DNA of 64,000 nt, taken from positions 75,952,001 to 76,016,000 of the forward strand of contig CM059432.1 in NCBI GenBank assembly GCA_030390025.1, read 5' to 3'. This stretch comes from Squalus acanthias. Its lineage: Eukaryota. Under the pieces are notes generated by a model, which saw only the letters and a program-made list of their open reading frames with translations, ran no database searches and was not told the origin of the DNA. The position numbers and the translations under genes were made by a program. Positions 1 to 64,000 of this stretch are shown piece by piece; the stretch's first letter is position 1; every line of letters begins with the position of its first letter.

Positions 1-131
1 CTCATATTGTTACCATTAGCAACCATCATAAAATTCACTAGGCCTCAGCCCCTCAACACAAACAGGGATAACTTTTCACCCACTTTACGGCGCCCGGAGG
101 CCCTAGTGTCCAGGCCCCAGGCCTCACTCAC

Positions 132-239
132 CCTCCGACAGATCTTCAATGCATTTGAAGGTGATCTCGAACTGAAAAGTGTTGAAAAACGGCAACGGGT
201 ATCCAGCACCACCACATTGTTCACCTGCACCTTGGCTCC
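132..239 (-). pseudogene. ASF1A: Decayed copy of ASF1A-like coding exon 1, retaining its splice donor
   Basis: Minus strand reads AKVQVNNVVVLD, then a 1-nt deletion, then PLPFFNTFQFEITFKCIEDLSE+G|GTGAGT. ASF1A begins MAKVQVNNVVVLDNPSPFYNPFQFEITFECIEDLSED. The ATG is replaced by GGA; 108 nt equals a 109-nt exon minus 1. Confidence 0.88.
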
Positions 240-407
240 TACAGGCTAATTTTGTGTTTTTTTTCCCCCCTCAGGCCCACCTACGCCAATTTAAAACAGA
301 GCCCCCGGCTGGCTTGGCAGAGTGTGAGGGGCCCCAAGTCTTTGCTTTCCCGCAGAAGCTCTGGCCCACCTCTTCCACCTGCCGCTCTCGATTGTTTCGC
401 TGAGCGC

Positions 408-1419
408 TGTAAGAAATCGCGGATTGAAAGAAAAAATAGTCTGTTACGGGCTCCCGAGATCAGCAGTTTGCCTAAGTTGATGACACAGAAAGATTCCAGT
501 CATGTCAGAAAAGGAGTTGTACAGAGAACTGAATTATGAGGTCAGAACACAAAAACAGGCCTTCGAGTGGGCATAGTTAGGTCTGATAAAGGGATGCAGC
601 AAGGAGTTGTAGGATAAACAAGCTGTCTACAAGAGGGCAACAAGACCTTTAGAACAGAGATAAGGAGGAAAATGACCTCATGAGGCTGGGAGGGGGTTGT
701 CAGAGGGACCCTCTCCCTTGTACTTGGACAATGGGATGGGTAAAAATTATTGATACCAGGTATCCACCAGCCCATCGAAATAAGGTATAAAAACAGATGA
801 CCGAGAGAGGAAAACAGGCAGTTAGGAGCGAAGGCTTCCCCGAGGTGGCTACAGCCTAACACCTTGGTCAAGTTTAGCCTCTGAGGTGGATCAATGCTGG
901 CTGACAGCCTAACACCTCCAACAGCTCGAGGGACGACCCAACAGAAGTGACCGCTGCCACAGACTGCAGGAATCCACCCAATCCGAGACCACCATACTGC
1001 CTCACCGTCCGTCTGTCCGGTCATTTTGTTCCATTCCAGGGACGTAGATCGGCGTCATCTGTCACGGGTTGTATGTCTACTGTATCTATTTCAATTGCAT
1101 GTAGTAGTATCTGATTATGCTTAGACTGTAGCTCTCTAATAAAAAGCCTTACAACTCCTGTGTGACCTGTGATCCAAATCTTAGTGCCCACAGGCAGCAC
1201 GTATCTCTACCGTCACCAAAGGCCCGGGGAGCCCAGGCCCAGCCACCGACCTCCTCACAGGACGCCACCTGCAGACGGCAGCAGTGAGGTGGGTGCAGCC
1301 AAAGCGACCTGCTACAACTAGTCGATCTCCCGTGGCGTGGACCCCTTGCAATCTTCTCACGGATCCCTAGAGGGCTGTTGACCCCCGGTTCACAACCCCT
1401 GATCGAGATCATTAGAACA
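408..1419 (+). mobile_element. LTR-like element (solo or terminal LTR), boundaries approximate
   Basis: TG start (408, alternatively 442), TATAAAA at 786-792, AATAAA at 1138-1143, candidate ...AACA end at 1419. No TSD found. Confidence 0.45.
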
Positions 1420-1483
1420 AGGTAGTACACAGTATAATGAGCGATACTAGCAGAAGCTGAAGGAAATTTTCAGCATCTCTTAC

Positions 1484-1622
1484 CTTTTGTAAAATTCAAA
1501 GGGAGAGCTAGATTAGAAGTGTTTGTTGTAGTAAGAAGGTCTTCTCCACTGGTAAGGACTGTTAGTTCTTCAAACCCAAGACAAATTCCCAACACTGGGA
1601 AGTGACTCCCTTCATCGTTTAC
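1484..1622 (-). CDS. GGH: Gamma-glutamyl hydrolase coding exon 5 (catalytic Cys)
   Basis: [48 protein letters not shown]+G|GTAAG, 139 nt. Aligns to human [35 protein letters not shown]...PLNFT. Confidence 0.95.
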
Positions 1623-1734
1623 CTGTTAAGTCAGATAAATAGTAATGGCACCCTCTATCAGAAATAATACTCCTAATTGCTAATGTGTTCAGTTTTTAAT
1701 AGCAGTGTCTTTCCAGTTACTTTATTACATTAAC

Positions 1735-2065
1735 AAACTTTCATTTAAGTAGCACCTTTAACATGTCACAAGCTTCTAAAAATAGACATCAAGTATAGAT
1801 GGGGATTTAGGAGAGGTGATCAAAGGCATGATTGAATTAGGAGGTTTTAAAAAGGGATTTAAAAGCAGGGAAAGATGGAGATAGAGTTGTTTAGGGAGGC
1901 AGTGCAAAGAGTAGAGCCAAGACAGCTGAAAGTTCTCCATAATTGATGGAACTGAGAGGGGAAGGATGAATAGAGGCCAAAATTAAAGGAACACAGGACT
2001 TGGGACAGGGCATAAGGGTGCAGGAGGTCATAGACAGAGGGTGGGCGAAGCCACAGAGGGATTTG
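1735..2065 (-). mobile_element. Decayed L2 LINE 3' fragment
   Basis: Similar to the L2 3' end at 31618-31950. Confidence 0.55.
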
Positions 2066-2315
2066 GAGTCATAGAATCATAGGAATTTACAGCACAGAAG
2101 GAGGCCATTCGGCCCATCTTGTCCGTGCCAGCCGACAAAGAGCTATCCACTCTAATCCCACTTTCCAGCACTTGGTCCATAGCTTTGTAGGTTATGGCAC
2201 TTCAAGTGTATATCCAAGTACTTTTTAAATGTGATGAGGGTCTCTGCCTCTACCACCCTTTCAGGCAGTGAGTTCCAAACCCCACCACCCTCTGGGTGAA
2301 AAATTTCTCCTCAAA
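2066..2315 (-). mobile_element. CR1 LINE 3' tail
   Basis: Short repeat tail (gagtcatagaatcatag) and similarity to CR1 3' ends at 34155 and 57190. Confidence 0.7.
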
Positions 2316-3137
2316 TGAGGACAAGAATTTTGAAATCTGGGAGATAGGTTGGCAAGGATTGGAGTTATGGGCAAGTGTGACTTAGTAAAAGATAGAAAGA
2401 AGGAATTTTGGGTGAGTTGGAAGTTATAAAGTGCAGTGTGGGAGGCTGGCAAAGAAGCCATTGGAGGAATTGGGGTAGAAATTGGTATGCATTCTGCTGG
2501 TTTTTCAGGCATAAAATGGGCACAAAGCATATCAATTTAGCATTGGGACAGCCTGCGCCCAAACTGCACAGGCGTTGGTCCCACTACCAAATTCAAGGGG
2601 CCCATTTTTAGGCGTCCCATAGATGTCTAAAACAGGAGTTAGGCCCCTTGAATATGTACATTAGGGGCCTAAATCCTGTTAAAGGAACCTTTGACAAATT
2701 TGACACTGATGAGCGGCCTGCCAAACAAACAATTCTTCAGCGGTCCCTTTGGCCACCGACCAAAGGTGAATGTTTAAAATATGTTTTAAGAAACACCTTC
2801 TTGTGGAGCAGGAGTGCTCCCCTGTGCCAACTAGAGTCACGATCGAGCCCTCCCCGCCATAGCTTGCTCAAACATATCATTCCCGGGACTTACCCAAGGG
2901 CCGCTGCTGGCAAGGCAACCAGCACAAAATTGACATCTCCCGTCGGGCGAGCTACCTGTGGAGGAGCGACTGGCGCCAAGGAAACTTACCTACTCGGTTC
3001 CAGCACCAATCTAGCTGACTGAAATTTTAAATTACAGGCAGCAAGGACACCTGCCCGAAGTCAGTGGGGTCCTTCTTTAAATATGCAGATTGGGCTCCAA
3101 TTACATCATCGAGTCCCGAATGCTATTTTTACCTGAG

Positions 3138-5468
3138 GTTTTTTAAAATTAATTTATGGGATGTGGGCGTCGCTGGAGAGGCCAGCATTTATTGCCAATC
3201 CCTAATTGCCCTTGAGAAGGAGGTGGTGAGCCGCCTTCTTCAACCGCTGCAGTCTGTGAGGTGAAGGTACTCCCACGATGCTGTTAGGGAGGGAGTTCCA
3301 GGATTTTGACCCAGCGATGATGAAGGATCGGCAATATACTTCTAAGTCCGCATAGTGTGTGACTTGGAGGGGAACTTGGAGGTGGTGGTGTTCCCATGCG
3401 CCTGCTGCCCTTGTCCTTCTAGGTGGAAGAGGTCGTGGGTTTGGGAGGTGCTGCCGAAGAAGCCTTGGCGAGTTGCTGCAGTGCATCGTGTAGATGGTAC
3501 ACACTGCAGCCACGGTATGCCGGTGGTGGAGGGAGTGAATGTTTAAGGTGGTGGATGGGGTGCCAATCAAGCGGGCTGCTGTGTCCTGAATGGTGTCAAG
3601 CTTCTTGAGTGTTGTTGGAGCTGCACGCATCCAGGCAAGTGGAGAGTACTCCATCACACTCCTTACTTGTGCCTTGTAGATGGTGGAAAGGCTTTGGGGA
3701 GTCAGGAGGAGAGACACTCGCTGCAGAATACCTAGCCTGTGACCTGCTCTTGTTGCCACAGTATTTATGCGGCTGGTCCAGTTAAGTTTCTGGTCAATGG
3801 TGACCCCCAGGATGTTGATGGTGAGGGATTCGGCGATGGTAATACCGTTGAATGTCAAGGGGCGGTGGTTAGACTCTCGCTTGTTGGAGATATTCATTGC
3901 CTGGCACTTGTGTGGCACGAATGTTACCTGCCACTTATCAGCCCAAGCCTGAACGTCATCCAGGTCTTGTTGCATGCGGGCATGGACTGCTTCATTATCT
4001 GAGGAGCTTTGAATGGCACTGAACACTGTGCAGTCATCAGCGAACATCCCCATTTCTGACCTTATGTTGGAGAGAAGGTCATTGATGAAGCAGCTGAAGA
4101 TGGTTGGGCCTAGGACACTGCCCTGAGGAACTCCTGCAGCGATATCCAGGGGCTGAGATGATTGACCTTCAACCACCACAACCATCTTCCTTTATGCTCG
4201 GTATGACTCCAGCCAGTGGAGAGTTTCCCCTCCCCCGATTCCCATTGACTTCAGTTTTACTAGGGCTCCTTGATGCCACACTCGGTCAAATGCTGCCTTG
4301 ATGTCTAGGGCAGTCACTCTCACCTCACCTCTGGAATTCAGCTCCTTTGTCCATGTTTGGACCAAGGCTGTAATGAGGTCGGGAGCCGAGCAGACTTGGC
4401 GGAACCCAAACTGGGCATCAGTGAGCAGGTTATTGGTGAGTAAGTGCCGCTTGATAGCACTGTCGATGACACCGTCCATCACTTTGCTGATGATTGAGAG
4501 TAGACTGATGGGGCGGTAATTGCCGGATTGGATTTGTCCTGCTTTTTGTGGACAGGACATACCTGGGCAGTTTTCCACATTGTCGGATAGATGCCAGTGT
4601 TATAGCTGTACTGGAACAGTTTGGCTAGAGGCACGGCTAGTTCTGGAGCACAAGTCTTCAGCACGATAGTCGGATGTTGTCGAGGCCCATAGCGTTTGCT
4701 GTATTCAGTGCGCTCAGCCGTTTCTTGATATCACGTAGAGTGAATCGAATTGGCTGAAGACTGGCTGCTGAGATGGTGGGGACCTCAGGAGTAGGCCGAT
4801 ATGGGTCATCCACTCGGCACTTCTGGCTGAAGATGGTTGAAAACGCTTCAGCCTTGTCTTTTGTACTCACATGCTGGGCTCCACCATCATTGAGGATGGG
4901 GATATTCATGGAGCCTCCTCCTCCAGTTAGTTGTTTAATGGTCCACCACCATTCACGATTGGATGTGGCAGGACTGCAGAGCTTTGATCTGATCCGCTGA
5001 TTGTGGGGTTGTTTAGCCCTGTCTATAACATGATGCTTCCGCTTTTTAGCATGCATGTTGTCCTGTGTTGCAGCTTCCCCAGGTTGGCACCTCATTTTTA
5101 GGTACGCCTGGTGCTGCTCCTGGCATGCTCTTCTACACTCCTTATTGAACCTGGGTTGGTCCCCTGGCTTGATGGTAATGGTAGAGTGAGGGATATGCCA
5201 GGCCATGAGGTTACAGATTGTGGTGGAATACAATTCTGCTGCTGCTGATGGCCCACGGCACCTCATGGATGCCCAGTTTTGAGCTGCTAGATCTGTTCTG
5301 AATCTATCCCATTTAGCACGGTGGTGGTGCCACACAACACGATGGAGGGTGTCCTCAGTGTGAAGACGGGACTTCGTCTGCCACAATGGTCACTGCTACC
5401 AATACTGTCATGGACAGATGCATCTGCGACAGGTAGATTGGTGAGGAAGAGGTCAAGTAGGTTTTTCA
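3138..5468 (-). mobile_element. 5'-truncated CR1-group LINE, frameshifted ORF2 (same family as 41708-44885)
   Basis: RT motifs [41 protein letters not shown] across ORFs 3202-5386; the 3' tail with AATAAA is shared with the SINE at 15477. Confidence 0.92.
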
Positions 5469-6425
5469 CTTCCCGCCAGCCGTTAAAATCTGCCGTGGCT
5501 CCCTGCGACCGTTGCTGGACTCATTAGGGCGCATTCTCGCCCGGAAGTGTAAATGAACCCCCACCTTGTGCACCTGTCATCCCACCACCCCACTATTGGT
5601 GGCTGAACCTACAACCATTATGCCTCTATACTCTGCAATTCTCTTCCTAAACCCTTCCATCTTGCTATTTCTTGACCCAACTTTAAAAGTCCCCATAAAA
5701 CCTAGTTCTTCCACTGTATCTTCAGTTGTCTCCTCTAACTCTTCACTTGGGTTGTGAATGCTCTACAACCATTTGTAGAACTTCCTTGATGTGTTCCTTT
5801 GCGTAAACGACGTGCAAATTTTCTGTTCTTGTTTAAAGTAATATGCAGACAAATATTACCGGATGAAATAAGGCAATTTGAGAGGATGAAGCTCATCAAC
5901 TCTTCTGGTTCAGGCCAAGGTAGGAAAAATTAATGTGTCTCCTGGGCAAGGTGACCAAAGCATAAGGGTTACCATTAACATACAGCACTACCAAAATCAA
6001 CTTGCACCTTTCAGCTTTTCCTAGGCTTCTCGTAAGAGGCAAACACATTGGAAGAGACTACCAGGAAAAGAAAGACTATCCAAATGAAAGAGTCCTGAGT
6101 CCTAAAATTAAAAGTGTCTCAAAACAAACAAGTCCAAATATTTCATTTAAAGCCCAATAGTGGGACAGGACTTTCACTGCTGGTTCTTTGTATTTTTTTA
6201 TAGCTAAGTAGTTATAGCAACCCTTCTCTAATCAGTCCTCTGTCGCCACAATATCTTCTTGTGAAGTCCTGGTTCTATGCCTCCTAGTTGTTATCCTCCC
6301 CATGGAAATTAGTTAAAATGTATTGTTCTTTGTGGAAAAAGGACAATGACCTAGTTAAAGAGTTTCTCTCTGTCTTATATAATTTTACTAAATTTATCTA
6401 GACTTTCTACAAGCACTATAGTTAC

Positions 6426-6507
6426 CTTTAGCACAAGATTATAAAAGATGGCTAAAATCTCAAAATATCTGGATGTCTGAAGAAGATCACCTCCTAGAAG
6501 GAGCAGC
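6426..6507 (-). CDS. GGH: Gamma-glutamyl hydrolase coding exon 4 (divergent)
   Basis: CAG|G+LLLLGGDLLQTSRYFEILAIFYNLVLK|GTAAC, 82 nt, phases compatible with exons 3 and 5. Aligns to human GILFPGGSVDLRRSDYAKVAKIFYNLSIQ. Confidence 0.85.
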
Positions 6508-6741
6508 CTGCATGAAGATAGAAAAGAAACATATTCCATGTTCACAAATAGTGTAATTATCTGACTTAACACTAGTAAAGAAGAATGTACTTAGTAATAA
6601 TAAAATAAAGTTATACCCTCATTATCGCAGTCAAAATCATAGTGATTTAGTAGCAGTTAACAATTATTTACAGCCAAATGACAAAACAGGATTATTCTTC
6701 TGCTCATTATACAAGTTGGCATCACATCTATAATATATTAA

Positions 6742-7236
6742 GGATGCGAAATTCGGTTACGCCCCGTTTGGGGGCGGTAACCGAGTTAAGGCCGGACATT
6801 TAGTGCCTGGCGTGGAAGTACTGCCCCGGTCGCTAAATTCGGCTTACCACCCCGCACAGGAAGTGGAGTGCAATCTTGGGCACTCCACTTCCTGGTGGAG
6901 CGGTAACCGAGGCGATGTCGGGGCACGATCGGCAGCTCTCCGCGAAGGCTCCGCGGAACGCAGCCGCGTTTCAACACCCCTCCCCTTCAGTTAAAGGGGA
7001 GGGCTGCTGCACACTCTGCAGGGCCTCCGGTGGCCCACACTAGGCCTCCAGGGCGGTGTGGTGCCGTGGCCGCAGCATTGCTTGGGGTGCTACCGAGTAG
7101 CTCCTCAGCAACGCCCTGCCGAATTTCTCGGGAGGCACTTTTTTCCCCCCCCACCCGGGGTGATAAGCCCTTTGCGCCCCTTTAGCGCCCCCCAGAGGCA
7201 CTAACGGCAGGCGCAAAGGAGCCGACTTTCTAGCCC
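6742..7236. mobile_element. PIF/Harbinger-type MITE
   Basis: Imperfect TIRs GGATGCGAAATTCGG / GGGCTAGAAAGTCGG with TAA on both flanks; a second partial copy lies at 38854. Confidence 0.8.
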
Positions 7237-7399
7237 TAAAAGTCTTGTGTTTAGCACGTGCCTCTTGTTTGTCGCACTTACATCCTGTGTCACAATTTTG
7301 TCATGCCTATGGTATTGCTTGGGTATTTCCATGAATATTTACCATTATACTTACCTGTCAGTCTTGGCAATTCTGGGTGGCATTAATGCTCTTGGAAGC

Positions 7400-8190
7400 T
7401 GTTTGGATAGGCAAGAGTGGCACCAAGCTAGACAACGGAGGAGAGGTGTTGGTGTCGTCGACTGTGTCAAAAGCTGCAGAGGTCGAAAAGGTATATGCCA
7501 GCTAGCATGGGGGCCAGGAATGAAGTTGGGTGGTCAGCAATTTAGTGGGGATAAGGTCAAGCAAGCAGAAGGTGGGTGTCATGGACAAGATGAGCTTGGA
7601 CAAGGCTTGGGTTCAGAGCTAGGGCAGGGGAGAGTCAGGGGGAGGTTTAACTTGGTGGGCAAGGGTAAGGGGTGGGGAAATAGCAAAGGCAGCTGCACAG
7701 ATGCTTTCAATCTCAGTGATACAGAAGTTCATGTCCTCCTCATACTTGCTGTTAGAGGTGAGGGTGGAAAGGGAAAGAGAAGGGTTTAAGGAAATGGCTG
7801 GTAGTGGAGAGAAGCCGGGGGGGGGGGGGGCGGGTTAGCTTTGCTCTGCAGGATGATTCTATAGTGGGTGGTTTTAGCAGAGGAAATGAGGCCTGATTGC
7901 ACTTGATATGGTCTAATCAGATCTGGTAATGGATGGCTAAACCAGTTGTGTGCCAGATACGTTCAAGTCTGTGCCTCTTGATTGAGACAACAAAACTGGC
8001 AACCATATCAGGGAACAACCAGGATGTGAGAGAATTTTGCTGGGCACAAGGACAAAAAAGTGGATGGTTGGAAGTGGTCAGAAATAGGCTTGTCTGTGAT
8101 GAAGACCGTGGGTGTAGAGAGGCCACAGGAGATGGCAAGGTTGAGATGGTGGCCATGAAATTTGCTGGAAATTCAAAAAGACAGGTGGTC
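7400..8190 (-). mobile_element. Highly decayed L2-like LINE remnant
   Basis: Contains the reverse complement of the [14 protein letters not shown] RT motif near 7455-7485 amid L2-like sequence. Confidence 0.45.
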
Positions 8191-8458
8191 AATAATAACA
8201 CTGATTTTTTTTCCCCGGCTCAGACCTGCCCCATTTGCAGAACCCACAATAGTAACCCCCCACCCCCAAGTAATCATTTTTAAAAGCCATAAGCCTACTA
8301 GCCATAAAAGCAGGCTACAGCACAATAAAGAATGCAAATACCACTACTACCAATGGGAAATTCTGCTTACAGGCATGAAAAAGTCAGTGATATAACTCCA
8401 AAGACTGATCCTTATATAAAGCCAAGAATACAGTGGCTTAATCAATTGTATAACTCAC

Positions 8459-8509
8459 CCATTTATGGAATGAAACAACTTCTTATATTCAGCATCTGTT
8501 AGTTTAATG
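8459..8509 (-). CDS. GGH: Gamma-glutamyl hydrolase coding exon 3
   Basis: TTACAG|C ATT AAA...AAT GG|GTGAGT = (G)IKLTDAEYKKLFHSIN(G), 51 nt. Matches human RLDLTEKDYEILFKSING. Confidence 0.95.
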
Positions 8510-8848
8510 CTGTAAGAAATAAAAAAAAGTGCATAATTTGGTTATCGTAAAATTCAGTTACTGATTTTCTTGTGCAAAAGTCTATCATCTACATCAGAAT
8601 TGCACCGGACTTAACTTAAGCCTGTAGAAAACAGGGGTGTTATCTGCATGACCTGTCAAACCAGGAAGTGGTCAAGTTCACAGGTGTTGAATGTCTACAA
8701 ACTTTGTCTAGAACATCAACTTTGACTGAAGCGATTCAAAAAATCTTTCCTTGACTGTGTAACTGAGAAAGGATTCGGAAAACTGTCTTTCAGTTGTTAC
8801 AGGGAGAGAAATATTTTGCTTCCACATTTCTGTCTTGGAATACTTATC

Positions 8849-9066
8849 ATGGGGTTCACTATGGGCATTCCCATATACATCCTTATGATTGAGGTAGAAC
8901 AGGAGCAGAAGGAAAGGGAAAAGACAAAGGCACACAGGATAAGGCTACACCAAAGGAGAAAACCTTCCACTAGAGTCTACGGACTACTGTTCCCTCAATG
9001 AGGTCTCAGAAAAGGTCTGTTTAAGGAGGCGACAGTTCAGTAAGGAGGCATAGAAGGAACTCTGTT
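8849..9066 (+). mobile_element. Decayed Harbinger transposase N-terminal fragment
   Basis: MGFTMGIP...RRKPSTRVY, frameshift, SLNEVSEKVCLRRRQFSKEA*KELC; resembles the transposase N-terminus at 38000-38228. Confidence 0.55.
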
Positions 9067-9398
9067 TCCCATTGGAAACAAATCTTGAAACATCCTCTCA
9101 AACATCAAAAAAATCAAAGAGCAGATTGATTTCAGATCACAAAATGTTTTACTGTGCACATATATATTTAAAACAAGAGCTTCTTTTTACAAAGTGCCTC
9201 TCTGAAACCTATTCTGAGGCTGCACTGAGGTGATACTTTGAGGGCTAGGAATACCAGTGGTGCTTGGCTGTGCTATGGTACTGTGACCCTCTTGCAGCCG
9301 TTGTTTTAGTGCTTTGTTCATTCATACTGCATGCCAAAAAGAAATAAAAATTTGGAAAAACAGTCCACAGCATTTCACAGGCAGATATAGCTCCTAGA

Positions 9399-9825
9399 TA
9401 ACAACAGAAAACGCTGGAAAAACTCAGCAGGTGAGGCAGCATCCGTGGAGAGAGAAACAGAGTTACGTTTCAGGTCGAAGACCTTTCATCAGAACTGGAG
9501 ACAGCAGGAAATCAAATAGATTTAACAAACACGAGAAGGGAAACTGAAAGCAGTGAATTTGAACAAGGTTGAAGAGACAAACGGAGGTCCCGTCGAAGAG
9601 AAGAGCAGAACTTCTTCAAGGTAGGCATTCCTAGAAGAGAGGTGGCAGTGGACCAAACACTAATACGATAGCAAAATACTGCAGATGCTGGAGATAAAAC
9701 GCTGGAAAAACTCAGCAGGCGAGGCAGCATCCGTGGAGAGAGAAACAGAGTTAAGTTTCAGGTCGAAGACCTTTCATCAGAACTGGAGACAGCAGGAAAT
9801 CAAATAGATTTAACAAACACGAGAG
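9399..9825 (-). mobile_element. Non-autonomous Penelope-like element: two direct repeats, each with a minimal hammerhead motif
   Basis: 12-bp TSD ATAGCTCCTAGA (9387-9398 and 9826-9837); ~130-bp direct repeats 288 nt apart; the same repeat ends the GIY-YIG element at 48125-48712. Confidence 0.82.
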
Positions 9826-10565
9826 ATAGCTCCTAGAAGCTCAGTGATAGCACTGAACATTGCACCGTGATATATAAAACTGTTTGATACAATCCACAGT
9901 TCTCACACTTCTGCCATTGTGTGTGGTTTTATCTGTAAAGTTAATAGCCAAGATCTTCCGCTCTGCTATAACGCAGGGTGGAAATTCCGCATCACCACAA
10001 GGATGTACACCAGACCCCTGCTAAGGATCCGGGATCAGGGTCATTTAAATCATTTTGGTGGTTTCCCTGGCACCTGCTCAGTAGCCCACCTGGGAGTGGG
10101 CAAAGAACGGCTCTAGCAGGTGTCGGAAACCTACCAGCATAGCATGGTCTGTGACCTTTGGGGCAGCTGAAGAGGGGAAGACCGTTTCTTTCTCAATTTT
10201 TTCCAAATCATAGGGTTAGGGAGTTCAACTCCTTTCGGAGATTTAAAATTTAAATCACCCTTCCGAGGAACCCTCAGACATCCATTATGCTCAGTGTTGC
10301 AAAGGTGCAAATGACTGGAAGTATTCCATCACTTCCTCTAATTATAATATACTCACCATATTTGGTCAGACATCTTATATTCATAAAGAATTCCCCGACT
10401 CGTTCTGCTTAAGTTATGCCTGGGAACTAGAGTAAGTCTAGCAGGAAATCTAAGCCAGTGTTCCTGCTGCTGAGTTCAGGTAAGCAGTTGTAATAACCTC
10501 GATAACTTATTGAGAAAGGAGTTGTGTATTGGATAAACAGTGAAAAATCAGGGCTTCAAACCCAC

Positions 10566-10677
10566 CCGATGGGCACGACTCTTGCACCAGCAGATTCTAG
10601 AAACTTCACATATGAAGCAGCAATATAGCTTTTCCCAAATCGAATTAAATCACCACCTGCTTTCTGAGCCAGCACAC
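10566..10677 (-). CDS. GGH: Gamma-glutamyl hydrolase coding exon 2
   Basis: CAG|(G)[36 protein letters not shown](G)|GTGGG, 112 nt, with the hallmark [19 protein letters not shown]. Confidence 0.96.
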
Positions 10678-11389
10678 CTGAGCAAACATAAAGATAAAAA
10701 TAAAAGGAGCACAAATGTACATACAGATTTAATACCAAGATAGTCTGCATGAATATTCACTGGATGAATGTGACAATTGGAAACCTTATTCACTATATCA
10801 TTTTGCATAGATTTGCGTTACAGTAACAATTTGGATGTTGCAATATAGGAAAATTACAATTCTTAATGATTTTCTGCAAGTGCACCATGGGTGCAACCGA
10901 CATACCGAGTAAAAGTATGTGATTTATCATCCTATAGTTCAGGGGTGCCAAACCTTTTGGAACAGGGGGACAAACTGATGTGCCACGACCAGTGAGTAGG
11001 CCATGTACAATTTTTTATTTTGCCTATAGCTGGGTTGAACCTCATGAGCCCTAGGTGTTTTCAACCAGTTGCTCTGCAACTTCCTTTGACAGTGTTCCAT
11101 GTTTTACTTATTATGTTGTTTAATAAACCAGTATTGGTGAAGACACTACCCTGGACAGAACTAGTGTCATGGCCTCCACACAGTGTTTCAAAAAAGCACT
11201 ATTAGAGAACGACTTTGATAACATTGCAATCATGCCCACCAAAACAAAACTAACTAAGACACGGTGCTCCGTACCGCTCTTTGCATGCTAAAAAACACGG
11301 TGCTACAGTGAAAGATGACTTTTCAATTCAGTGACCATCTCATTACTCAAAACTCCTGAACTTCTCCAAACTTTGCTTCATGTTTGATC

Positions 11390-12505
11390 TTGTGTCATTA
11401 TAAGTTCAAGCTCTTGGAATTGAAGGCAAATTATTGACCTGGTTAGGAAATTGGCTGAGCCAGCAGGAGACAGAGAGTTGGGATAAAGGGCAGGTACTCT
11501 AATTGGCAGGATGTGACTAGTGGTGTCCCGCAGGGATCTGTGTTGGGGCCTCAACTGTTCACCGTATTTATTAATGACTTAGATGATCGGATAGAAACCA
11601 ACATATCCAAGTCTGCCGATTACACAAAGATAGGCAGCAGCAGTGTTATGGAAGCATAAAATTACAAAGAGATATTAATAGATTAAGTGAATGGGCAAAA
11701 CTACGGCAAATGGATTTCAATGTAGGCAAATGTGGGGTCATCCAATTTGGACCTAAAAAGGATAGAACAGAGTACTTTCTAAATGGTGAAAAGCTAGAAA
11801 CAGTGGCGGTCCAGGTACATAGATCATTAAAATGTCATGGACAGGTACAGAAAATAATCAAAAAGGCTAATGGAATTCTGGCCTTTATATCTAGAGGACT
11901 AGAATACAAGGGGGTACAAGTTATGCTACAGCTATACAAAACCCTGGTTAGACCACACCTGGAGTACTGTGAACAGTTCTGGGCACCTCCCCTTAGGAAG
12001 GATATATTGACCTTGGAGAGAGTGCAGCGTAGATTTACCAGAATGATAGCTGGACGCCAAGGGTTAATTTACAAGGAGCGATTCTACAAACTAGGGTTGT
12101 AACCCATGGAATTTAAGGTTAAGGGATGATCTCATTGAAGTTTTCAAGATATTAAGGGTAACTGATAGGACAGATAGAGAGAAACTATTTCCGCTGGTTG
12201 GGGAGTCTAGGACTAGGGGGCATAGTCTAAAAATTAGAGCCAGGCCTCTCAGGAGTGAAGTTAGGAAACACTTCTACATGCAAAGGGTGGTAGAAGTTTG
12301 GAATTCTCTTCCGCAAACAGCAATTAATGCTAGGTCAATTGTTAATTTTAAATCTGAGATCGATAGATTTTTGCTAGCCAAAGGTATTAAGGGATATGGA
12401 GCAAAGGCAGGTATATGGAGTTAGGTCACAGATCAGCCATGATCTCATTGAATGTAGGACAGGCTCAAGGGGTTAAGTGCCCTACTCCTGTTCCTATGTT
12501 CCTAC
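11390..12505 (+). mobile_element. 5'-truncated CR1 LINE (RT 3' part and tail)
   Basis: [10 protein letters not shown] and LYKTLVRPHLEYC motifs; ends in a TTCCTATGTTCCT tail. Confidence 0.9.
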
Positions 12506-14958
12506 ACTTAGCACCACACACAGTTTTAAACACACAAAGCAGTTAATAGCCCACATGGTCCAAAATGGTTCCAATTTTGAAAGGTGCAACCCCGTGAATC
12601 TATTTTCCTTTTCATGAGTCCCTCCCTGGTATTACCACTTACCAAACTTGCTAAAAATTAATATTCAGGAGCTTTAGTCATGTCCCTTCAGCAATGCTGA
12701 GAGATTTAGTATGAACAATTTACACTATCTACTTTAAAACAGAAATCACTCTTGATTCAATGTTACTCAACACTTGCAATTCACTCAAGATCCATAATAG
12801 AATTTTTCTTTTTTATAAAAAAACACTCAATTCACATGAAAAATTAAAACATGCGGAAAACTTTTGTGTGTGATCCACTGGTATTTAAAACAAAATACTT
12901 CCAAAAATCAGAAGATTTGAGTACAGTATTGACAACTGTGTGTCCTGTTCTCCACTGTCACTCATAAAAAATCAAAATGTCCATACATAAAAATTAGCTG
13001 GCTGCCTGCTCTTTAGTTTTTTTTGATAACTGGTGCCTTTGTTTCCTGGTTTGAGCTGTTGTTCTCCACTGCTGATCGTCTGCCACCCGCCCAGGTTTGC
13101 TCCACTATTGTCTGCTGTCCTCTGCACTTTGCGTGGTGATACACTAAGCTGAGGCTGTGGCATCTCCCAGCAGAAGGGAGGGGAACATTGGAGAAACCTA
13201 TCACACCTTGGATGGTCTCTGGTGCATTTGGTGGCTTGCTAGGGAGGGGAGAGAAAGCACAAGAGTTATTCCTTGGGGCATGTCTTGTGTCCTCTCAGCT
13301 GCATGCAATGGGCTAGATAGACAAAAATAGGGTAAAACTAAAGGGGAAAAGTTAACAGAGTGCACCAATGAAGTCATTTTGAATGAACAGCAACAGAGGT
13401 AGTGTGGTCACATGTTGAAAATACGTCCCAAAAAAATGGTATCACGTGTGTTAACACCCTGCTTAAGGCCGTATTCATTGTATTAACTTTGCCACGAAAC
13501 TCATGACTTTTTTTCCATTTTTGATTATTTTAGTACTTAAAAGATTATAAGATAGATTGTACTCTCTGGGCACCTAGTGTGTGCTTGACAGGTGCAGTGT
13601 GCCTCCGGTGCACTGAGCCTGTTATCAGGGAGGAACACGCATTTGTCCTTCTTTGGTCGGCTGGACCATTCACATGACCTGGGACAATTCCAAGCACAGA
13701 CCCGCCCCCTGGCTGGCCCTTGCACCTGGAAAACAGGGCACATTTGAAGGCAGCTGCAGGAATCTCAGGCTTGTAGCTGCATGTCAGACCTCTGAAATTG
13801 GGGCCTTCTCTCTACAGCTGTTGATCTCTAAGATCAACAGCTAGGAAGCCTCAATTGCATCAAAACATCCTGGGGAAGGGATCTTAATATAATAAAAAGC
13901 ACTTGACCTTCTGACTACAATGTGCCCTGGGACCCCCGCTAGCCATTCGATTGGCAGAGATCCAGGGGTGGCACCTCTGTGCTGGGGCACAGAGTGAGCG
14001 GCATCCCAGGAAAATGAGGCAGGAGGATGGGAATGTTCCCTTCCAACTCATCAGAATGACAACACAGGGCCTGCACTAACTACAGGTGCAGGCCCAGTTG
14101 TGTCAGTAAAGGGAATTCCAGGAAATCCCAGGGCGGCACAATGGGAGTGGACACCTGACATTGGGGGAGGTTTTAACTGGGAGAGGAGCCAGCATGAAAC
14201 CCACCGCAACGTCATCAATTTGAGTCCCTGGCTATTTGAACTCCTGGGCTTCATTTACATCCTGCTGAAAGCGCAAGTTTGGCCAGCTCTCAGGACCCCA
14301 GTTTACATGTATTAATGAGAGTCCTCCCTGATTCAAGTGGGCACCTCAGCTATCTAAAAAAGGACCCATTTACATTGGCAGCGGGCGGGAATGCAGCAGG
14401 GACGGGCAGAAGCGAGTTTGCGGTGGTGATCTTATCTGCGCGGCTGCCCTGATCCTGCCGGGCGGGGTGGGCTAAAATCGGCCCCAATGGATGTCTGCTC
14501 TTTTCTTCTCTGCTGATTCCCCAGGTACAGGGCAGGGGAAATTAATTATTAATCTTCTACTAAAAGAAGATAATGCTTACCGAAGATAAACTTAATGCAA
14601 ACCGCCAAACAAGAATCAACGACAATACGCTCTTAGAAAAAAAAATCGCGGTTACCCAAGAAAATTAAGATTACTGATGTCGATAAAACATTATATCACC
14701 AACTCTGCTCAGTAAAACTCCTTCTCTACTCTCGGAGAACAAATTTTTAATTGTGTCCTCTGCCTGCTTTTGTGTCAACACTCTGCCCTTTGCTAAATTA
14801 TTTTCCAAAGGAGTGCTTAATCAGCTGTGGTTATTGCAGTACATTAAAAAAGGATGATGTGGGATCTAATGATAATCAAGAATGAATTATACTGTTATTT
14901 AAAATGTTTGTATGCTTTGTATTTCAGTATTTTCATTCATGGTGTAGTACTTGTACAT

Positions 14959-15112
14959 GGCCTAGAAATTCGTCTCGAACAGTGGCGCAAAACGGGCGGT
15001 ATCGGATCGGCCGCCTGTAATACGCAGCGGCTGATATTCAGGCACTGCATATAATGGGCGGATGATCCGATACCGACCGTTTTGCGCCACCACCGAGACG
15101 AATTTCTAGGCC
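14959..15112. mobile_element. 154-bp foldback MITE (Harbinger-type TIR)
   Basis: Perfect 19-bp TIR GGCCTAGAAATTCGTCTCG, extending imperfectly to ~55 bp. No clear TSD. Confidence 0.8.
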
Positions 15113-15476
15113 GCAGAGTTTACACCATCTAATGCGACCTTGCATATTCACAAATTTAAGGCTATAGTTAGGTTTGGCTTCTACAATCTTACAGGTTGAC
15201 TACAGTGCAGAAAGACACTATAAATTTGTTTTACCAAACATTAATGTAACTTTATACAAGTTTATTTCTTGAAAAACAATAACAGCCTTTTACTAATCAG
15301 TAACCTGAACTGTGTTCCTATCTAATATACCCTTGTCTATTGTCAATTTACAGTCTTAACAGTAGTTTACTCTTATCAAACAGCAATATACATCTACCAG
15401 AGATATTATCTGCCCAATGCACCTTTTACTTCAGGTATTTTCTTATTTAACAATAGCAGCTTCTTACAAAACAGGA

Positions 15477-15930
15477 ATGGTAATGTCACTGGGCCAGTAA
15501 TCCAGAGGCCTGGACTAATGATCCAGAGATGTGAGTTGGCTGCTGGGGAATTTAAATTCAGTTAATTAAATAAATCTGGAATTTAAAAAAAGCTAGTATC
15601 AGTAATGGTAACCATGAAACCATCGGATTGTCGTAAAAACCCATCTGGTTCACTAATGTCCTTTAGGGAAGGAAATCTGCTGTCTTACCTGGTCTGGCCT
15701 ATATGTGACTCCAGACCCACAGCAAATGTGGTTGACTCTTAACTGCCCTCTGAAATGGCCTAGCAAACCACTCAGTTGTAACTAACCGCTACGAAACAAA
15801 ATAATAAGACACGGACTGCAGCGGTTCAAGAAGACGGCTCACCACCACCTTCTCAAGGGCAACTAGGGATGGGCAATAAATGCTGGCCTTGCCAGCGACG
15901 CCCAGATCCCATAAAATGAATTAAAAAAAA
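15477..15930 (+). mobile_element. tRNA-derived SINE
   Basis: tRNA-like head (B box partly deleted in this copy), central body, LINE-derived 3' tail with AATAAA and an A-rich end. Both ends are homologous to the LINE at 41708-44885. Confidence 0.85.
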
Positions 15931-16429
15931 TATACTGGATAGTGATTGAATTTTTGTGTTTTGTCACTGATCATAACTGAATGGATACCTTAATAACTGT
16001 AATCCTTCCATATCATGATATAGAAGTTAGTGGAGAATTAAAAAAATCTATTTTAAAAACAAGACTTACTGATTTACAGTTTAAAAATTTCCCAACAGCC
16101 TACTAACGCAGCTTATCGGGGTCAAAACTCCAAAGGTGCCAACTGTAAACATGCAGTGTACAAAGATCTTTACAAGTTTGAATGTTTTTTTTCTCTCTCA
16201 GTAGTTTTCTGGGCTTGCAGTAACTTGCACTTCTTACCAGACAGAAATATACTCGAAATACAGGAAAGCACAGGCTCACAAAAGACACTCCAGTCTATCT
16301 GACCAGTCCCAAAAACTAATACTCAACATCTCAAATGATTTCTAACCTATCTAACACGCTCCTGTGAAACAGTACTGTCCTTTTTCTCCCAGTTATTTTG
16401 TAATCTAGCAGTAAGATCTTTTGACCTAA

Positions 16430-16850
16430 CAAGGCCGCCCTCTTATCTCAGCAAGCAGTGGTGCACTTATTTCCACGGGTGATTCTCTATCACCGCCTTG
16501 TGTCCGTCTGCGGCGTCTCTTACCGATGATGGGCCGTTGGTTGAGCTGTCCGAGCGGGGCGGCTGAAAGTCGGTCCCAGAGCAGAAAGAGGGCGACACAC
16601 AGCAACACTGCAAGGGTGTGCGGGCGGGGAGCCGCCATCCCAACCGCGGAGTAACCGGGCGTCCGCGACTCCTCTCCGCTGTCCCCCAGGGGAACTGCAG
16701 TGCAGTAACCATAGAAACAGCATCAGTCCGCGGCCCGGCAGCAGGCTGGAGACTGCGCACCGCGCTGCCTAGTCCAAGACTTTCCGCAAGATGCAAATTC
16801 ACATCAAATCATGTCTGCGGCGACTTAGCAAGCATCTTAAGCGGCATAAG
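16430..16850 (-). promoter_or_regulatory. CpG-rich GGH promoter/exon 1 region
   Basis: Locally GC- and CpG-rich around the start codon; X-box-like GTAACCATAGAAAC at 16705-16718; octamer ATGCAAAT at 16791-16798. Confidence 0.65.
16524..16638 (-). CDS. GGH: Gamma-glutamyl hydrolase coding exon 1 (signal peptide)
   Basis: MAAPRPHTLAVLLCVALFLLWDRLSAAPLGQLNQRPII+G|GTAAG, 115 nt. Hydrophobic leader followed by the RPIIG motif (human KPIIG). Confidence 0.95.
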
Positions 16851-16869
16851 TACAACCCCAATAAAATAA

Positions 16870-17977
16870 CGAGAAGTCGCACAACACCAGGTTATAGTCC
16901 AACAGATTTATTTAATTTTACAAGCTTTCGGAGCAGTTCGCTCCTTCGTCAGGTAAGTTTAGCAGTGAGAGAATCTCCCAGAATTCACAATTTAAACACA
17001 GACAAAATATATTCAAATCTTTCCCACATCAAAGAGCATAGCCAAGACAATGAGATGTGTCCCAGGGGGTCCAACGTGTCAAACCACCTGCTGGCTGCAT
17101 ATCCTGTCAATCTGTGTAGGTTCTTGTGTTAGCCTTTTTTAAAAAAAAACACCTGGGAAGACCGGCCATGATGTCAAGTCACGTTCTGTATCGTGACATG
17201 AACCCGATATCGCGATTGAGGCCCTCCTCATGAGTGCGGAACTTGGCTATCAGTTTCTGCTCTATGATTTTGCGCTGTCGTGTATTTCGAAGGCCGCCTT
17301 GGAGAACGCTTACCCGCATATCCGAGGCTGAATGCCCCTGGCTGCTGAAGTGTTCCCCGACTGGGAGGCAACCCTCCTGCCTGGCGATTGTTGCGCGGTG
17401 TCCGTTCATACGTTGTCTCGGTGTCTGCATGGTCTCGCCGATGTACCATGCTCTGGAGCATCCTTTACTGCAACGTATCAGGTAGACAACGTTGGCCGAG
17501 TCACATGAGTATGTACCGTGTACCTGGTGGGTAGTGTCCTCACGTGTGATGATGGTATCTGTGTCCATGATTTGGCATGTCTTGCAGAGGTTGCCGTGGC
17601 AGGGTTGTGTGGTGTCTTGGTTGCTGTTCGCCTGAAAGATGGGTAATCTGCTGCGAACGATGGTACTTTTGAGGTTAGGCAGCTGCTTGAAGGCGAGTAG
17701 TGGAGGCGTGGGGATGGCCTTAGCAAGGTGTTCGTCGTCATCGATGACATGTTGAAGGCTGCGAAGAACATGGCGTAGTTTTTCCGCTCCGGGGAAGTAC
17801 TGGACGACGTAGGGTACTCTGTTGGTTGTGTCCCGTGTTCGTCTTCTGAGGAGGTCTATGCGGTTTTTCGCTGTGGCCCGTCGGAACTGTCGATCGACGA
17901 GTCGAGCGTCATATCCCGTTCTTACGAGGGCGTCTTTCAGTGTCCGTAGGTGTCCATCGCGTTCCTCCTCGTCTGAT
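16870..17977 (-). mobile_element. Penelope-like element 3' part (GIY-YIG endonuclease and terminal repeat with a hammerhead motif)
   Basis: ORF ending at 17179 contains NVVYLIRC...WYIGET...RQRMNGH...GLN; the terminal repeat at 16870-16955 is shared with 25764-25931. Confidence 0.92.
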
Positions 17978-18109
17978 AAAATAACAATCGGGACACATGT
18001 TTGCTCACGCATAATGCCATTGTGTATCTTCTTTCAACAGATTTGTGTTTACAGATGCTCAGCCAGCTTTGAAGAACAAGCATTGAAGATAAAAAATATA
18101 TACAAACTA

Positions 18110-21100
18110 TAGTAGAACACAGCAACAGGAGTAGGCCATTCAGCCCCTCGAGCCTGTTATAAAGTCATAAAGGCACAGAAGGAGGCCATTCAGCCCATCG
18201 AGTCCGTCCCAGCTCTCTGCAGAGCAATCCAGTCAGTCCCATTCCCCCGCTCTATCACCACAGCCCTGCACGTTTATTTCCCTCAAGTGCCTCTCCAGTC
18301 TCCTCTTGAAAATATTGGCCCAGAAATTCGCCTCTCCGGCTTGCCGCGGGGGTAAGGATCGCGCGCACACTTACCTACCGCGTCTGCCGTTCTGCTTCTG
18401 GCCCACGGGGACTTCAGCTCCTGGGCCTGCTGCAACTGCCGGCGCACAGTGCTTGCGTGTCCCAGGTGCGTAGTTAGTGCGATGCGTCCCCTGGGATCAC
18501 GTGGGCCATGGAGAGCCAATGGCAGCAGACCATCTTTCATTCATAGATTTCACAGGAAGACCTGTCAAATCAATGAATTGAAATCAGCTCCAAAAGAACA
18601 GCTAAACTTCAAATAAATTTTAAAAAAACGCATCACATTTTTAAAATAACTATAAGTTAAATAAATTAACTACTTTAAACAAAAATGTAAATTTTTGAAA
18701 AAATTAAAATACTTTTTAACGGTGCTAAAAATGAACTTACCTTTCTTTAAAGTATCTAAAAAAGATAAACCTGTTGAAAAAATTTTTAAATTATAATAAA
18801 TTAACCACTTACCTTGTTGAAAACGGGTCCTGTGCCTCCTTTTTAAAAGCGCAGGTTCTTCAATACTTACCCTCCCGGAGAAACCTGAAAAAAAACCTAA
18901 GTTTGCTGCGTGCGCGCAGCCTCTACCGCGCACGCGGTTCACCTCTGAACCGCTCCCTTCACGAGACCGGAAGTTCCGGTTTCCCGCGCATGCGCAGTGC
19001 ATGCAGGAAACCTGCACTTCAGGAGGCCTTGCGGGTGAGTACACAGTGCGTACTCACCCGGCAAGTGCCGAATTTTTGGCCCATTGAGTGTCTCCGCTTC
19101 CACCACGTCTGTCGGCAGAGAATTCCAGGTCATCACCATTCGCTGCGTAAAAACGTTTTTCCTCACATCCCCCCTGTATCTCTTGCCCAAAACCTTAAAT
19201 CTGTGTCCCCTAGTCCTTGTACCATCAACTAGTGGGAACAGTCTTTCCCTGTCAAGCCTATCCAAACCTGTCATAATCTTGTACACCTCTATCAAATCAC
19301 CCCTCAATCTCCTTTGCTCTAATGAAAACAAATCCAGCTTCTCCAACCTATCCTTGTAGCTAAGATCCCCCATCCCCGGAACCATTCTGGTAAATCTCCT
19401 CTGCACCCGCTCAAGGGCCTTCACATCCTTCCTAAAGTGTGGTGACCAGAACTGGACGCAATACTCCAGTTGTGGCCTAACCAGCGCTTTATAAAGGTTC
19501 AGCATAACTTCTCTACTTTTGTACTCAATACCTCTATTTATGAAGCCCAAGATCCTATATGCTTTGTTAACCACTCTCTCAATATGTCCTGCCACCTTCA
19601 GGGACCTATGCACATTAACTCCCAGATCCCTCTGTCCCTGCACACTCTTTAAAACTGTGCCATTAAGTGTATATTGCCTCTCCCTGTTCCTTCTGCCAAA
19701 ATGCATCACCTCACACTTCTCTGTATTAAATTCCATCCGCCACTTGTCTGCCCATTCTGCTAGCCTTTCAATGTCCTGTTGCAGTCGATTGGTATCATCC
19801 TCACTGTTTGTCACACCCCCAAGTTTGGTGTCATCGGCAAATTTAGAAATTCTACTCTGTATTCCAATATCCAAGTCATTTATATATATATATCAAAAAA
19901 AGCAGTGGCCCCAGCACTGACCCTTGGGGAACACCACTGTCTACCATCCTCCAGTCTGAAAAACAGCCATTTACCACAACTCGCTGTTTTCTATCCTTAA
20001 GCCAATTCCTTATCCAAGCTGCAACCTATTCCATGAGCCTCAATTTTGTTAACTAGCCTTCTATGTGGTACTTTGTCAAACGCCTTCCATTGCATTCCCT
20101 TCATCAATCCTCCCTGTTACTTCGTCAAAAAATTCAATTAGATTCGTCAAACACGATCTGCCTTTTACAGATCCGTGTTGGCTCTCCTTAATTAGCTTAA
20201 ACCTCTCCAAATGCCCGTTAATTTTTTCCTTGATTATTGTTGTTAAACTGACTGGCCTGTAGTTACTAGGATTGTCCTTACACCCTTTCTTGGACAATGG
20301 TGTCACATTTGCCACTTTCCAATCCTCAGGCACCTCCCCCGTGTCTAGGGAAGATTGGAAAATTATAGCAAGCGCTTCCGCCATCTCCTCCCCCAATTCC
20401 CTTAGCATCCTGGGATGCAAGCCATCTGGACCAGGCGACTTATCCACTCTAAGCATATAACCAGCCTTTCTAGTACATCCTGTCTATCAATTTTTACCCC
20501 TTCCATTGCTTCTACCTTTTCCACTTCTACCGGTATTTTGTCAGCATCCACCTCCTTAGTAAACACTGATACAAAGTACTCATTGAGTATTCTAGCCTTG
20601 CCCTGCACCAGTAAGCATATATCACTATCTTTGTCCCTAATAGGCCCCACCCCGCCTCTTCCTACCCGCTTACTGTTTACATGCTGGTAGAAGATTTTTG
20701 GGTTCCCTTTTATGTTAACCGCATTCTACTCTCATATTCTCTCTTTGCCAATCTTATTTTCAACTTCACTTCCCCTCTCAACTTACTGTATTTGGTCTGG
20801 TTCTCCCTTGATGAATTCACCTGACATGCATCATACACCCACTTTTTTTGTTTCATCATCTTCTCTATCTCACTCGTCATCCAAGGAGCCCTTGCTTTGG
20901 TTCCCTTACCCTTCCCTCTTATTGGAATGTACCTAGCCTGCAATTGGAACATCTCCTCCTTAAAGATCACCCATTGTTCCATTACAGTTTTTCCTGTCAG
21001 TCTTTGGTTCCATTTTACCCTGGCTAGATCCTTTCGCATCCCATTGAAGTTAGCCCTATTCCAGTTTAGAAGTTCCACTGTAGATTGTTCCTTGCTCCTC

Positions 21101-21350
21101 TCCATTGCTAATCTAAATCTTATGATACGAAGATCACTCGTACCCAAGTGTTCTCCCACAGACACTTGGTCAACCTGGCTCACCTCATTCTCCAGCACCA
21201 GATTCAGCAATGCCTCCTTCCTAGTTGGTCCAAGAACATACTGGTCAAGGAAATTTTCCTGAACACATTTCAGAAATTCCTCCCCCTCCTTTCCCTTTAC
21301 CCTAGCATTATCCCAATCGATGTTTGGGTAATTAAAGCCCCCCAATATCA
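18110..21350 (-). mobile_element. Decayed CR1 LINE (ORF2 fragments) with a MITE in its 3' end
   Basis: APE C-terminus and RT motifs in ORFs 18939-21420; 3' end nearly identical to 57190-57797. Confidence 0.9.
18317..19082. mobile_element. Harbinger-type MITE inserted in a CR1 3' end
   Basis: TIRs GGCCCAGAAATTCG / GGGCCAAAAATTCG with ATT TSD; the empty site is visible in the CR1 copy at ~57345 (gaaaacATTgagtg). Confidence 0.88.
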
Positions 21351-21730
21351 CCACTGTTCTGCCATTTAGTGGGATCATGGCTGATCTGTATCCTAACTCC
21401 ATCCACCAGCCTTGGCTCAATATCCCTTAATACCCTTAGCTAGCAAAAATCTATCAATCTCAGATTTAAATTTATTAATTGAGCTAGCATCTGCTGCTTT
21501 TTGTGAGAGAGGGTTCCACACTTCTACCAGCCTGTGCATGAAGAAGTGTTTCCTAACTTCTCTCCTGAATGGACTGGCTATGATTTTAAGGTTATGTCCC
21601 CACCTGCAGAAAAAGCTTCACTCTATCTACCATAGAAACATAGAAACATAGAAAATAGGTACAGGAGTAGACCATTCGGTCCTTCGAGCCTGCACCGCCA
21701 TTCAATGCGTTCATGGCTGAACATGCTACC

Positions 21731-24643
21731 TCAGTACCCCATTCCTGCTTTCTCGCCATACCCCTTGATCCCCTTAGTTGTGAGTGTTATATCTAACTCC
21801 CTTTTGAATATATTTAGCGAACTGGCCTCAACAACCTTCTGTGGAAGAGAATTCCATAGATTCACCACTCTCTGGGTGAAGAAGTTCCTCCTCAGCTCAG
21901 TCCTAAATGGCTTCCCCTTAATCCTTAGACTGTGACCCCTGGTTCTAGTTTTCCCTACCATTGGGAACATTCTGCCCGCATCTAATTTGTCTAAACCAGT
22001 CAGGATTTTAAATGTCTCTATAAGATCCCCCCTCATTCTTCTGAACTCCAGAGGATACAAGTTCAGTTGACCCAATCTTTCTTGATATGTCAGTCCGGCC
22101 ATCCCAGGAATCAATCTAGTGAACCTTCGCTGCACTCCCTCAATAGCAAGAATGTCCTTCCTTAAGTTAGGAGACCAAAACTGCGCACAATACTCCAGGT
22201 GTGGCCTCACCAAGGCCCTGTACAACTGCAGCATCACCTCCCTACTCCTGTACTCAAATCCCCTTACTATGAAGGCCATCATTCCGTTTGCTTTCTTGAC
22301 TGCCTGCTGCACTTGCATTCCCACCTTCAGTGACTGATGTACCATGATGCCCAGGTCTCGTTGCACCTCCCCTTTCCTTAATCTGCCACCATTCAGGTAA
22401 TAGTCCGCCTCTCTATTTTTACCACCAAAGTGGATAACCTCACATTTATCCACATTGTACTTCATCTGCCATACATTTGCCCATTCACCCAACCTGTCCA
22501 AGTCACTCTGTAGCCTCCTAGCATCCTCCTCATTGTTCACACTGCCTCCCAATTTAGTGTCATCCGCAAATTTGGAGATATTACATTTAATCCCTTCGTC
22601 CAAATCATTAATATATAATGTAAACAGCTGGGGTCCCAGCACCGAACCCTGCGGTACCCCGCTGGTCACTGCCTGCCATTCTGAAAAGTACCCATTTACT
22701 CCTACTCTTTGTTTCCTGTGTGCCAACCAGTTCCCAATCCCATGTGCTTTAACTTTGCTCACCAATCTCTTGTGTGGGACCTTGTCGAAGGCCTTCTGAA
22801 AGTCCAAATACACCACATCTACTGGTTCCCCCCTGTCCACCCTATTGGAAACATCCTCAAAAAATCCCAGAAGATTTGTCAAGCATGATTTCCCTTTCAC
22901 AAATCCATGCTGACTTGGACCTATCATGTCGCCACTTTCCAAATGGTCTGTTATGACATCTTTAATAATTGCTTCCATCATTTTACCCACGACCGATGTC
23001 AGGCTGACCGGTCTATAATTCCCTGCTTTCTCCCTCCCTCCTTTTTTAAAAAGAGGGGTTACATTGGCCACCCTCCACTCCATCGGAACTGATCCAGAGT
23101 CTAAGGAATATTGGAAAATGATCGTCAATGCATCCACTATTTCCAAGGCCACCTCCTTAAGTACTCTGGGATGCAGACCATCAGGCCCCGGGGATTTTTC
23201 AGCCTTCAGTCCCATCAATTTCCCCAATACCTTTTCCCGACTAATAAGGATTTCCCTCAGCTCCTCCCTCTTACCAGATCCTCTGACCCCTTTTATTTCC
23301 AGCAGGTTGTGTGTGTCCTCCACAGTAAACACCGAACCAAAGTACTTGTTCAATTGATCTGCCATTTCCTTGTTCCCCATTACGACTTCCCCTGTTTCCG
23401 ACTGCAGGGGACCTACGTTTGTTTTTACTAACCTCTTTCTTTTTACATATTTATAGAAGCTTTTGCAGTCCATTTTAATGTTCTCTGCAAGCTTCCTTTC
23501 ATATTTTATTTTCCCTGCCCTAATCAAACCCTTCGTCCTCCTCTGCTGAGTTTTGAAGTTCTCCCAGTCCCCGGGTTTGCTGCTACTTCTGGCCACTTTG
23601 TATGCAACTTCCTTGGTTTTAATACTATCCCTGATTTCCCTTGTTAGCCATGGTTGAGCCACCTTCCCTTTTTTATTTTTACGCCAGACCGGGATGTACA
23701 ATTGTTGTAGTTCATCCATGCGATCTCTAAATGTCTGCCATTGCCCTTCCACTGATAGCCCCTTAAATATCGCTTGCCAATTTAACCTCGCCAATTCACG
23801 CCTCATACCCTCAAAGTTGCCCTTATTTAAGTTCTGGACCATGGTCTCTGACTTAACTGTTTCCTTCTCCATCCTAATGTAGAACTCCACCATACTATGG
23901 TCACTCTTCCCCAGGGGGCCTCGTACCACAAGATTGCTGATTAGTCCTTCCTCATTACACAACACCCAGTCCAGGATGGCCTCCCCTCGAGTTGGTTCCT
24001 CAACATATTGGTTTAGGAAACCATCCCTTAAACACTCCAGGAAATCCTCCTCCACCGTATTGCTTCCAGTTTGAGTAGCCCAATCTATATGCATATTAAA
24101 GTCACCCATGATAACTGCCGTGCCTTTTTTGCACGCACCTCTGATTTCCTGTTTCATACCCTCCCCCACCTCACTACTGCTGTTTGGAGGTCTGTACACA
24201 ACTCCCACTAACGTTTTCTGCCCTTTGGTGTTCTGCAGCTCAACCCATATTGATTCCACATCCTCCAAGCTGATGTCCTTCCTAGCTATTGCATTAATCT
24301 CCTCTTTAACCAGCAATGCTACCCCACCCCCTTTTCCTTTTATTCTATCCTTTCTGAATGTTGAATACCCCTGGATGTTCAGTTCCCATCCTTGATTGTT
24401 CTGGAGCCACGTCTCTGTAATCCCAATCACATCGTATCCGTTAACATCTATTTGCACAGTCAATTCATCCACCTTATTACGGATACTCCTTGCATTAAGA
24501 CACAGAGCCTTTAGGCTTGTTTTATTAACATCCTTTGTCCTTTTAGACTTATGATTTAGTATGGCCCTTTGTGTTTCTTGCCTTTGTTTACTCGGCCTTC
24601 CCCTATTGTTTCTCACCCTTCTAACATTTGTTTCTGACTGCAT
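21731..24643 (-). CDS. CR1 ORF2: apurinic endonuclease plus reverse transcriptase, 970 aa
   Basis: [56 protein letters not shown]. No stops. Confidence 0.95.
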   Translation of the reverse strand: MQSETNVRRVRNNRGRPSKQRQETQRAILNHKSKRTKDVNKTSLKALCLNARSIRNKVDELTVQIDVNGYDVIGITETWLQNNQGWELNIQGYSTFRKDRIKGKGGGVALLVKEEINAIARKDISLEDVESIWVELQNTKGQKTLVGVVYRPPNSSSEVGEGMKQEIRGACKKGTAVIMGDFNMHIDWATQTGSNTVEEDFLECLRDGFLNQYVEEPTRGEAILDWVLCNEEGLISNLVVRGPLGKSDHSMVEFYIRMEKETVKSETMVQNLNKGNFEGMRRELARLNWQAIFKGLSVEGQWQTFRDRMDELQQLYIPVWRKNKKGKVAQPWLTREIRDSIKTKEVAYKVARSSSKPGDWENFKTQQRRTKGLIRAGKIKYERKLAENIKMDCKSFYKYVKRKRLVKTNVGPLQSETGEVVMGNKEMADQLNKYFGSVFTVEDTHNLLEIKGVRGSGKREELREILISREKVLGKLMGLKAEKSPGPDGLHPRVLKEVALEIVDALTIIFQYSLDSGSVPMEWRVANVTPLFKKGGREKAGNYRPVSLTSVVGKMMEAIIKDVITDHLESGDMIGPSQHGFVKGKSCLTNLLGFFEDVSNRVDRGEPVDVVYLDFQKAFDKVPHKRLVSKVKAHGIGNWLAHRKQRVGVNGYFSEWQAVTSGVPQGSVLGPQLFTLYINDLDEGIKCNISKFADDTKLGGSVNNEEDARRLQSDLDRLGEWANVWQMKYNVDKCEVIHFGGKNREADYYLNGGRLRKGEVQRDLGIMVHQSLKVGMQVQQAVKKANGMMAFIVRGFEYRSREVMLQLYRALVRPHLEYCAQFWSPNLRKDILAIEGVQRRFTRLIPGMAGLTYQERLGQLNLYPLEFRRMRGDLIETFKILTGLDKLDAGRMFPMVGKTRTRGHSLRIKGKPFRTELRRNFFTQRVVNLWNSLPQKVVEASSLNIFKRELDITLTTKGIKGYGEKAGMGY

Positions 24644-24690
24644 ATTACTTCCCCCTGTTTCGCTACATAGGTTCCCATTCCCCTGCCATA

Positions 24691-25068
24691 TTAGTTTAAA
24701 TCCTCCCGAACTGCTTTAGCAAATATTACCCCGAGGACATCGGTTCCAGTCCTGCCCAAGTGCAGACCGTCCCTTTTGTACAGGTCCCACTTCCCCCAGA
24801 ACTGGTTCCAATGCCTCAGGAATTTGAATCCCTCCCTCCTGCACCACTGCTCAAGCCACGTATTCAATCTCACTATCCTGTTCTCTCTATTCTGATTAGC
24901 ACGTGGCCCTGGTAGCAATCCAGAGATTACTACCTTAGAGGTCCTACTTTTTAATTTAGCTCCTAGCTCCCTAAATTCTGCTTGTAGGACCTCTTCCCGC
25001 TTTTTACCTATATCGTTGGTACCTACATGCACCACGACAGCTGGCTGTTCACCCTCCCTCTTCAGAAT
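24691..25068 (-). CDS. CR1 ORF1 C-terminal SGNH/GDSL esterase domain (partial)
   Basis: VVVHVGTNDIG and DGLHL motifs directly upstream of ORF2. Confidence 0.85.
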   Translation of the reverse strand: MLKREGEQPAVVVHVGTNDIGKKREEVLQAEFRELGAKLKSRTSKVVISGLLPGPRANQNRENRIVRLNTWLEQWCRREGFKFLRHWNQFWGKWDLYKRDGLHLGRTGTDVLGVIFAKAVREDLN

Positions 25069-25069
25069 C

Positions 25070-26780
25070 CCTATCAATTCCATTCACAATCCTAAAAACC
25101 TCAATCAAATCGCCCCTTAACCTTCTATATTCCAGGAAATACGAGCCTAGATTATGTAATCTCTCCTCATAATCTAACCCTTGGAGCCTTGGTATCATTC
25201 TGGTGAATCTGTGCTGCACTCCTTCCAAGGCCAATATATCCTTTCTAAGGTGCAGTGCCCAGAACTGTACACAGTACTCCAGATGTGGTCTAACCAGGAC
25301 TTTGTATAGCTGTAGCACAACCTCCTCCCCTTTATATTACAGTTCTCTAGTTATAAAGGCTCACATTCTATTAGCCTTTTTGATTATTTTTGTACCTGAG
25401 TACTACATTTTAGTGATCTGTGTACACAGATATATCCCTAAATCTCTTTGGACCTCCACTGTTCCGAACATTTCACCATTTAAAAAATACTTGGATCTAT
25501 CCTTTTTGGTCCAAAATGGATGACCTCACATTTACCTGTGTTGAAATCCAAAGAGTTGCAAGAAGCAAGATTAGGAAGGCTAAGAATAAGTATGTTAGAA
25601 GATGGGCAATCAACATTAAGGAAAATAGCAAAGGATTTTGTAAACACATAAGAGGATAATGAAAGAAAAGACAGGACCATTTAAAGACAAAGGAGGACAA
25701 CTTGTACTTAAGATTGAGGAAATGGCAGAGGTACTTAATAAACACTTAGCCTTAATGTTTACAAAGGTGAGAAGTCGCACAACACCAGGTTATAGTCCAA
25801 CAGTTTTATTTGAAATCACAAGCTTTCGGAGCGGCTGCTCCTTCGTCAAATAAAACTGTTGGACTATAACCTGGTGTTGTGCAACTTCTCACATTTGTCC
25901 ACCCCAGTCCAACACCGGCATTTCCACATCATTAATGTTTACAGTGCAAGGTGAAAGTTGGACTGTAGGAATACCTGAGGAGGTGTGGAAGTGCCACTAC
26001 TGAAGAAAATATTCAAAAGGGCACTATTAAGAAACTGAATGGAATTAAAAGTAGAAAAGTTACCTGGCTCAAATAGCTTGCATACCAGAATACCGAATGA
26101 TGTTGAGGAGCAGATAGCACAGACCATAATTTTCAAAAATCTTTAGAAACCATAATAATGCCAAAGAATTGAAAGGTGGTAAGAAAAAGAGAATGAATGG
26201 TGCAGAAATTATAGACCAGTTTTACTTCAGTTAAAGGCAAAATTTTAGGTCCCGATTTTCCAACCCCCTTGCCCAGGTACTGAACAGGTGCAACACACCT
26301 AAAGTGCACTGCAGCTACCCTGGCATGACCATGCCTGAATTTGGTGCATCAGATCATTGGAACATAGGAACTGGAGTAGACCAATCAGCTCCTTAAGCCC
26401 CTCCCCCTCCATCCCTCATTCCAAGTAAAGGAGAGTTCTCGGGCTTCCCAGGGAACTCGCTTATTACACCCTTAAAAGACCACTGACTGGCAGAAGTAAG
26501 GTAATTGATCCTAAGCTGCTTCCTCCAAATTTTTGGAAAAATTATGGAAAGGAAAGGAGAGCAATCAGTCGTCGTGGTCCACATGGGAGACAATAATATA
26601 GGAAAAGAAAGGCCTGTAGTCCTGCAAAGGGAGTTTAGGAAACAGGCTTAGGAGCAGGATTTCAAGGGTGTTAATCTCTCAGATCACTCTCTCAGCCATG
26701 TATTAGAATGGGGAAGGACATGAAGATTAGGGAGCTCAACACATGGTTAAAAGGATGTTGTCAGGAAAAGGGTTTCTGTT
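25070..26780. mobile_element. Mosaic of decayed CR1 fragments on both strands
   Basis: Minus-strand RT C-terminus at 25070-25540; plus-strand ORF2 remnant at 25540-26250; ORF1 esterase remnant (VVVHMGDNNIG) at ~26545-26780. Confidence 0.65.
25764..25931. repeat. Penelope-derived foldback repeat with TSD
   Basis: ~47-bp near-perfect inverted arms (25767-25892); 12-bp TSD TTAATGTTTACA (25752-25763 and 25932-25943). Confidence 0.85.
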
Positions 26781-26784
26781 TTAA

Positions 26785-29087
26785 CATAGAAACATAGAAG
26801 ATAGGAGCAGGAGTAGGCCATTCGGCCCCTCGAGCCTGCTCCGCCATTTAATGAGATCATGGCTGATCATCCAAATTCAGTACCCTGTCCCTGCTTTCTC
26901 CCCATATCCCTTGATCCCTTTAGCCTTAAGAAATATATCTAACTCCTTCTTGAATATATTTAATGAATTGGCCTCAACTGCCTTCTGTGGTAGAGAATTC
27001 CACAGGTTCACCACTCTCTGGGTGAAGAAATTCCTCCTCATCTCAGTCCTAAATGGCTTACCCCTTATCCTTAGACTGTGACCCCTGCTTCTGGACTCCC
27101 CCGCCATCGGGAACAGCCTTCCTGCATCTAGTCTGTCTAGTCCTGTTAGAATTTTATAAGTTTCAATGAGATCCCCTCTCATTCTTCTAAACTCTGGTGA
27201 ATACAAGCCCAATCATCCCAATCTCTCTTCATACGTCATTCCTGCCATTCCAGGTATCAGTCTGGTGAATCTTCGTTGCACTCCCTCCATGGCAAGAACA
27301 TCCTTCCTCAGATAAGGCGACCAAAACTGCACACAATACTCAAGGTGTGGTCTCACCAAGGCCCTGTACAACTGCAGCAAGACATCCTTGCTCCTGTACT
27401 CGAATCCTCTCGCTATGAAGGCCAACATACCATTTGCCTTCTTAACCGCCTGCTGCACCTGCATGCTTACCTTCAACGACTGGTGCACAAGGACTCCCAG
27501 GTCTCGTTGCACTTCCCCTTTTCCCAATCTATTGCCGTTCAGATAATAATCTGCCTTCCTGTTTTTGCCACCAAAGTGGATAACCTCGCATTTATCCACA
27601 TTATACTGCATCTGCCATGCATCTGCCCAATCACCCAACTTGTCCAAATCATACTGGAGTTTCTCTGCATCCTCCTCACAACACACACGCCCACCCAGCT
27701 TTGTGTCATCTGCAAACTTGGAGATATTACATCTAGTTCCCTCGTCTAGATCATTAATATATATTGTGAATAACTGGGGTCCTAGCACCGATCCCTGCGT
27801 TACCCCACTAGTCACTGCCTGCCACTCAGAAAAAGACCCGTTTATTCCAACTCTTTGCTTCCTGTCTGCCAACCAGTTCTCTATCTAAGTCAGTACCTTA
27901 CCCCCAATCCCATGTGCTTTAACTTTGCACGCCAATCTCTTATACGGGACCTTATCAAAAGCCTTCTGAAAGTCCAAATACACCACATCCACTGGTTCTT
28001 CCTTATCTATTCTACCAGTTACATCCTCAAAAAATTCCAGTAGATTAGTCAAGCATGATTTACCTTTTGTAAATCCATGTTGACTTTGTCCAATCCTGTC
28101 ACTGTTTTCCAAGTGCTCTGCTATTACATCTTTTATAATGGAATCTAGCATTTTCCCCACTACCGATGTCAGGCTTACTGGTCTATAATTCCCCGTTTTC
28201 TCTCCCACCTTTTTTAAATAGTGGGGTTACATTAGCTACCCTCCAATCCATGGGAACTGTTCCAGAGTCTATAGAATTTTGGAAGATGACCAGCAATGCA
28301 TCTACTATTTCTCGGGCCACTTCCTTAAGTACCCTAGGATGTAGATTATCAGGCCCTGGGGATTTATCGGCATTCAATCCCATCAATTTCCCTAACACCA
28401 TTTCCCTACAAATACTGATTTCATTCAGTTCTTCCCTCTCATTAGACCCTATGTACCCCGACATCTCTGGGAGGTTATTTGTGTCCTCCTTTGTGAAGAC
28501 AGAACCAAAATATGTATTTAATTGGTCTGCCATTTCTTTGTTCCCCATTATAAATTCCCCTGATTCTGACTGCAAGGGACCTACGCTTGACTTCACCAAT
28601 CTTTTTCTCTTCACATATCTATAGAAACTTTTACAGTCAGTTTTTATGTTCCCTGCAAGCTTACTCTCGTACTCTATTTCCCCCCTCTTAATTAATCCCT
28701 TTGTCCTCCTTTGCTGAATCCTAAACTGTTCCCAATCCTCAGGTTTGCTGCTTTTTCTGGCCAATTTATATGTCTTCTCCTTGGATCTTATGCTGTTCCT
28801 AATTTCCCTTGATAGCCACGGTTGAGTCACCTTTTTTGTTTTATTTTTATGCCAAACAGGGATGAACAAATTCTGTAGTTCATCCATGCGATCTTTAAAT
28901 GTTTGCCATTGCCTATCCACCGTCAACCCTTTAAGTAACATTCCCCAATCCATCCTAGCCAATTCGCGCCTCATACCATCGTAGTTTCCTTTATTTAAAT
29001 TCGGGACCCTATTCTCTGGGTCAACTACTTCACTCTCCATCTTAATGAAGAATTCTATCATATTATGATCGCTCCTCCCCAAGGGAC
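26785..29087 (-). mobile_element. 5'-truncated CR1 LINE, ORF2 with few lesions
   Basis: Consecutive ORF2 segments at 26877-29082 with RT motifs; (TTCTATGT)n-type tail. Confidence 0.93.
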
Positions 29088-29229
29088 ATTTTATGGGACA
29101 TTGGCAGCAGTTCTGGAGAAGAGGGAAACTATTCCTCAGGACCCACTTCTTGCTCCCTCAACCCTATTCCCACTAAACTGCTGACCACCCAACTTCCTTT
29201 TCTAGCTCCCATGTTAGCTGACACTGTTA

Positions 29230-29806
29230 ATGGTTTGCTCCCCTCAGGTACTGTCCCCCTCCTTCAAATCTGCCGTCATCACCCCTCTCAAAAAAACAAC
29301 CCTTGATCCCTCCATCCTTGCAAACTACCACCCCATCTCCAACCTCCCTTTCCTCTCCAAAGTCCTTGAACGTGTTGTCACCTTCCAAATCCGTGTCCAT
29401 CTTTCCCGCAACTTCATGTTTGAATCCCTCCAATCCGGTTTCCACCCCTGCCACAGTATCGAAACGGCTCTCATCAAAGTCACAAATGACATCCTTTGTG
29501 ACTGTGACAAAGGTAAACTATCCCTCCTCGTCCTTCTTGACCTCTCTGCAGCCTTTGACACGGTTGACCACTCCATCCTCCTCCAATGTCTCTCCACCAT
29601 CATTCAGCTGGGTGGGACTGCATTTGCCTGGTTCCATTCTTATCTATCTAATCGTAGCCAAAAAATCACCTGCAACGGCTTCTCTTCCCACTTCCGCATC
29701 CTTACCTCTGGGGGTCCCCCAAGGATCTATCCTTGGCCCCCTCCTATTTCTCATCTATATTCTGCCCCTTGGTGACATCATCCAAAAACACAGCGTCATT
29801 TTCTAC
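29230..29806 (+). mobile_element. L2 LINE RT fragment (5' half of a broken copy)
   Basis: [42 protein letters not shown]; stops just before YADD at a Harbinger TIR. Confidence 0.9.
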
Positions 29807-30090
29807 GGGCTTGATTTTGCCAGCGCTCAAAGGACGGGTTTGGAGGCAGGTCAGGGGTCAAAATAGCAAAGATTGACAGCGGGCTTCCAACCCGCTGTCA
29901 ACCCGCCTCCACGCAAATCTCCCAGGTCTCGGGTCTGTCAGCGGAGCACTGACCCGACACCAAACGGCGGGGGAGACAATTGAGATCATTAAATGGCTTG
30001 TTAACAGCCAATTTAATGCTATTTTGAGGTTTCCTTCCAATTTTACGTGCTCCCCCACAGGTTATCTGCTGCTCGGGGAACACGCCAGCT
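29807..30090. mobile_element. Harbinger terminal fragment (transposase-side end)
   Basis: TIR GGGCTTGATTTTGCCA; subterminal sequence similar to the reverse complement of 55620-55910. Confidence 0.7.
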
Positions 30091-30736
30091 CACCCTGGCA
30101 TGAGTTGAGTCTGCTCTGATGTATCTGATATTTATCGCTACTTCTTTTCCCTTGATTTATTTTGTCCAAGCTAATACCTCGTTCCTTTACTTTAGTCTTT
30201 TCCCTGCTTATAACTGGATGATTAGTTTTTTCTCTTCTACTCCCTTTATTCTTTCTGCATGAAATCCTTTTTGCTGAATTCTTTTCCATTTATATATTTA
30301 CTTGTATATTACCATCTATTTCTATCTTCTCTACTTGCTCTTTCTGATTGCTTTTATTTCCCCTGTCCCTTCCTTACTCGTTTAAATGACACTTCATTTC
30401 CCTTTTTATCCATTTTGTCAGTTGATTAGCTCCCTTCCTGTTCACATGTAGACAATCTGAAGGGATATTTACTAGTCCTAGTCCCTTTAGGGCTACCCCG
30501 GATCAGGCGTATTTCTCAGACATTCACTTTCAACTAAAGTTTGAGGTAGCCAAATCCTAAAGACGCTTAATTGGGTCTAAAGGTCCGGACTATCTCTCCC
30601 TAAAGGAAAGGAACAACCTGAAAATGTTACCGTCCTCCAGATAGCACTTTTAATAAGTTTAGCTAGACTGTAACGTTCCGGATATTATGAGGGTCTGGAA
30701 AACTCCCCCAGAATTCTGCAACTCCTCACCAAAGAG

Positions 30737-31614
30737 TGTACAGAGATTGAGTTTGTGAGTTTTTGATACAGAAGTCTTATGTGACACAATCCTAAAAATA
30801 TATAGATTTATTAAAGAAACGACATGTTATTTACAGTTGGTGAGTCAATCGCAACATTAACAGTTCCAAAAAGAGAAAGCTTACAATCTTATTATCAGAG
30901 AACCTTACTTTCAAATCTTAACTTCGCTACAGTTTTACAGTTCTTTAAAGTCTGCAGGATATCCACCAAAATCAAATACCTTTGATCCCCGAGGTACAAA
31001 GAGTTGAAGACTTACAGAGCTGCCTCTGAAGCTGAGAATCGCTTTGCCCGATTAAAGCGAGTCTACTATCCCATTTGAGAGTTCAATATTTATACCCTTT
31101 TCCAGTGGTATTTCCTTTAAGATTTTCTACCGATGCAAGCTAATTATCTCTAGTCATTTTTCTGCTGACTTCTGCAATTCTTACTGCCAGACTCGTGTCT
31201 CATCTCGAGGTGTTCTAAATTTACCATATAAACAATGGTGTGACGGCAGGTGTTCCTTACTTTATGTCATCTGTACGAGGGCAGATGTTCCTTACTTTAT
31301 GTGCTTCTTTACGAAGTGTAAATTAGAACACCTTATCCAGGGTGAACCATTGCTTTTTTTCCCCCAAAGGTCAGCCTGTCGGAGCCCTTCACCTTCTGTT
31401 TCAATAAGGTTATTTATTCAGGGTCAACAACTACCTTATCTCAATAGCCAGAATGCTTTCACAGCTTTATCTCAATAGCCAGAATGCTTTCACAGCTATT
31501 TCATAGTTAGGTTTCTAGATTTCCAAACCCAGTTTGTCATGTTTTAATAAGGCCAGAATTCTTTCATAAGCTAGTGTATTTTTCTGAATAGGTTATATGG
31601 CTTATTCCTTCACA
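30737..31614 (-). mobile_element. ERV/LTR-retrotransposon-like LTR followed by a TGG-initiated PBS-like site
   Basis: Minus strand TG...CA; TATAAA at 31094-31089; AATAAA at 30812-30807; tandem repeats in the U3-like part; TGGTGAGGAGT begins 5 nt after the LTR (30731). Confidence 0.6.
31436..31497. repeat. Perfect 31-bp tandem duplication in the LTR U3-like region
   Basis: TTATCTCAATAGCCAGAATGCTTTCACAGCT x2. Confidence 0.95.
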
Positions 31615-31617
31615 AAT

Positions 31618-32586
31618 CAACAACAACAACTTGTATTTATATAGCACCTTTAACATAGTAAAACATCCCAAGGTGCTTCACAGGAGTGTTATAAGACAAA
31701 ACTTTGACACCGAGCCACATAAGAAGAAATTAGGGTAGATGACCAAAAGCTTGGTCAAAGAGGTAGGTTTTAAGGAACATCTTAAAGGAGGAAAGAGAGG
31801 TAAAGAGGCGCAGAGGTTTAGGGAGGGAGTTCCAGAACTTAGGGCCTAGGCAGCTGAAGGCACAGCCACCAATGGTTGAGCGATTATAATCAGGGATGCT
31901 CAAGAGGGCAGAATTAGAGGAGCGCAGATATCTCGGGGGGGGGGGGGTGGGGAGTGGTTGTGGGGCTGAAGGAAATTACAAAGATGGGGGGGGGGGGTGG
32001 AGTGGTGAAGCCATGGAGTGATTTGAAAACAAGGATGAGAATTTTGAAATCGAGGCGTTGCTTAACCGGGAGCCAATGTAGGTCAGCGAGCACAGGGGTG
32101 ATAGGTGAATGGGACTTGGTGCGAGTTAGGACATGGGCAGCCGAGTTTTGGATGACCTCAAGTTTACGTAGAGTAGAATGTGGGAGGCCAGCCAGGAGTG
32201 AATTGGAATAGTCAAGTCTAGAGGTAACAGAGGCATGGATGAGGGTTTCAGCAGCAGATGACCTGAGGTGAGGCAGAGATGGGCAATGTTGCGGAAATAG
32301 GCGGTCTTTGTTATGCCACAGATATGTGGTCGGAAGCTCATTTCAGGATGAAATATGACACCAAGGTTGCGAACAGTCTGGTTCAGCCTCAGACAGATGT
32401 TAGGGAGAGGGATGGAGATGATGGCGGGGCCCGAAGACAATGGCTTCGGTCTTCCCAATATTTAATTGGAGAAAATTTTTGCTCATCTAGTACTGGATGT
32501 CGGACAAGCAGTATGTCAATTTAGAGACCGTGGAGGGGTCGAGAGAAGTGGTGGTGAGGTAGAGCTGGGTGTCGTCAGCATACATG
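31618..32586 (-). mobile_element. L2 LINE 3' half with (TTG)n tail
   Basis: Begins at MYADD, continues through the ORF2 C-terminus and 3' UTR, and ends in caacaacaac on the plus strand. Confidence 0.88.
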
Positions 32587-33186
32587 GGGCTGGATTTCCT
32601 CTGCGGTGGCGGGATATCTGGTTGCCGGGTTCCGGTCCCTGCTACCGGCTGCAGCCGCTCTGTTAAAGGGAATTTCCCTTGATTGGCCTGGTTAAGCCCG
32701 CCTTACAGGCTTCCCAGGCCAATTAACAGGAAGTGGGTCTGATGACATCATTTGATGACGCGTCATCAGCCGGTTTCCTTAAAGGGACCGCGGCCACATT
32801 GAGTTTGACAGTTGTTCTCTCAGTGTTTTACAGCATTGAGGTGCTGCAAACACTGACAGGCACAGCAAAAAGGTGAGCAGTTGCACCCAGGCTCTCCAAT
32901 GACAGCACGCAGGAAGGTTCTCATCTGCAACAAAGCACCCCCCCTTTAAATAGTGCAGAGCCTCGGCCAAACATTATTGGCCATTAGACTGCACCCGATA
33001 TTGGCCTCCCCTGCTGTGTGCTAAGCCAATCAGCAGCGTGTTTAGCGCTGAGTACAGCGCTCCAATCATTGTAATGAGCAGGCAGCACCAATTTTGGGTG
33101 CTGCCTGGACCACTTTCAACGGCTGCAGGTAAATAGCGCTGGCCTGTGACACTGCCCGTTTTCGGGCCTAATCCAATTTCTAGGCC
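32587..33186. mobile_element. Composite of two Harbinger ends
   Basis: Left TIR GGGCTGGATTT with Myb-side subterminal sequence and an APRLSND remnant; the right TIR (GGCCTAGAAATTGG) is of a different type. Confidence 0.65.
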
Positions 33187-33189
33187 ATA

Positions 33190-34968
33190 GAAACAACATA
33201 GGAACAAGAGTACACCATTCACCCCCTTGAGTCTGTTCCGACATTCAATTAGATCATGACTGATCTATAGCTTAACTCTATCTACCCACCTTGGTTCCAT
33301 AACCCATAATACCCTTGTCTAACAAAAATCTATCAATCTCAGTTTTGAAATTTTCAATTGACCTAGCCTCAACAGCTTTTGAGGAGAGAGTTCCAGATTT
33401 CCTTTGTGTGAAGAACTGCTTCCTGACATCACCCCTGAATGGCCTAGCTCTAATTTTAAGGTTATGCCTCCTTGTTCTGGACTCCCCAGCAGTGGAAATG
33501 GTTTCTTTCTATCTACCCTATCAAATCCTTTAATCATCTTAAACAGCTCAATTAGATCTCTTCTTAATCTTCTATATTCAAGGGAATACAAGCCTAGTCT
33601 ATACAACTAGATTGGATGGGCATAACGCATTCAGCTGAAGTTCCTTTATCTGCTATTTTAGCAGAGATATTAACCCATTTAACATAAATAGCTTAATGCC
33701 TCCACTAAGATGATGGACAATGTAATTTTAGACAAAAATGTTAAGCCTTTATATACTGTTATCCCATGTGTAACTTCAAGGTGTTTGTAACTTTTATGGT
33801 ACACAGCAAATTTACATCTCAAACTACGAGGATGCTACAGATTTCAAGGTAATTGTGTTTCCTTTTTTTGGCTGAAACTATTCCTTCCATGAGACTAAAT
33901 TTAATTTCTATGAAAAATAACACCTGGAACATTAACCTTCTTTCCCTTTTAGATGCTGGCTGACCTGCTGAGCATTTTCAGCATTTTTTGTTTTTATTTC
34001 AAGTTTCCAGCGTCACCCTCTGTTTAATTCTTACACTAAATCACCCTCCAGTGGCACGATGATACAATGTATTCTTATTACAGTCCCCACCGCGCATTGA
34101 TGTTAACTTGATTAGCCCACTATAAGCGTTGGAGGGTGTATCGTCTTTTCGAGACCAAAAAAGAGCTATCCAGCCTAATCCCACTTTTCAGCTCTTGGTC
34201 CATAGCTCTGTCGGTTACGGCACTTCTGTGCATATCCGAGTACTTCTTAAATGTGATGAGGGTTTCTGCCTCTGCCACCCTTTCAGGCGTGAGTTCCAGA
34301 CCCCCACCACCCGCTGGGTGAAAAAAGTTCTCCTCAAATCCCCTCTAATCCTTCTACCAATTACTTTAAGTCTATGCCTCCTGGTTATTGACTTCTCTGC
34401 TGGGGAAATAGGTGCTTCCTATCCACTCTATCTAGGCCCCTCATAATTTTATACACCTCAATTTTGTCTCCCCTCAGCCTCCTCTGTTCCAAAGAAAACA
34501 ACCCCAGCCTATCCAATCTTTCCTCATAGCTAAAATTCTCCAGTCCTGGCAACATCCTCGTAAATCTCCTCTGTACCCTCTCTAGTGCAATCACATCGTT
34601 CCTGTAATGTGACTAGAACTGTACGCTGTACTCTAGCTGTGGCCTAACTAGTGTTTTAGTTCAAGCATAGCTTTCCTGCTCTTATATTCTATACCTTGAC
34701 TAATAAAGGAAAGTATCCCATTTGTCTTCTTAACCACCTTATCTACCTGTCCTGCTACCTTCAGGGATCTGTGGACAGGCACTCCAAGGTCCCTCTGTTC
34801 CTCTACACTTCTCAGTATCCTACCATTTATTGTGTATTCCCTTGCTTTGTTAGCCCTCCCCAAATGCATTACCTCACATTTCTCCGGATTGAATTCCATT
34901 TGCCACTTTTCTGCCCACCTGACCAGACCATTAATATCTTCCTGCAGTCTACAGCTTTCTTCCTCACT
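33190..34968 (-). mobile_element. Two 5'-truncated CR1 3' fragments (33190-33610 and 34155-34968)
   Basis: LGLYSLEYRRLRRDLIE and WAEKWQMEFNPEKCEVMH motifs. Confidence 0.8.
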
Positions 34969-35368
34969 ATCGGCATGACCATTTTTGACTCCATGCACGT
35001 ACAGCAAACGTGCGCCCCATGTCACATCTTTCTCCTCATATAGGGCTAAAAATTTGATAGCCCCCGAAAACGGGCGCGGGGATCGCGATGCGCGTTTAAC
35101 CCATGCCCGTTCAAAGTAATGCAGGCAGCACACAAACTTGTGCTGCCTCATAATTTAAATGATAGTGGCATGCAGCCCAGCACGAAACGCACTGCTGAGT
35201 GGCTGCAGGCTCAGCGGGGGGCCCAAGTTTGTGCAAGGCTAGCTCCAATTAAAGCTAGCCTGCACTTATTAAAGCCAGCCTGCACCTTTAAAAGGGGAGA
35301 TGCTGTTTGATGAGACCAGGTGCTGGAAGTCATTCCAGAAGGCAATTTCAACTGAGAAACATTCAGCA

Positions 35369-36890
35369 ATGGCACAACAGGACAGAGAGAGGGTTCCAAG
35401 GTTCTCAAATGCAGCACTGGAGGCCTTAATACAGGAAGTGGACAGGAGGAGAGAGGTCCTGTTTCCACAGGGGGCCAGGAGGCCCTCCAGACAGAGACTG
35501 TGAAGGCAGCGGGAGCAGATAGCCACAGAGGTCAGTGCCAACAGTGTTGTCCCAAGGACCTGGATGCAATGCCAGAAGAAGTTCAATTACCTCACACGAG
35601 TGGTCAAGGTCAGTGAATGCATCTTCAAATGCTATATCCCACAAACTGCAGCATTTACCTCAATTCACCACACTCCCCATCACTCACCTACCAATAATCT
35701 CTATCAATAATGACTCATACCTCACATTCACATGTTCCATCTCACCCTCACGCAGTTACCACTGCTGCAAGCCGCACACCCACCTCTCACAGCTTGTACA
35801 CACTGCTAGCTATTCAACCAACACATTGAACAGCACTCACTGACAGACTTCCTCTCTCTTGCAGGACAAGGTGACACACAACTGTAGGCAGTGACAGCTT
35901 ACCAGAGGGGACAGGCGCGCCTCCATATCCTGACCCTGTTCAAGGAGACGGTGCTCGGCATAATTGGAGTGGCTGTGACTAAGGCCGTGGCCAGCGGTGG
36001 TGCTGAAACCATTGAACATGACGATACGCTCATACCTAATCCTCCATCTCACATCCCACTTCCTCCTCATCCCACAATCTCTTCTGACTTACAAGCTACA
36101 GATGGTGTAAGCAGGCACCTCTTGCATTAACACCATCTGCTGCACAGGACTCATGAGGACTTCAATGGGGCGGGCTACAGAACAAAGCTGATGGGTATAC
36201 ACAACTAAATGCTTGGTGCATTGACAGGCCTGCCAGAAAGCCTGAATGCAATGTAAAGGAGCATGGAGGAGTCCAGCTCCAGCCTTACACAGGGCTTTGC
36301 GCAGAGCTTGGAGCCCATCCTTTCCAGCATGGAAGGGATGGGCAGAACCATTAGCACACTTGTGGACCCAACCATGATGCAGCGTCTGATGGCTGATGTC
36401 TCAGTTTCCATTGCAGCACAAGCAGAAGGCACCCAGCATCTGAGAGCTGCAGTGGAAGCTCAGACTGAAGTCATGCAAGCACAGACTGCTGCCATTATTG
36501 CTGCAGTAAGCAGTGTTGAAAGGGGCAGTCCAGCAATCTGTCCTCCAGCAGATTACTAGGAATGCTGAGGCGCCGCCCTGGGGGAGTGGCAGTGGCTCCG
36601 TGGAGGACGAACCTGCTGTCCTCTCTCAGGATGACTGCATTCGTCGTCCCACCACTGCCACTCCGCCGGTGCCCTTGCTGTTGCCTGTCAGCCAGCCAGC
36701 CCAGACTGCTGCTGCCCATGCTGAGGTGGTGTAGTCTGAAGCTGGGCCTACTAGCCCCTGAGCTGCTCAAGTTTGTCCATCTGTAGTTTCCCTCACTGAA
36801 AGTCAGCAGCCATCCACCAGCCATGCTGCAGCCACTAGGGTAGCACTGTGGAGGAGCACTAGGGCAGGCAAAGAAGACAGACACTAAGGG
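35369..36890 (+). pseudogene. Harbinger Myb/SANT-like DNA-binding protein gene, disrupted, intron-containing
   Basis: Exon 1 (35369-35608) MAQQDRERVPRFSNAALEALIQEV...RTWMQCQKKFNYL with an internal stop, GTCAGT donor; exon 2 starts at 35865. Confidence 0.82.
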
Positions 36891-37079
36891 AATGCACAAG
36901 GGTGATTAATTGATTTTTGAATGAAATATTGTAATGACTTGATTCATAAAATTGGTTTGGAATGTTTGTTTTGTGGTGGCTTTTATTGTAGAATTGTGGC
37001 CAAGAGGACACTGTGATGGTCATTAACAGAGGGAAGATAAGGTGTAGGACTATTGGTGATTGGGGAATTGAGGTTGTGT

Positions 37080-38228
37080 TCACTGGTACCACAGTCAGAT
37101 GAATCGATCACAGACAGCCCGGGCAAAAAGTGGCTGTTCTGGGTGGCCTCCTCTTCCGCCTCCTCCTCCTCCTCCTTTTCCACTTCCTCCTCCTCCTCTT
37201 CTTCTTCTTCCTCCTGCTCCTCCTCCTCCTCTTCCTCCTCCTTCTCAGCTGGTTGCCGTATGCCTGGTGGCAAGAGCTGTGTCCTCATGATGGCGAGGTT
37301 GTGGAGGATGCAGCAGACCACGATGCATCTTGAGACATGTTCTGGACCTCCGGAGTAGTCCAGGCAGCAGAATCGTTGTTTAAGCACGCCAATGGACTGC
37401 TCGATCAGATTTGGTGTGGCAGCATAGCTTTCATTGTATGCATGCTGCCCACGTGTGCGTGGGTTGCACAGTGGAGTCATGAGCCAGCTGGTCAGAGGAT
37501 AGCCCTTGTTGCCCAGTAGTCACCCCCTGGTTTGTCGTGGTGGCTCAAATGCTGATGGTACAGCGGGCTGCCGCAGAATGAAGGCATCATGACTGCTGCC
37601 AGGATACCGAGCATTGACCTGCATGATTCACTGAGTATGGTCACACACCAGCTGGACATTGAGGGAGTGGAATCCCTTCTGGTTGTGGTACATCTCCGAA
37701 TTAAGATACGGTGCCCACAAAGCCTGCTATCCTGGCAAGGTTGCGTGCTCACTCCGCCTGCTTCTCTTTGGCAAGAGAGAATGTGATATATGCTGCTCTC
37801 CTTGCATACAGAGCCTCAATGACCTCCCTTATACAGGAGTGGACGGCGAACTGGGAGCTGTTACAGATATCGCCTGCTCCAGCCTGGAAGGAGTCCGACG
37901 CGAAGAAGTTCAAGGCCACGGTCACCTTTACAGCCTCTAGCAATGCCGTCCTCGCTCTGGACTGAGGCTACAGTTCTGCCTGCAGCAGGTGGCAGATTTC
38001 AGTGAGCATCTCCTTAGTGAAATGGAGATGTCGCATGCACTGTTTCTTGCTGAGGTTGAGGTAGGAGAATTGCTCCCTGAAGACCCTGGGTGGATATGGC
38101 CTCCTGCTGAGAGCCTTTTTCTCCCCCACCTCCTCCTGCCTCTTCTAGCAACTTGTCCAGCTCTGTCGCCTCTGCTCATTCTCCCTGTCATGCTGCAGGC
38201 CAAGGGGGAGACAAACTATTGCACCCGT
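37080..38228 (-). pseudogene. Harbinger DDE transposase, disrupted
   Basis: VKVTVALNFFASDSFQ, NQKGFHSLNVQLVCD, YPGSSHDAFIL, LLGNKGY, IEQSIGVLKQRF, acidic tail. The GAIDCTH-type segment is deleted; stops and frameshifts are present. Confidence 0.9.
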
Positions 38229-38853
38229 GTCTGGGAGCAACCGGTCTGAGCAGATCCTTTGCAAATCAGTACTAAGTCCCTGAGCCCGTGCCACACCACT
38301 CCTTGTAGACTTTAGGCAACTTTTAAAGAAGTCTAGAAAGCACTAAACACTTCTGCAAACTCAGCAACAGCTAGTAGAAATCAATCAGCAACTAACTTGT
38401 GAGTAGGTGATGATCCCTTTAAATAGCACTGGTGGGGGGTCCTTCCTGCTGATGAAAGCATCTTTAGCTGTGTGAGGTTAAGAGAGGGTGTTAGCTCCAG
38501 CATTGAGGTCAAAAATGGCAGCGCTGACACCAAATCAGCATTACATGCTGATTAACGTCAAGATCTGCCTACTCTGCATGCTTCCTGCGCACGATCCCAG
38601 CGCTGATGCCAACACCCTCACCAAAATGGCGTCTGCTGCAGTCCGCACCAGAAGTGTGCGTGTGCTGCTCTGATGCCATTTTCAGCCCAAAATGGCACCC
38701 GTAGTGCCCAAACAACAGGTGCTATGCAACTGAATTATTATCCCATATTATCTAACTAACTATTTCAAATGTTCAAAACAAACGTATATTGTGGAACTCT
38801 GAAATTTAGCCAACAAAACACACAATCACAAGCAAGCAGTACAAAAACACATG

Positions 38854-39140
38854 GGGCGCGAAATTCAGTTACGCCCTGTTTGGGGGCGGTAACCGAGTTA
38901 AGGCCGGACATTTAGCGCCCGGCGCTGAAGTACCGTCCCGGCCACGAAATTTGCCTTACCGCCCCGCACAGGAAGTGGAGTGCAATCTCGGGCGCTCCAC
39001 TTCCTGGCGGGGCGGTAACCGAGACGATGTCAGGGCTCGATCGGCAGCGCTCCGCTTGGGCTCCGCAGAGTGCTGCCACATTTCAACACCCCTCCCCTTC
39101 AGTTAAAGGGGTGGACTGCTGCGCACTCTGCAGCCAACCA
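38854..39140. mobile_element. Partial copy of the 6742-7236 MITE
   Basis: High similarity to 6742-7020. Confidence 0.85.
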
Positions 39141-39801
39141 ACCAGTTCTTGCAAACTACCGCCCCATTTCCAACCTACCTTTCCTCTCCACGTCTTTAAA
39201 TGTGTTGTCGCCTCCCAAATCCATGCCCATCTTTCCCGGAACTCCATGTTTGAATCCCTCCAATCAGATTTCCGCCCGTCACAGTACTGAAACGGCTCTT
39301 ATCAAAGTCACAAATGACATCCTATGTGACTGTGACAAAGGTAAACTATCCCTCCTCGTCCTTCTCAACCTGTCTGCAGCCTTTGACACGGTTGACCACA
39401 CCATCCTCCAATGCCTCTCCATCATCGTCCAGCTGGGTGGGACCGCACTCGCTTGGTTCCATTCTTATCTATCCAATGGTAGCCAGAGAATCACCTGTAG
39501 TGGCTTCTCTTCTCACTCCCGCATCGTTACCTCTGGTGTCCCCCAAGGATCTATCCTTGGCCCCCTCCTATTTTTCATCTACATGCTGCCCCTTGGCGAC
39601 ATCATCCAAAAACACAGCGTCAGTTTCCACATGTATGCTGACAGCACCAAGCTCTACCTCCCCACCACCTCTTTCAACCCGTCCACTGTATCTAAATTGT
39701 CAGACTGCTTGTCCGACATCCAGTACTGGATGAGCAGAAATTTCCTCCAACTAAATATTGGGAAGACCGAAGCCATTGTCTTCAGTCCCTGCCACAAACT
39801 C
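39140..39801 (+). mobile_element. L2 LINE RT fragment
   Basis: [40 protein letters not shown]; a matching L2 3' tail resumes at 45160. Confidence 0.9.
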
Positions 39802-41707
39802 TGTCAAAAACATGCGTGGTTTTTCCATTTAAAAGCCAGTGAACCAGCTGCATGGGGCCTCCAGAGCACTGCGTGGCCACACAGTTTCGCGGCCGTGCAG
39901 CTTAAAGGGAACATTGCTTCCAGGTGTTTGTCATGTTCCCAAATTGCTACTTCAAATGTCTCTCCAAAATCAACCGTTACAAAATCATCTGCAATGCCCT
40001 CTATCCCTTGCAGTCTACCAGCTCATGCATCTTCCATTGGAAGATTTCTGGCGTTGAGCTGATCCCAATTGGCATACACTTCCAGCGGTATCGTCCAAAA
40101 GGTGTGTGGAATGTGGTTAGATATGATGATTGTTCTTTGAGACTCACGTGCCAAAACCATTGCGGACGTTGAGAATCATGAAGACTTTAGTACCTTGTAG
40201 CTAAATCTTCAATAGTCAGCAGAGGATAATACTCTCGCTTGATAGCCTTGTTTAAGTCTTTGGGATCTAAGCAGATACATAGTGTGCCGTTCTTCTTAGG
40301 TACGACTACCATCGAACTTATCCATGAGGTCAGCATTGTTACAGGAATGATGATGTCCTGTCTGGCCAGATCATCCAGGGTTTCCTTCAGCTTATCCCTT
40401 AAAACCACTGGTACTTGATATGAGACATGTTGGACTGGATCTACTGTCTTGTCGAGCCTGATTCGGTACCTCCCTCAACTTGTCCGACTTCATCACTGAA
40501 TACTCGAGGATTTTTCAGTATTAAACACTCCTTGGTTAGCGGCTTGTAGTTATTGATCACGTATACTGATATACCAGTAGAGGGTGTTATATTAATTTCA
40601 CCATTAACCGTATACTTAATGATGTTCATGCCCAGGCACGCCTTTCTACCCAGATGAGGCTGTATAGTCGTGCTATCAACGAGCTTACAATCCAGCTCAC
40701 ACCTTATGTCACCACGTTGGACCAGGATTTGTACTTTTCCTCTAATGGGGAGCCTTGAACCGCTATAAGCTACATTCTCGGTCTTAACTGGTTCGACCTT
40801 TGCTAATTTAAAATCTCTTGTTGTTTTTTGATATAGGTGAGGCGGAACCACATTACATTGTGCACCCGTGTCTATTTGAAATCTTGGGTAGTTGCCTGAC
40901 TCCTGCTTAAGTGTAATACATTGCAAATCATCCAAACCAATAGCACTGACCTCATTAATGACAAAACTTCTCCTGTCCTAGGTTCGTCATCTATTACTCT
41001 AGCTGTCTGTCTGTGTGCAGGCGATTTTTTTTTCCACAGCAAAATGGTTGGTTTTTCTGCACTTATTGCACATTATCCCAAAGACAGGGCACAGTTCTCT
41101 TTTGTGGAATTAGTTTTTCTTCCACAGTTCCAGCAGTGTCGAGTCTTTAGGGAGCCTCCAGTGTTGTCCTGAAGCTTGCATCTGTCGTGCCTTGGGGTCT
41201 CCTTGGCTTTCTGTACTGCACCCACATTCTGTCCACTTGACTCTCCAATCACTTTGAATTGCACCACCATGCTTTCAGAGGTATGACAAATCTCATCCGT
41301 CTTCAACAAGGTTAGATTAGCCTCTTGAAGCAGTCTCTCTCGCACCTTCGTATCCGCAATCCCAAACACGAGTCGGTCTCGGAGTATCTCTTCTGGCGAT
41401 ATGGAGTGGAAATCGTACCCTTCGGCAAGTTTTTGCACTGCTGTATGATATTGGCCATATGTTTCACCAGTTTCTTGCATTCTCCCGTTAACTTATATCT
41501 CTCAAAAGAAACGTTCTTGTGCGGTTGGCAGTACTGAGAGAACTTCGTCAGCACTGCCATCTTGTCTCTGTCTCCATCGTCGGACCACCAGACTTGGAGT
41601 AGACTTCACGCACTTCTTCCCTTTTCACTGTGAGAAGTGTTGCTCCCTGCATTTATTCCGTCTTCTGGTCAAGCTCCATCGCAAGAGGGTAGTTATTCCA
41701 GGTTCAC

Positions 41708-44700
41708 TTTTTTTTAATATTCGTTCCTGGGCAAGGCTAGCATTTATTGCCCATCCCTAATTGCCCTTGAGAAGGTGGTGGTGAGCCACCTTCTTGAACC
41801 GCTGCAGTGCTGGTGAAAGTACTCCCACAGTGCTGTTAGGGAGGGAGTTCCAGGATTTTGACCCAGCGACGATGAAGGAACAGTGATATATTTCCAAGTC
41901 AGGATGGTGTGTAACTTGGAGGGGAACTTGCAGGTGATGGTGTTCTCATGCGTTTGCTGCCCTTGTCCTTCTGGGTGGTACAGGTTGCGAGTTTGGGAGT
42001 TGCTGCTGAAGAGGCCTTGGCGAGTTGCTGCAGTGCATCGTGTAGATGGTACACACTGCAGCCACGGTGCGCCGGTGGTGGAGGGAGTGAATGTTTAAGG
42101 TGGTGGATGGGGTGCCAATCAAGCGGGCTGCTTTGTCCTGGATGATATCGAGCTTCTTGAGTGTTGTTAGAGCTGCACTCATCCAGGCAAGTGGGGAGTA
42201 TTCCATCACACTCCTTACTTGTGCCTTGTAAATGGTGGAAAGGCTTTGGGGAGTCAGGAGGTGAGACACTCACTGCAGAATAGCCAGCCTCTGACCTGCT
42301 CTTGTAGCCACAGTATTTATGTGGCTGGTAATGCCGTTGAATGTCATGGGGCAGTGATTAGACTCTCGCTTGTTGGAGATAGTCATTGCCTGGCACTTAT
42401 GTGGCGCGAATGTTACTTGCCACTTATCAGCCCAAGCCTGAATGTCATCCAGGTCTTGCTGTATTTGGGCATCGACTGCTTCATTATCTGAGGAGTTGCG
42501 AATGGAACTGAACACTATGCAATCATCAGCGAACATCCCCATTTCTGGCCTGATGGAGGGAAGGTCATTGATGAAGCAGCTGAAGATGGTTGGGCCTAGG
42601 ACACTGCCCTGAGGAACTCCTGCAGTGATGTCCTGGGGCTGAGATGATTGACCTCCAATAACCACAACCATCTTCCTTTGTGCTTGGTATGACTCCAGCC
42701 AGTGGAGATTTTTTCCCCTGATTCCCATTGACTTCAATTTTACTTGGGCTCCTTGATGCCACACTCAGTCAAATGCTGCCTTGATGTCAAGGGCAATCAG
42801 CTTCACCTCACCTCTGGAATTCAGCTCTTCTGTCCATGTTTGGGCCAAGGCTGTAATGAGGTCTGGAGCCAAGTGGTCCTGGCTGAACCCAAATTGAGCA
42901 TCGGTGAGCAGGTTATTGGTAAATGCCACTTGATCGCACTGTCAACGACACCTTCCATCACATTGCTGATGATTGAGAGTAGACTGATGGTGTGGTAATT
43001 GGCCGGATTGGATTTGTCCTGCTTTTTGTGGACAGGACATACCTGGGCAGTTTTCCACTTTATCGGGTAGATGCCAGTGTTGCAGCTTGGCTAGAGACGC
43101 AGCTAGTTCTGGAGTATAAGTCTTCAGCACGACAGCCGGGATGTTGTCAGGGCCCATAGCCTTTGCTGTATCCCGTGCGCTCAGCTGTTTCTTGATACCA
43201 CATGGAGTGAATCGAATTGGCTGAAGACTGGCTTCTGTGATGGTGGGGACCTCAGGAGGAGGCCGATATGGATCATCCACTCAGCACTTCTGGCTGAAGA
43301 TGGTTGCAAACGCTTCAGCCTTGTCTTTTGCACTCCCGTGCTGAGCTCCGTTATCATTGAGGATAGGGATATTCCTGGAGCCTCCTCCTCCCATTAGTTG
43401 TTTAATTGTCCACCACCATTCAGGACTAGATGTGGCAGGACTGCAGAGCTTTGATCTGATCCGTTGATTGTGGGATCACTTAGCTCTGTCTATAGCATGC
43501 TCCGTCCGCTGTTTAGCATGCATGTAGTCCTGTGTTGCAGCTTCCCCAGGTTGGCACCTCATTTTAGGTACACCTGGTGCTGCTCCTGGCATACTCTTCT
43601 GCACTCCTCATTGAACCAGGTTGGTCCCCTGGCTTGATGGTAATGGTAGAGTGAGTGATATGCCGGGCCATGAGTTTACAGATTGTGGTGAAATACAATT
43701 CTGCTGCTGCCCCACAGCACCTCATGGATGGCCAGTTTTGAGCTGCTAGATCTGTTCTGAGTCTATCCCATTTAGCACAGTGGTAGTGTCACAGAACACG
43801 ATGGAGGCTGTCCTCAGTGTGAAGATTTCGTCTCCACAAGGACTGTGCGGTGGTCACTGCTGCCAATGCTGTCTTGGATAGATGCATCTGCGACAGGTAG
43901 AATGGTGAGGACGAGATCAAGTAGGTTTTCCCCTCGTGTTGGTTCTCTCACCACCTGTCGCAGGCCCAGACTGGCAGCTATGTCCATCAGGACTCAGCTA
44001 GCTCGGTCAGTAGTGGTGCTACCGAGCCACTCTTGGTGATGAACATTGAAGTCCCCCCACCCAGAGAACATTCTGTGCCCTTGCTACTCTCAGTGCTTCT
44101 TCCAAGTGGTGTTCAACATGGAGGAGTACTGATTCATCAGCTGAGGGAGGGCGGTAGGTGGTAATCAGCAAAAGCTTTCCTTGCCCATGCTTGACCTGAA
44201 GCCATGAGACTTCATGGGGTCCGGAGTCAATTTTGAGGGCTCCCAGGACCACTCCTTCCCGACTGTGTACCACTGTGCCACCACCTCTGGTGGGTCTGTC
44301 CTGCCGGTGGCACAGTACATACCCAGGGATGGTGATGGAGGAATCTGGGACATTGACTGAAAGGTATGATTCTGTGAGTGTGACTATGTCAGGCTGTTGC
44401 TTGACTAGTCTGTGCGACAGCGCTCCCAATTTTGGCACAAGTCCTCAGATGTTTCTGAGGAGGACTTTGCAGGGTCGACTGGTGTGCCATTGTCGAGTCT
44501 GAAGCCGGTGCCGAGGTTGATGCCAGGTGGTCCATCCAGTTTTATTTTCATAGCAGTTGTGTACAACTGAGTGAAATGGCATAGCAAGCCAGAGGACAGT
44601 TAAGAGTCAACCACATTGCTGTGGGTCTGGAGTCACGTATAGGCCAGACCAGGTAAGGATGGCCAATTTCCTCCATTAAAGGACATTAGTGAACCGGATG

Positions 44701-44885
44701 GGTTTTTACGATAATCCGATAGTTTCATGGTTACCTATACTGATATTAGCTTTTTGTTCCAGATTTATTTAATTAACTGAAATTAAATTCCCCAGCTGCC
44801 ATGGTGGAGAATTGAACTCGTGTCTCCGGATCATTAGTCCAGGCCTCTGGATTACTAGTCCAGTTAAGCTAACCACTGTGCTACC
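41708..44885 (-). mobile_element. CR1-group LINE with a tRNA-derived 5' head and no ORF1; decayed APE-RT ORF
   Basis: A box TAGCACAGTGG and B-box-like GAGTTCAATTC at the 5' end; APE (QPDIVTLTESYL, TYRPP) and RT motifs; poly(A) tail at 41708-41715. Confidence 0.9.
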
Positions 44886-45058
44886 TCTTCCACTTTTCTG
44901 CAGCATTCGCGTGGTGGATATCAAGAGCTGGAATTGGTGTAGAGCATATCCAGACGCCATCGTCTACACGCTTTAGTTTAGTTATCGAGTAACTTTTAAA
45001 ACTATGTAGGTCACCGATATGTTCACTAAAAAAGTGAAAGTTGCTTTCAACAACAGTA

Positions 45059-45073
45059 CCACCGCTGCCACCA
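45059..45073 (-). promoter_or_regulatory. Primer-binding site complementary to the tRNA-Leu 3' end
   Basis: TGGTGGCAGCGGTGG lies 2 nt after an LTR-type ...ACA end (45076) and matches tRNA-Leu ...CCACCGCTGCCACCA. Confidence 0.82.
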
Positions 45074-45159
45074 CGTGTCGATAGAACAAAGGGAAATCAT
45101 GTGCGATTCACATGATGATGCAGACGCCACGCATGTACAGCAAACACTTACCCTGCACG

Positions 45160-45390
45160 AAGGCCCTAACCTCTGGAATTCCCTCACTAAACCTCTCTGC
45201 CTCTCCACCTCTCTTTCCTCCTTTAAGATGCTCCTTAAAACCTACCTCTTTGACCAAACTTTTGGTCATCTACCCTAATACCTCGTTATGTGGCTCGGTG
45301 TCAAATTTTGTTTTATAATGCTCCTGTGAAGTGCCTTGGGACGTTTTACTACATTAAAGGTGCTATATAAATAGAAGTTGTTGTTGTTGT
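45160..45390 (+). mobile_element. L2 3' end with (TTG)n tail
   Basis: Matches the reverse complement of 31618-31850. Confidence 0.88.
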
Positions 45391-47098
45391 CACAAAGACC
45401 ATCCTCGCAAACGGAGGACTGAGCAGCACACACTCACTCTGGCCGGTATAATCTGTGCCCCCATGTATAAGCTGTGCCGACAGTTCCCTAACAAGGAGAA
45501 CACGTTTCACAAGTTTGTTTAGCCACAAGAGGTGAGATTCTCTCTAAAGTGAGCACGTACTGCCCCTGTGTTTGACTACGTCCTTCCAGAACAGATCACT
45601 GTTCATCACCAACATCGGAGTAAACACCCAGCTGATGAGTGAACTCTACAACCCTGCCGACCACCAAATCTAACTTAATAAAACCCGTGAGACCCGAAAA
45701 AAAAGATAGACACAGAATGATCCATCGAGGGATTTAAATATAAATATGATAACAAAGTGGGATAACTTTATTGAATTGCCCGAAATAACCAGCACGCTTA
45801 CTGTGTGATGCCTTTGTAACTGACCTCAGTAGAAATGGTAAATGGTTAGCGCGAATATAGGTGGCTATCGGCAATAAGTGTGGCAACAACACTGTAACCT
45901 TGAATCTTGATGAGCGCAATATCTTGCTGGGTTCTCAAGATTTCAAAATTGTCCCCCCACCCCTGCCCCAAGATCTAATTGTTGCACTGCATTGTCCTCT
46001 AGTGGCATTCCAGTTACTGTGTCATTGTTCGCAGCGTTTGGTTGAGATACAACAGAGCATGTCCATTAAGTTGGAAAAAATAAGGGAAAGCTCATAGAAT
46101 TACATTCTGTGCTTCCAATTTGCTGGCATTATGAGAACAAGCTAAAATTCAACAATTGCAAATTGTAAATATTAGCACTTTTATTGAACTCCACCTTTTA
46201 CAATTTTGCACTTATTCCACTTCTACATTTAACCCTAGTCGCCCGGTTAGAACAGGTGAGCTTTTAAAATCACCCAGGTCACTTACCCGTCCTGGAGCCG
46301 CCGGGAGCTGACCTTCCACTGAGCACGCGGCAGGGACACCCTCCCAAAGCCGGTAGGGTCCTTCTTAGCATACGCATGTCATGACCCGATGTTGCCATTG
46401 AGACTCGACTGCAAGTTTTACTCGGTGGCCTAAGCGTGAAGTGGCAGTGTTTTCTGCCAAATCAGCCCAGCGCGATTGGGGTCAGGAGAGGCCCAAAAAG
46501 GTAGGTTTTAATTTTTTTTAAATTTCCTTGTGGGGCCATGAGAAGCTGGAGTGCTCCCCCAGACCCTACAAGGAAAGCTTAGACCTCCCCTGCTGCGACG
46601 TCGCCTCGCCCCCCTCCCATCGATTGCGGAACAGCCTGGCAGCTGATCTCGCCACTTATCTGCTGTCAGCGGGTGGCCTCTGGGCCAAGAAAACTTCCGA
46701 TGATTCCCACTGATTTCCCACCTGGAATGGGTGGGAAGTCAGCCAGAATGATTTAAATCTCTTCTCCAAATGGCTGCAGATGCTGGGTCAATTGAAATTT
46801 TCAAGACTGAGATCCGCGGATTAATTTTTCTTAAGTCAAGAGCTATGGATCAAAGGCGGGTAAATGGAATTAAGGTACAGATCAGCCGTGGTCTGATTGA
46901 CTGACTGGTAGAACAGGCTCGAGGGGCTGAATGGCCTACTCCTGTTGCTAGGTTCCTAAATGAGGCCCAGGAGTTAATATACCCCAAGCATCACTTCTGG
47001 AGCAGCAGGTGAGTTCCTACCACACTGCTGCTCACCCACTGAAAACTGGCTCGCAGTTAAAATCGGGACCTAGTCTTTTTTTTCTTTAGGCACATTGC

Positions 47099-47104
47099 TT
47101 TATT
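47099..47104 (-). terminator. Candidate TTPA polyadenylation signal
   Basis: AATAAA on the minus strand ~700 nt past the TTPA stop, at the end of an AT-rich unique segment; an ATTAAA at ~47490 is an alternative. Confidence 0.45.
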
Positions 47105-47809
47105 TGTCAGACTTTATGGGGTACATTTTTCAAGGTGAGGCTGCCAGCATGGAGTCTTGTTCAACAGAGCTGAGAATCGGTCAACCTACACAATATGTAG
47201 TGCTCCCAGTTTAGAACCTCAATCGATGGGAGCACAGTTCAAAGAATCAAGCACATTTACCTTCATACTTGATCTAAGGTCCCACCAAACAGGACTTCTT
47301 GCTGTTATTTGTTGCCTATAATCCATGGATTTTGCAGTTTTCTTTTTTTTTTAATTGTTGGATATGGCTACCTCAAAGACTCTCTATGGCAATTAAAATT
47401 AGAGAGGAAATCAAATGCATATTACAACAGGCTTTAAATATCTACACATGGTTAAAGGCTTCCATTCCAATGGTTGTAGCTATTAAAATTTAATGAACAA
47501 ATTAGTTAGAACACAACTGAAGGCTTCAGTTCCTAAAGTTTTAACTATTAAAATGTAAAAGATGATTCAGTTAGAAAACAAAATATATAATTACTCTTAA
47601 TATACAATAATCTGCAATATCAAATAAACCCCATATTTTGTTCAATATTTGATATCTTTTAAAAGGAATTTCTATTTATACAACATAGTAGTGCATAACT
47701 GGGCACCTGCTGGTTCCATAGTACATAGTCATTTTTGGCAGTTGTGTTACATTGATTTAACACAATCAAGATATTGTTTTTCAGACAGCAGACTCTGTGT
47801 CACAGGGTA

Positions 47810-47983
47810 TCAAGTAACAAGTGAAAGCTCAAGAAGATCTTTCTCAGAGTGCAGCACAAATTTGGTCCATTCCTGACAGAGTTCCTCATAAGCAGGTCCT
47901 TGGCCACCGTATTCAGGGGGAAGAATCTGAACTGGAAAGTGCTTGCAAAGGCTGTGCTGGTAATTGCTTCCATGCATGTGAAT
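47810..47983 (-). CDS. TTPA: Alpha-tocopherol transfer protein, last coding exon
   Basis: TTTCAG|IHMHGSNYQHSLCKHFPVQILPPEYGGQGPAYEELCQEWTKFVLHSEKDLLELSLVT*. Matches human [26 protein letters not shown]...ICQEWTNFIMKSE; synteny with GGH agrees. Confidence 0.94.
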   Translation of the reverse strand: MHMHGSNYQHSLCKHFPVQILPPEYGGQGPAYEELCQEWTKFVLHSEKDLLELSLVT

Positions 47984-48124
47984 CTGAAATGGGCACAACA
48001 CATTCAATTTAAATTACAGGGTCTTCAATTCCTCTCTTGCCAGTTTTCAAAAAGTATCATTTTTTTTGTGTAAAGACAACAATTTTGTACTTAAAATCTA
48101 ACCACCTAATAAAGATAATATGGT

Positions 48125-48712
48125 ATAACAACAGAAAATGCTGGAACACTCAGCAGGCCAGGCAGCATCCGTGGAGAGAAAAACAGAGTTAACTTTTCAG
48201 GTCTGTGACCCTTCGTCAGAATTGGAAAAAGTTAGGGATGTAACAGGTTTTAAGCAGGTGCAGAGGCAGGGAAAGGGGTGGGGGAGGGGCGGAAGGAACT
48301 AAAGGGACGATCTGTGCTAGGGTGGAAAGCGGGAGATTAAATGTTGCAAATGGGGATGGCAGAATAATCAACAGCTGCCACCTCAAAAAAGGGGGCAGGG
48401 GTTATAGTCTGAAATTGTTGAACTCAATGTTGAGTCCAGAAGGCTGTAAAGTGTTCCTCGAGCTTACATTGAGCTTCATTGGAACAGTGTAAGAGGCCGA
48501 GGACAGAGAGGTCAGAGTGGGAGTGGAGTGGAGAATTAAAGTGACAGTCGACCGGAAGCTCGGGGTCACCCTTACGGACTGAACGGAGATGTTCCACAAA
48601 GCGATCACCCAATCTGCGTTTGGTCTCCCCAATGTAGAGGAGACCGCATCGTGAGCAGCGAATACGGTGTACTAAATTGCAAGAAGTACAAGTAAATCGC
48701 TGTTTCACCTGA
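48125..48712 (-). mobile_element. Penelope-like 3' fragment (GIY-YIG C-terminus and terminal repeat)
   Basis: FTCTSCNLVHRIRCSRCGLLYIGETKRRLGDRFVEH; terminal repeat as at 9399-9825. Confidence 0.9.
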
Positions 48713-48789
48713 TAATATGGTGTTCTTGACCTGTTCTTACTATTATAGTTTACTTCTGTTATTTTTTGTTAATCTGGATGATAGTAGTG

Positions 48790-51290
48790 GGGAATGGGTC
48801 CCGACCTCGCTCCTGGGCCTCGACCTCGAGCTAATAAGCCGCAAGCGCAAGGCATTCCTGATCTGGAAACAGCAACAGAACTCGAGATCACGAAAGCAGC
48901 CCCACAGACGCCTGAAGGCCGAGGACCAACAAAAAACTCGCGACCTAATGAACAGATGGTGGAGAATGCGCAGGAGATCCAGCAGCTAGCTGACAACCAC
49001 GACTGTGCGTGGATTCTTTAGCGCAGTCAAGACCACCTACGGCCCAAGCACCCAAGGTCCTATCCCACTGCGGGCCAAGAACGGAGAGGTACTCATCAAG
49101 GACAGAGAGGCACTCAGTGCCCGCTGGAAGGAGCACTTCGAAGATCTCCTTAACCGAGACTCTGTCTTTGACGCGAGTGTCCCCAACTGCATCCCGCAGC
49201 ATGCTACCCGCCACCACCTCAGCACAACCCCAGCCCGGCATGAGGTTGAAAAGGCCATCCGACAACTGAAGAACAACAAGGCCTCAGGAGCAGATGGAAT
49301 CCCCGCCGAGGCGCTAATACATGGCGGAGAAGCACTATTGGTGCGAATACATGAACTCATTTCTCTTATTTGGAAGGAGGAGAGCATGCCAGGGGATCTC
49401 AGACGCCGTAATCGTGACCATCTTCAAGAAAGGTGACAAGTCCGATTGCAGTAATTACAGAGGAGTCTCCCTGCTGTCTGCCACTGGGAAAGTCATTGCA
49501 AGAATCCTCCTCAGTCGCCTTCTCCCAGTGGCTGAAGAGCTCCTCCCAGCGTCGCAATGCGATTTCCACCCACTAAGGGGCACAATGGACATAGAAACAT
49601 AGAAACATAGAAACTAAGAGCAGGAGTAGGCCATTCGGCCCGTCGAGCCTGCTCCACCATTCAATACGATCATGGCTGATCATCCAAATCCAGTACCCTG
49701 TCCCTGCTTTCTTACACAGAATCCCCATCGAGCCTGCACCGACACATATCCCACCCTATCCCCGTAACCCCACGTATTTAATTCCCCCTAACATATCCCA
49801 TCCTATCCCTGTAACCCCACATATTTAATCCCCCCCTAACACTAAGGGTCAATTTATCATAGCCAAATCAACCTAACCCGCACATGATCTTCACCGCGCG
49901 TCAACTACAAGAGAAATGCAGGGAACAGCGCCAACCGCTGTACATGGCCTTCTTTGACCTCACAAAGGCCTTAGACACCGTAAACCGTGAGGGATTATGG
50001 AGTGTCCTCCTCAAATTCGTTTGCCACCATTCACGACGACATGCAAGCTGTGATCCTGACCAACGGATCCACCACAAACCCAATTCACGTACGGTCCGGG
50101 GTCAAGCAAGACTGTGTCATCGCACCAATGCTCTTCTCGATCTTCCTGGCTGCAATGCTCCATCTCACCCTCAGTAAGCTCCCCGCTGGAGTGGAGCTAA
50201 TCTACAGAACAAACGGGAAACTGTTCAACCTCTGTCGCCTCCAGTCCAGATCCAAGGTTGTCCCATCCTCTGTCATCGAATTACAGTATGCAGACGACGC
50301 TTGCGTCTGCGCACACTCTGAGGTCGAACTCCAAACCATCATCAACACCTTCACCGAAGCATACGAGAGCATGGGCCTTACACTAAACATCCGTAAGACA
50401 AAGGTCCTCTACCAACCTGCCCCTGCCACACAGTACTGCTCCCCGATTATCAAAATCCATGACGAGGCCTTGGACAACGTGGACCACTTTCCATACCTCG
50501 GGAGCCTACTGTCAACAAGAGCAGATGTCGATGACGAAGTCCAGCACCACCTTCAGTGTGCCAGTGCAGCCGTCGGTCGCCTGAGGAAAAGAGTGTTTGA
50601 AGACCAGGACCTCAAACCCAGCACCAAGCTCATGGTCTACAGAGTAGTAGTGATACCCACCCTCCTGTATGCTTCAGAGACATGGACCATGTACAGCAGC
50701 CACCTCAAAGCACTGGAGAGGTACCACCAACGCTGCCTCTGCAAGATCCTGCAAATCCATTGACAGGATAGGCGCACCAACGTCGGTGTTCTCGCTCAGG
50801 CCAACATCCCCAGCATCGAAGCTTTGACCACGCTCGATCAGCTCCGATGGACGGGCCACATCGTCTGCATGCCCGATACGAGACTCCCAAAACAAGCGCT
50901 CAACTCGGAGCTCTGACACGGCAAGAGAGCCCCAGGTGGGCAGAGGAAATGCTTCAAGGACACCCTCAAAGCCTCCTTGGAAAAAGTGCAACATCCCCAC
51001 CGACACCTGGGAATCCCTGGCCCAAGACTGCATAAAGTGGAGAAGTATCCGGGATAGCGCCGAACACCTCAAGTCTCTTCGCCGGGAGCAAGCGGAAGCC
51101 AAGCGCAAACAGCGGAAAGAGAGCACGTCAACCCAAGCACCCCACCCACCCGCCCCTTCAACCACCGTCTGCCCCATCTGTGACAGAGACTGTAGGTCCC
51201 GCATTGGACTCATCAGTCACCTGAGAACTCATTTTTAGTGAGGAAGCAAGTCATCCTCGGTTCGGAGGGACTGCCTAAGAAGAGAAGAAG
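48790..51290 (+). mobile_element. 5'-truncated RTE-clade LINE with a C-terminal C2H2 finger
   Basis: RWKEHFEDLLN, NYRGVSLLS, FFDLTKALDTV, GVKQDCVIAP, LQYADD, CPICDRDCRSRIGLISHLRTH; ~290-bp insertion at 49593-49881. Confidence 0.92.
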
Positions 51291-51790
51291 TGGGGAATGA
51301 TACAATAATCTTCTTTGCATTCATGGTCAATGGCAGGCAGTCCCAGCTCAGGTATATCTTGGTGTCAATATAATTCAAAGCTCTGTAGGATTGTTCCTCT
51401 CCAGCTCTAGGATTAGTTTAGAATTTGAAATGGGTAGAAAAGGGATGGAAATGATATCACTTACCAAATTATAATTATCAAATTATCAGGAGATTTGTAG
51501 AGCTGAGCTGGTGAAAATTTCATTGGAGAAAAGAAAATTTACGGGAGACCTGATCCAGTTCTGCTGAATGCTGAAAGCCATAGATGACATAGGTTGTAAG
51601 CAGGCTATTTGACCTAGTCTAAAACGAACAAGTCTCGAGTGAGGTTGGTGGTTAGTAGGAACTTTGCGCCCTACAGAATAGTAAGTATGAAGAAAAATTT
51701 CCCAGCAAAAGCAGATGAGATGATCAACTCCTGGATAAATACTCAGGAATGGGATTGGTGGTTATAAGGATAGGTACAGACTGAGACAAG

Positions 51791-52624
51791 GGGGGTGATT
51801 TTGCCAATGGGGGCGCGTTGGAGGCGAGACTGCTGCTTGGCGGGTCGATGTCCCACCTCCATCGATTTGTGGCCAACCCACGCTATTTTCCCTTGATTGA
51901 CCTTGTTAAGCCTGTCCAGTGGGTTTAGCAGGCCAATTAAGGGAAAGCCGGTTACAGAGAACGTCAGCGTATGACGTTTCATCTGTCAAAAATTTTTGAC
52001 AGATGAATTGTCATCGTTCGACAACTCTGTGAAGCTATCACAGTGACATTCTCTGTAGTTTGATGAGTTTTTGAATTCAAGACCTCATCAAACCTCTTTC
52101 TTTTGCAGAAATTAGATGGTTGTTGCATTGGAGAATGCAACGGCCATCTGTCATCTCTGCCGCGGAGGTGCGAGACTCTCCGCATACCCACCGACTGAAA
52201 CCTGCAGGAAGAAACAAAGATAAGTACGCTTTTTCTAACACTTCCCACTAACCTCAGATACTCACCTCTCCACACTTGCACCCATCACTTACCTCCACAG
52301 CACACTTTTGGATCCCTCCGACCCCCGCAGACCCACTACTTGCCTCGGTGACCCTGGTGGGGTTCGGAGCCTTCAGGAAGCCCGCACTTTTGTGGGTAAA
52401 ATGGGGATAATCCTCTTATCTGCCTGTTAACTACCTGTTAACAGGCACATAAGTGGCACTAATCCCCTTCCCGCCTCCAAGGAGATGGGACCCGGTGCTG
52501 GACGGCTACCCGCTTCCTGGTAAGATGGCACGGAGGCGGGTTGGGCACCCGCCCCCAAATTCTGCCATTTTCCCAGCAGTCCCGTCTCCATACCCGCCTC
52601 CCCAGGGCTGGCAAGATCGCGCCC
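51791..52624. mobile_element. Harbinger-type MITE, inverted relative of 59864-60672
   Basis: TIRs GGGGGTGATTTTGCCA / GGGCGCGATCTTGCCA; shared internal 30-bp palindrome. Confidence 0.8.
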
Positions 52625-52842
52625 ATGGTTCTCATGCTGCTGAGGTGGGATGGGGAAAATAGAAATAGCAGGGCAGGATTGAATACAACATATGATAATG
52701 GGTGATTATTCTGGAGTTTTATTCAATAACATTTGGCGATTAGGTCACATTTATGCTGAAATTTCCCTCAGGAGATTAAATGAGTGGGATAGAATCCATG
52801 ATAGTATGTGGTTCTGATGAAAGGTCACTGACCTGAAACATT

Positions 52843-55800
52843 GGGCTGGATTTTGTCAGTGTGGGCGGGCTGGGGCGTGTCAGGTGGAAATCGTGTCAGG
52901 ACCCTGACTCCTAAGTGAAGTGTTGAAAAAGTGGGATTTTTCCCCTAATTGGGCAATTGATTTCCTGCGTGTGGGAACCGCTGGCCCAATGAGTCTTTTC
53001 ATACAGAAAGTCGCCTCCGATGACGTCATCAATGCTGCTGGATTTAAGGCCTGCAAGCAGCCTTGATTCTTCTGGAGACTGCAAACGCTTTGCAAATTGT
53101 ATGAAGGTGTTGATTTCCCGACAATGTCCACGATCAAGTAAAAGTGTGCACCTCAGTTTGATGAGCCCTCCCTCCAAGCGCTGGTGCACGGAGCCAGATG
53201 TAATAAGGAGGTGCTGTTCTCTTCCGCAGGGAGAAAAAAGCCACCCCAGCAGACAAAAGCTGTGTGGCTGCAATTGGCCGAGGAGGTGAACTCCATTTCA
53301 ATGAGCTGCAGAACCTGGCTGCAATGCAGGAAGAGGTTTCATGACCTTCTCTGCACAGGAAAATTGAGTATGACTTTCCCATCACCCTCAATCTGATCCC
53401 CATCGCCTCTCCTCACCAGCACTCTGCTTTGCCAAGCTCTTCCTCCACATCCCACTTGACACAACCCTGCACCCTTACCATTCCCTCTCTCTCTATGGTC
53501 ACATTCACCTAACTATTCGACCATGCAGCCCTCACACACCGTATTACTGTGATGCTATGACAACAACAATTTATAACACACAGGGAGGGCCCTTTGTATC
53601 CTTCTAAGCATCTATGCTATTGATTCTCTACACTCACTCCTTCATTCTCACTCAAACTCCACTTGTGTCCCTCATTGCAGGAAAAGAGAGCCCACAATAA
53701 GAGGGAAAGAGCCATGAGAGGAGGAGGGCCACCCTCAGTAGCTCAGCTCACCCGCTGGGAGGAGACGGCCCTGGAAATCGCTGGGATCGATCGAGGACGA
53801 TACCCAAGTGGGGGACAGACAGACGGGAGCATCACAGCAAGCTGGTGACAGAACCATCAAGAGCCCCCGTCCCCACTGTCCAGGAGGAAGAGCCTGAGCT
53901 TCCAGACTCCTCAGAGGAAGCTGCAACCTCTGAGGACGCAGCGTCAGCAGAATTCAGCGCACCCAGCACCAGCGCAAACACTCACACCTCGGTGGGACTT
54001 TCGCGAGATAGAGTAGAGTTGGCACCTGGAGTATCACAGCTCACAAGTGAGCATCAGCAGATGGTGGAGATAGGGACAGCAGTGGAGAGTCCTCGTCGGA
54101 GGGCGCAGGACTCTCCCAGCTCGGCTCAGCTGCATGTTGACCCTGTGCCTCCGGGTCCATCCAGAAGGGGAGCGGTGCTGGAACTCCAGGAACAGGTGCA
54201 GGAGTCTCTGGCAGGTTTTGTCTCCAGGGTCACTGCGAGTGTGGAGCGAATGGAGGAGTCCACTGCGAACATGAGCAGAGCCTTTGTGGAGACATTGGCG
54301 CATGAATGCATCACCACGAAAAGGATGGCAACCTCCATGGAAAGGATGGCTACGGTAGAGGAGAGGATGGCTGCGGCCATGGAGGAGCTAAGTCGCCAGA
54401 GTGTTGAAAACATGGTCATTGTTCAGAATAGACTGGCATCTCTTGAGGAGCGATGGTCAGCTATTGGGCATAGAAATCAGACCTTCATGGAAGTCCTCTG
54501 GAGTAGGACTTCCAGTGCAGAAACGGGTCCTCCTGGCCCCCCTGAAGTGCAGCAAGGTGCTGTCAAGCCAAGTGGAGCTGACCCATGAGAGGGATGTTGG
54601 TGGCAGACAACAAGGAAGTGGAGCTCCTCTCCAAGCGCTCACACGACCATGCCACTGCAAAGCCCTCGGTCAGAGTCCCACCAGAGTCCTCACCCAACTG
54701 AGATGGGCGTCTCGTCCCCTGCACAGCCGCAGGAGCAGCAGACTGTTGCCGAGCCCTCACAGGTTCGCAACCCCAGAGGACAGCCTGCCAAAGGTCTCGA
54801 GACAGGAGCAGCAAGAAAGTGAGCAAGGGGCCTCCACATCTGCTGAAGCCACAGGGGAAGCACCACGTAGGAGCACGCGTAAGAGGAAGATAATGCACAA
54901 GTAGTCACAAGGGTAGTCACTTAGGTGTTATGTTGTGTTTATTTTTGAAATGCCATCAGTTGCTTGTTGTGATAAAAATTTCTGATGGCAAAATGTTGAA
55001 GTTGTGGCCTGTCTCATTTCGCAAATGGGACTTCCACATTGAGGGCTTAGAGCGACTTGCAATTGTCAGTATGGTGGTCAGAGTGATAGGAATCCGCAGG
55101 TTCTTGTCCATTGTCGATGCTCTGCTAAGAAGGTGCGAGGTAAAAGTGTTTGATTGTGCAGGCTAAGCAAATCTGGCCAACATGAGTGCGTCCCTTGCAT
55201 CCTGAGCAGCAATATGGTCGCGCGCTGGCGCCTTCTGGCCTGTGCAGTTTCAGATGGGTGAGCAGCAGCTTGGCGCTCCTGTTGTTGCTCCTGCTGTTGC
55301 TGTTGTTCAGGGTTCTGCTGCTGCCGCGGGTGGTCTTCATCCGAATCTGATGTCCAGGAGGAGAGGAAATAAATGGTTCCCATGCTTCTGCTATATACCT
55401 CAGTTGAGGAAGCGCTCAGTCAAGGTGGGGAGAGGGGTTTCCCAGGAGGTCACACTGCAGATGGGTCTCAGGCTCCAAACATCCACAATGAGTAGGCCTG
55501 CTAAAAGTTCCCCCAGACCTGAGACAACAAAGTTCTGCCACCTGAAAATAATGATTGCTGAAAACTCATTTGTAATGGTGGAGCTGCAGCTGTTAGTAAG
55601 CAATCCACTTGTGAGGCCGCCAGGATTACCTGGCGTGTTCCAGAGGAGGCGTGTAGGATGGGGGAAATGTCTAAAAATCAGAAAGGCCTCTCAAAATGGG
55701 ATTATAGAGGCAATTAAGTGGTTGTTAAGGGCCTTAAGGGCCTATCCCACCTCTTGGAGGCGGGATGGAAAGGGGGTCAGAAAACACAAATTTGGGAAAA

Positions 55801-55910
55801 TTGCTCGGAGGCGGGATGGAGGCGATTTCGGGCCCGCCCACCATTTTTTGCGATTTTACCACCTCGCACGCCTCCAAAGCCGCCTCCACGTGCTTGGCAA
55901 AATCGAACCC
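52843..55910. mobile_element. Non-autonomous Harbinger: Myb/SANT gene retained, transposase core deleted
   Basis: TIRs GGGCTGGATTTTGTCA / GGGTTCGATTTTGCCA with ATT TSD; inserted into a Penelope-derived repeat whose halves rejoin across the site. Confidence 0.9.
53124..54904 (+). pseudogene. Harbinger Myb/SANT-like gene, disrupted
   Basis: Exon 1 (53124-53363) APQFDEPSLQALV...WLQLAEEVNS...RTWLQCRKRFHDL, donor mutated to TTGAGT; exon 2 from 53681 EKRAHNKRERAMRGGGPP; coiled-coil-like region and basic tail RRSTRKRK. Confidence 0.82.
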
Positions 55911-56028
55911 ATTAATTCTGTTGCTCCATCCATAGATACTACTTGACCTGCTGAATGTTTCCAACAATTACTTTTTTTATTTCAGCTTTCTAGCATCCAT
56001 AGTATTTTGCTTTTCTGTTAGACTGTAT

Positions 56029-56731
56029 GGGCTGGATTTTGTCTTGGGGTTGGGTTGGGGTCGTGTAATCCGCATTTCGTGTCCCCCCCCCGACTCCAGA
56101 TTAATGTGGATGCCTGATGCAATTTTCACTTAATTGGGCAATTGAGTTGCAGCTTGTGGGAACCCATGAACTAATTAGTGTTTTCAGTCTGAAACCCGCC
56201 TCTGATGATGTCATCATTGCTGACTACTTGCTCTCAGAGATTGTCTGGCTACTGGTGAGAGAGGACCTGTCTGCATTGCTTCTGATGTGAGTGGACATGG
56301 ATGCAAATGAATATAAGAGAGAGAGAGAGAGAGAGGGGGAGAGAGAGAGAGAGTTTTTTTACATCCTCACAGCTAATACCACTACTACCTTCATCACATC
56401 TCCGTTGTAATAGTGCACTTGCAGCCGATAGTCAGCTATCCATTTGTGCTCCCGCCAGGTTTCACTGGAGTGTTTCACACCAGGCGTGCTTCACGTCAGA
56501 AAAGGGTTAAACTAGCTACAACGTTTCAAAATAGCATTACAGACCCTGTTAAGGGCTTTAATGGCCTCTCCCGCCTCTTGGAGGCGGGAGAGAGTCGGGA
56601 ACCCCGCGACTGATTTTGTCAAAATTGCGTGGAGGCGGGGGATTGGGATGGGGTCGGAAACCCCGACCCCGCAAATTTAACCCCCCACACACCTCCAAAC
56701 CTGACTCCATGGGTCATTCAAAATCCAGCCC
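56029..56731. mobile_element. Harbinger-type MITE
   Basis: Perfect 13-bp TIR GGGCTGGATTTTG; flanks TAT/TAC; ends resemble those of 52843-55910. Confidence 0.85.
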
Positions 56732-57189
56732 TACATGTTCTGTAGAAAGAGAGTTCCAACCTTTCTGATCCTAGTAAAGAATTCTAAAAGTCTGTAATGT
56801 TTTAACTTCTTTTATAAATCAGTTTACAGTACAATAGGAAGAAAAGATAAACAGATTATTCTGTTTTAAAAAACAGGCAAAAATTCAGGGGCTTACCACC
56901 ACCCGTTACTGGCAAAAAGTAGCATAAAGAGGGCGGCCGCTGTGCTTTCGCCAGCTGGTGGCGAGTCCCGTGGCATCTGCCATTTTCCAAGGCCCAACAG
57001 CGCTGCCGGTAACATCGATCACCCTGCAGATTGAAATGAGGGAGAGATGATGTCAGTCGGCATGGAACGCCGACTTAACGTCACCTTGGCCTACTTGGAC
57101 ATTTGCGTTGAGTTCAGCGCTGGGTCCTAAGCTCACCATGTAAACCTAGCATGCAGCAGACTGACAGAGGTGCTGTCAGCACCTCTTAA

Positions 57190-57797
57190 AGAGTCACAGA
57201 GTCATACGGCACAGAAGGAGGCCATTCAGCCCATCGAGTCCGTGCCGGCTCTCTGTAGAGCAATCCAGTCAGTCCCATTCCCCTGCTCTATCCCCATAGA
57301 CCTGCAAGTTTATTTCCCTCAAGTGCCTAACCAGTCTCCCCTTGAAAACATTGAGTGTGTCCACCTTCGTCAGCAGCGAGTTCCAGGTCCTCACCACTCG
57401 CTGCGTAAAAAGTTTTTCCTCACATCCCCCTTGTATCTCTTGCCCAAAACCTTAAATCTGTGTCCCCTAGTCCTTTTACCATCAACTAGTGGGAACAGCC
57501 TTTCCCCATCTAGCCTATCCAAATCCGTCATAATCTTGTACACCTCTATCAAATCACCTCTCAACCTCCTTTGCTCCAATGAAAACAAAGCCAGCTTCTC
57601 CAACCTGTCCTTGTAGCTAAGATCCCCCATCCCCGGAACCATTCTGGTAACTCTCCTCTGCACCCTCTCAAGGGCCTTCACATTCTTCCTAAAGTGTGGT
57701 GACCAGAACTGGACGCAATACTCCAGTTGTGGCCTAACCAGCGCTTTATAAAGGTTCAGCATAACTTCTCTACTTTTGTACTCAATACCTCTATTTG
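57190..57797 (-). mobile_element. CR1 3' fragment
   Basis: LYKALVRPQLEYCVQFWSP; nearly identical to 18160-19530 without the MITE. Confidence 0.92.
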
Positions 57798-58089
57798 TGA
57801 CACACACATCTTTCAGGTAAGCTTGCATTTAAGCTTTTGGACTGTTGTTTTTTTATTTTATTGAAGTAGTGGCTTGATGCAATACATGTTAAAAGTTTTT
57901 TAAGTGTGTAGGGAGTGCTGCTGGATGCTTGCAAGGCCTTGGATGGTAAAAGAAGGCCTCTGAGAAGACAGAAACTGCTGCAAATACTCAGCAGGTCAGG
58001 CAACATCCGTGTTCAAGTCTCAGGTCGAGATGCTGCCTGACCAGCTGAGTATTTCCAGCATTTTATGCTGTCATTTCAGATTTACACCA

Positions 58090-59085
58090 TCCACTCACAG
58101 AGGGAAGAGGAAGACACAGAAGAGGAAGACGCAGCGGAGGAAGAAATAGAAGTGGAAGAAGCCGAAGAGGAGGAAACAGCCCCTTGCAACCCAAACAGCC
58201 CGTTTCTGGCCGGGATATCTGGGATGGAATCATCCACCTGCGGTACCAGTGACCACAACCCATTCTCCTTTCAAGATTTGTCCCACATCTTACTTTCCCT
58301 CTGTTACTTACCATCACAGCGTCCTCTTGGCCATGATGCTGAAATAAAAGTCACCACAAAGCATACTTTCCAATCCAACATTAGAAATCTATCTATCCAA
58401 TATGACATCAAGAAATCAACACATCACCATTATGCATTATCTTAATGACTCTCTTGTGTCTGCTTTTGCCTATCCTAGTGATGTCACGCCGTGCTACTAA
58501 TGGCTCCAGCATGGCTGGTGGAAGGCTGCTGACTTTCAGTGGGGGACACTGCAAATGGCCTTGCAGGACAACCTCGAGGAGCTGGTGGTTGGGAGTGTCA
58601 AATTGAGTCACGATGTTTCTTCTTCTTCTTCACTCTCCTCTCCCTCTTATTGGTCAATCACTGGCTGGGCAGGCTGCATTTACTTGGTGTGTGACATCAG
58701 CAAGGCACAAGGGTGGAGTTGTGTTGAGGGGACGGGGGGAAAGCAAGAGATGCAGCGAGAAGGAGGATAACATATGAGGATACCAGCATCTTGTATCCTT
58801 TCTGCCCGCCGCTGGCCAAGGGCTCAGCCATGCCCCTACCACGAGTGGCCAGCAGCATCTCCTCCAAGGGGGTGAGGTAAGGCTAGGAATGGAGGTGTGC
58901 CTCGTGATTTGTACAGATTGCTGGTAGGTGAGTGATTGGGGGCGGGGGGAATCGTGCATTGAGCAGTGTGTGAGGATAATGGTGCAGTTGGTAGGTGATG
59001 GCTTTTGCAGACGCATTCACTGACCTTAATCAGTGGTCTGAGGTCATGAAGCTTCTTTGGGCACTGGAGCCATGTGGTGGGGGTG
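58090..59085. mobile_element. Central fragment of a Harbinger (transposase C-terminus on +, Myb gene remnant on -)
   Basis: Acidic tail followed by ...HLRYQ* on +; PTTWLQCPKKLHDL...K|GTCAGT on -. Confidence 0.7.
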
Positions 59086-59089
59086 AAAA

Positions 59090-62000
59090 TAAGAAATAGG
59101 AGCAGGTGTAGGCCATATGGCCCCTCAAGCCTGCTCCATCATTCAATAAGATCATGGCTGATCATTGACCTCAGCTCTACTTTCCCGCCCGATCTCCTTA
59201 TCCCGTGATTCCCCTGGTGTCCAAAAATCTATCTATCTCAGCCTTGAATATACTCAAAGACTCAGCATCCACAGCCCTCTGGGGCAGAGATTTCCATAGA
59301 TTCACAACCCTCTGAGTGAAGAAATTCCGCCTCATCTCGGTCTTAAATGGCCTACCCTTTATCCTGAGACTATGCCCCTAGTTTGAGACACTCCAGTCAG
59401 GGGAAACAACATCTCAGCATCTACCCTGTCAATCCCCTTCAGAATCTTGCATGTTTCAATGAGATCACCTCTCATTCTTCTAAACTCCAGAGAGTATAGG
59501 CCCATTCTACACAATCTCTCATCATAGGACAGCCCTCTCATCCCAGGAATCAATCTAGTGAACCTTCGTTGCACCGCCTCCAAGGCAAGTATATCCTTCC
59601 TCAGATAAGGAGACCTGAACTGTGCACAGTACTCCAGGTGTGGTCTCACCAAGGCCCTGTACAATTGTAGCAAGACTTTCTTACTCTTATACTCCAACCC
59701 ACTTGCAATAAAGGCCAACATGCCATTTGCCTTCCTTATTGCTTGCTGTACCTGCATGCTAGCTTTCTATTCTTCCTACCAAAGTGAATAACCTCACATT
59801 TCCCTACATTATACTCCATCTGCCCACTCACTTAGTCTATCTATATCCCTTTGCAGACTTTTTGGGGGGAATTTTCCCAGCCCTGGGGAGGCGGGTTTGG
59901 AGGCAGGACTGCCGGGAAAATGGCAGAAACTGGGAGCAGGTATCGACCCCACTCCCAACCCGCCTCCGTGCCATTTTCCCGGGAGGCGGGTCCTCGAGGC
60001 GGGAAGGGGATTAGAGCCAACTAACTGCCTGTTAACAGGCAGTTTTGAGGCTTTTCCCCATTTTACGCCTGCAATTGTGGGCTTCCCGACGGCTGCGAAT
60101 CTCGCCAGGGTCAGCGAAGCGAGCAGTGGGTCTGCAGGGATCAGAGGTGTCGAAATGTCAACTGTACAGGTGAGTGATGGGTGTAAGTGTGGACAGGTAA
60201 GTATGAGAGGTGAGTGTAAAGTGTTGGAAAAAGTTTCCTTACCTTTGCTTCTTTCTGCAGGCTTCAACCTTTGAGAAGCCGGAGATACCTCATCTCAATG
60301 GCAGAGATGACAGAATGGCTGCTGCATTCTCAGATGCAGCAGCCATCTGCTTTCTGCTGAAGAGAGAGGTCTTGGTGAGCCTGTGTGCAAGGGCTCACCT
60401 TAGAACAGAGATTGTCAGTGTTTGACAGCTTCTCAAAGCTGTCAAACACTGACAATTCATCTGTCAAAAATTTTTCGACAGATGAAGTGTCATATGCTGA
60501 TGTCATCTGTCACCAGCTTTCCCTTAATTGGCTGGTAAGCCCGCAGGGCGGGCTTAACGAGGCCAATCAAGGGAAAATAGCGTGGGTTGTTCAGATGTCG
60601 CTGGGGGCGGGACTGAAACCTGGAAACCAGAAGTCCCGTCTCCAGCACGTCTCCATTGAGAAAATCCAGCCCTTTGTGTTCTCCTTACAGCTTACTGTCC
60701 CACCTAAGTCCCATCAGCAAACTTGGATACATTACACTCGGTCCCTTCATCTAGGTCATTAATATAGATTGTAAATAGCTGAGGCCCCAACACTGATCCT
60801 TGCGGCACCCTACTCGTTACAGTCTGCCAATCTGAAAAAGATCTGTTTATCCTACTCTCTGTTTTCTTTCCGTTAACCAATCCTCTATACAAGCTGTTAT
60901 ATTACCCCCAACCCCATGAGCTCTAATCTTGTGTAATATCCTTTTTTGTGGCACCTTATCGAATGCCTTTTGGAAATCCAAATGTACTACATCCACTGGT
61001 TCCCCTTTATCTACCCTGCTAGTTACATCCTCAAAAAATTCGAATAAATTTGTCAAACACGATTTCCCTTTCATAAAACCATGTTGACTCTGCCTAATCA
61101 TGTTAGGATTTTCTAAGTGCCCTGATACCACGTCCTTCACAATGGATTCCAGCATTTTCCCAATGACTGATGTCAGGCTAACTGGCCTGTAGTTCCCTAT
61201 TTTCTCTCTCCCTCCTTTCTTGGTGTTACATTTGCGACCTTCCAATCCGCTGGGACCATTCTAGAATCTAGGGAATTTTAGAAGATCAAAACCAATGCAT
61301 CCACTATCTTTTCAGCCACCTCTTTTAGAACCCTAGGATGTAGACCGTCAGGTCCAGGGGATTTGTCGGCTTTTTGTCCCATTAGTTTTTCGAGAACTTT
61401 ATTTCTACTTATATTAATTATGTTAAGCTCCTCACCCTCATTAGACCCTTGGTTCCTCACCATTTTTTGTATGCTTTTTGTGTCTTCTACTGTGAAGACA
61501 GATACAAAATATTTGTTTAACGTTTCTGCCATTTCCTTATTCCCCATAATAATTTCTCCTGTCTCAGCCTCTAAGGGACCAACGTTTACTTTGGCTACTC
61601 TCTTCCTTTTTACATACTTGTAGAAGCTCTTCCTATCTACTTTTATATTTCTTGCTAGTTTTCTCTCAAATTCTATTTTTTCCCTTTTTATCAATTTTTT
61701 GGTCATCCTTTGCTGGTTTATGAAACTCTCCCAATCCTCAAGCTTACTACTCTTCTTCGCAACATTATAAGCTTTTTCTTTCAATCTAATGCTATCCTTA
61801 ACTTCTTTAGTTAGCCAAGGTTGGATCACTGGAGTTTTTGTCTCTCAATGGAATGTATTTTTGTTGAGAATTATGAAATATTTCTTTAAATAAGCCACTG
61901 CTTATCTACCACCATACATTTTAATCTATTTTTCCAATCTACCTTAGCCAACTCGCCCCTCATACCTATGTAATTTGCTTTATTTAAGTTTAAGACTCTA

Positions 62001-64000
62001 GTTTCGGACTTAGGCAAGTCACTCTCAAACTTAATGTGAAATCCTATCATATTATGATCACTCTGCCCCAGTGGATCCTTTACTATGAGAATTGCTAATT
62101 AACCCTGTCTCATTACACAATACAAGATCTAAAATAGCCTGTTCCCTGGTTGGTTCCATGACATATTGTTCGAGGAAACTGTCCCGAATGCATTCCATGA
62201 ACTCGTCCACCAGACTACCTTTGCCAATTTGATTTGTCCAGTCTATATGAAGATTAAAGTCCCTCACGATTATTGCATTACCTTTGTTGCAAGCTCCTGC
62301 TATTTCTTGATTAATATTATGTCCAACGGTATAGCTACTGTGAGGGGGCCTATATACTACTTCCACCAGTGTTTTCTCCCCCTTGTTATTCCTTATCTCC
62401 ACGCTTACTGATTCTACTTCCTGATCTTCCGAGCCGAGATCCTTTTTCTCTACTGTCCTTATTTCATCCTTTATTATCAGGGCTACTCCCCCTCCTTTTC
62501 CATTCTGCCTGTCTTTTTAAAATGTCAAGTACCTTGGAACATTTAGTTCCCAAACTTGGTCACCTTGCCACCACGTCTCTGTAATGGCTATTAGATCAAA
62601 CCCATTTATCTCTATTTGTGCCACTAGTTTGTCTATCTTGTTACAAATGCTTCGTGCATTCAGATAGAGACTTTAATTTAACTTTTTTGCCATTATTCCC
62701 TGCTTTGACCTTATTTTCTGCTGCACTGCTACCGTTAAACTCTCTGTCCCTTCCTGTCACACTCTGCTTATTTTTACCCAAATCGCTACACTGCTCTCTT
62801 GCCTTGACCTTTCTCTTTAGATTTTTAAATTTCCCCTCACCTGACCCTTCCCCCCCCTTTTTTAATTTAAAGCCCTATCTACAGCCCTAGTTATTTGATT
62901 TGCCAGGACGCTGGTCCCAGCCCGGTTTAAGTGGAGCCCGTCCCAATGGAACAGCTCCCTCTTTCCCCAGTACTGGGGCCAGTGCCCCATGAATTGAAAC
63001 CCCTTCTTCCCACACCAACTCTCTGATCTGCTTGACCGTATGCCAATTTGCGCGTGGCTCAGGTAGTAATCCAGAGATTATTACCCTTGAGATTCTGCTT
63101 ATTAATTTAGACCCTAGCTCCTCAAACTCCCTCAGCAGAACTTCATTCTTAGTTCTACCTATGTTGTTGGTTCCTACACTGACCAAGACAACTGGATCCT
63201 CCCCCTCCCACTCCAAGTTCTTCTCCAGCCGCGAGGAGATATCCTTAACCCTGGCACTGGGCAGGCAACACAGCCTTCGGGACTCTCTTTCGCGGCTGCA
63301 GAGAACAGTATCTATCCCCGTGACTATATTGTCCCCTACTACTACCATATTCCTTCCTTCTCCCCCCACTTGGATGGCTCCCTGTACCACGGTGCCGTGG
63401 TCAGTTTGCCCAACTTCCCTACAGTCCTTTTCCTCATCCATACAGGTAGAAAGTACCTCGTACCTGTTGGATAAGGTCCAGGGCTGAGGCTCCTCCATCA
63501 CTACATCCTGGGTCCCATACCTTCCTGACTCGCGGTCACACCCTCGTGTCCCTGACCACTGACGAACTCTAAAGTACTACTTAACCTAAAGGGTGTGACT
63601 GCCTCCTGGAACAAAGTGTCCAGGTAACTCTCCCCGTCGCTGATGCATCGCAATGTCTGCAGCTCGTACTCCAGCTCAACAATTCTGAGCCGAAGTTCCT
63701 CGAGTTGCAGACACTTACTGCAGATGTGGTTGCTCGGGATCGCGATGCTCTCCACAAACTCCCACATGCTGCAGTTACGACACACCACCTGCCCGGCCAT
63801 CTCTAACCTTGTTTTATTTATTAATTAATTAGTTAAAGCTTTTATTCAATCGATATTTAAGTTTTATTATTTGATTATTTTATCTAGTTTAAGTTATTAA
63901 TTTATTAACTACTAGCAGGTTACAGTTTCTCAACTCTTAATTTAACTCCCTTCCCTAACTTAGAGAGCAATAAAAAGCTATAATACTCACCAACCAACCA
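59090..64000 (-). mobile_element. Near full-length decayed CR1 LINE (ORF1 zinc finger/coiled coil/esterase and ORF2)
   Basis: ORF1 at 63800-62887 (CRNCSMW...CSKC, VVVGDNIV, VSVGTNNIG); ORF2 fragments ~62650-59200; interrupted by a MITE. Confidence 0.92.
59864..60672. mobile_element. Harbinger-type MITE inserted in CR1 RT
   Basis: TIRs GGGGGGAATTTTCCCA / GGGCTGGATTTTCTCA with TTT TSD; the CR1 sequence rejoins across it. Confidence 0.85.

Follow-up and report, generated by a model that had tools for sequence, protein, structure and literature searches.

By a working rule for eukaryotic retroelements, LINEs use RNA polymerase II (Pol II) and SINEs use RNA polymerase III (Pol III); non-LTR retrotransposons are ascribed to Pol II, and Pol III limits length, its products being usually short (PMC10886601). 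The TRIMp3 elements Cassandra, Helenus and Ajax (Kojima 2024, PMC10886601) are retrotransposons other than SINEs that carry a Pol III promoter derived from a small RNA, but they are non-coding LTR elements of 0.3–1.3 kb. Bov-tA and the RTE- and Vingi-derived SINEs (Kojima 2018, PMC5786205) combine a tRNA head, a LINE 5′ UTR and a LINE 3′ tail in a short element; in these, the head was added to a non-autonomous derivative, the LINE itself has no head, and the described donors are only RTE and Vingi. Persaeus, a SIDE of lepidopteran Zenon (Wang et al. 2019, PMC6740152), was formed by internal deletion from the 5′ and 3′ ends of its parent and is described there as having neither tRNA homology nor a Pol III promoter. 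Elasmobranchs also have tRNA-headed short repeats with LINE-derived tails, such as SacSINE1 (with a Deu domain and an L2-2_CM tail; PMC5499810) and HE1 (a V-SINE).

Zenon has been reported from five elasmobranch species, in all of them without ORF1 and with a poly(A) tail (Stuart et al. 2026, PMC13343379), and a whale shark preprint, in the sections available, names CR1-Zenon by abundance only (10.1101/443036). Here we analyse a Zenon copy of Squalus acanthias, in a 64-kb stretch of contig CM059432.1 that we call the window, in which, by contrast with Persaeus, the 5′ end of the LINE is itself tRNA-like. A preliminary description of the window, made from its letters alone, had left open whether the family was already known. 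The family is described, as Zenon, and its head goes unremarked: the main text of PMC13343379 contains no mention of tRNA, polymerase III or promoters, and does not remark on the head, the avoidance of T-runs or the derived short element discussed below. Our literature search found no description of a tRNA head on a shark Zenon or of a coding LINE transcribed by Pol III; repeat databases may already annotate the head.

The element at 44885–41708 and its family

The element lies on the minus strand and consists of an A box, a B box, a body of about 260 nucleotides (nt), a linker of about 80 nt, a broken APE–RT frame and an A8 tail. Its tRNA-like head (44808–44885), delimited from the sequence, an A/B-box scan and comparison by eye with published consensus 5′ ends, contains the two boxes that the preliminary description had read at the start of the element: a perfect match to the Pol III A-box consensus (44873–44883) and, 54 nt after it, a B box with one mismatch (44808–44818). 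With consensus box patterns, this pair (44883/44818) was the only one in the window, and none occurred in eight of eight dinucleotide shuffles. Between the boxes, sequence and folding gave an anticodon-type hairpin with a 5-bp stem, a 7-nt loop and AGT at the anticodon position (44847–44863), followed at the position of the variable arm by a second hairpin that is a near-copy of it (44826–44842). The hairpin thus stands twice in tandem (44863–44826); the consensuses of other sharks, compared by eye, have a different hairpin in second position. ARAGORN called no tRNA and Rfam gave no match in the head, a relaxed ARAGORN search of 80 loci returned noise only, and the head did not fold better than shuffled sequence (z = +0.41) despite the anticodon-type hairpin; nor did the body (z = +0.66). 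The head is therefore tRNA-like only by its boxes and its 5-bp/7-nt anticodon-type hairpin. Family copies begin about 6 nt further 5′ than this one, and loose contig ends fall at 44864 in four of the four sequencing runs aligned to the junction region.

Downstream of the head lies the body of the 5′ UTR (44546–44807), which blast and the consensuses identify as common to the LINE and to a short element elsewhere in the window, and which by eye is strongly conserved among shark and ray Zenon consensuses. In this copy it contains a 20-nt micro-inversion (44572–44591), a hairpin segment whose reverse complement matches the short element with two mismatches. The linker (44466–44545) lacks 6 nt in this copy and, read in the APE frame, encodes a basic stretch. 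Similarity to APE starts at 44465, at 420 nt from the 5′ end, and a single ORF2-type APE–RT frame occupies 41757–44465, followed by a short 3′ UTR and the A8 tail (41708–41756; tail at 41715–41708). In a tblastn alignment, residues 28–962 of a full-length relative (P0003) map over 44465–41814 in four frame segments with nine stops, and the copy, disabled by these frameshifts and stops, is thus dead. Pfam gave no score to its 130-amino-acid APE piece. A second copy of the same LINE, also on the minus strand (3139–5465), is truncated at its 5′ end inside the APE region, is 88–90% identical to the first, matches Pfam RVT_1 and ends in an A6 tail.

On sequence, the element is an elasmobranch Zenon LINE of the CR1 group. 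It shares with SquAca_Zenon-1/2/3 and with the CarCar, RhiTyp, ScyCan and HypSab_Zenon-1 consensuses (PMC13343379) a length of about 3.3 kb, the lack of ORF1 and the poly(A) tail; over the first 400 nt, the stretch compared, it is near-identical to the published consensuses by eye, and it stands nearest to SquAca_Zenon-1/2. Of four motifs taken from the window, three were matched exactly and one not at all, the matches being in the 5′ ends of the SquAca-1/2/3, CarCar, ScyCan and HypSab consensuses. The preliminary description had treated the missing ORF1 as unusual; there is indeed none here, but its absence is normal and published for Zenon (PMC13343379).

At the protein level, the nearest full-length relatives have single APE–RT frames of about 930–1,000 amino acids at no more than 42% identity, most of them on 3–5-kb contigs. 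In a tree of 69 rows that included two long outgroup branches and no named Zenon reference, both copies grouped with full-length single-frame relatives, in starred sets of 17 and 32 rows, apart from the CR1 elements of the window; this placement of the RT on a tree, a step that the preliminary description had proposed, is provisional. Among viral contigs no relative of the element was found, and a metagenome scan returned distant LINEs only (26–39% identity), none of which matched the head or the body by blastn.

The head as a trait of elasmobranch Zenons

Judged by eye over the first 400 nt, the head opens seven of seven published elasmobranch Zenon consensuses (2.9–3.3 kb) from five species, four sharks and one ray, and in all seven it is followed by the body and then the linker. 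Both boxes are recognizable in each, the B box being shortened in two of the seven. An 11-nt head motif from the window was found in 6 of 1,003 consensus starts, all of them elasmobranch Zenons, and the whale shark consensus carries a variant of it. Over the same 400 nt the head is absent from three of three outgroup Zenon consensuses, two from hagfish and one from coelacanth, and for this reason we consider that it was probably recruited; it looks to have been acquired in the elasmobranch line before the split of sharks and rays. The family is abundant: Table S3 of PMC13343379, in which one cell is mangled, lists denominators that range from 59 to 2,313 among the families, which we take to be near-full-length copies, and 0–3 intact frames. 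An upstream stretch of one further locus (L001:390-445) resembles by eye a segment of the coelacanth Zenon consensus that lies within its first 400 nt; such a segment may be an older conserved 5′ UTR motif of Zenon that the shark lineage replaced.

The insertion site bears on whether the head and the coding part could have met by accident. To the left of the element lies an N-terminal piece of a Gypsy-type gag (44884–44937, minus strand; about residues 9–26 of its relatives), and to its right the same gag resumes at about residue 30 (41073–41703, minus strand). Both flanks are matched by 65 of 120 gag relatives, with about three residues of the relatives lying between the two matches; the gag is continuous across the insertion, so that the head came in together with the coding part, in a single block. 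Behind the LINE tail there is no remnant of a SINE tail. The interrupted element is a decayed Gypsy-type LTR retrotransposon (45060–44886 and 41707–40441, minus strand), split near the start of its gag, whose relatives carry RT, RNase H and integrase domains. No convincing target-site duplication was found at 44885–41708; a 7-nt A-rich match was rejected because it overlaps the tail.

A one-off chimera or nested insertion, in which a SINE and a truncated LINE were joined at this locus only, has precedents in the single tRNA/L1 chimeric insertions described in humans (PMC13174262), and few contigs bridge the junction here. In three DNA runs, from three organisms, aligned to 44200–44950, one, two and five contigs crossed the joint between APE and body, and only run X6 had contigs with at least 31 letters on both sides of it. 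The poor bridging and the dip in depth at the junction are in part due to the 20-nt inversion and 6-nt deletion peculiar to this copy, and we have not taken the low depth at 44486–44589 as absence of the head–APE join. Contig depth summed over the APE bins is similar in order to that over head and body, but it does not measure copy number and carries no weight here. The same join opens the published consensuses of five species, which refutes the chimera, and the gag runs continuously around the block; we give this reading almost no weight.

Predicted proteins from other copies retain parts of the same arrangement: 2 of 29 join the body to the APE domain and 2 more join the linker to it, the remainder starting inside the APE domain or having unrelated N-termini. 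Upstream of 35 metagenome LINE loci, three of them in the same clade, no A/B-box pair was present, on contigs that may lack true 5′ ends. One further run (X15) was not adopted as evidence of expression, as it consists of contigs only and its status as RNA is a guess.

The preliminary description had allowed that the junction might be unique to this locus, or that full-length relatives might carry ORF1. Instead, the same join forms the 5′ end of all seven elasmobranch consensuses and recurs in independent copies, and the full-length relatives lack ORF1 (PMC13343379). As far as sequence comparison reaches, the head is shown to be fixed in the family, to move with the coding part as one insertion and to be absent from the outgroup Zenons examined. 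That the structure is real, family-wide and ancient is in our judgement close to certain.

The short element at 15474–15930

In a short element on the plus strand of the window (15474–15930), the 5′ UTR meets the final ~120 nt of the LINE at about 15809; the element ends in an A8 tail. The shared sequence is much as first described: 44864–44546 aligns with 15488–15796 at 81% identity over 324 nt (E = 3e-87), and in the LINE the APE domain starts about 80 nt after this homology, with no tail, poly(A) or ORF1 in between. At the other end, 41808–41730 matches 15815–15893 at 95% and, in the second copy, 3258–3139 matches 15810–15929 at 89%, so that the 3′ tail is 89–95% identical to both Zenon copies. 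The earlier account of a SINE built from the two ends of the LINE is therefore upheld as a 5′ UTR joined to a LINE end; the label SINE was overstated for what is at most a candidate SINE family, and the promoter boxes of this copy are damaged. Because its B box is deleted in a 14-nt gap and most of its A box is missing, the copy is predicted not to be promoter-competent. It is single in the 64-kb window, and no target-site duplication of at least 5 nt was found around it.

Which of the two elements came first is a separate matter. The short element is probably an internal-deletion derivative of Zenon. By eye it carries lineage-specific features of head and body that are those of the SquAca-type consensuses and not of other sharks, and these speak for an origin by deletion, as in Persaeus, rather than from an old donor SINE. 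Its 5′ part corresponds to the UTR and stops at the A-rich tract that ends it. Zenon is known to yield internal-deletion elements (Persaeus, PMC6740152), and two published subfamilies have linker deletions. No resemblance to the Deu, Meta or V central domains was seen by eye against bivalve alignments (PMC4824008 supplement).

The opposite polarity, compatible with either polymerase, would place first a separate and older SINE family, mobilized through the Zenon tail, from which the LINE took its head and body by template switch; present-day short elements would then descend from that donor. Since the outgroup Zenons have no head, the head must have had a donor, for which a SINE is the obvious candidate; moreover, Zenon tails mobilize SINEs in bivalves (PMC11481361) and the exchange of SINE modules is common (PMC5499810, PMC7245038). 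Set against the lineage-specific features, the stop at the UTR end, the capacity of Zenon for internal deletion and the lack of a match by eye to the Deu, Meta or V domains, this order of events seems to us unlikely, at something under one chance in three. Identity with SacSINE1 was not adopted: that element has an L2 tail and a Deu body, whereas the short element has a Zenon tail and a body that by eye resembles neither Deu nor V in the bivalve alignments, a separation, from HE1 as well, that is made by description. The two histories offered in the preliminary description, a SINE-headed LINE with a deletion-derived SINE and a SINE head recruited by a LINE, turn out not to exclude each other: recruitment of the head is probable, and the short element seems to have arisen afterwards by deletion.

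SquAca_Zenon-2 and -3 are themselves shorter (2,886 and 3,096 nt), with linker deletions and Table S3 denominators of 396 and 294 (PMC13343379), which suggests deleted forms amplified in trans.

T-run avoidance and the case for Pol III

Runs of T are scarce on the sense strand of both Zenon copies. TTT stood at 0.49 of expectation in copy 1 (44885–41708) and 0.34 in copy 2 (5465–3139; p = 0.002 and 0.0005 against base shuffles), compared with 0.93–1.58 in seven other LINE stretches of the window and 0.72–1.37 in 34 metagenome loci, the latter being more T-rich (0.25–0.36 versus 0.21). The controls within the window were a CR1 ORF2 (24715–21731, minus strand), which has APE and RT domains and stays open over 994 codons, and several other CR1, L2 and RTE fragments. 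The window also holds two minus-strand ORFs (18033–17179 and 48768–48424) that we take to be of Penelope GIY-YIG endonuclease type by their resemblance, and one (37519–36983, minus strand) that is presumably a fragment of a Harbinger-type transposase.

At synonymous T/C sites of copy 2, T was rarer where it would complete a run of three (4 of 35 versus 131 of 328; odds ratio (OR) 0.19, p = 4e-4), and all 39 controls lay above this value (OR 0.52–2.89), one CR1 showing a weaker effect of the same kind (OR 0.52, p = 0.012). For the APE region of copy 1 the same test was not significant (p = 0.33); one of the two segments had been read out of frame, and the pooled figure is affected too. Across 2,213 aligned columns the two copies share no T4 run, versus nine A4, six C4 and five G4 runs. 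AAA is not depleted, and the deficit is therefore strand-specific. The two copies are related and do not count as independent.

In checking for Pol III terminators, as the preliminary description had proposed, we thus found TT and TTT depleted and no T4 run in common; each copy does have one internal T4 run, however, and T4 counts were not below those of dinucleotide shuffles (p = 0.23 and 0.85). Against such shuffles TTT was low in copy 2 only (p = 0.02; copy 1, p = 0.22), CCC is depleted as well (p = 0.005 and 0.015), and the RTE of the window is equally poor in T4 runs (0.44 per kb). The depletion of TT and TTT on the coding strand is real and fits transcription by Pol III, of which it is not proof. 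A T4 run stands directly before the A tail of copy 2 (3150–3139, minus strand), whereas TT is all that stands at this place in copy 1 and in the short element; the run is a possible built-in Pol III terminator.

The same family-wide structure could also be transcribed by Pol II, the head then being a captured piece of a SINE that serves as a Pol II promoter, an enhancer, a TFIIIC-bound insulator or an RNA structure, and the T-poor strand a product of base composition or of the avoidance of U-rich signals. The null result for T4 against dinucleotide shuffles and the depletion of CCC are as this reading would have them; by eye the head is more diverged between species than the body, and a tRNA-like sequence in another LINE, RTE-1_DAn, is mentioned in passing in PMC5786205. 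What it leaves less well explained is that in each of the five species the A and B boxes are recognizable at the extreme 5′ end, albeit with a shortened B box in two consensuses out of seven, and that the TT/TTT deficit is confined to one strand and is stronger than in every control. We regard Pol II as a doubtful source of the RNA, though one to which we allow a real minority share.

As regards translation, a coding RNA of 3.3 kb normally needs a cap, a point in favour of Pol II, and Pol III products are usually uncapped. In the open part of the frame there is no in-frame ATG before the APE domain except one inside the inverted segment, so that a non-AUG start or a frameshift would be needed. 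As neither head nor body folds better than shuffled sequence, we propose no RNA structure or IRES. An ATG at 44551 was rejected as a start, because the short element and the consensuses have ACG there. An ATG just after the A-rich end of the UTR, within the linker and in another frame, is kept by eye in six of the seven consensuses. A programmed frameshift site was considered and not adopted: three predicted proteins pass from the ATG frame into that of APE, each at a place of its own, and this points to indels peculiar to single copies.

The explanation we prefer, and hold somewhat above even, is a headed Zenon whose head was captured before the shark–ray split and whose whole length is transcribed by Pol III; taken by itself, Pol III transcription of Zenon we likewise put a little better than even. 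On this account the elasmobranch lineage of this ~3.3-kb LINE would have exchanged its 5′ end for a tRNA-derived A/B-box head and a body of about 260 nt; TFIIIC would bind the boxes and Pol III would transcribe the entire element, T-runs being lost from the sense strand as a result, and the RNA would terminate in a T-run located at the tail or past it. Synthesis of the protein would then depend neither on a cap nor on an AUG in frame ahead of the APE domain, but on a non-AUG start or on a frameshift from the conserved out-of-frame ATG, and the RT would recognize the 3′ end and insert the element by target-primed reverse transcription. Internal deletion would then leave 5′ UTR plus 3′ recognition tail, an element that would be SINE-like from birth because its parent LINE already has a SINE head. 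The wider proposition, of an abundant autonomous coding LINE that moved to Pol III by capturing a SINE head, purged terminators from 3.3 kb, is translated with neither cap nor in-frame AUG and generates SINEs through internal deletion, we judge evenly balanced.

If Zenon is transcribed in this way, its 3.3-kb RNA would be a naturally occurring Pol III transcript that codes for protein, and the question would arise of how such an RNA is translated independently of a cap. With an abundant family and public consensuses, the Pol III claim is directly testable. The short element would represent a one-step route to the birth of a SINE, in which the SINE 'body' is the 5′ UTR of the parent LINE, outside the RTE and Vingi clades, and current repeat annotation of sharks may be counting Zenon 5′ ends as SINEs.
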